Shown in pieces: positions 1-44,149 of a stretch of 44,149 nucleotides of DNA. The position numbers and the translations under genes are program-made. Numbering within the stretch: position 1 is the stretch's first letter; the number at the start of each line of letters is the position of its first letter. The notes below the pieces were generated by a model that was given only the letters and a program-made list of their open reading frames with translations, searched no databases and was not told where the DNA came from. Source of the DNA: Hyphochytrium catenoides (taxonomy: Eukaryota; Protista; Hyphochytriomycota). The stretch spans positions 1 through 44,149 of the forward strand of contig FLMG01004237.1 in the NCBI GenBank assembly GCA_900088475.1, given 5' to 3'.

Positions 1-990
1 GCCCTAATCCGCTGCCCAAACCGCTGCCCTCTTCCCTAACCCGCTGTCCTCTGCCATAACCCGCTGCCCTGCCCTAAACCGCTGCCCTCTGCCATAACCC
101 GCTGCCCTAAACCACTGCCCTTCGCCCTAGCCCCCCTGCCCTCCGCCCTAACCCGCTGCCCTCTACCCTAACCCGCTGCCCTAACCCGCTGTCCTCTGCC
201 GTAATCGCTGCAGTAAGTTGCTGCCCTCGTACCCGTTCCCCTATTCTGCTGCCCTAACTCGTTGCCCTAACTTGCCGCCCTTGCCCTAACCCACTTGCTT
301 ACGCTTACCTAACGCGCTTTCACGTCCTGCTCCCATCGCTCTAACCGTAAGCCGCTGACATAAGCTTAACCTGCTGTACTACCTCGCTGCGTTAACGCAC
401 TGATCTAACCCGTCGCTATGCCACTGCCATACCTCATTGCCATATCCCATTGCCATATCCCACTACCATATCCCACGGTTCTAACGCTGTCCTAACCTAC
501 TGCCTCAACCTGCTGCCACATGCTGCTGCCAATACCTCCTCCTCTCAATCGCTGCCATAAGCCGCCGCCATAATCCGTTGCCATAAACCGCTGCCATAAC
601 CCGTTGCCATAGATTGCTGCCATAACGGCCGCCATAAACCGCTGCCATAGTTTTCGCCATAAATCGCTTTTCGCCATAAATCGCTGCCATAATCCGCTGC
701 CTTGCACCGCTGCCTTACACCGCCGGTACCAGCAGCTATAAAATCCCTCCGTCATAACCTGCTGCCACAAACCAATGCTATCAACTGCTGCCACCGACGG
801 CTGTCCTTTTCCTCATCGCTGCTTCCGTCTTAACGTGCTGCTGTTATCTTATCCCTCAGCGGTTTCCTTGTCCCACTGACCTTTCGCTAACCCGCAACCC
901 TTTCATTAACTCCGCGGCCATAACCCACTGCTATAAGCTTCAGCCATATCCCGCTGCCATAACCCGCTCACGTAAACCGCATCCATAACC
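1..990. repeat. Degenerate telomere-associated tandem repeat, ~12-13 bp unit GCCCTAACCCGCT / GCCATAACCCGCT
   Basis: Many imperfect copies (ccctaacccgctg, gccataacccgctg, gccataaaccgctg). Contains the canonical telomeric hexamer CCCTAA on the C-rich strand at the window's 5' edge. Confidence 0.8.
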
Positions 991-3814
991 TCCTGCCAAT
1001 AAGCCTTGCTTCGTGTATCATATCTTTTTCCGCTGGATTGCTTTGCTCCTATTCTACATGCTTCTTCTTACTCCTAATCCAGTACTCCCGAATTGCGGTC
1101 TTCTCGCTCCTACTTTCGAGCTCTGTTTCAATATCCTTCATCTCGCGAACTACGTTCCTCTCTATGAATCCTTGCTAATGCTCTGTTTTTTGCTTGCTCT
1201 AACCTTTGCCTCCATTGCTGTTCGTCTTTATCAGTTGTTCTTTCCTGTAACTAACTGCTTCCCTTATTTTTCCTCACTTAAAATGCTCCCTTCCTGTTAT
1301 CCCCTCCGCTTGACTCCTTTGCTCCTGTCCTAGATGCTTCTGACTCTAAACTTCACGTTTTGTTAGTTACTCCTAGTTCCCCGCGCTCCTGCTTCCCTCT
1401 GCTTATTCTCACGAGCTTTGTCCTCTGCACCACCCCCGCTCTGATATCCCTCCCCTTTGCTCTTCGCCTTTATCTCTCTGGCTTCCATGCTCTTCTCAGA
1501 GTGCTCATTCTGTCATTTTTGTCCCTTTAAATCTTTTGCCCTTACCTGCATGCCGCTCATTCTTTTCCGACATCTCGTCTTCTTGTCGGGCACTCCACTT
1601 TCCCGCGCTGTTTCACTCTGCACGTTCTCCCGAAACTCGCTCTTAGCACCATCGGTTCTGATGCTCTTTCTCTCCCTTGATGTTCGTCTTTATCGCCTTT
1701 CTTACAATTAGCTTACAATTAGCATCTGCCTTCCGACTCTCTTTCCTAACTCTAAAATGCCCTAAGAACAGAGACACCTACACAAACAGACAATCCAGCT
1801 TAGGACTTCCAGAAGATTGCGCAAGAGCAAACACTTCTCTGATGCTATCGTTCCACCTTCCTCTTGTTCTTTATCTGTTTCACCTTATTACGACTGCTCC
1901 CCCACTATCCTCTTTTCCTTAGATTGCGCCGTTTGTTAATTCCTGTTTAAATGATCTGGTTGGTTCCGAACTACATGCTTGTCACTTCCACTCCGATAAT
2001 TCACCTTTTCTCCTCACTGTAACTCTCGGAGAAGATATTATCCTTCTTAGAACAGTTGATGAGCAGAGAAGCATGATCCGACTCCCTCTTCATAAGCGAG
2101 AAGAGCTCCCTGTTTTCTCGTCTCCATCTATTTTCCTCCTTATACCCTCGGGCTCTTTTCTTTGTCTCCTTGCATTCCATACTTATCTCTTTCTATTCTC
2201 CTCTCATCGTCGACTTCCCTTTCTGGGTCCGTCATTCACTTCACTAGCTCTCTTTTCTTCCGTCTCTCCCTCTCTCCTTCCACCATGCCTCGCACTTTCT
2301 TATGGTTGTAATTAGGTTACGCCTAGATTCTGCCATCACCGGAGAGAGGGAAGGAGGGCCCTGTGTGACGGCAACTGGAGTTAAGGTACATGGTAAACTG
2401 GTTCCCGACCCGCCCTCTGTTGCCGGACAGCTTATGTCGAGGCGAGATCTACTTCTGCCGTTCAGCTTGATTGCTGCAGAATTCCTGCCGGGGATATTTC
2501 TGCTTCGCTTCTCTCCCTCTTTTTGTCCCTCACTGCCCTCTGATGGGATGGGTTTGCCCTAGAAAGCTATTAAGCTTAAGCCAACGCTTCTCCGGAAGAA
2601 GAGAGAAGGCAATCGTGCGGTTTGGCATGATGGGACGCAGTTAATTATATTCCTACGAGCTGGAATGTAAGGGAGCGAGAATCCAAGTAGGAAAGGATGC
2701 CCAGAACATGTCCCCCTGTTGCTTCGAAAAAAAGCGGTGCTGTGAAAGTAATGGCATGGGATGAAGGGCAGCTAAGAGCACGAGATACGTATCATGCCGA
2801 TCAAGAACTGCGAGCATTGTATCATCGCATAATTCCGGAAGAACTGCTCCTTCCATGCCGTTGCCCAACGTCGTCTATGATCCCCTCACCCTTCATCTAC
2901 TAGTCACCTTCACTCTCCTCCCTTACGCCTCTGCCTTTCTGCTTGCAGAAGGCCCTATGTGCAGGAGCGTTTTTCTTTGCCATTTTTGATGTTTCGTCTC
3001 TGAAGCTGTTCATGAATGTATTTCTCCTGCACCTCTTGTCATGAAGCTTACGTTAGGCATAAGAAGAACATTACTAGTGGCGCTATTGGCGATGGAGTTT
3101 GAAGGGGGCGGGCTGAGGGATGCTAGGTTGTACTACTAAGAACTTGATTAAATTCTGGACAAGGCAAGACAAATGAGAGCTCTATTTTTAAGGTCGCGGC
3201 GAAGAGAAACAATGAAATTAGGGGGGAATGTTGAAGTTAGGTCCCTGTGGGATGGGAGTTTAGCTAAAGAAAGGGATGTACAGAAAAGGGACCAGATTGG
3301 AGAAGAACGCTGCTACTAACTCCGGGTTAACGCAACACACTATGCAGAAGCCCGAAGGGATAAGAGGTACGTAGACTGAAGAGTCCCCCATTGTAAGTCA
3401 AAAAGAAGATAGACAGATTGTGTAGGTGGACACAGGGTATAGAGAATGAGAGAGACGGAAGGAGAAAGGGAAAGGTAGGAAACGCTTGAAGGAAGAAATG
3501 AGTGGATAATGAACAGCGATGAATGAACGAGAACGCTGTGTCAAAAGGAGGAGGAAGAAGAGTTATGGAGGTGAGGAAAGGAAGCCAGAAAAAGCGAATG
3601 GCGGATGGGAGCTAGGGAAGGGATTTATTTTTAGACGGTGATCATAACTGTAGGGGAAGAAGGAACGTGTAGAGCAGGCTATCCAAAACATAGAAAGCCC
3701 GCTGGGGAAGAAACATGAGAGTAAGAATTGTCCCAGAAGACAAGAGAGGACACAAAAGGGAGGTTTATACATACCAGGACAGGGCAAGAGTAGGAGAGAC
3801 GCAGTTGCGGGACT

Positions 3815-4575
3815 ACATGCCAGCCTTTGATATAGGTCTACTCCTTGCCAACATAAGTACCAACTAGCTGCCAATAGTTTCCCATCCATAGATGCCAACT
3901 TAAATTAGGTCTTCTAACCCTCAGCGACTTGAGTCCGCCACCTAGGTGCCAGGCAGGAAGTCAGAGGAGCCCCCTAGGTACTAGCTCTGTCGTGCACGTA
4001 TTGATCCTAAAAGCCCTCGCCACCCTAGCTTCCATCCTTTGTGCGAAATTAGGCATTAAACTAGAACGTAACAGTCCAAGGATGTCAGCCCTAGCAAATG
4101 CCAGGCAAAGCGCTGCTGGCTCTGGTACCAGCTTTGGCGTTAGGCTTGATGGCCGCCTGGAATGCCCTACGATGTCAGCGTTGATGCGAGCCATACTTGC
4201 CACCCTAGCTTTCGGAGTAGGGGCCAGGATAGGTAAGAACATATCCTAAGGTAACTGGCCAGTCGCAGTATTATCAAGTGCCAGACTAAGTGCCCCCATC
4301 AGCCTTTGGCGTCAGCCTCGGTGGACTTATGCTGCGCCACCTGTGGGTGGCACTGTATGTGTCTGCATCATGAGTGCCAACCTCGGTACAGCATAGGATG
4401 ATGGACTCTAAGCATGAGTATCATAGGTATCTAGTCTAGGGCCAGCCTTGGTGCCACGTTTATGCCATCCTACTTTATCAAATTCGAAGCTAAGCAGCAG
4501 CCTAGGCACCAGCTGCCACCGTGGACGGGAGGGCTACTCCATGACCATATTGCCAATTTACATGCTACCCTAGTT
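3815..4575. repeat. Highly decayed short-period repeat (GCCA(G/A/C)CCTWGRT-like, ~12 bp)
   Basis: Recurring gccaccctagct (~4019, ~4199), gatgtcagc (4081, 4171), gccagccttggtgcca (4441) and many TGCCA motifs. Period estimated by eye. Confidence 0.35.
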
Positions 4576-5920
4576 TCCCCTATCTTCAGGGGTGAGGAGG
4601 AGGCCGGAGGGACACCTCGTCTGTCAGCACATGGAGGCTTTCCGTCTAATGATTATTACGGAACAGCAGAAAGAATGATCTAAGAAATAAAGCAGGTATT
4701 CCAGGTGCAGTAGTTGGGCAGTAGTAGGAAGGCCTGCTCCTGGCAGCGCGGTAGTAGTTCTACAGCGGTAGGAGAAAGGAATAGCAGTAGAACACTAGAC
4801 CGTTGGCACTGTTTCATGATCTTCTTATATTGACAAAAAGATGAAAGACCGTTCTATCTCATTCTGTGCTGGCTGTCTGGGCTCTGAATGTAGCCATAGA
4901 TAGTGCTGGCCACCTCTCTGCGCATCCAATTCCAGTATCAAGGAAAGACTGAAGATACTGAGTTCCGGTGAGAAGAGTCTCGCGCTCGCATGAGGGTACG
5001 GCTTGTTAGCTCTTCGAGGCAGGCCATGCATCAAACCCTCGCGATCGAGATGGACAACCAGCGCAGGCTGATTGAGCTGTGTCGCGTATATCATGCGTTA
5101 CTGCCGGGACACAGTGAGCTGAATATATGCTGTGGTTCGACGGCTTCCTGCCGTCTTTGCCCTTGAATACTCTTTCAACATGTAGCACCATAATAACAAT
5201 TCTACTACTACTCTTCTTCTACCCAGAACAGATCAGAACAGGTCAGATGCCTTCCTGCATCATAGCTCATTCAGGAGTTCCCTTGATTAATGTCCACCGG
5301 CTTTGAGCGACGGGACGAACCGATCGAGCACCACCACCAGATCGTTGGTCTGTTTCTATACAGCTTGGTTGGTTGCCGTTAGTCAGCTAACCATCATTGT
5401 GAGTCTTACGAAACTTCGCAGCATATGAGCAAGTCCTCTGGAGTGCCCTAACGGATGATAGCTAATATTGCAACAAGAGTAGTAGTCAAACCCTAACAAG
5501 AACATACAGGAATCAGGACATGGAGGATATGACACCTAGGTAGGATGACCCAAAGGGCATGGAAGGAGACATTACCTAGATAGGCATATTGAAGTAGCCA
5601 GAATGCTGCGGATACCTGTCCAAGGTACAGTATTAATGTAGGGCTTACAGGACTTACAAAGGATGTAGGAGAGAACAGACAGTAGCAGAAGATAAAGCGA
5701 AGTAGGATAGCACAAGGAGCACATAAGTTAGAAGGTACAGTAGAGAACAGAGCAGACAGAGAAGAGCAGAGTATATCATAGCGCTTCGTAGAGAACCTAA
5801 GAACTAATTCAGTCAGTCGTCGAGAAGTTTCAGAACAAGATCAAAGACTCGCGCTATTATTCCTCAAAGAATTTATTAGCGCCGCTCGCCAGGCACGCGA
5901 GGCGTTTAGCTACAGGACAG

Positions 5921-5986
5921 GGGACAGAGAAGAGGGAGAGAGAGAGAGAGAGAGAGGGAGAGAGAGGAGANNNNNGGGGGGGGGAG
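5921..5986. repeat. (GA)n microsatellite with assembly gap
   Basis: Direct sequence; Ns at 5971-5975. Confidence 0.9.
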
Positions 5987-6619
5987 AATGTAGTGACTCT
6001 ATAGACGCGCTAGTTATCTACAGCTGCACTGCTTGTAGCAAAATAGGCTGCTTAAAGAGTCGCGAAACCTTAATTGATGGCTGGGGAGCTAAGGGTTAGT
6101 AACAAGTGGAGGGGGATCACGCGTAGGGAGCAAATAGAGGAAGAAGAAGATAGGAAGAAGAAGATAGCTAGATATACATTCACTGCGAAAAGCAAGTAAC
6201 AGAAGTGGCGGCAGAAGAGGGGCATCGGCGCAAATCCTATCACGGTAGACGTCAACTCCTCTACTACCTACCGCACGCGGCGTAAACCAGGTTAAGCTAC
6301 CCTACTGTCTGGAGGAAAGAGCCAAAGAAGAAGAAGACTCAAAGATTTTGACATAAAGAAAGAGACGATTCACTTTTGGCTCACCAGATGGTGTGGCCAG
6401 AGCACAAGAATGTTGTATAAGCTTCTGGCTGATGTGGCGCTTGACAATACTGGTCTGGGAAGCTTTCTTTGCCGCCTGGCTGGGTCAAGCGGAGCTATGC
6501 CCTTGACCCCAAAGTGTAAGTGGTAGTAGTGCGGGGCTGTTGTATCAAGCAAGAAGATGGTTGAGAGCCTTCAGCCGAATTGCTTCGTATCTTCCTTGTC
6601 GCCTTGTCCTCCGTCTATG

Positions 6620-7450
6620 CAGGTGATAGGCTAGGTAGTAGGCTTTCATCTGAATGGCAACGGCCCATGAATTTGATGGTTATGTCTCTTGCTTGGCCGC
6701 TCATGAACGCGGAGGCGTCTCGTATCCTCAAGGAATCTCTTTAGTTCTGTCCGAGCGAGGGGAAGTCGGCGGGCAGAAGGCGGCTGTTCTTCTCATTAGT
6801 AGCTTTCAACAACGACGTCCGCTGTCCCGGTGATATCGTTTCGGCTCCCTCGCTAGCTCTCCGTCGCGTGATTGCCTCGTGCTGAATGCACCGCTGTGAG
6901 CGAAATTTCTGCTAAGCACTGATTGAGCGACTCTGAAGGGTGTACCCTGTCCTTGGTAAGCGTCGATGGGACCCTTCTTTGCTGATCGCTTTTGCTGCCC
7001 AAGATCTTAAATAAAGACTGCCTCCCCTTCGTTAGCGCTAGCGCCGCATTGTCTGCTGGAGCTATCTCTAATTGCAAACCGTTGATTCCAAGGACACATA
7101 GCTGTGTCTCTTTCTGCCCGAGGAAGCAATACTAATTTTTTGGCCTCCGTAGTATAAAGAAGAAGTATGTAATATAGGATTCGTACAGTCAGAGGCTGCC
7201 AATAGCAGCTAAATCCTTGGCAAACCGTGTTGTCTTAACAGTGCAAGCCGGGAGCTACTAAACACCAGGCGACCCATGAAGTCTGAATGCCTTGGATTGA
7301 ACTGGTGGTTCTTGCCATTGCCGGGTCTTACAACCCTTCGCCCAGCCATAGAGAAAGAAAGACAATGCCTCCTCCAGAGGGTGGAGGTCAACACCTGCGA
7401 CCAAAGAAGAAGCGCACGGATGTGAGAGCACAGAGGTCTAAGACGAGGAA
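6620..7450 (-). mobile_element. Decayed tyrosine recombinase of a DIRS/Ngaro-type (YR) retrotransposon, or a Crypton-like element
   Basis: Hand translation of the minus strand across frameshifts and stops gives the YR motifs in the correct order: YFFFILRR (~7144-7167, box I, cf. GYFFLLRxSE), GSKSDQ (~6982-6999, cf. SKTDQ) and DSLRIRDASAFMSGQARDITIKFMGRCHSD (6648-6737, cf. HSLRIGGASA...IK..GRW.SD). Confidence 0.7.
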
Positions 7451-7989
7451 AGTCATAGCTTGATTGCCGCGTCGGCTGCTCATCGACGTAGCCAGCGCTG
7501 GGTCTTCTCCACTATGGCGGACATACTGCTAGTGAAGAAACGCACGTGCAGGGGCCGTTCAAGGAACGCGGCCAAAGAAGTTTACACGTCAACAGAAGAG
7601 CATAAGCGGCTTGATAGTTCTAGACAAGGTCAAGAGCACGGCGACCCGCCCATATAGGAAACCTTCAAATACTCCTTGACGGTAGACATTCGAATCGCCT
7701 AGTCGTTCATTGACGGCACCCAAGACGATTACTAAATCGGGGCTAGCCATCTCGATAAAGGCAGCAAGCTTACTCTGTTCAGGCCGCGACATGATCAATA
7801 AGATTTTCCGACCTCCTCCAGATCGGGGGAGGTTGCAGTGGGTACAAGAGCGCCTGGCTCTCCGTTCCCGTACGATGACATGGGATTGCTGGAGCAGTCA
7901 GAGGAGCGCCATGGCTTCCTTCAGCTTGTTGGTGTCAAGAATGTACATCATAAGTTCTGTTCCCGTCACTGGAAGTGCGCTCATCTCCG

Positions 7990-9200
7990 TCTTCTTTCTG
8001 TTCCCTCCTCCCCTACTTCTCGGGTCGTCTTCGTTCTCTTTCTCTCCGGCATGCTGGGGCTTTCCTTGCCGCTTCTCCCTGTAGGGCGCGGCGCTGCTGC
8101 ATAAGGCTCAGTCGCCTGTTTTATTTCGGGTTATGCTTCGGCGCTTCCTTGGCCTTTCTTTTCTACAGTCACCTCCTGCTGTATGTGAGAGCTGCCGAAG
8201 ACACGAAAACGTTGTCTACGGAGACCATGCGATGGTCTGTCGCACGGGTGGCGGCGCCTCCTCCCGCCGTAATAACCGTGTTCTTTTCTCCCTTTTGTGT
8301 TCTGCAGTGTCGGACGCTTGATACCGCTGCTCCCGTCGTGAGCCGCTCCACTTGTTCTCTCACTTCCCCTTCTCCCGCCCTGGTGACCTGGCGGTCCCTG
8401 GATTTTATAGTAATCGGTTCCTAGTCACAGCCTTTGATATCTCTGTCACCCATTCGCTGCAAAGAAATACCCTTCGTTATGCAGCGGAACAGTCCGGATA
8501 TCAGATGGCTGCGGTTGAGGACCGTAAACGCCACACGTACCTGGCCGCTTGCCATGCCCACCAGATCGACTTCCTCCCTCTAGTTTGGGAGTCCTTCGGT
8601 GGGGGTTATTCTGCCTCCGTTGCGGCGTTTGTTAATTCTATTTGTGCTGCCTAGGCTGATTGACTGTTGTTCTGGAACGCGATGTACACTTCTTTCGTCA
8701 TCGCTTAATCAGGCAAATGTCTTTGGCTTTACATGAAGAGGCCTCTCGTATGGTTGTTTAACAGATTACCGCCTTCAGCGCCCTTTCTTGTCGCCTTTCA
8801 CCCTTCTTCTTCTCTGCTCTCTTCTTCTCCTCTCCTTTCTGCTTCTTCTTCACCCGCTTCTACCGCTGCTCCAGCCCCAGCTCCAGCTCCTGACGACACC
8901 CTTGCGGTTGGAGGTCGTGAGGAGGATCTAACTTTTACCTCTCTCACATCATTGGAGAGGAGGATGAGCTCCTTGCCTCCTCCTCGCGATCGGTGGCCCC
9001 ACAGCCGCTTCCTCCCCCCGTCAATGCCCGGCCCTAGAGGGCCGGGTGAAGTCCTTCCTCCTCCGCTCTTCTTTTCTTTATGGTCTACATTTCTTGCTTG
9101 TTTCTCTTTTAGTCTTCGTGGTACATATTTGCATCTCTTCGTGTTCTTCAAACAGTAGTCCACTAGTGAACACTCTTTAGTATTTTTGGACTAATAAAGG
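7990..9200 (+). mobile_element. 5'-truncated, decayed CRE/R2-superfamily non-LTR retrotransposon (CCHC knuckle + restriction-like endonuclease + pyrimidine-rich 3' UTR)
   Basis: Motif order: RLRSLSLRHAGAFLAASP, MLRRFLGL, CESC...YGDHAMVC (CCHC), EPLHL...RPGDL (RLE RPxD), FDISVTHSL, AAVEDRKRHTY, FLPLVWESFGG. In-frame stops at 8319-8321 and 8652-8654. AATAAA near 9193. Confidence 0.8.
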
Positions 9201-9230
9201 CCACATCAAGGAAAGAAACTGTTTATAAAA

Positions 9231-9750
9231 AAGTCTCTTGGTGGTGGTGCTATGCCGCATGTCCTGGACTCTGTGCAACAGCTAGTCAAGCTTCAATGTG
9301 ATCGTGCCGCCGCTCTTGAGGCTTCCCGTCCTCTTGGTCATTGGTCTCGGTTGGCAAAAGTTCTGAGTCGCCATACCAGAATCTCTTTCGCCATCCATGA
9401 AGAGAATCCGATTCAGATTCTGAAGCGTATTTCTGTTCAGCAGGTGGAGCCCGCACTCGCTTGTATGATTGAGCGCGATAATGATGATGGTCTCGGCGCC
9501 ACGCCCCTTTCTTCTTCTCCTCCTCCGCCTCCATCATTATGGCGGAAGAGTTCAAGTGTGATTCTTCTTCTTTTTTTTCCGTCATATTGATAGCGAGGGT
9601 GGCGGAGGAGAACGCGTTGTAAATTCCAGGGCTTTGTAGCTCTCGTCTCCTCTTCTTTTCTCTTCTTCTTCTCCTTCTTCTTCTCTTCCTTCTTCTTCTC
9701 CTTCTTCTTCTCTTCTTTTCTTCTACTTCTTCATTTACTCCTCTTTAGTC
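9231..9750 (+). mobile_element. Second short 3'-end fragment of an RLE non-LTR element with (TTC)n-rich tail
   Basis: KSLGGGAMPHVLDSVQQLV...RISFAIHEENPIQILKR parallels the RLE C-terminus (E.FGG...RLS.AI..GNA..IL.R) and the first copy's ESFGGGYS. A (CTT)n tract follows at ~9650-9735. Confidence 0.5.
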
Positions 9751-11688
9751 ATTAGTTATATATACAATCATCTACAAAAAACAAAAGACGGCGGGCGAGC
9801 AATAATACTTCACATTGTTCTTTGTGTGGCATTGATAGCCGCTCTTGCTCTCCTGAAGGTAGATCATCGCTGGATGAGATCTGCTGGCTGCTGAGCCTGT
9901 CCTTACGACACTCGTTTTCCATCATCATCACTCTCACCCATGATCTCAAGCCTGCGTATCTATGATGATGGTGTCTGCAGCCCTACTTTGCTATGGAGCC
10001 TGAGTTATTTGACAGAATTTCCTCCTGTTGCATGCCGATAACCAGTGCTAAATAAAAGGATCTTCTTGCTTCTTGAGCTCTACTACCAAGAGCAGCAGCA
10101 CTCGCTCGTTCATCTTATTCATTCTTTGAGAGGCAGTTTTCTCGCCAAACGTCGTTTCTATCTCATCTTCTTCTTCTTGTCCTCTTTTCCTCTAGAAGAA
10201 GTTCTTTCGTATGTTTATTCTCCCCATAATACCTTGCTCTCCAGATTGGTCGCGCCTTGCTAAACGGAGGTTCTCAGTCAAGAAGTTGTTTCATCTAGGA
10301 GTAACAAGAACGTCTTTTGATAAGTAGCAGAGTCTGCCCGTTGATGAAGCTTCCTGCTGCTTTCTCAGCAATTGTCAACGACGGAGGAGAATGGTAGAAA
10401 TAAGGTTCTCACAGGCCTCACAGTAGGAGCCAGCATTTTTAGCTACTAGTACCTCTTCTTCCACTCTACTAGCTCTCTGTCTTACATCATCATCATGTCG
10501 CACTGCAACTGCATTCCCTTTGTTTGTCATGGTCGTCTCTCGTTTTTTTACGCCTCCGAGTCACATAATAAGGAGGTTCATTGCCGTAAACAAAGAAGCT
10601 CGCTGCTGTGGATGCATCATGCTGCCTTCTTCAAAATGTGGACTGGCAATTAATGTCTCTCTCTCTTAGTAGTAGATCAAGCTACTAGATTAGAGCAGTA
10701 GGTATAGGTAGTTCTCAATAGCTTTGTTTCTTGTTGCCAAATGCCTGGTGGTGGGAACTGCGCGAGCTTGGTGGAGAGGTGGAGGTTACATGTTTACTTG
10801 CAGGTACTGAAAATGTTTCCATCATCACCACCATGAAACGTCACCACCGTTGCTTGGTATCGACGCTGAATGTGATGGCCAGGCTATTATACATATATAC
10901 AGTACCAACAGCTAGCTATAGTAGGAAGTCGTTCCTAGTAGTGGTGATGGCTTTGATGAATGTTCCTTGACGCCGTTTTTAGCTTCCTGGTTATTAGAAA
11001 CATTCCTAGTAGCCTCATCACGTAAATAACTCCAGCATCATCGCTACCCGCTTTCACAGTATTAGTGCCCTATCACAAGAGTCGGCCCGTGCTCAGTAAG
11101 AAGCAAACAGAATATAATGTGGAAGTGAGTGCGTCGACTGCGACGCAACAAGGTTGGTTGTTTCTGCGGCACTTCTTACTATAATATTTTGATATCTCTG
11201 TCATTGAAAACGGGGCGGGGAGGCGGCGGCGGCTCTGCAGCAGGTAGTAGGACGCCATTTGCTGCGGCAGGCGGCACTGTGAAGGTCTAGCATCGACTGA
11301 AGTATAAATAAAAATTGGTGACAGGTGACATCCACTGACGCCGCCGTATGCTGTCCTGCGCGCAGAGGTGCGTGTTATGCGGAAGCCAGGGCGTAGCCGA
11401 CCTCAGCAGCTTTCAAGAAAGTAACTTCAGCCACTCACTAGCTACTCAATCACTTAAGAAAGACCTAGTTGCCGCCATCACCCGCTTATAATCGTTTCCA
11501 GCAAGGTCATAAGCGCGTCTTTCTTCTCCTCTAGTACACCTCCATCATATCCATAAAAAGATAGAAACTATCGCTTTAAGCACTCACATGAAAGGCAGCC
11601 GACTAGCAAGGACTGTAAAGGAAAGCCAGTTAAGCATTAGGCGAGACATATATTTTTGTGTATATAAGAGGTGAGTAACTCATTGGCT

Positions 11689-13335
11689 TCAACAGTAGGA
11701 TACTCCATGACTTGGATCGTACTCCTCCCCTCTCTTTGCGGCTTCTTTTCTTAGCCGTTGCTCCTCTTTCGCATCTAAGAACATGTACCACCTCTGTTTC
11801 CCTCCCTTCTTATAGTACCAATAGACAAACCCAGCAATACCCAGACAGACGACAGCAGTTAGCAGGCTACCCACAACCACCAAGCCGGTAGAGCCCTGGA
11901 ATAACGCCACCAGACCGAGGAGCACCACAGGGATAATTAGGAATATGAGGATAATGAAGAGGACTGCCACCATGGACCATTTCGCACTGAAGAAGGCCAA
12001 GGTTCGTGCCATAGACAGGATGGGCCGCCGCGTAATAGGGATTGGATAGAAGAGAAAGATGCCAAAGAGGTTGAAGAAGAAATGAACTAACGCCACAGCT
12101 ACGGCGTCTGCTTTTCCGGTCACGAGAGACGCCAGTAGCGCTGTTCCTGTTGTGCCGAGATTGGCTCCAATAACAATCGGATAGACTTGCTCTAGAGTGA
12201 TCAATCCAAGACCAGCCATGGGAGTAAGCGTCGATGTGACTATAGTAGAAGAGTGTACGGCGAAAGTCACTGCTGTGCCCACTAGAATGTTGATGTAGTC
12301 ATTGTAGTTCAGTATTTTCTTCACAATCCTCTGGGTTGGCCCCTTCAGCAACTTCGTCAACATTTTCACCAACCCGACCAGGGACGCAATCAACAGAATA
12401 ACGCCAATCACCAGACCGATTGCACCAGCGGCATCATCGCTTAAACCGGCGTTCTTGAGTGCCCCAGCCTTCAGAAAAACTGCATCCTCACAAGCCACTT
12501 TACCCGTTGCCACGTTCTCTATCATCTTTTTGTCAACAACGAGAAGTTTATCGGTTAGAGGCTTGACCACGTAGTCTACAGGGCTGGGAAAAGCGCCGCC
12601 GCTTGCTTTGGCACCACTATCTGCGATCGCACTTGAAAGCTTCTGGAGAGGATGGAAGATGACCTCGAGGGGAAACATAACAATGACAGACCAGATATTG
12701 TACATGTCGTGAACGGTGGCGGCTGCCATTGCTCGTTGGAACTTGGCACGATCCCCAACTTGCCCAAAGGCGACCATGATGCAGGTTACACAGGTCCCAA
12801 TATTAGCTCCCATAATGATAGGGACAGCCTGTTCTACCGTTAGACCCCCGGCTCCAACCAAGGCGACTGTGATCGACGTAACTGTGCCAGAACTGTGAAG
12901 AAGTGCAGTGGCCACAGTTCCTACCATCAGACCAGCAACTGGATTATTAGCAAAGTGGAAGGCTCCCTTTGCCTCGCAGCCCAAGATAAGCGTGAAGGAG
13001 TCGCCAATCCATTTCACCGCCACCATAAAGAAGTACAAGGAACCTACGGCTAAGACAAAGTACCCGAACCCCCAGAGGATTCTCTGCCAAAGTGGCCGCT
13101 TTGAGGTGAACATATCGTCATCGTCCTGCTTCTCCACTGGAAGGCCAAATTCGTCCAGCTCTTCTGCAGGATGCTGCTGAAGGAGGATCTTGTTGTCCTC
13201 CTTGCTTATGTTGCTGCTCCCACCTGGCGTAAGCGTCTGTCGGTAGGGCTGATAAGTGTCGGCTGAGTCAATTACATGGCCAGATATGGGCGTCAGCTGG
13301 GGTGCTGTTCCCTCCTTCCCTGCTTTGATAGTCAT
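11689..13335 (-). CDS. SLC34/NaPi-II (PNaS family) sodium-dependent phosphate cotransporter, intronless, ~548 aa
   Basis: Two inverted-repeat signature units: HSSGTVTS...IMGANIGTC and HSSTIVTS...IGANLGTT. Also AATVHDMYN, ALVHFFFNLFG and multiple TM helices. First ATG is at 13335 (MTIKAG); the ORF-track extension to 13494 uses a non-ATG start. Confidence 0.93.
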   Translation of the reverse strand: MTIKAGKEGTAPQLTPISGHVIDSADTYQPYRQTLTPGGSSNISKEDNKILLQQHPAEELDEFGLPVEKQDDDDMFTSKRPLWQRILWGFGYFVLAVGSLYFFMVAVKWIGDSFTLILGCEAKGAFHFANNPVAGLMVGTVATALLHSSGTVTSITVALVGAGGLTVEQAVPIIMGANIGTCVTCIMVAFGQVGDRAKFQRAMAAATVHDMYNIWSVIVMFPLEVIFHPLQKLSSAIADSGAKASGGAFPSPVDYVVKPLTDKLLVVDKKMIENVATGKVACEDAVFLKAGALKNAGLSDDAAGAIGLVIGVILLIASLVGLVKMLTKLLKGPTQRIVKKILNYNDYINILVGTAVTFAVHSSTIVTSTLTPMAGLGLITLEQVYPIVIGANLGTTGTALLASLVTGKADAVAVALVHFFFNLFGIFLFYPIPITRRPILSMARTLAFFSAKWSMVAVLFIILIFLIIPVVLLGLVALFQGSTGLVVVGSLLTAVVCLGIAGFVYWYYKKGGKQRWYMFLDAKEEQRLRKEAAKRGEEYDPSHGVSYC

Positions 13336-14148
13336 GCTTAGTAGGTGACAGACTCCTCCGGTAGTGCTGAGTGGCCCACGATATAGGACGTTGTAGCAGC
13401 AGCGTAGGCGGCGATAGATGGACACACCAACAAGCAGCTTGTGATAATGACGGCAAAAGGAAGCCGCGTGTTTGGTTTGCACTGGATGAAGCAAAACAGG
13501 GAGTGGCGTAGTCTTGAAGCCAAAGTACCTCCTAAGCCCTCTTCCTCCTACACATTCAGAAGGGAGAAGAGACTCATGCGACGGTTGCTCTGTTATTAGT
13601 AGCCATTCCTATGCCGTCATGTCCTTCTAACGCTGAATAAATCTCCTCCTGTCCTCGTGCTGGGATGTTGCCCAAGAGTAGTCCACTGTGTGGGAGCGTG
13701 TAGTAATAGGATTAGTTAGGAGGACCTTGCATGCTAAGGCCTTATGTCTCTTTGGTTGACTGGTTCAAGAAAGGGAAACTGAGACCAATCTCGTGCTCTT
13801 CCAAGGTTGTTCTACAGCTACTGTATTCTACCCCTTCGATCATGGAGGAGATTCCTTCGAGAGAGGGATTGAATCTTGATGGCCGCGACCTGATTCTGGC
13901 TGTACCTATTTCTAGGCGGTCCTTGTCCAGCTCCGATCCTATCAGTAGGCAAGGCGTCACACTACCCCACCTAACCCCTAAAGAGTGTGAAGTAACAACG
14001 GACTGGCTGACGACTATGCCCAAGTTTTGATTGGTGGATGAGGCTTTATAGAAACATATGAAAGCTGGGAAACTTTCAACCGGAGGATACCATGATTGCT
14101 AGTGCTGTGAGTGTAAAGGTAACTGAAACTTAGCCCTTCGCCCTTTAA

Positions 14149-14653
14149 AGAGCATCTCCACCAGGAGTCTCTAAATGAATCTCTATTGCCGCGTTAGCGG
14201 ATACTCGAGAAGCGATCTGATTGGTCAACGACTGGGAATCCCGTTAGGGGCTCTATAGCGATAGAGTTGCTCCACCCGGCAATGGAGTCAAGTCCGTCTG
14301 TTTTATAGAAAATTCTATCTCTCACCCCAGAAAGCGATTTTGCTGCTGAAACACAGACAAACCTAGCACAATATAAACTCAGATCAAGCCAAACCCATTG
14401 CATCTGCTTCACATAGTTCTAGTGTTCAAAATCACACTAAAATGAAAACCCACAACTGCCTGCAATAGAGACTGAGAGCCGTTAACCGATAATGACGGTC
14501 TCTATTCAGGTACAAAATAGAGACTCACTAACCGGCAACGTGCTTGGTTATGAAAGCTATATAGCGATAGAGACGCCCGGTGGAGCAACGTTTTCACATG
14601 AAAGTCTATATAGCGATAGAGATAGCGATAGAGACCCCCGGTGGAGATGCTCT
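14149..14653. mobile_element. PIF/Harbinger-type (Tourist-like) MITE, ~505 bp
   Basis: 25-bp TIRs: AGAGCATCTCCACCAGGAGTCTCTA at the left end and TAGAGACCCCCGGTGGAGATGCTCT at the right end (23/25 match as reverse complement). GAGCATCTCCA is a typical Harbinger TIR start. TAA on the left flank, ATAA on the right (imperfect TSD). No ORF. Confidence 0.8.
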
Positions 14654-17459
14654 ATAAGGCCTTGGTAAAATGACTATAACAATTTCGAGTAGACCACCAG
14701 TGGATAACTGAAGCGGAAAGCTTCCTTGCGCATTCACTTGAAACATTTCGCTGCGTCGCACCTCCTTTATTCCGCTACGGTAACAACATCATCAAAAGTG
14801 CGTTTTGGTCTACCGTTGTTCCTTGCTTTTGATGACAAGAGTGTCAGTAGATCTCAAGAGAAGAAGTCATCAGCACGGTTCTTCTCAGGGTCTCAGGGTT
14901 AATCTCCAGGAGATCCTTGCCGTTGGTCCGTCTTTTTCTTTCCCTTTCCTCAAACAGAGGGGTCATCTTTGGTAAGGACATTGCTGCTATTGGGGCAGCA
15001 ATGTGATGAAGCTGACGCTGGAGGAAGGTTGAGACCAAACAACAAAGCCCATGATAAAAAGTCTCAAGATTCTCTATAGTGAAGAAATACTCCGACTGCC
15101 TATGATATACTCGTATCAGAATGGTGACAAGCAAACTTCAAAGATTCCTTTCCCTCACGAACGCATCTTGTTAGTCATCATACTATTTGTTGGGTGGCAC
15201 CAACAACAAGCGTAGGTGACACCACTGAACGACAAGACAGTAGTTCTACTCTGAACGACAAGATGTTGCTCTGGCCCAAGCTCTGGCCTAGTTTAAGCCT
15301 TAGTTGTCAGAACTAAGTCTTCCACCAACTGGTTTTTTTATGATCTATGAATGTGAAAACTCAACTTTGAAGATTTATTAGTGGCTAGTGTTGAGAACAG
15401 CACAGAGAACCACTTTTGTGTATTCTTTTATAAAAAAGTTGGTCTTTTCTTCTGAAGTTATAAAGTATTTATAATACAACTCGGCTTCGTCTGCCTTTTC
15501 TTCTATGGAGAGCCCATTCGAAGTCCTTGAAGATTGCCTCGAGTTCTTTGTGGTCCAATGATTGAGCGACAGCCATGAGTGAGCTCTGTCGTCTTTTCCT
15601 CCTCCTGATAAAGGGAGGAAAAGGCAGCCAAGATTATTGTACTTCCACAAAACAGAGAAGTCGGTGCTGCCCAAGCGCCCAAGCACCTCCTCGAGGGAGG
15701 GCGACTATTACTATCTGCTCTTATAGAGACTCGAAGAGAAGAGAATGGCCTCAAACTTGAGAGCAGCTTGGACAGCAAGAGGTCTTCATAAAGCAGGGAA
15801 CATTAGTAGGTTGTCCTTTCTCTAGGAAAGTGACATGCGCATCAGTTAGGCTTTTGAGTTTCTAGTTTATGGCCATAAATCAACGCTCACAACCTGGGGT
15901 GCTTTCTTGTCATCTCTTATCCTTAGCGTGTGGTCTGGGCTAATGCAGGCAGGGAGATGATGGTAATACCTCCCCACATTGACAGCATTGTGGCCGAACA
16001 GTGTGTTTCCATGCAAACACAAGCTCTACCAGTATTTCTACCTCTCTGTGTTTCGTCACCGTTCAAGTTCATGATGTACCACTAACTTAGGTGGACATCG
16101 AGTTGGTTCTTGCATGATTCTAAAATGTGTGTCTCCTCTATTCGTGGATGAACACTGCCGCGATCCTTATCCGTTTCCCGGTTTCCGACATTGAGAACTG
16201 GAAGAAATATTGATAGCTCCTCAGAATGAGGACTCTCTTCGTAGAACGGAGATAGTAGTAGGTCCCAGTGTGGCGGCGGTGCGACTGATGGATTGTTGAG
16301 GCTTCGCCAGCGCGTAATAGGAGAGGTTACAATAATTACGCTGAGTCGATCTCTGCGTTACCTTTTCTGCTACTTCCTTTTTTCATTGGACCACGACCGT
16401 CTCTGGCCTCTTGACTCTGGTGGTTTGAATTGCCCAAGTACTCCTCCTCCGCTTCTTGTGCTCCGTGGAGTGCAAACCTCAATCAGTCAACATCGTGTGA
16501 CTTATTTTATAGTACTTACATACATACTCAGATTAGCAAGAAGAGGAAATGATTGTCCTTTGTGGAGGACAGTAGTCCTCCGACAATATCACAGAAAGAG
16601 CTCTTACAAACACTTACCTGCAGTACTGTAGTAGTCTACCGTAAACGGTCAAAAGCTGCCGCTGGAGGACAACCAAAGCTCGTCCGTCGTAGTACCCGTC
16701 TCCCCCACCACCGTCAATTAAGGAACGACTTGTTAGCCGGCACTACTACCCGCCTTCAGTCCAAGAGAGGGCAAAGCTAGCCTAGCTATTTTATGGGGAG
16801 ATGAACACTTCCACTGACTTAAAGTTCTCATCAACGAGTAAGGAAAGAAGAGTGAGCAGACGTCTTTGTTTGTTGAGGCCTAATAGGATGACGGCTAACA
16901 TAGTACGGTTGGGTCCACGATAGCAGGAATAACGTCACAGGAGGAGTACAGCAGGATATCTCAGGTATGGTGAAGATGCGGTATGGCAGAAGCACAGCGC
17001 TGCACCACCATTAGCCCCATATGTAGCAATATTCAGCTTCTGGCCAAGGGACATGATGGGAGCGCCTAGAAGAATGAAAGTTTACCAGAGGAGCACGGAA
17101 GGGAGGAGCGAAAACAACTATTCTTCAAAAGAAGAGGGAAGGTGAGGGGAGAGGGACTGAATGGAGGGGCGAGAGCGGGCAATAGAAGACAAAGCCATAC
17201 AGAGTGGCAAAACAGAGCCCTAAAAACAACACAGGAGCTCTCCGAGAGTCAACCAGAGAGCGAGAGAAGCACTAAAAACCCACCCTGAAGGTCACAGCAG
17301 CCTGAAGGCCCCAACCTCCGCATTAGATCTAGGTAGAACATCAGAAAGGAAAGGGCTGTAAGGAAGTCAGACAAGTAACAGGTTTTAGTGTTAGGGTAAG
17401 CCTAACGCCGTACAAGGTCGCCGTGCTCTACATACGCCCACGCCTGCTTTTGAGCCTGA

Positions 17460-18357
17460 CTAGGAAAGCGCCTGTGCAATAACCTTCTGATAGAGACCAC
17501 CGAAATAAGTCTCCTTGGACCACTCATACGCCTCTGGATTTGGGCAAAAATCCATGATCTCCTTCTGCCAGAGTCCCTTGGCAAAAGGTTCCAGTTTGTC
17601 AAAGACTAAGCTCATAACAGGCTTGAGAGGATGAAGAGATGAAGGTTCATGGTAGTCCACAAAAACAATCTTCCCACCGGGCTGCAAATTTTGGAAAAGT
17701 GCCTTGACGATATCTCCCTTGACATCATCAGGCACCTCATGAAGCAAGAAGAAGCAGCAGACGGCGTCGAACGGTCCACCCACAGGGGACCGAGCGTCAG
17801 CTCGTGCCAGCGTTACATGAGACAGATCAGAAACCTTGACGCGGACCTGGTCCAGCTGTACTGTCGCCACGTCCGAGACTACTAAGTGACCTGAAGGTCC
17901 CACCCGCTCCGCCAACCGTCTCGAGAAGTTACCGTAGACGCAGGCAGGCTGTAAAACCCGCATGCCGGGCTGGAGCTCCTTGATAGCAATGGTCATCAAC
18001 TTGTTAGCGTTGCCCCACAGGATGGAGGAGACAATGAAGTTGTTATCGAGAATAGGGACGCTCTTTTCACTAAGATACGCCCACGTGTACGTGTCAGATA
18101 AATAGGCTGGAACCTCAGGGGGTGAGGTTCCCTGATAAACATAGTCAGAGCCATCATAGCTTTGNNNNNNNNNNNNNNNNNNNNNNNNNNNNNNNNNNNN
18201 NNNNNNNNNNNNNNNNNNNNNNNNNNNNNCTTGTCTGCAGCTGACGGATTGTCCGAGATTCCTTGGAGAGAGCCGCGCGCCGTCTCTGCTTAGTAAGAGC
18301 ACTCAGCAGTCTCTGAGTATCTCGGGCATATCTTAGTGCTGCCCCGGTGGTAGACAT
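17460..18357 (-). CDS. rquA: Rhodoquinone biosynthesis protein RquA with predicted mitochondrial presequence (spans N-gap 18165-18229)
   Basis: VPAYLSDTYTWAYL...ILWGN, the RquA-type degenerate SAM motif LQPACVYG, FFLLHEVP, PGGKIVFVDYH, HPLKP, LEPFAKGLW and KETYFGGLYQKVIA. Upstream of the gap, ATG 18357 gives the Arg/Ala/Ser-rich MSTTGAALRYARDTQRLLSALTKQRRRAALSKESRTIRQLQT. Frame across the gap cannot be verified. Confidence 0.9.
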
Positions 18358-19016
18358 GCTCGCTCTAAGATTTTCGGGTGCTGCTGATAGGGCAGAACAG
18401 ACCGCAGAGGAATGGCCCAAACCACCTAAGAACGTTCTAAAACGCGCTGGGTAGCTACGAATGTCGGCTTCAGATTATGCCGGTGGAGCGGCAGAGGCAG
18501 TGGCAGAACTGTGGCTTGTTGGGAGCTGGTTGGAAGTTTGATGTGTGAGCTGATTGCCAACAGCACAGCTGAATGTAGTATCAAAAAGATTTGCGCTGTT
18601 GTTATCAGTGGGCGGTAATGGTAGGAGCGCTGGCGGTGGGAGGAATGGAGAGGCATTGGAGACTGGTTTCTGTGCTTTCCTTCACACAGTTGATGAAGTT
18701 TTGGCCTCTGCTAATTATTGTCCTGCTTTCTGCTTCATAGCTTTTCGACATTGATCATCTAGCAGCTGCCCCTTGGCTGGGTGCAACACAATCCTACCTC
18801 CAATCTTTCTCCTCACTCTTCTTGTTGTCTGTTTCAAGCGGCTGTGCGCGGGGTGCGTACGTGTAGCTCCCCATTAGTATGTACGCTTGGCGTTGTCCTC
18901 TGCTCTTCCTTCCTTGGGTTGGCCACATCTCGTGTCGTAGTTCGACAGTTGTTCTTGCACTCTTCTTTAAAATATACTACGCCGTCTTTCATTGCAATGC
19001 CTCTTTCCCTCCAGTG

Positions 19017-19044
19017 CCACACCCACACCCACACCCACACCCAC
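19017..19044. repeat. (CACACC)n hexamer microsatellite in the rquA/PPR divergent intergenic region
   Basis: Direct sequence, ~4.5 copies. Confidence 0.8.
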
Positions 19045-19935
19045 TGGAGGCAAAACCACCCCAATCATGGATTGGGTTATTACTAGAAGACACCCGATAG
19101 CCTATTACCATTAAACAGAGGAGCTCTGGCTATTACCAATATGACACAAGTCGGTTGCAAAGACATGTCGGTCCGGCCATCACATCATCAAACCACAAGC
19201 GGCACAAGCGCACAATGTTGTATAACATACCTGTGCGCACATTAGCGGATTCTATCATACGATTTTACTACTGTTGCCACATGGAAAGTAGAGGTGCGCT
19301 TTAGTGTGCTCCACGTTTTGAAGGAATCAAGGTAGGTCAGTCTGCCAACTCTATTTTCTTGATAACCGCATATAATCCTGAATGATTACCAGATCAGCTA
19401 CAGTAACTGACTGTGTGCATTGTCTGATCTTGGACGGGTTGATACAGTGCAGCAGGCTATGTTAGATGGTGGGAATGGCTGAGGGATGAGGGAGCCAGAA
19501 AGCACCGAACAAAGTCCTTTTGTTATTACTATGAAGCTTTCCTTACCGATATCTGGGATCTGGGAGTGCATGCGGAGCTCCAGGCTCTGCGACGGAATGA
19601 AGAAGTCTTGCCGTCTGCCCCATAAAAAGCCGGTAGATAGCATGACTCATACTTAGCGGCGGACGTAGCAATAGAAGGCTGCGTACGACACACCTATTAT
19701 TTGCTAGGGGCAACGAAGCCTTCTGCCTCATGAGAGAACGATGGTAGGCGTTCACTACCGCTTCACACGGCCAAGAGGTCAGAAGAATGGGTTCTAGAAG
19801 AGGGATAAGGAGGTGACGGACACCCTTTCTGGCTTGCGAAATGGCTTTGTGAATGACTGCTTGTCAGCAACGCGCGGCTAGGTTGGGGCATTCAAGGAGG
19901 ACCCTGGTAGCGTTCCATTCTTTGCAGAGGATAAG

Positions 19936-21567
19936 ATGAGAAGACTGCTGGTTGGACCACGGCTGGGAGCTGGCTACAGACTCTTAAGCTCTGCAATAGG
20001 CCACGGGGAGGTGAGGCCTAGTAGGCAATATACATCACCAACCAACGGCCCATGCGCAGGAGCCTCATTTCTGGACACCAAGGACTGCTTTGATTACTCT
20101 GACTTCGGTCTACCAGTGGACTGTCTACCCGGGAGCAGTCTCGCATCATATAGCCTTCTTCGTGCCAAACGATCACTAACCTCACGGCTCACCACCCTTC
20201 AGGAAGAGTCCTCCTTGAAGGAGGCTGTGGAAGTTCTTGAGGTGGAAGATGCCGAATACTATCTTTTAGACCACCTAGCTCAGCATGGTTCGCTACCAGC
20301 CCAAGCCTGGGGCGTTATCCTCCAGCGATATTGTGAGCAGCAGGACCTTGACATGGCATGCTATGTGTTTGACTATCTGCAGAGTCAGGCGGATCGGCCG
20401 GTGGCAGAGTACTATCATACAATGATTCGGGGATTCTGTAAGGCTGGTAGAATGCAAGATGCTCGTCAACTTTTGGACGTGATGACAGAGGCTGGAGTGC
20501 CGCAGGATAGGGACACCCTCTGCTCTATGTTAATAGGTTTAGCTTCACTCAAGGACTCAGAGGGCATAGACAAAGCCCGAGCACAACTGCAGGAGAAAGG
20601 CTGGGACGTAGATCAAAGGGCAGCAAAAGCACTTCTGACTTACTACTCGGAACGCGAAGCACTATCCCAAGCAGAGCTTCTCCGAGACTCTTACATCGCT
20701 ACGGGGGGACAACTATGGGACATCCGGACTCCTCTTCTTAGACTGTACTTGCAGGTCAACGACAAGCAGAGGGTTGCAAAGTTGGCTTCTTCAGTGTATC
20801 AAGGCGCTGCAGCGGCCGGACCTGAAGTAACGGATAGGATGACCTTCGCTGTCATTGCGCTATGCAGTTCAGGCGATCTGGTTGCTGCTCAAAAACTAAT
20901 GCTGGAGGCGCTTGACCTATTTACTACTGATCGGCGTATGACGGCTGCGATTGTCTGCCTCTTAGACCATCTTCAGCGCTCCGAGCGACACGACGAGGTC
21001 GAGGCATTTGCTTCCAAAGTGTCAGCTCTTGAGCTTGAGGACTGCGGTGGGTTATACAAGGCTCTTGCACACTCCTTGTTGTCAAAGGGCAACACTGAAG
21101 CTGCGGAACAGTGGATTGCGAAGCTGAAGCGGTTCAACGACAAGCTATTGCCCGAAGACCTATACGTCCCTTTAATAAGAGCGCTCTCCGCTAAGGGGGA
21201 GATTGCGCAAGCTGCATCTCTCTTGGGGGACATGAGAAGGAGAGGCTGTGCTAGAGAAGAGGCTGTGGCCGTCGTTATTCAGCGCTGCTGTGTGGAAGGC
21301 CGCACACAAAAAGCTCTCCAGCTATTTTCTACCATGTTCACTGCTGGCATTCAACCCACGGCACGCACCTTGCATCCACTGATCCTTCATCTGGCGGAGA
21401 CGGGGAACGTTCCTAGCCTCATTGCTCTATTCAGTAAGCTGGACAGCTCGTCGCCGTTCCGACCTCAGACATCTGATGTGCAAAATATAACCAAACTGCT
21501 TCTACGAAGGGGCTTAAAAAGAGAGGCATACACTCTAGGCTCTATTGCTCAGCAGTCCACAATGTAG
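19936..21567 (+). CDS. Pentatricopeptide repeat (PPR) protein, probably mitochondrial, intronless, 543 aa
   Basis: P-type motifs such as YHTMIRGFCKAGRMQDARQLLDVMTEAGVPQD, YVPLIRALSAKGEIAQAASLLGDMRRRG and VIQRCCVEGRTQKALQLFSTMFTAGIQP. N-terminus MRRLLVGPRLGAGYRLLSS resembles a presequence. Confidence 0.9.
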   Translation: MRRLLVGPRLGAGYRLLSSAIGHGEVRPSRQYTSPTNGPCAGASFLDTKDCFDYSDFGLPVDCLPGSSLASYSLLRAKRSLTSRLTTLQEESSLKEAVEVLEVEDAEYYLLDHLAQHGSLPAQAWGVILQRYCEQQDLDMACYVFDYLQSQADRPVAEYYHTMIRGFCKAGRMQDARQLLDVMTEAGVPQDRDTLCSMLIGLASLKDSEGIDKARAQLQEKGWDVDQRAAKALLTYYSEREALSQAELLRDSYIATGGQLWDIRTPLLRLYLQVNDKQRVAKLASSVYQGAAAAGPEVTDRMTFAVIALCSSGDLVAAQKLMLEALDLFTTDRRMTAAIVCLLDHLQRSERHDEVEAFASKVSALELEDCGGLYKALAHSLLSKGNTEAAEQWIAKLKRFNDKLLPEDLYVPLIRALSAKGEIAQAASLLGDMRRRGCAREEAVAVVIQRCCVEGRTQKALQLFSTMFTAGIQPTARTLHPLILHLAETGNVPSLIALFSKLDSSSPFRPQTSDVQNITKLLLRRGLKREAYTLGSIAQQSTM

Positions 21568-21811
21568 ATATGGAAGTTAACAACAGATGCTTGGTATCGA
21601 GCCGTGTGCCTGCCCTTATCGGAGTATGAGGCACACTTAACAGATTAAAGCACATGTCCTTGTTCCTCTTAGCTACTTCGCCTCCATTCTTGGCCTCACC
21701 ATTTGCTACGTAGCATCCATGTCCCTCTTAGCCACGAGCCAGCTGGTTTAAGAGATTATTCCGTTTGTGAATGATGAAGGTGTCGCCAATAACTAGTGAT
21801 TAGGACTGATA

Positions 21812-24503
21812 TCAAGGGATTGGGTGCACAGCTGCTCTAGAGCTTCCTTTACCCTTCGAGCCCTCAGGAACTCTCTGTTCGGCACTATCAGATGAGGTTA
21901 GATGGCTTTTCCTGCCCTCTTCCTCTCTCTTCCTTACGCAAAGAAGCAACTCCTCATACTCCGTTATGATACACTCCGCCAACAGCGATGGATCAGGGAT
22001 GTAGAGTGGATCCACCGAGATAGCAAACCGGACCACATTGTTATAGCTCATAATGCTGATCCCAGTGCTTAGACTGGCAGGGCAGGTGCAGTTATAGAAT
22101 GAAGACACCCCGTAGCCCGCAAAGTAGATCTGAAGGAGAGAATATGAACGGTTAGGAAGCGGCTATCTATTTTCCTCACAAGCTCTAGCGGCGGATGGAA
22201 GCGAGCAAACCTACTTTCTGCTTGGGCCCTGCCAGATTCGACTCGAAGAAAGTATGCCTCGATAGGATTCTACACATCAGCCACTTGCATAGTCCAGGAC
22301 CGAAGAACCAGCCTAAACAACGATTCGCATAGCTGTCGAGAGATGGGGGAGACAGTGAGTCAGAGGCTCCACGTAGTAGAGGAGAGTAATGTTGCAACAA
22401 GCTGGTGGGAGGATAACAAAGGCAAAGAGGAACATAATATCACACCTAGGAGGACCAAACGCGACACAGAAGGACGGAGGTGCATCTTCTGACCTCAGAA
22501 TAAGCGGCTCTGGAGACCGCTTTATCCTGCTTGATTCCTTCATCGCGTGGGCCACGCGGTCGACCGGGCTGCACTGATGCACTGGTGCGTTGACGAAGAA
22601 CATGCTAATGTTGTTGTCGACAGTCCCTTCCCGGTACCTCTGCAGCAAGCCCTTCAAATCGTTCAAGCTCTGCAGACTCCAGAGATCAACCAGCACTACA
22701 GCTCCCATCCGGAGCTTCGTACTAACCTGGCCGCCTTCACTATCTTTCCTATTAGCTAAGTACCTACAAAGCAAAAAGAAGACAACAGCGTGTCGTCAGG
22801 GAAAGCAACAATACGCCACGATGCATTGATGAACCCTAGGGTGGCGGACACTTCTTTGAGTTTGGGGACGAAGGACCTTCCGTCAGCTTGGGCCAGAAAG
22901 ATTTCCCAAGGAGGTCAAGAGAGGAAGAACTAATAAAGGGAATGCTGCCTCGCCCCTCCACTGAAGAACGTGACATCAAGTTTACTACGATGGGAAAGAA
23001 AGGAGGAGAGTGACTGATATGGTAATCCTTCTTCTAAGATCTCCCTACCTTCTAATCCCACCGCCCTGGACCGCAAGCATAACGTCATTGACGGTAGCGC
23101 CAAGAGCACGACCGATCTCTTTGACATCGTTCAACTGAAGTTCTCTGGAGAAGTGAACTCGCTTCTCCGATTCACTGTAACGACCGACACGTATGGACAT
23201 CGCTGTCACCTCATCCGCCGGCGCTAAGGGAATAAGCAGCACCTTGAAGAACGCCACTAGTCCCAGCCAAAGGATCTCTAAGAGAGAACCAAAAGAAGTA
23301 AGAAGAGAGACACAAGTTCTCGCGTTTGCCACATCATCATCTGTAGTTTTCGTGTCCCCTGAGCCAGCCGCCGTCGTCAATCCCTGCTTCTTGCTCTGTA
23401 ACTTTTTTTCTCCTTGTGGGATCTCCTGTCCGAGTTGCGATCCGCTGCTGTCGGTGGAGAGGCTCAGTAGTAGAGCAAGGAGCATGACCCCGTCGCCCAG
23501 GCAATGACAGATCTTGATGACCAAAGCGGACTTCCCAACGGAAGGCGAAAGAAGAAAGTGCATCTCCCACCGTGGGAGCGAAGGGTCAAACGGCTTCATC
23601 ATCATCGTGGAGACGTAGTCGTCGATGCTACGACGAAAAATGACCTTGCCGGATCCCTCTGCTCCGTCTCTCCTCTCACCGATCGTGGTGATGGTGGCCA
23701 TGGGTCGAATGTCCTTGAGCATAATCTTTTCAAAATACGGCCTGCCCCTCCCTTCATAGCGCAGAATTGAGGTGAACCGCGGATAGTGAATGATCTCCTG
23801 CGTTAGGAAGTGAGGGAAGCAGGGTTGAGAATATTAGGTAGGATGTCAGATGTCAACCGGAAGGGCTTATGTCATCATCAGCAGGGCAGAAGGGGCCGCA
23901 AGCACGAGGCCGACATCGTTCTTAGAACTGGAAGAAACAAAGGTACTAAGGCTTTCACATGGCAGACCAACTGTAAGAAGCAGAGAAAGAAGGTTGAGGT
24001 AGACCACGGATGACAGCCATATGGCCGGTTCCATAATCTCTTCAGCAATGAGAGGACAACGAGAAAGCGACAAGAGACAGGGGAGATAAAGAGGTGTGAA
24101 AGGAAAGTGAGGGAAAGAGAGTATGTCTCACACAAGCAGAGAGAGGGAACCAGAGAAGAGTGCAGAGGGGGCAAAGAGAGTGTTTAAAGATGAAGAGAGT
24201 CACACCTCAAGCCGTACACAAAGCTACAGAGACTGGAATTAAGCAACAATAATGTATGCGAACGAGGAAGGTGCCCCAGCCGAACAGAACTAAGGAAGCC
24301 AAGGTAAAAATGGAGTCACGACAGCAAGTAAGCTGAACCTTTTGAATAAAGCCAATCACCCGTTCAGGGTCAATCAGCTCGTCGAACTCCATCACTCCGT
24401 AGATCGTGGCCGGCTTCTTCTCCTGATACATTTGTATCCAGATCTTCCCAATGAGTGAAACATCATGACGCTCGCCGCCCGTCATGGATGTAGCCACGGC
24501 CAT
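21812..24503 (-). CDS. WS/DGAT family wax ester synthase/diacylglycerol acyltransferase (WSD-like), 5 exons
   Basis: Exons ~24503-24339, 23797-23049, 22763-~22493, ~22333-22215 and ~22130-21812 join in frame with GT-AG. Motifs HYPRFTS, PFDPSLPRWEMH, CHCLGDG (HHxxxDG variant), GATVNDV, SNLAGP and SIMSYN. Confidence 0.88.
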
Positions 24504-26166
24504 GATCTTGTTATAAGGAAAACACTACGACTATTCTAATAGGATTCTGCGTGTCGGTGTCAGAGGAAGCCGCTGTGCTCGCTTTTTGTTGGTGGTGGTC
24601 TGCCGAGCTGCTTTGATAAGCCTACTCTAAAAAGCACCGTCGATGGGAGTTCTTTGGGCAGCACATTGGCAGCTGCTGCTGCAGGATCTGTGGGCGGTAC
24701 AGTGGACACTTGCTGCAGCGGGACAGGAACCTTCCGTAACGAATGAGGTAGAAGGTGACCCCAGATTCTCATGCCAGTAGCATCTCTAAGGTGCCCTTCT
24801 CCTTCTCTGCTCTAAGCAAGGAGCGCCGCTCTTCATTCAGGGAAGGAAAAGTCTGGAAAAGCGCTGTTGTCGCAGTAGAAATAGAAGGCTATAACTTTCC
24901 CGTCTTTCTATGTGCTTTGCCTTACCAAGACTGGACTACCACTTAGGCTGCGTGGAGGAAGAGAAGGTTCATCAAGAGGTGAAGGTGAAGACCATAAGCC
25001 AGGCAAGGCCATTGCTGCGATCAAGTGGGCAATCAAATGGTCGCACAAGAAGTCTCTTTTATACAAAGAGAGAGAGAGAAGTCGATGATCATGAAGGAAA
25101 CAAGTGGTCTATTAGTATATCTAGAAGGGAACCAGGCAGAGAAGGGCAAGGCTACTGCGTACTACGACAACAAGGAAAGTGATCTGTCAAAAGGAAGATG
25201 ACTGAGAGTTGTGCGCACCACCAAGCAGCATAATAACTTCGTGTCAGGTACTGAAAGACGACAGCAGCTGTGAGGCTACCTACCTGGAGGTTGCCTGAAG
25301 AAGCAGGAGGGCAGTGCAGCCCATAAGCTCACAACGAGCCCCCAGAGAACATGAAGAAGAAGAGGAAGCTCCGCAGGCACTGTGGCCCCTGGTGAGGCAG
25401 TACGAGTAGGAGGGAGAAACGGCAGGAGCAGCAGTGGCAGGAGGTTGAGGATCAGCAGCAGCAGCAGCAGAGCGAAGAGGAAGGAAGAGAGGGGACAGAG
25501 GGGGCGTGGAGGAGGGTCTGCAGGCAGATGGGCCGAGGGGAGGGAAGAGAGACAGAGAAAGAGAGTAACACAAGGGGAAAAAACATCAACTCTTTGGCGG
25601 TCTCGTAGTGGCCGCTATTTAGCATTTGCACGGTATATATCGGGAGAGAGGCTAGTTAGACCGGTAGTATTTAGAACCTATCTACTCTATGAAACATCTA
25701 ACCTCACTACTGTATTCCCTCCATGCCATCTATTTCAGTATATGAATGGTAGGTTTCCGGGAAAAGGATCTGATTTCTACATAGTATCCAGAACGCCTGT
25801 CTAGTGTGAAACGAAATCACCTTTCTAACGGGACCACTATAGCCCTCGGCTCGGGCCAGTCTGCACCTTGGTTATTATCATCACCACGCTGCCGATGTTC
25901 CTGGCGCGGACGCGGGCTTCGGAAGGCGAGGCGCTCGTGATGCTGCAACCACAAGGCCTGCTCCTCCATTTCTCAGTCTCTCACGCTGCACCTCCACCGC
26001 TGAGCTGCCTCCTCCATGTCCCACTCACTCCGCGGACTCGTGTCCCCGCTGGTGATCTCTCTTCATGACGCTGGTGGTGAGGTTCAGCGAAGTCATGCCT
26101 AGAAGATCCGGTCTTCTGTGATGAGGAGTTGACAGCTTGAGTCAAAGTGAAGGCAATTTGTGAGTG

Positions 26167-27786
26167 ATGTCTGCCATTAGTCGATATCTTGGTTCCTCGC
26201 TAGAGGCGGAGTTTCTTCCAGAGGCTCAATGGAGTGAGTACGACTCCTTTCTTGAAGCTCCTCCACAGCGGAAACACGTTGAGCCTCTGTTCTCGGTGAC
26301 TCCAAGCGTCTGCTCCTTTGGCCTCGTCAAGCAGGTAACGCGACTCTTCTTTAGTAGAACATCTTTCTTCAGGGAGCTGAGGCTTGTCGGACAGGGGTGT
26401 GAATACTGCGCCAAGGTGACCATTAGAAGTATAAAGACCAAGCCGACAAAATTTAGGCTAAAACCTTCTCAGCGATCTATTGCTCCTGAGCCCTATGCCA
26501 ACCGCTACCATGTGAGCCCCGCCATCAATGAGAAGGTAGGTAACGTACTCCATCGGAAATTATACATTTTCTAGCCTTAAGCAGATTCTCACAAGTTCAT
26601 AACTTCTACCGCTGGTACTACGAACGCCTTTCCTTCTCTTCTGTCTCTCATACTGGTGCCAAGAGCCCATGGAAGGAAGAGCGCCAGCGTTTACCGTCTG
26701 AGAATAATCCTCTTTGTTAGGTTGCCCCGGGTATGGCCTATGAGCTGGAAATCACGTTCACGGCTCATGGTCCGGCCGAGGACTGGAGAGATCAGCTTGA
26801 CATCCAGACTGAGGTATCATCAGAGAGCCTAACCTCAAGGTCACCTCTGTTGGTCCCCTAACGCTGATTACTCCTTCATGACGCAGACCGGTGCCCACAG
26901 AGTGGTCATCGTGGCCAAGGTTAGAGCGGAGGCAGACTTTGATAGGGAATTGTGTCTCTCCCGGCGTCAAAGAATGTAAGACGAGAGCAGCAAAACTGTT
27001 TAAGTAATGCGCAGCCTGCCCTTAGTAGGTTCTAACCTTCTTATGATCGGCTCTCTTCCCAGTCCGTCTCGCCCCAGTGGGGTCACACTGATAGCAGGGG
27101 TAGAGTCTGATGGAAGACCTCGAATCTACGGTCAATATCACGTCCTTGAGAAGCTACGACATGGGGTGACGCCTTCCGGTACTTTCGACACTCACATAGT
27201 GGATCCAGAGAGCGGCTTAAGGGAAGAAGACCTATACGACATAAGCACTATGCCTTTCTTGGTAACCGCTTCTGCCAACCACAGACAAACCTTTCCCATG
27301 TTATCTTGCTATACAAGTCCGCCTTTGCGCGTTCTTGACATCAAAAAAGATTAGAATAATAGTATTCCATCCAACGCCTAGCCTCTTTCTCATCTAACCC
27401 GCTCCTGTCTGCCAACCATCTTACTTTGTTCAAGACTAACATCTGCCGGCGTGCTATACAGCCAAACTCCTATTGGGATGTAGAGTCGTCGACTCTGATG
27501 CTGGACACCAAGCAGTTTGACATGGAGGTGAGCCATTGCTTAGAGCGATAGTCCTCCAATTCATCCACTAAGCAACATTCCACGTTGTTGATGCTGCAAA
27601 GATTGACCCCAAGCTGACCGTCAGAGAGATTAAAGAGCGTGACGTGGCCCGCCAGGTATCAGAACTCTGGCGTCTCTTCCCGTATCGTTGCTTCCAGCCT
27701 CGAACTCAATCTCGTCCCTCGCATAATCTCAGGCTGCAAGAGATCAAAGAGCGGTCCAAGTTTTGTACGGCACCACTGCCAGCTGA
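26167..27786 (+). CDS. Multi-exon protein with an Ig-like ASH/PapD-type domain (possibly flagellar-associated)
   Basis: Hand-spliced product (~8 exons) contains FSVTPSVCSFGLVKQGCEYCAKVTIRS...TKFRLK...KVAPGMAYELEITFTA...RDQLDIQTE, the pattern of ASH/PapD-like domains in ciliary proteins. Last exon ...YGTTAS* ends at 27786. Confidence 0.6.
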
Positions 27787-27804
27787 TCAAGCGTCATAAC
27801 TTCC

Positions 27805-28683
27805 CTAGGGAGTGGCTAGAGTTGGATTGAAGCAGGTCGATAACCAGATACGCTCTTTGTCAGCATGGCGCAGAGAAGCAAAGGCGGGACTCGTCGACGG
27901 CATAACAAACAGCGAGATACGCTGGTCTCCTTCGGACGAAGTCGGGACGGATCCTTTCCCCTTTGCAAAGAAGTCTCTAGCGGTGTCATTTGCCAGTAAG
28001 AAGGAGCCCGATTGAAGCCAATCTGTGAAGTACTTTTTGAAGAACCCAGCGGCAGCCTTACCATTGATCACGACGCGATGCACCGAGGGATAACGCTGAA
28101 CTAGCTCCTCCAGCTTATTTGGGACCTCACCCTTGATGTTGCTGTCCAGAGAACCTTTCCGATCACAGCCATAAATAACGTCCCATAGAATGTAGCCGGC
28201 AGACACTGCACGCCTTGTTCTTTCCTCGTAACTCAGCGACCAAGCATCAAAGCCAAGGGCGGCACCAACGATAGGCCAGAAGGAATTCATCTTATATCCA
28301 TAATACTCTTGCTTGACGAGGGAAGTTACCCCTGGCATGCTCCCGAGAATCATCGTGTGTGGTACCACCGACGAAAGACCAAAGCTCTCAGGTACAAGTG
28401 GCGGGAAGCCCACAAGGTCTGAGCCAAGTGCCACTGCAGCAGCTAAGGTGGCGGAAGAGTTCTTGTCCACCTGGGCTCCGCCTTGTGCTTTACCTGATGC
28501 CTTGCGCTTTCTCTTGCTGGAGGGCGTGGTCTGCTTCTTTTGACCTCCAGAGGCTCTATGGTGATGCGTAGATGAAGCGCTTCTTCTTAGGGGGGTAGGG
28601 CCTGCTGCCAAGACCTCAGTCACAGCTCGGACGCTTACACCACTGCCACGCCCTGCTTTGATGCTCCGTGTCATGACCGCCAT
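27805..28683 (-). CDS. UDG-superfamily family-6 hypoxanthine-DNA glycosylase (DNA-deoxyinosine glycosylase) with basic N-terminal extension, intronless, 292 aa
   Basis: ILGSMPGVTSL..QEYYG...NSFW (motif 1), LWDVIYGCDRKGSLDSNIK, NGKAA and MPSTSPA (motif 2). NLS-like SSKRKRK in the extension. Confidence 0.85.
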   Translation of the reverse strand: MAVMTRSIKAGRGSGVSVRAVTEVLAAGPTPLRRSASSTHHHRASGGQKKQTTPSSKRKRKASGKAQGGAQVDKNSSATLAAAVALGSDLVGFPPLVPESFGLSSVVPHTMILGSMPGVTSLVKQEYYGYKMNSFWPIVGAALGFDAWSLSYEERTRRAVSAGYILWDVIYGCDRKGSLDSNIKGEVPNKLEELVQRYPSVHRVVINGKAAAGFFKKYFTDWLQSGSFLLANDTARDFFAKGKGSVPTSSEGDQRISLFVMPSTSPAFASLRHADKERIWLSTCFNPTLATP

Positions 28684-29375
28684 CGCTTCAGGAGCTCTAT
28701 CTGAATGAGACGGATAATATCTCGCCTTCTTGAATTAGGTGTCTCAGCTTGAACAACCAAACGGCGCGTTGTAATAGGAACCGAGCAGCTAGCAGGCCCA
28801 AGGAGGTAGGAGGAGTCAGTCCAGCTTCGCTCGGAGTGACAGGAGCTAGGATGGCTGCAGCTTTCCTAGTGAGTCAAGAGCGAGGCAGCCATCGCGAGTG
28901 AGCGGAACTGATGAGATCGCAGGGGCGTAGGGACGGGGACCAATAAACTCTACAGTGGACAGATGTCCGCTCGCCTCATCTCAGAAGAATGTGACACCAC
29001 TCCCACAGCCAGGCGCAGCTACCAAATCCCCAGCTCAAGAAACTTCTGTCTGAAGGAACGCATCCTAGTCGTCACCGGTACAAAGTCCAGGGGGACCTCT
29101 GTCTAACTCTACTCCTGGAGGATTAGTGCAGTGGTTGATGAAGGGAGAGATGGTGGGAAGGAAGCGCAGCAGGGGGAAGATCATTGCGAAGATTCCGATA
29201 GATTTACACAGAGGCGAGGGTTGGGAGAGAGGCGACAGGAAGCAGCCGCGTCGATCAACGGAGATCGGGCCAGATAGAGCTCAGCGGCACTTATAGAGGG
29301 ACTATAGGGCGGCTGCGCAATAGTTGCTAACGAGAGAGCGACCTGCTGTCATTACGCTTATCAGAACAAACCAGG

Positions 29376-31361
29376 ATGTCAGGGGAAGAGGCTCTTAGTC
29401 GGGGTCAGCAGCTGAAGGAAGAAGGGAATGCCGCGTTTAAAGCTGGCAACATCGGAGAAGCATGCGCGAAGTATGAAGAAGTGGCTGCACTCTTGGACCC
29501 TGTGGAGGAGGACCAGCTTAATAGTGTAAGGGAGACTATTCCTTTTCCTTCAGGCTTCGGAAGCGGTTCTTAGTCGTTTCTTGGTGGCCGTCGGACGTCT
29601 CTACTCTTTGCCATCGGCAAGTTTTGGAGCTCATTCTCTATGTGTACAGGATGACCTGAAGGAGCAGCTAAAGCAGCTCAAAGTCACTTCAAACCTCAAC
29701 GCTGCAATGTGTTATCTGAAGCTAGACAAGTTTGCTCCAACCATTGCCAGGGTACCGTCATGCTGCTGTTGCTCACTTCCTTGCCAAGCGGCACTTGACC
29801 TATCTTCTGGCCCTGTCTTTCTTATGTCTATCGCACTCTCCCTCTGGCCATCATTCTTACTTCCTCTCAGTTTTTTAGTGGTCCGCTAGTTCCTTACTGT
29901 TCTTTGAAAGCGTGGACTTTGTCGTCCTTCTGGCAAGACTTATCTTTTAGCGTGACATTCTGGCTTCTCGACCAGGACAACCGTGCCATTGAGCTCTGCT
30001 AGACTCAGTGCATAATGTGTCCTGCTCTTCGATTTCTCCAATGACATTTGGCCTAGGGAAATTGCCTTTTTCCAATCCACAGACATTGCTCATTCAGTCC
30101 GTTTTGGCTAGGCTAACAAGGCTCTAGAGCTGGACGCTAACAATGTCAAGGGACTATACCGAAGAGGTGTGGCACGCTTCGGCCTAGGTCAGCTGGACTT
30201 GGCGCGAGAGGACTTGGAACGCGCGCTATACTTCGACCCATCGAATGCAGACATTAAGAGACAGCTGAAGGGCATCAAAGAGAAGGTAAGCCGCATGCCT
30301 TGAGAAAAATGTCCTAACTCTACCCTTATGGTGATGGGTAGGAGCTGACATGCGTATGCGCTTCTAGAGCGAAAAGCAGAAGAACTCCCAAAGCGCTATG
30401 GCATCAGCGGCAGGGTCAGGCAAGAAGCTCTCAGAGAGTGTGCTGAAAGAGGTAACGCTAGCTAGTCATACCGCTCGCTTCTCCCAACAAGGTCTTGTCT
30501 TGTACGTGTATTGCCAGCCCTGCCTTCACTACTTTTTCTTTCTTTCTCGTCTCTCTGCTAGTACTTCAGCTATGTAAGCCTTGCAGTGACTCCCTACCTG
30601 TATCTTATTGCGAGGCTGATGCACTGTCCGTTCTAGATCCAAGAACTAGAAGATCAGTACGTCAAAGTCTCTCGAGAGCTGCAGACGGTAAGACTGTGTA
30701 AACTTGTCTGTAGTATCACTGCCCTAGGATATCTCTTTATTTGTTCAAAACACCTCTAACACCGCTGCTGATGCTGCAACAGTTGGAGGCACGTATTGGA
30801 GCAGCTGATCGTGACAAGAAGAGAGCTGACCTAACAAAGAGGGAGATTGGCGCGTTCCCTGAGTCGACAAAGATGTATAGGGCTGTAGGTAAGGCAGGAC
30901 GACGATGTTGCCCTTGAACTCGGGCTAGAGTGTAGACTCCTGCAAGCAGTGACCAGACTTTGACCTTCCCGTTTGTAGGCAAAATGTTCCTCGTGTCAGG
31001 CAAAGGAGAGACCAACCAGTTTCTAGACGAGACAGTTGTCAAGTGCGAAAAGCAGACAGAGGACTTCAAGGTATCGATATTTCCCTGTTACACTGGGGCT
31101 TCGTCTCTATGTAGCTCTTCTATTCAGAAGCGGATAGCGCTTTGTGTCAGATCGTCGAGTCGCGGCCATCGATAACCTGCTCTCTGTCAGTCTAAACGTT
31201 TATAGACGGAAACTCATGGCTTAAGTCTGACTCTAATTATCTCACATCCTTCTTTGTGCTATCGTCCGTTCTCTTCCTTGGCCCAGGCTCGGAAAGCGTA
31301 CCTTGAACGGCAGCAAACTTCGATTCAGAGCAATGTCAAGGAACTCTTGTCGCACGCGTAG
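29376..31361 (+). CDS. Carboxylate-clamp TPR domain fused to prefoldin subunit 1 (beta type), 8 exons, ~277 aa
   Basis: Exons 29376-29525, 29650-29751, 30112-30285, 30368-30451, 30637-30687, 30783-30888, 30979-31070 and 31287-31361 splice in frame (all GT-AG). N-half: LKEEGN, SNLNAAMCYLKL, KALELDANNVKGLYRRG. C-half: MYRAVGKMFL and RKAYLERQQTSIQSNVKELL (PFDN1-like). Confidence 0.8.
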
Positions 31362-32017
31362 CAGGAAAAGAAGGAGGTCTTTTTTGGTTCAGAAAGAAGT
31401 CTTTAGAGAGAGAACAGGCACCAAAGACAAGGGAAAGATGAGAGTCAGTGATGATTCCTCAGCGCGAAGGGAATAGAGTGAATGGAGAAGGCACATCACC
31501 ATTGTCCTCAGCGTGACGGAACCGTCTGTCCGTGCTCAGCTACTATTTGGGTTGACCTCTAGCTACCTGATAATATTCCTCTTTCTGGTCAATATGAGAG
31601 TATTAGCGTCCTTATTAGGGGAATATGATTACCACATCCTATGCCGCATAGAGAGCCTGTTGGAGAGCTTACTCAACGGCGCATCAGTTCCTGCTCTGGC
31701 TCGCGCCATCTCTTCATCATCCCGCCAACACAGTCTCCGTCTCTCCATCATCAGGGAGAGCAAAAAGAAGTGAAAGTGATATGTACGCCAATGGTCCGGC
31801 AGCTCAGGAGGTAAAGCCCTGAAGCGCGTCTCTATCCAGCGCTGCGTCGTCTGGAGGCGGTAGCCTGGCGGGTCAATAGTCGAAGGGTCAGCCTGCTAGA
31901 ACTATCCGTATCTTTTGCGATCAGAGCCCGGGCCTCGCCCACATTTCTCTACATAGGCTTGCTCTCTCTCGCACCTCCACTGCGACACCTTCAGTTCTTG
32001 GCTTTATTAGACTCTCC

Positions 32018-34466
32018 ATGCGGCGGCTAGTGTCAGTAGGCTGCAGGCCCTGGCCGTCGTCCCACTCCTGCAGGACAGTGACGGTCCCGTTTGTGTCTGG
32101 CTGGAGGCCAGCAGAGCGGCGCACAGGAGGCAAAGCTGGCTCTCTGGCATTTGGGACCAAGAGACAAGCTGCAGGACCACTTGCACTCTGGGGACCGTCT
32201 TCTGTTTCTGTTCCATGGCAAGAGAATGAAAGTAGCGCGAAGAACTTATCCAAAGGCTCAAGATCGGCCAGGCGGTCTTTCTATTCTGCCGCTAGCTCAG
32301 GTCTTTACAAGGACTTTTCTTCCTAGAACCTCTTGGCAAGATGCCCTCTTGTCCTCTCTCATGACCTTCCCTTCCTTCAACTACCATACGGTTACCTCAC
32401 AGTCTCGCGCTTACCTGCGGCGTCTCTCCTTCCTTCTTTCACCGCCTGATCCCCTCTTTTCGGTCTCCAGTCGCTCTCAACCTGTTCTTGCTCTACTTCT
32501 CACTCTCCCAGTACTGCTCTTTAAGCTGACGTCTCTCTACCTCTCTGTCTTCCTCATTGAATTCCTGGCTTTCTTCAGAGACGTCCCTGCCTGAACTCCA
32601 TATCACTGTGGAGAAGGAACGCTGTCGCTTCCCTCTCCCCATTCCCCACGAGGGGCAAGAGACGGACCGCATCTTTACTCTCTCTTTCGGTATGATGGAA
32701 AAGGAGGCATTGCCCTTGTGCTCTGATGAGGTTGATGAGAACAATGCTGTGTGAAGCGAGGAGAGAGAAAGAGAAGAGAGAAAGATCAACCATCGAGCCC
32801 AGGATACTTTGAACCGGTTTTAATCTTATCTTCTACTTTCCCAGACACTACCGTACAGCAGATAGTGGAGATGGTGAAGGATGAGGACAAGTCCCTCAAG
32901 TCAGTCGAGTTCTTTCGGGGAGGAGACCAGATCCCGCCCACCACTGAGCTGCAGGACCTTCTTCGCAGCCCGTTTGTCCTCATGGTCAACGGACAGCCTT
33001 TCCTGGTCCACCCGCCGCCCTATCTAGGTACGCATCGAGCGGCATGAAGGGAATAGCNNNTGCAATTATCCGCGTCAGAAAGCTATTAGAAGCAGATCCC
33101 CGATCCAAAATGCGTTACAAGGTCGCCAGTCCCTTACGTTCACCCTATTTGTTGCTTTGTCGTCCGCTGTCTCTCTCGCAACTTTTCAGAGAACCCTAAC
33201 CAAGTCGTCTTCATAGGAGTTCTTAGATCTTTGTCAGGCGAACGGAGTACCGGAAGCCCAAGCTCGAGAACTAAGTCGCTGCTTGCACTCTGCGGGCCTT
33301 GTCCTGCATTTCCACGGGGTACGTGCCCTGAGCCCTATGCCAAATTTTGTGACACAGTATATCTCCCCGTTATTCTGCCGTCCACAGCACCTTGCATCAC
33401 GAATCTTCCCCACCCTTAGCTCTAATGTGCTAAGGCACTCTTAATTCATGCTTTGCGCCTTGTCGTCATCCTCACTGTGACCTCCTTGGCGTTTAGGTGA
33501 AAGACGAACTGCTTCGAAACACTATTTTCTTGAAGCCAGAGGAAGTTATCGACCGCCTATTCAAAGATATGGGCTTGACTTCACCTACTGAACATCTGGC
33601 GAGAGACGAGGTGGGTGAATCGCTCTATGTGCCACTCTCTCTCTCTCTCTCTCAAGAGACTTTCTGAACTCTCCCTTCAGACCTTAGGATACCCTATCTC
33701 GCTTATTCTCTCCCTTATGCGTTGCACGGCTCTGATGTTCCTTCTTGAATCTTTCCGACGAAGGCTGCCCGGAAGCAACAGCATCTGAAGGAGTTGGAGC
33801 TGGAGCTAAACCCTATGCTCGCCCATCAGACACACCTGGACAACATCGCCAGACAGAAGGCGACTAGGCTGATGTGGGGCATGGTAGGAGGTGAGTACCC
33901 TGTGGCTCATCCCCAAATCATTCCCCGCCTTGTGTTCTCTACCTTGGGCAAATTCACTCTCCCAGTTCGCTCCTTTGATAGCTGTTACTTGCTCCAACGC
34001 ACAGTCCTTTTCCAGAGCACTGACCCTTGTGCGACCGGAGGCAAAGCCACCTTCTTGCCGTGTGTTGTCGCCACTAATGCTGTCTTGGCCTTATGGCGTT
34101 CTATCTTCTCTGCGCGTAGGCCTTTTTAGCTTGGGCGGTGTCTACTGGTACCTGACCTTCATCTACTTCTCCTGGGACATTATGGAGCCGGTCACATACT
34201 TCACGGGCGCTTCTCTTTCTCTTCTCTCCTGCGTCTGGTGGACGCTAACCAACCGTGAGTACGAGTATGAGAATATTTATGACTATGCCTTCAGAAGGGC
34301 ACAAGAGAGGGAATACCAGCGCTCGGGACTGGATCAGGAGAAGATCGATGAGCTAAAGAAGGAGGTCGAGCAATGCCAAAGAGAGATTGATACTCTTCGG
34401 CTGAAGAAGCACCATCCTGCCATAGTAGCTGCTTATCTCTCCAGGAAGGGCTTTGGCATCTTATAA
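32018..34466 (+). CDS. MCU: Mitochondrial calcium uniporter MCU (~8-9 exons; alternative short first exon possible at 31791-31810)
   Basis: TM1-WDIMEPVTYF-TM2 (DIME selectivity filter) in the last exon (34120-34466), with flanking coiled coils. N-terminal domain exons at 32579-32689, 32845-33027, 33217-33318, 33497-33610 and 33764-33890. Arg/Ser-rich presequence. Small gap at 33058-33060. Confidence 0.9.
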
Positions 34467-34693
34467 TTAGTATGCAGCCGTTTGATGGATCACAAGGACC
34501 ACCATAGACAAGAGAAGAGGCAGCAGGAGACAAGGGAACAAGGGCCTTTAACCATCTGACCCTAGCCCAACAGCCAAACGTTCAAAGCGTATAGCTACAT
34601 ATGGGTTGACACATTAAATAGCTTAGGATAAGGGGTATTGGCAGGAAGAGAGATAAAGTACATTGCTAAAGTTCTTCACTTGGGTTTCAGTCT

Positions 34694-35880
34694 CTACGTG
34701 ATCGAAGGCAATCTTGACTTGTTGGCTTTGTTGCTGCTAACCACTGACTTTCCTCCCTCTCCACCATTCTTCCCTAGAGTGACATCCCTTCTAGTCTTAG
34801 CTGAGATCGCCTTCTTGGCTGCTATCAGTGAGTTCCTGAGAGTAATGGCGATGCCATGCTGCACGCCGAGATACTGCTCGGCCACCTGGGCACCCTTCTT
34901 ATAGCTCTGCACGCTCTGCTCAAATTTTTTTAGAAACTCGTACTCCGCGCCGATGTTATGGTACGCGATCGCCATCACGGCGATACGATCAGCTTTACTC
35001 TTGAGCGCCTCCTCTGAAGAATTTGGGGCGAGAGCGAGGGCGACAGTAGAAGGACAAGGGAGACAAATGTTATGCAGCCACAGGAGATGAGTTAGGCGTG
35101 GGAAACGTGTACACTGATCAGGCCCATAGAGATATAAGATACGGCAGAGGCACTTCTGCCCAACAGGGAAAATAGTCCTAACCGAGAGACATAGAGAAGA
35201 TCTATGGCTAGCAGGTGCCAAGGTGATAGCATACGAATGGCTACCTTATAAGAGTGAGAGATTGCTCTATAGGTCCGGTCAGTGCCTTTACCTGATAATC
35301 CTCGGCTGAAGAGTTCCTCTTGCAGAAGTATAAGAGCGGACTGAGCATGCTCTAGTGCCTGCTGATGGCGGCCAAGTTGTGAGAGAACAGCGCAGAGATT
35401 CAGATGCGTGTCGGCAACTCCGGTGGCACTTGGCAGCTTGCTTTCAATGCTTAGAGCCTTCGTTAGGCTAGTCAGTGCGCTATTCAGATTTCCCTGTCGA
35501 CGATATAAGCACGCAAAGTTGTTCAGAGTGACGGCCCTTCCCGCCAGATCTCTTTCTGTGAGGATCTCAGCCTTCTTTAGCAGCTCCAGCGTGGTAGCGA
35601 AGTCTTCCTGCTGCAGATAAGTCATCGCTAGAAGGTTGCACATCTCGCCGACGGTCTTGCAGGCACGCCAGACTTCATCGCTGTCCGGACCGAAGAAATG
35701 CTGACGAAGTACCAATCCCCTTTCCATACACTCTAGCGCTGCGGCATAGTTACCCTCCCGCTGCAGTTGAATGCACTTTTCATCGATCTTGTGCAGCACC
35801 GCGATCTCGGAGAGATCTTGCCCGTCTTCATCCTGGGCCTTGACTGATGTAGGACCCACATCTCTCTCCTCCACCGGCAT
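34694..35880 (-). CDS. TPR-repeat protein (kinesin-light-chain-like TPRs; protist ADTHLNLCAVLSQLGRH family), 2 exons
   Basis: Exon 1 35880-35292, intron 35291-35014 (GT-AG), exon 2 35013-34694. TPR motifs TLNNFACLYRRQG, THLNLCAVLSQLGRH and AYHNIGAEYEFL. Confidence 0.85.
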
Positions 35881-36204
35881 CGCAATGGATGGGCCTCCTT
35901 ACGTTCGTCTAGCGTTCCTGCTTCTATCTTGATACCGTCTCAAGAGCGAATTTCCTATAGGCGAGATCAGAGCTAGCCATACACCTTTACTCCATGAAAG
36001 AGCCGTGGTGAGAAACAACAGACAGAGAGGAGGAATGGCCGAGATCTGGAAGTCAGAGGATAGCTTTTGGGTTTGGAGAGCATGTAGGCGGAGGCGGGAA
36101 GTACGAGGAAGAAAGCATGAAAGACAGCAACAGAAGAGAGAGCTGGGGAGAGAGTGGTCACTATCGCATGACACGAGTGCCGATCAGGAGAGCACGCAGC
36201 TCTG

Positions 36205-36812
36205 GATAAGAGAGAAGAGAGGGAGACAGAGACAGAGACAGAGACAGAGAGAGAGACAGAGAAAGACTGAGAGAAAGAGAGAGAAAGAGAGAGAGAGAGA
36301 GAGCAGAGAGATTACCTAGGAAAGAGAAGAGACTACTTTTCTTCTTCATCGGGCCTCTTCTGTTCTACATTCTGAAGCCCTGGAAGCGGCTGGTCTGGGA
36401 GCAGGAAATGCCCCACAAGTAACGGATGACTCAGATTATAAACGAGTCTCTAGTAGGTTCTTAATAATGCTTATTCTAAAGGTCTTATCGGTAATACAAA
36501 TTATAGCTATCACGGTTAACCCTAACTCTCCATAGGAAGGCGTTGATACATCCAGCAGTACTGGAGGGATGGCCTAACCTGGATTACTTGCAGATCCTCT
36601 TGGGCTATTTGGGTGTGACCTTTGGCTTTTTGGGTCCGTTGTTTCTGTAGCTTCTCCCTCCTTTATTATGGCTTTTGCCTTGTCTCCTGTCTCTGTCTCT
36701 CTTTCACTCTGTCTCTCTCTTTCTGTCTCTTTCTCTCTCTCTTCGGTCAATCTTTCTGTCATTCTCTCTCTCTCTCCCTCTCTCTTTTCCTCTCTCTCTC
36801 TCCCTCTCTCTC

Positions 36813-36860
<48 letters not shown>

Positions 36861-37083
36861 TCTTTCTCTTCTTTAGCTAACTCTTTGTCTCTGTTTGTCT
36901 AGTTTTTCGCACTCTTCCTCTCTCTCCCTTCCTCCTCCCTCTCTTTTTCCTCTTTCTTGTTGCTTTCTCCGTGCGTTTGCTCATCTGGCGATCCCTTTGA
37001 CCTTCTTTTCATCTGCCTCTCTCTGGCGCTTGGTCTTCATCCCCTCGCTCCTCTTCCCTCTTCGCACTCTCTCTCTCTCCCAG
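36205..37083. repeat. (GA)n tract (36205-36330) then (CT)n tracts (36680-37083) in the divergent TPR/WD40 intergenic region
   Basis: Direct sequence. Confidence 0.9.
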
Positions 37084-37251
37084 GTCAGTAAGGTGCCCAT
37101 TGTCCTTCTGGCCGTCTTCCCTTTGTCTCGGCACAGCCAGATCGCTCGCTCTATCCAAAGCAGTCAACGACTGTTTGGATCCTGCTACCACTTCTACTTT
37201 CCAGCTTGCCTACGGGCCCACGCCTGGCACGCTCCCGACCTAGGTGCCAAC

Positions 37252-39557
37252 ATGATCAAGAGACTCGCGCCCAGCGTCACCATCAGGTCAGAAATATGAG
37301 GACAGGCAGCTTTGACAGCGATCCTCCTAACGCCAAGCTCTAACTATCCTGTCATACTTTTGTCGTTCTTTCCTCGGGCAGTGACAACTCCTCAGAGGTG
37401 TTCTGCACCCGATTCTCCACAGATGGCAAGCTGCTGGCGGCTGGCTGCAATGATGGGACAGTGAAGGTAAGGCGCCAAGGCAATCTACAGCCAACACGGC
37501 ATGAACAACTTCAGGAACTCCGTGCCAATGCTTAAAGGAGCTTTCTGTGCCTGGCTGTAGGTCTACAATGTGCAGACTGGGAAGCTTTCGTACACGCTGC
37601 CAACGTCCAATGGCCTCGGAGTCGCACTGCCAGTGACAGGGCTGCGCTTCCGTCCCTTCGCCGCTAACTCAAAGACAAAGAATGTACTTCTTGCAGTCAG
37701 TAAGTAGCTGGAAGAGCACGATCGGAGAGAGAGAGGAAAACGATTGAACTGACAGAAGAAGAATGAAGAGAGAAAATGAGGCCATAAGATGAACGAGAGG
37801 GACGGAGTAGCTGGGATAGCTTCTGCTCGCCTTTCTTTCCCTTCTACTGGCACCATAGCTCACCCGTTTTGGCATCAGATGCTGAGGGCGGAGTGCAACA
37901 CTGGCACGTGACCTCCAGCAAGCAGCTGCATTCCATCCAGGAGCAAGACAACCAGGTCTATGCCGTGGACTATAAGCAGGACGGGACAGAGTTTGCGACA
38001 GCTGGGAAGGACTGTGCTGTGAGGATCTACGATGAGGCGACGAAGACGGTGAAGGTCCGAATGAAGGGCGGGTAAGCCAGTTCACCGTTCTCCCTTGCAC
38101 TTTATACTCTCCCCCTCCTGCCCATCTAGACATCTTGCTCTCTCCTCTCTTAACACATTGTCCTATGTCTCACACTCCTTTGTTGAACCCACGTCTTTGG
38201 TGAAGCATGGGCAGCCAAACCTCCGGGCACTCGAATCGCGTCTTCTCTCTCAAGTTTGTACCTCAGGATCCGCACATGCTCATCTCCGGCGGCTGGGATA
38301 ACACTGTGCAGGTGAGGCACAGAATCAGGGCACTGCGGGGCCCGTCACCATCGGCCTGGTCCTCACCCTCAGCCTCTTGATCGCCATTTGTCTCTCCTAA
38401 CTGTTGCACTTGGTTCTCTTCCTTCTGTTGCACTTGGTTCTCTTCCTTCTTCACCATCCGCTCTCACGTTTGCTTCTGTTGGAACCCCACAGTTCTGGGA
38501 CACGCGCATTGGCTTGTCTGTGCGTTCAATATATGGTCCGCATATCTGCGGGGATTCGCTCGACATCTGCGGGAACGNNNNNNNNNNNNNNNNNNNNNNN
38601 NNNNNNNNNNNNNNNNNNNNNNNNNNNNNNNNNNNNNNNNNNNNNNNNNNNNNNNNNNNNNNNNNNNNNNCTCTTTCTCTCTCTCTCCCCACTTCTTTTC
38701 CTCAGGTTTGGACCACTGGAAGGTAGTTTTTAGGCTGGAGTGGAACTAACACTAACGCGACCTGTTCAGGTCTGGGACTACTCTACTGGCAAGCGGATTG
38801 AGACGGTTCAATGGCACCAGAGTGCACTCAAGGGCGATCCATGCATGCTTTACGCCGCACAGTTCAGTGAGGTCAGTTTAAGTGAATGAGGATAAGGTCG
38901 CTATCCCGACATTAGTCAAACGCTTCTCATCGCTCTTGGTCTCTCCCTGTCATGTCTGCGTCTTAAGGGTGATGGCAAGATGATTGCTGCTGGAGGAAGT
39001 GGTGCCAATGAAGCCAAGGTATTTGACCACACGCGGAACAACAAGGTACGAGACCCAGCGCCTTACGAAGTCGGCCTGCTTCTTTAGCGCTTGTGCCTCT
39101 AACAGCTTCCATCTGTGCTTGCTTCGGCTTCGCCATGCTTGCGTAGCTTATTGGCACTGTTGCCGGACTTCAGCGTGGGATCTTTACTCTAGACTGGAGC
39201 CCAGACAACAGCAAGCTTGCAGTGGCAGGCGGGGATGGGATGCTGCGTCTCATTGATGTGTACGATGCTAGGCCCGGAGAGTCAGGATTGGATAGACCCA
39301 CCACTCCTTCGATCAGGTCAGCCCTGCCTTCAGGCGTGCACTGGGGCTTCTCTTTACCTTCTTTCTTCCCTATCGCGGCGTTTCCTTTCTCCATTGCGAC
39401 TTGTACCCTCCTCTGCCATAGACCTTATCTTTAGCTAGCAATCCTTCCAAGGGTGTCTCTCTTGTCCTCCCCATCCTTCAAGGTCTCTCTCCAAGGAACT
39501 CACATCGCCTTCTTCTGCTACAGAAATGCGCCAACTGACTTGGCTACACCGCGTTGA
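37252..39557 (+). CDS. WD40 repeat beta-propeller protein, ~10-11 exons (gap at 38578-38670)
   Basis: Spliced motifs EVFCTRFSTDGKLLAAGCNDGTVKVY, FATAGKDCAVRIYD, GHSNRVFSLKF...SGGWDNTVQFWD, GPHICGDSLD and LAVAGGDGMLRLID. The final short exon (39524-39557) is tentative. Confidence 0.85.
38401..38448. repeat. Perfect 24-bp tandem duplication inside a WD40 intron
   Basis: CTGTTGCACTTGGTTCTCTTCCTT x2. Confidence 0.9.
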
Positions 39558-39880
39558 ACGCGTCAAAGAGCACTTTCTTCTCCACTGACACTTCGTTATT
39601 AGCCGTACATAATAGTATATTCTATGGCCCTCAGGTGCCCTGATTGGCTCGTGTAAAGGCGCTCTTCATTCTTCTTCTCTCTCTTATGATCTCTCCTACC
39701 GCGTGGGCTCAAGAGGTGAAAGTTCCTTTAAAGCTCAATCTTCCTTTCCCCTCCTTTCCCATAGCGCACCGCTTACTTCGTCTATAGCCACTGATGCCGT
39801 GCCGATGTCTCTATCTCTCACCTCTCTTGTTCTGCCTCTCTCCGTGTCCGTCCAAGGCCTTCATCTACCTAGATCCTTTT

Positions 39881-41080
39881 CTATTTGGCAATTTGTCCAC
39901 ACGCGTCGATGCGGACCACTCTAGATGTCTCTCCAGTCCTGGAGCCCACCTTCTCAATGGCCTGCACCACGTCGTAGCCGCTGAGGACTTGGCCGAAGAC
40001 GACATGTCGGCCGTCCAAGTGTGGGGTGGGTGCCGTGCAAATAAAGAATTGACTGCCGTTGGTGTGCGGACCAGCATTGGCCATGGAAAGGCAGCCAGGG
40101 CCAGTGTGCTGAGAATGGCAGGATGACGCACATTTTAAAGAAAGAATATAGAGACAAAGACCATCGACGCCAAAAGGAAGTGAGAGAAAAAGAAGGAACA
40201 GAGAGAGTTAGAGAGAGAGGGACCGCAAAATAGTGCCTAAGAAGAGACAGCAGACAGCAACGAGCCTAAACAAATGCCACCAAGAGAAGGAGCGCCGGAC
40301 TAGAACCTAGGGATAAAGCAGGAAATCTTAGGGAAAGGACTGTCAAGCACTTTAATCAGGCAAAGCAAGAGCTTGACCTTACCTTTCCAGACTTTTCATT
40401 GAACACTTCGTCCTCAAAACGAGGTCCGTATATGGACTCCCCGCCAGTCCCGTCTGGGCCATTGTAGAGAAGAATTTCGTGGCAGGAGGAGATACAGAGC
40501 AGGCAGGAGAAAGGGCATGGGGAGGGAGGAGAGGACCGAAGAGAAAAGAAAGATGTGAGCGAGGAAGGTTTGGTCCACGAGAGAGACTGCGGCCAGCAGA
40601 GAGGCAGAAAGGAGAATGTCCATCACGAGCAAGAAAGACAGTGCGTCAATGCTTGCACTCACTCATGTTGGTGAAGTCTCCTCCTTGGATCATAAAGCCC
40701 GGGATCACGCGGTGGAAGGGGCAGCCTCGGAAGTGCAGAGGCTTGCCCGAACTCTTGCTGACGCCCTTCTCACCTGCAAGCCAAGGCCAGTAAGTCTCAG
40801 CTCTCGATGCAAAGAGTCTCCTCCTTCCTACACCGCCTCACCACACTCTTTCTCTCTGTCTCTCTCTCTCTCTCACTCACAGGCACACCACTGTGCTCTG
40901 CTCCTGTCCCTCTGACCTACCGGTACATAAAGCTCTGAAGTTCTCCGCAGTTTTAGGCACGACATCGGCATAGAGTTCCAGCGTTATCCTCCCAGACGGG
41001 GCACCACCAATGGAAATATCTAGGAAAACCACGGGGTTGGAAGGATCCTGCTTCACCTTCGGCGTGTAGGAGGCGGCCAT
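39881..41080 (-). CDS. Single-domain cyclophilin (peptidyl-prolyl cis-trans isomerase), 4 exons
   Basis: [59 protein letters not shown] and [10 protein letters not shown], joined across GT-AG introns. Confidence 0.95.
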
Positions 41081-41257
41081 GGCCTCGATCTGTAGATGCT
41101 TTCCTCGAGGTGGGATGGAGCAAGACCAAGTCTGTCTTTGGGCTGCGACGCTGGTGTGGAGAAGGCTTGTAAGGCCTTAGCATTATGCATAGAACCACCA
41201 AAGATAGGTGCGGAGCAGCAACCGCTGCGGAACTTATACACAGGACATCTAAAGACA

Positions 41258-41680
41258 GGGGAGGAGAGAGAAAGAGAAAAGAAAGAGAGAGAGAGAGAGA
41301 GAGAGNNNNNNNNNNNNNNNNNNAGAGAGAGAGAGAGAGAGAGAGAGGTAAGTGAAAGATGAAGGGTTCACTGCTTCTGATGTGACAGGAGGGAAGGGGG
41401 AGGAAACTTCAAGATCTTCCTCTGACATCACAAGCGCTGTGTTCGGAATAGCCCGACCAGGACGAGACTTATTATCGATCAGTATGTACAAATTCTCAAG
41501 TGACTCCACGCTGAATGAGAACGGAAGAGACAGAGGAAGAGGTGTGAGAAGTTGCAGGGGGAGAAACACAGAGACAGAGAGAGAGAGACAAGAGACAGAG
41601 AGAGAGAGCAAGAGAAGGACAGAGAGAGCGACAGAGACAGAGAGAGGGACACAGAGAGATAGAGAGAGGAAGACAGAGGC

Positions 41681-41724
<44 letters not shown>

Positions 41725-42019
41725 ATGAGATTGTCCTGAAGAAGTGGCGGGAATTTTTGACTCAAAAAGTGTGTGGCCCACCATCACAGTTCTCTTCTCC
41801 CCCGCCACACTGTGACACTGACGAGAGAGCAAGCCGAGAGAGAGAGCTCTGTTTCCTCCTCTGATGGCTTTAGAATAAGGGGTAGAAGTTTCCTAGAGGT
41901 AGGCAGGCCCTCTGCTTGCTCTCTTGGTCTCTTCCTTTCCTGCAGAGGCACTCACTCTCACATTCCTGCCTCTTTGAGGATATTCCTTTCTTTCTCTCTC
42001 GCTCGCTCTCTCTCTCTCG

Positions 42020-42067
<48 letters not shown>

Positions 42068-42190
42068 TTCTTTCTTTCTCTCCCCCACTCTCTCTCATTT
42101 TCTTTCTTTCTCTCTCTCTCTTTTGTCCACGGGCGGATGCGATCTTCTCTGCATCCTCTCGGCCGCACTTTCCTTTCCTCTCTCTCGCCG
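41258..42190. repeat. (GA)n tracts (41258-41730) then (CT)n tracts (41985-42190) in the divergent cyclophilin/UNG intergenic region
   Basis: Direct sequence; includes an N gap. Confidence 0.9.
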
Positions 42191-43850
42191 CCCTTGATGT
42201 CTCAACAGCAGCCAGCAGCCGGCGCGGTCGTCGTCCTGCGGCGAAGTATGAGAAAGTCAAAGACAATCGTCAGCTATTTTTCCTCTCAAGTGACCGAGAA
42301 GGACGGAGAGAGACAGGTGAAGCGGCACAAGACAGTGGTGGAGGAGAGAGAGGCCGTCGTGAAAGAAGAGACAGAGAACCAGCGACCGGTAGAAAACGAT
42401 GGGGAGGGAGAGAAAGGAAAGACATCTTCTTTTGATGACCTGGAGCACTCTCTGCACGAGTCCTGGCGGGAGGTGCTAGAGAAGGAGCTGTCTGGGCCCA
42501 GTTTCAAGAGACTAAAAGCTTTCCTGGCAGCAGAGGAGAGAAGGTTGGCTATTTATGTCTCTCTAGCCTTGCTTCTGTCTTGTCTTTCTCTCTTTCCTGT
42601 CACTCTCTCTCTCTGTTGTCTGTCTCAAAACTTTCTATGAGGTTTATCCCTATCAATCTTCCTTTGATCAATGTCCCCTTCACTCACACCCTCTCTCTCT
42701 CTCTCTCTCTCTTTATCTCTCTCCTCGGCGGCGCAATATGTCAAGCAGGAAGAAGGTTCTGTTTCCGCCGAGGGAGAACATCTTTCATGCCTTCTCTTCC
42801 TGTCCCTTCGACGACGTTAAAGTCGTGGTCCTTGGTCAGGATCCCTATCATGGCCCAGGGCAGGCGCACGGCATGGCTTTCTCCGTACAGCGCGGCGTTC
42901 CGCCTCCTCCAAGCTTGAGAAACATGTTTAAGGAGGCAATGGCAGATGTCGGCATCAAGCCGCCGCAGCACGGCTGCCTAGAGAGCTGGAGCAAGCAGGT
43001 AAAGTGTGACCATGAAAGAGTTCGAGGGCCAGAGGGACCACGCTCTCTCTGAAAACCCCAAGCCTCCAGGAAGCCATCGCGTAGGAAATTGAGAGAAGAG
43101 ACATAGCCCAGGGTCTGGGACATTCACCAACGGGGAGAGGGAAAGATTTAAGGGTAGAGAGAGGAAGAGAGAGAGAGTAAAGAGGTCTACCAGGGGGCCA
43201 CCGTGGTGTCAATTGTCTTATCATCTGGTTTAATGCTCTTGAACTTTACTACTTTTTGGCTTAACGCAGGGCGTCCTGCTGCTAAACACGGTGCTGACGG
43301 TGCGGAGAGGCGAGCCGAACTCCCATAAGAACCAAGGCTGGGAGGAGTTCACGGCGGCGGTGCTCAGGGCCATTAACAAGCAAAAGGAAGGAGTAGTTTT
43401 TTTGCTGTGGGGCAAGCCTGCACAGGTGTGACGGCTGCTTTCCGAAGTATATAATGGCTGTCAAAGGAACGGTTGGAAGAAGGAAGAGAAGGACGAGGAG
43501 CAGACCTCATAGGGCACTCATCCGAAGCCAATTGGGCAAGAGAGACGAGAGGGAGAGAGAGAGAGAGAGAAACAGGGAGAGAATCGGATAGAGAGAGTGA
43601 GCACGTCATTCCTTCTGTTTTTAGTGCTCTCTTTCGAAGTCTAATATCTGTTGCTTTTTTGTGGTGCTCTGGGCAGGCTCGGGGAGCGGTGTTAGACCGG
43701 AAGAAGCATCACATCATTACCTCCTCGCACCCGAGTCCTCTAGGCGCCATGCAGACCAACGAGCCTTTTCTAGGTTCTCGGTGCTTCTCCAGAGTCAACG
43801 AGTATCTCAGCAACAAAGGGCTTGAGCCGGTTGATTGGAACTTGGACTAG
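42137..43850 (+). CDS. UNG: Family-1 uracil-DNA glycosylase, 4 exons (start at 42137, 42197 or 42248)
   Basis: Exons ending 42543, then 42749-42998, 43270-43425 and 43677-43850. Motifs [30 protein letters not shown] and HPSPLG. Confidence 0.95.
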
Positions 43851-44149
43851 AGCCACAGCGCAAGCTGCTGATGATAACGGGAACAGGATGGTCTTCTGGG
43901 TCTACGCGCTCGTGGGCCCACAGGTCACCATTTCTCTACGTTAGTCTCTACCATCGGCCTGGACAAGGAACCAGGGAAACGCATTTATTCGCTCTTCCCT
44001 TTGGTGTGTGCATCACAGTGCTGGCGACACAGCAAGGAAGACAGGGCAGGGGCGACTGTTGTCATGGACGATGACTTGCCCCTTGCCCCTCATGCTCTCA
44101 CTTCCATCTTCGCTCGACTCCTTTTACTTTTCTTTCTCTCTCTCTCTCT

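Follow-up and report, generated by a model that had tools for sequence, protein, structure and literature searches.

The hyphochytrid stramenopile Hyphochytrium catenoides appears to possess an apparently intact nuclear rquA gene, located within the 44,149-nucleotide stretch of contig FLMG01004237.1 (here referred to as the window). We place the probability of this reading, with the gene as described below, at roughly 0.8. RquA is the lone gene that allows a ubiquinone-based respiratory chain to turn to fumarate as an electron acceptor, and its scattered occurrence is a standard example of how lateral transfer remodels mitochondria. The enzyme uses SAM and Mn2+ to exchange a methoxy group of ubiquinone for an amino group, which produces rhodoquinone. 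Both this reaction and the patchy, laterally transferred distribution of rquA among protists are already well described (PMC5953543, PMC9814641). A survey from 2018 found the gene in five stramenopiles, with Blastocystis, Proteromonas, and diatoms named in the text, and counts oomycetes among the lineages that are without it (PMC5953543). More recently, a 2026 preprint has reported rquA in freshwater sponges, and it also mentions Quaeritorhiza (bioRxiv 10.64898/2026.04.08.717022).

No paper in the literature that we searched pairs a hyphochytrid name with rquA or rhodoquinone, which agrees with the suggestion of a first-pass annotation, made from the DNA letters, that this organism represents an unrecorded RquA-bearing lineage. 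The H. catenoides genome paper nowhere mentions anaerobiosis or quinones (PMC5795050). The hyphochytrid copy adds a lineage that is not listed in the reference survey and that is sister to the oomycetes named there as being without the gene. The features that define the gene and its surroundings are compiled in Table 1.

Table 1. Features of the rquA locus and neighboring genes, in window coordinates
Feature	Coordinates	Strand	Remarks
Na/Pi cotransporter	11692-13494	-	Between rquA and satellite; contiguous with rquA
rquA downstream coding part	17460..18164	-	234 codons: last 17 residues of the N-terminal extension and the whole RquA catalytic domain
rquA stop codon TAG	17460-17462	-	Ends the uninterrupted 234-codon frame (17463-18164)
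Asp codon equivalent to R. rubrum RquA Asp143	17796..17798	-	Pairwise mapping onto P0011
Asp codon equivalent to R. rubrum RquA Asp118	17871..17873	-	Pairwise mapping onto P0011
Atypical motif I, VLQPACVYG	17931..17957	-	RquA-typical substitute for the canonical glycine-rich loop that binds SAM
Assembly gap	18165..18229	.	Written as 65 N; real length 100 bases (X1, X2, and X3 contigs)
rquA 5' coding part	18230..18357	-	ATG at 18355-18357, 42 codons, and 2 bases of the next codon
PPR protein gene	19936-21567	+	Head to head with rquA at a distance of 1.58 kb
Wax-ester synthase/DGAT gene	22313-23722	-	Exon 23048-23722, Pfam WS_DGAT_cat 1.8e-13; within 6 kb
Mitochondrial calcium uniporter exon	33891-34463	+	Pfam MCU, 2e-19; just past 33057

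Enzyme family and catalytic residues

The 234-residue translation of the downstream coding part scores 295.6 bits (E = 2.2e-88, profile positions 1-217 of 218) with the NCBIfam RquA equivalog NF038261, named "rhodoquinone biosynthesis methyltransferase RquA," for which the curated cutoff is 175 bits. NCBIfam equivalogs for UbiE/MenG score between 24 and 41 bits on the same piece against cutoffs of 216 to 420, and the best three of them reach 40.9, 40.4, and 38.6 bits where the cutoffs are 378, 235, and 420, respectively. Pfam recognizes only generic class I methyltransferase domains, among which Ubie_methyltran is a weak match at 29 bits. An AlphaFold model of the domain piece, based on a 12-sequence alignment, has a mean pLDDT of 90.6 and a pTM of 0.89, and its top Foldseek matches are all SAM-dependent methyltransferases of the class I fold (probability of 1.00); we found no solved RquA structure for comparison.

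The residues that set RquA apart are also in place. In a column print over 113 aligned RquA relatives, the motif VLQPACVYGNFS, ACVYG included, is the same as that of Rhodospirillum rubrum but for one residue just after the motif. Motif I of RquA has been described as divergent (PMC5953543). Two aspartates of R. rubrum RquA, Asp118 and Asp143, are key residues required for RQ synthesis in vivo (PMC9814641), and their equivalents are kept as Asp98 and Asp123 of the 234-residue piece. UbiE, MenG, and Coq5 have the class I SAM-dependent fold in common with the window protein, but the glycine-rich motif I is replaced in the latter, and RquA transfers an amino group rather than a methyl group (PMC9814641). 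Judged by its sequence, the encoded protein is a genuine RquA rather than a UbiE-type methyltransferase. The full set of RquA motifs that the first-pass annotation had read here is thereby upheld by the family model and by both aspartates, and the protein falls inside the RquA clade (see below) rather than with UbiE or other methyltransferases.

The founding and biochemically characterized member of the family, RquA of R. rubrum (PMC9814641), shares with the window protein the same motif I, the same aspartates, and the NF038261 equivalog, and the two are 59% identical. They differ at the N terminus, where about 40 non-conserved residues in R. rubrum stand against a putative basic extension of about 95 residues in the window protein, and in their hosts, since the former gene is bacterial and the latter is nuclear and eukaryotic with host-like codon use. 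The domain aligns free of gaps with both bacterial and eukaryotic homologs and therefore lacks an intron, in agreement with the earlier remark that none was visible.

Reading frame across the assembly gap

The gene as written in the assembly is broken. Upstream of the gap, 2 bases remain after the 42 codons, and on its downstream side a new codon opens at 18164, so only a gap length of 1 mod 3 keeps the frame. With the 65 N of the assembly, the phase is wrong and the two pieces are out of frame. This break probably spoiled the gene model and caused protein-based surveys to miss rquA in this organism. The protein collection contains no 100%-identical protein of H. catenoides. Other gapped draft genomes may conceal similar genes.

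We aligned read contigs from three runs of the same organism (X1, X2, and X3; two samples from one study) on positions 17300-18700. Contigs of each run link 18164 to 18230 with 100 letters between them, a bridge known by its length and not by its letters. Since 100 is 1 mod 3, the bridge adds 34 codons and, by length alone, joins the pieces into a single frame of 42 + 34 + 234 = 310 residues. The first-pass annotation had raised the prospect that the gap breaks the frame, which is true of the 65 N as written and, again by length alone, untrue of the 100-base bridge. A random stretch of 34 codons is free of stops only about 20% of the time, and the gap-length argument for a joined frame is supportive, short of conclusive. 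A stop or a short intron may lie inside the 100 gap bases.

The read contigs of the three runs also show two haplotypes across the aligned region, which fits a highly heterozygous diploid. Within the domain, the haplotypes differ at 10 positions without any indel or stop. Seven of these differences are synonymous, where a synonymous share of 23% is expected by chance (p of about 0.002), and three are nonsynonymous, one of which exchanges Gly for Arg (codon 150 of the 234 in the piece). That the allelic differences are mostly synonymous indicates that the frame is under purifying selection. Upstream of rquA, the haplotypes differ at about 3 to 6% of positions; among the differences in the 5' flank are the loss of one base at 18447 and an additional TTA after 18601.

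These data bear on whether the locus could be a decaying or silent copy, in which the gap hides a stop or a frameshift, or the domain is cut off from a usable start, so that the cell makes no working enzyme. A silent copy would accommodate the out-of-frame assembly, a 100-base gap known by length alone, the three nonsynonymous allelic differences, and the outcome that none of the listed runs is on record as RNA of this organism. We nevertheless regard such a copy as improbable, as the gap length observed in three runs brings the pieces back into frame, the domain of 234 codons is uninterrupted and scores far over the family cutoff, its alleles differ mostly at synonymous sites with neither indel nor stop, and the catalytic aspartates are kept.

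A nuclear gene in a eukaryotic genome

The bridged gap in rquA is the only run of N between 5976 and 33057, and overlapping read contigs span both flanks of the gene. The Na/Pi cotransporter encoded on the same contiguous sequence has 58 to 68% identity with Phytophthora, Pythium, Saprolegnia, and Aphanomyces proteins, and this equal closeness places the host as a sister of crown oomycetes. The GC content of rquA is 0.51 with a GC3 of 0.58, and its RSCU correlation lies inside the range of the neighboring genes, which show that the genome is rich in introns elsewhere. rquA is a nuclear gene of the eukaryotic host. The first-pass annotation had likewise called it eukaryotic and had described the organism as one that keeps conventional mitochondrial features; contiguity with an oomycete-like transporter and a PPR gene, host-like codon use, and two alleles as in a diploid agree with the former, and the PPR gene and the MCU exon on the same scaffold with the latter.

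Bacterial contamination or a scaffolding error, or a UbiE/MenG-type C-methyltransferase mislabeled as RquA, might be read into a domain without introns whose closest relatives outside the eukaryotes belong to Rhodospirillales and are 59% identical, but we dismiss these possibilities on the contiguity with oomycete-like host genes free of N between 5976 and 18164, the contigs that overlap across both flanks, the host-like codon use, the relatives at 66 to 74% identity with eukaryote-style extensions, the related copy that sits among HSP90, L23, and WD40 genes, and the UbiE scores of about 40 bits, far under their cutoffs.

One part of the first-pass annotation is not supported, namely, its placement of rquA at the edge of a subtelomeric zone of transposable elements as a plausible landing site for a transferred gene. 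The Na/Pi cotransporter gene, a conserved host gene, intervenes between rquA and the telomere-like satellite, and ten open reading frames of at least 90 amino acids in the first 17 kb (1-17 kb) matched no Pfam family, transposon-related or other. Repeat scans picked up nothing beyond a 13-nt satellite (1-1000), simple repeats, and a single inverted repeat of 45 nt (14145-14657). Because its GC3 and codon use match those of its neighbors, rquA bears no mark of a recent landing.

The two repeats merit a brief description. The satellite at 1-1000 is degenerate (CCGCTGCCATAAC / CCGCTGCCCTAAC), with telomere-like CCCTAA units intermixed and a strong skew of C over G; it has the appearance of a subtelomeric array at the end of the scaffold rather than of a clean telomere. 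The inverted repeat has 45-nt arms that are 80% complementary (14145-14189 and 14613-14657) and lie 423 nt apart, and it sits in the stretch poor in open reading frames between the Na/Pi cotransporter gene and rquA. It could represent the ends of a small non-autonomous element.

N-terminal extension and predicted import

The 42-residue piece encoded at 18232-18357 reads MSTTGAALRYARDTQRLLSALTKQRRRAALSKESRTIRQLQT and starts at the ATG at 18357, the first in its frame after an upstream stop. It contains 8 Arg, 2 Lys, 1 Asp, and 1 Glu, with a net charge given as +8, and is rich in Ala, Leu, Ser, and Thr. Its helical hydrophobic moment reaches 0.63 over the 18-residue segment at residues 7-24, a value that 6% of shuffled sequences attain. 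As judged by composition and amphipathicity, the peptide fits a mitochondrial presequence. The Arg-rich N terminus pointed out by the first-pass annotation is evident in these counts and would belong to a long basic extension of the kind found in other full-length eukaryotic RquA proteins. Every full-length eukaryotic RquA has a predicted targeting signal, and RquA of Pygsuia has been localized to the organelle (PMC5953543). By analogy, the H. catenoides protein would also be targeted to mitochondria.

The extension that precedes the TYTW motif would be 100 residues long if all 100 gap bases are coding, and it measures 78 to 95 residues in the relatives P0001 to P0005 and P0095 and 44 residues in R. 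rubrum. Local alignment of the 42 residues with six homologous extensions was no better than alignment with shuffled sequences (z of about 0). We had considered that the presequence is homologous to the extensions of these relatives and dropped this idea, as the likeness is one of composition only.

A functional enzyme with another gene model also has to be weighed, in which a short intron or alternative exon sits inside the gap, or another start codon is used, so that the mature protein might be made without the 42-residue peptide and would not have to be mitochondrial. The extension slightly longer than those of the relatives, the N-terminal piece without detectable homology to theirs, and the intron-rich genome would all suit this model. 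Still, we consider it quite unlikely given that the gap length is exactly in phase, that the ATG at 18357 is the first of its frame and opens a peptide of presequence-like composition, and that the genes of the close relatives consist of one exon, as seen both in transcripts and in the genome of Quaeritorhiza.

Proposed role in oxygen-poor conditions

In the reading that we favor, an intact nuclear rquA, the gene would encode a protein of about 310 residues in which the complete RquA domain follows some 95 residues of basic extension, made up of a putative mitochondrial presequence and a linker. Imported into mitochondria, RquA would convert part of the ubiquinone pool to rhodoquinone, which has a lower potential. 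When oxygen is scarce, electrons from complex I would then pass by way of rhodoquinol to complex II running as a fumarate reductase. Mitochondrial import together with hypoxic use of rhodoquinone is likely, with somewhat less confidence than we attach to the gene itself. Expression of the gene, production of rhodoquinone, and a facultatively anaerobic lifestyle would follow from the same scheme, and we infer them from the locus. H. catenoides can be cultured, so rhodoquinone is directly measurable in this organism.

Relatives of the hyphochytrid RquA

A word-index search of the protein collection with the RquA piece yielded 2,079 relatives. The best of them are two transcript-like Logan contigs, P0001 and P0002, at 74% and 73% identity, and a EukProt transcript, P0003, at 69%. 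Three proteins of the fungus Quaeritorhiza haematococci are 54 to 60% identical, and alphaproteobacterial RquA proteins reach 59% and lower, with R. rubrum at 59% across the whole domain. The closest relatives (66 to 74%) all have N-terminal extensions of the eukaryotic style. The nearest bacterial genomes belong to Rhodospirillales, Kiloniellaceae, Caenispirillum, Phaeovibrio, and Terasakiella. Although the collection is rich in oomycete proteomes, no oomycete protein is found among the best 120 of the 2,079 relatives.

Eukaryotic RquA proteins have been divided into group A, which comprises Pygsuia, Blastocystis/Proteromonas, euglenids, paramoebids, Mastigamoeba, Copromyxa, and Brevimastigomonas, and group B, which comprises diatoms, ciliates, Monosiga ovata, and rhizarian amoebae (PMC5953543). 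Proteins of both groups belong to the same enzyme family as the window protein and share its inferred design, with a mitochondrial presequence, a patchy distribution, and a lateral origin. As eukaryotic anchors, we included Copromyxa protea (P0246), Mastigamoeba balamuthi (P0342), a euglenid-type sequence (P0290), Paulinella (P0281), and the diatom Fragilaria (P0394), which came from an exhaustive representative search and cluster look-ups; P0246 and P0290 were matched by eye, as Copromyxa and as euglenid-type, to sequences in the supplement of PMC5953543.

A phylogeny of 50 rows, in which several rows are representatives and the anchors leave out named Blastocystis, Proteromonas, and Pygsuia, places the window protein, P0001 to P0003, and the three Quaeritorhiza copies in a eukaryote-only clade with support of 100/98. 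This clade nests with the R. rubrum/Pararhodospirillum group and Terasakiella with support of 95/93, and the other eukaryotic anchors lie outside the latter group. The tree, built with bacterial and eukaryotic RquA as the first-pass annotation had proposed, puts the window protein inside the RquA clade. The AU test rejects a clade that unites the window group with the group B diatom RquA (p = 0.012), and it also rejects a single clade with five other group A eukaryote anchors, namely, Copromyxa, Mastigamoeba, a euglenid-type pair, and Paulinella (p = 0.005), a grouping that was set after the tree had been seen.

The members of the eukaryote-only clade resemble one another beyond their position in the tree. 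The Quaeritorhiza copies and P0001 to P0003 show identities of 55 to 72% in the multiple alignment, have long N-terminal extensions rich in Ser, Thr, and Arg, and are all single-exon. Quaeritorhiza has the motif VLQPAAVYG and three paralogs, in contrast to VLQPACVYG and the one copy seen in the window. One of the Quaeritorhiza genes is a single exon amid genes for HSP90, ribosomal L23, and WD40 proteins, indicating that the sister group of the window rquA is eukaryotic too.

Lateral acquisition

The clade ties a stramenopile to a fungus. Because stramenopiles and opisthokonts are different supergroups, the grouping of the window and Quaeritorhiza genes cannot be due to simple vertical descent. 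Nesting of the clade among Rhodospirillaceae and Terasakiella points to a lateral acquisition of rquA that is separate from those of the other eukaryotic RquA groups tested, as far as the sequences tell. In a fuller scenario, eukaryotes would have received rquA one more time, and independently, from a Rhodospirillaceae/Terasakiella-like alphaproteobacterium, and the gene, with its extension already present, would then have passed between unrelated zoosporic fungus-like osmotrophs that include the hyphochytrid stramenopile and the fungus Quaeritorhiza, plus further protists. We offer this joint scenario tentatively, at somewhat short of an even chance. Should it be true, presumed ordinary aerobes would respire fumarate with the help of rhodoquinone where detritus or host tissue is poor in oxygen, and H. 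catenoides would provide the first recorded respiratory chain of a facultative anaerobe in the oomycete/hyphochytrid group.

Two further observations concern related loci. On the Quaeritorhiza contig JADGJF010000927.1 (L086 1-791 and 7001-7873), a gene for a UbiA-family prenyltransferase is found about 6 kb from an rquA copy, with HSP90 between the two. It possibly encodes the COQ2-type step of ubiquinone synthesis. In addition, run X5 (2024, organism B), for which the library type RNA is a guess, contains a 214-nt contig over 17890-18101 that is 97.6% identical to the H. catenoides rquA and differs from it at one nonsynonymous and two synonymous sites. It may come from a near relative, either a strain or another species, in which rquA is likewise present.

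Follow-up and report, generated by a model that had tools for sequence, protein, structure and literature searches.

One gene of the protist Hyphochytrium catenoides (Hyphochytriomycota) appears to join two well-known chaperone modules, a TPR domain of the kind found in Hsp70/Hsp90 co-chaperones and a prefoldin subunit 1 (PFD1), in an arrangement that we have not found described. The gene lies on contig FLMG01004237.1 of assembly GCA_900088475.1; the 44,149 nucleotides analysed are referred to here as the window. We propose that this one gene yields a 277-residue fusion protein that would assemble into prefoldin, capture the EEVD tails of Hsp70 or Hsp90 through its TPR part, and let clients pass from one chaperone system to the other. 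Taken as a whole, and with a mechanism drawn from the known roles of the two domains, this explanation is in our judgement probable. Gene fusions often reveal proteins that cooperate when they are encoded separately elsewhere, and the link of Hsp70 and Hsp90 to the prefoldin-CCT branch is poorly defined, the reported links being indirect.

Scripted joining of the exons gives a spliced frame of 834 nt (277 codons plus a TAG stop) on the + strand, spread over eight exons between 29376 and 31361. All seven introns are of the GT-AG class, with lengths of 124, 360, 82, 185, 95, 90, and 216 nt. The parts of the gene that bear on the argument are as follows.

29376 to 29525, + strand: exon 1; start codon, TPR repeat 1 (K14 and N18 in LKEEGN), followed by the first part of a long insert between TPR1 and TPR2; 150 nt, equal in the second species
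29650 to 29751, + strand: exon 2; TPR repeat 2, helix A, carrying clamp residue N67 within SNLNAAMCYLKL; 102 nt, equal in the second species
30112 to 30285, + strand: exon 3; the remainder of TPR2, TPR3 with K97 and R101 (VKGLYRRG), then the capping helix, ending in phase 0 at ...IKEK
30286 to 30367, + strand: intron 3; 82 nt, GTAAGC...GCTGAC...TTCTAG, at the join of the TPR and PFD parts
30368 to 30397, + strand: linker; 10 codons, SEKQKNSQSA, between the TPR capping helix and the internal Met
30398 to 30451, + strand: remainder of exon 4; internal Met, then the N-terminus of the PFD1-like chain, rich in Ser, Ala, and Gly
30637 to 30687, + strand: exon 5; IQELEDQYVKVSRELQT, N-terminal coiled-coil helix of the PFD1-like chain; unchanged in the second species
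30783 to 30888, + strand: exon 6; last part of the N-terminal helix, then the first hairpin strand (...STKMYRAVG), with the Prefoldin_2 match
30979 to 31070, + strand: exon 7; KMFLVSG, the second hairpin strand, leading into the C-terminal helix; 92 nt, equal in the second species
31287 to 31361, + strand: exon 8; C-terminal coiled-coil helix, with the stop TAG at 31359-61

The join itself depends on intron 3. Exon 3 ends with ...LKGIKEK at 30285 and is followed directly by GTAAGC; a branch-like GCTGAC sits at 30344-30349, 19 nt before the acceptor, whose AG occupies 30366-67. Retention of the intron adds five codons (VSRMP) before a TGA at 30301-30303, and the in-frame codon directly upstream of the linker is a TAG (30365-67). 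The initial annotation had read this region as an 82-nt GT-AG intron that joins LKGIKEK to SEKQKNSQSA without a stop, and direct reading bears out all of its coordinates; the internal ATG at 30398 and the read-through stop at 30301-30303 that it named are likewise present.

A second species provides the principal comparison. In a large search of representative proteins, exon 3 retrieved P0099, a 94-residue ORF call that is 85% identical to it and that led to L001, a 6.2-kb contig in a public run assembly. The contig is syntenic with the window, with the same UDG-like neighbor upstream on the opposite strand. It carries the same eight exons, each equal in length to its counterpart, and an intact frame of 277 codons; its introns measure 74, 70, 65, 58, 63, 69, and 82 nt, and all seven differ in length from those of the window. 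Amino-acid identity between the two proteins is 77%, against only 39% identity at third codon positions; with introns that cannot be aligned, this indicates that neutral sites are saturated. The counterpart of exon 3 (L001 3684-3857) is 86% identical, and exon 8 is 83% identical at the DNA level. The counterpart of intron 3 (3858-3922, 65 nt) has a strong pyrimidine tract and a CAG acceptor. The internal Met (ATG 30398, Met153 of the protein) is conserved, and the phase-0 donor of exon 3 stands at the same position in both species and is the only in-phase donor kept in both. The comparison comprises one species pair, the locus having been found in two genomes. With the eight-exon TPR-PFD1 structure and its frame kept in a second species, the predicted join is more than chance.

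If the two halves are read by one ribosome, then the ten codons between them should behave as coding sequence. The linker aligns with L001 3923-3952 (TDKQRSSQST) at 63% nucleotide identity and with no indel, next to a mean of 69% for coding sequence between the window and L001. Sixteen non-coding controls of 30 nt, anchored in the same manner, gave identities of 0-37% (mean 23%, sd 7%): 17% for the stretch directly upstream of the TPR start codon, 37% for the one that follows the stop codon, and 0-33% for both flanks of all seven introns, the flanks of intron 3 standing at about 20%. The BLOSUM62 score of the linker is 29 in the fusion frame, and the other two frames score 2 or contain stops. 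When the 11 substitutions in the linker were placed at random, an outcome with no stop and a score this high arose in 0.15% of 20,000 trials (p = 0.0015). The coding-like identity, the lack of indels, and the restriction of conservative changes to the fusion frame argue that the linker is translated in that frame. In L001, intron 3 is free of ATG triplets, and the frame of exon 4, followed upstream, reaches a stop without passing an ATG. Given the TAG directly before exon 4 in the window and the lack of an upstream AUG in L001, the linker would be translatable only after splicing to the upstream exon.

These observations bear on the most direct rival, in which two genes are tightly packed: a TPR-only co-chaperone that ends at 30301-03 and a separate PFD1 that starts from ATG 30398. 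Here the in-frame GT-AG join would be fortuitous or, in what amounts to the same reading, merely an intron in the 5' leader of PFD1. This arrangement would account for an ATG placed exactly where a stand-alone PFD1 is expected to start, and conserved in L001, as well as for a stop five codons into intron 3. It fits poorly with the 30 nt before that ATG, which look like coding sequence in the fusion frame although the true 5' leader of the TPR part has diverged to the 17% given above. It would also leave only 94 nt between stop and start in the window, and in L001 the TPR frame, if unspliced, continues for 47 codons and runs past the PFD1 start. The 47 residues added by intron retention there lie in another frame and bear no relation to the five added in the window; the tails of a TPR-only protein would thus be unconserved, although the phase-0 donor of exon 3 is in the same place in both species. 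We regard two packed genes as improbable, and a fortuitous or leader-intron origin of the join as equally so. Because the linker is conserved as coding sequence and lacks an unspliced route to translation, and because the retention tails are not conserved, it is highly probable, on this comparative evidence, that the TPR-PFD1 fusion is a real, conserved gene that predates the split of the two organisms.

Searches for public sequencing runs returned none of RNA. Variation within H. catenoides was followed in the genomic DNA contigs of three public runs, introns included, all from one study. One contig set, in which about a third of words matched, was considered as possible cDNA and was ruled out, since the presence of introns marks it as genomic. 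Over 28700-32200 there are two haplotypes a few percent apart, which differ by SNPs and small indels, and the organism is probably a heterozygous diploid. In intron 4, a 117-nt stretch (30477-30592) is swapped for unrelated sequence between the haplotypes. Of eight differences in the TPR exons, seven are synonymous and one, at 29520, replaces N with D; the two in exon 4 (30388, in the linker, and 30421) are synonymous as well. In the second haplotype, one low-depth contig has a T>C change at 30287 that converts the GT donor to GC in the context AAG/GCAAGC. The same contig lacks the TGA at 30301 and gains one at 30307-09, so that its in-intron stop falls two codons downstream. The change at 30287 would create a GC-AG donor in its typical AG/GCAAG context. 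As evidence on the fusion, these haplotype differences are no more than suggestive.

Several other genes are recognizable around the fusion. On the - strand at 27805-28683, 0.7 kb upstream and divergent, lies an apparently single-exon ORF of 292 aa from the UDG superfamily, with a syntenic copy at L001 1369-2304 (- strand, 61% identity). After that copy, the closest relatives are bacterial DNA-deoxyinosine/hypoxanthine glycosylases (about 165 aa) and one protein from Entamoeba invadens; in the eukaryotic copies, some 100 additional residues of basic character stand at the N-terminus. The homology search with this ORF returned no protein of H. catenoides itself, whose genome is thus not annotated in the collection searched, and exact look-ups of two neighboring ORFs gave no match. 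This gene may be an old transfer from bacteria. Downstream of the fusion are an exon that covers the C-terminal half of MCU, a mitochondrial calcium uniporter (33891-34466, + strand, E 2e-19), and, on the opposite strand, a gene with TPR_12/TPR_10-type repeats (34694-35880, - strand). Pfam matches elsewhere in the window mark a Na/Pi cotransporter exon (11689-13494, - strand), a UbiE/COQ5-like methyltransferase (17460-18302, - strand), a 543-aa PPR protein (19936-21567, + strand), and exons of a wax-ester synthase/DGAT (22313-23722, - strand).

The two halves of the protein were assigned by domain searches against Pfam and PDB that were run exon by exon, each exon serving as a separate query. 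For the TPR half, exon 3 matches TPR_1 with an E value of 2.6e-9 in the window and 4.3e-11 in L001, and exon 1 matches TPR_2 (E 0.0031). The natural PDB relatives of exon 3 are RPAP3, SPAG1, FKBP4, FKBP5, PP5, Cyp40, and TOM70, all of them TPRs of Hsp70/Hsp90 co-chaperones. Exon 1 matches SPAG1, HOP TPR1, AIP, and FKBP4; for exon 2, FKBP4 is the only natural protein matched (E 0.036), in an alignment on SHLNLAMCHLKL that places N67 on the N of that segment. Across exons 1-3, the PDB matches to FKBP4, PP5, RPAP3, HOP TPR1, and AIP span a three-repeat TPR with a capping helix. The closest natural match obtained for the full domain is the TPR domain of a plant-like FKBP62-type immunophilin fragment (positions 507-1055 of L003, a metagenome or metatranscriptome contig), at 38% over residues 1-129. 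This agrees with the FKBP51/52, Cyp40 type to which the initial annotation had assigned the TPR.

The initial annotation had named five carboxylate-clamp residues, and these are present as K14, N18, N67, K97, and R101, in agreement with the alignments to PP5 and FKBP4. Exon 3 aligns without gaps to the PP5 chain 1a17 (query 1-51 on chain 70-120), so that K97 and R101 fall on K97 and R101 in the published PP5 numbering; by the residue numbering of PP5 and FKBP52, all five fall on the clamp positions. The five are identical in L001, and their spacings of +4, +30, and +4 are kept in both species. On its sequence, the TPR part is classed as FKBP52/PP5-type, an Hsp70/Hsp90 co-chaperone domain whose carboxylate clamp is complete and for which EEVD binding is predicted. 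It shares with FKBP52 and FKBP51 (FKBP4/5), plant FKBP62-type proteins, and Cyp40 the three repeats with their capping helix, an insertion that separates TPR1 from TPR2, and the K-N-N-K-R carboxylate clamp. It differs from these immunophilins in that no PPIase domain lies upstream, the sequence before the ATG being non-coding by conservation. In these proteins, moreover, the insert is shorter, and the TPR leads to the end of the protein and not into prefoldin subunit 1.

The prefoldin half was assigned from shorter alignments. Prefoldin_2 is the only Pfam family matched by exon 6, at E 0.033 over profile positions 20-51 of 106 in the window and E 0.0016 over positions 18-51 of 106 in L001. Both scores lie below the curated cut-off of 27.6 bits, as expected of a query that covers only a third of the domain. 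The 24 residues of exon 8 match only human prefoldin subunit 1 in PDB (7wu7_1 and 6nr8_1), weakly (E 0.88), aligning to residues 97-116 of the 122 in human PFDN1, which agrees with their C-terminal position; exons 6 and 7, each searched alone, returned no PDB matches. The chain from Met153 has 125 residues, the size of a stand-alone PFD1, and is collinear with human PFDN1, including its MYEGVGRMF-type hairpin motif. The C-terminal 125 residues are therefore likely a complete beta-type prefoldin subunit 1. Canonical PFDN1, a Gim-type beta subunit of about 122 residues, resembles this chain in having a Met at the usual start, in the collinear, though below-threshold, match to Prefoldin_2, and, weakly, in the C-terminal helix encoded by exon 8; it is a single domain, whereas the fusion adds an N-terminal extension of 152 residues that comprises the TPR and the linker. 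Of the single TPR-PFD1 gene claimed by the initial annotation, the in-frame fusion structure is upheld by the comparative evidence, while the identity of the PFD1 part stays below threshold on single exons.

From these parts we can draw a working model. The covalent Hsp90-prefoldin-CCT bridge and the short PFD1 isoform that the initial annotation proposed are likewise inferences from what the two domains are known to do. The N-terminal 142 residues would make up the TPR domain, three repeats with the full carboxylate clamp, followed by a flexible linker of about 20-28 residues, rich in Ser, Lys, Gln, Ala, and Gly, that would connect it to the PFD1 part. Splicing of the 82-nt phase-0 intron would produce the join; the internal Met would be the former start of PFD1, and the 10 linker codons are most likely its former 5' leader, now translated. 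Each prefoldin subunit forms an arm by pairing of its N- and C-terminal helices, and it is the tips of the arms that hold clients and contact CCT. The PFD1 part, with a predicted helix/beta-hairpin/helix fold, may enter the alpha2-beta4 prefoldin hexamer in the usual manner. Since the fusion is N-terminal and the terminal helices pair into an arm, the TPR clamp would be placed at the tip of the PFD1 arm, tethered beside the client-binding cavity. There it could capture cytosolic Hsp70 or Hsp90 by their C-terminal EEVD tails, and clients might then pass between Hsp70/Hsp90 and prefoldin/CCT inside one assembly.

How many hexamers would carry a clamp depends on whether a canonical PFD1 is also made. 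The gene might yield a short PFD1 besides the fusion, from an internal start within or close to intron 3 or through leaky scanning that reaches Met153, a Met that is conserved in both species and followed by residues that match the usual N-terminus of PFD1; the same conservation could, however, be a mere relic of the ancestral start. We consider this dual output possible though doubtful. It is compatible with the explanation preferred here, and in that tentative case only a fraction of hexamers would carry a TPR. At the other extreme, the fusion would be the only PFD1 of the organism, and every prefoldin hexamer would then bear a tethered clamp for Hsp70/Hsp90 tails at one arm tip. The 44-kb window holds no second PFD1-like sequence and no other matching TPR sequence, and we advance the idea of an only copy tentatively. 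A further alternative accepts the fusion and assigns its TPR to something other than Hsp70/Hsp90 tails, such as another acidic C-terminus, a prefoldin client, or a role in cis on the arm. TPRs of the clamp type also bind other acidic tails, and the 49 residues between N18 and N67, from TPR1 to TPR2, exceed the corresponding spacings in PP5 (31) and FKBP52 (38). Against such a role stand the five clamp residues and their spacings, kept in both species, and the nearest solved relatives, which are all Hsp70/Hsp90 co-chaperones; we judge it unlikely.

Searches for further relatives returned the same second locus. A word search with exon 3 among candidates of 32-101 aa found only P0099, and a peptide profile built from exon 3 of both species, applied to the 92-292 aa range with 553 candidates scored, kept only P0099; in that profile, both exon-3 peptides were aligned to a 167-aa window ORF that has no Pfam match. 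The large representative search with exon 3 was dominated by long multi-repeat TPR proteins, among which P0099 was the sole useful match. A metagenome scan with generic TPR peptide patterns retrieved unrelated TPR proteins and no further fusion. The relative searches depend on five-residue words shared with one exon, which makes their blanks weak. The literature searched contained no description of a TPR-prefoldin fusion.

The reach of the finding is limited to the two related protist genomes in which the fusion was seen. Within it, a conserved, covalent combination of an EEVD clamp and a canonical prefoldin subunit would provide a concrete model of client passage at the arm tip, and the TPR-PFD1 fusion could serve as a simple reagent for probing the hand-off between Hsp70/Hsp90 and prefoldin. 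Should it prove to be the only PFD1, it would be a natural "Rosetta stone" for direct client hand-off between canonical prefoldin and Hsp70/Hsp90, and other eukaryotes would be expected to make the same link non-covalently.

Cooperation of this kind has precedents. Arabidopsis PFD4 acts with Hsp90 on LSM8 (PMC7293050), and FKBP4-Hsp90 acts on CCT8 (PMC12718141); both exemplify the same cooperation between Hsp90, or its TPR co-chaperone, and prefoldin/CCT, but they are non-covalent and involve other subunits, and neither paper describes a TPR-prefoldin polypeptide. R2TP/PAQosome likewise couples an Hsp90/Hsp70-binding TPR, in RPAP3 or Tah1, to a prefoldin-type hexamer, and exon 3 has RPAP3 TPRs among its best natural matches. 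Within R2TP, separate proteins supply the TPR and the prefoldin-like parts and are connected via PIH1D1, RUVBL1/2, and URI1, whereas here the connection would be covalent and with PFD1. The prefoldin-like module of R2TP contains PFDN2 and PFDN6 with URI1, UXT, and PDRG1, and not PFDN1. No exon of the window or L001 gave a Pfam match to RPAP3_C, PIH1/CS, or URI1-type alpha-prefoldin.

HOP/Sti1 and similar adaptors follow the same logic, in which a clamp TPR brings one chaperone to another for client hand-over. HOP uses two TPR clamps to connect Hsp70 with Hsp90, whereas the fusion would use one clamp and a structural subunit to connect Hsp70/Hsp90 with prefoldin/CCT.
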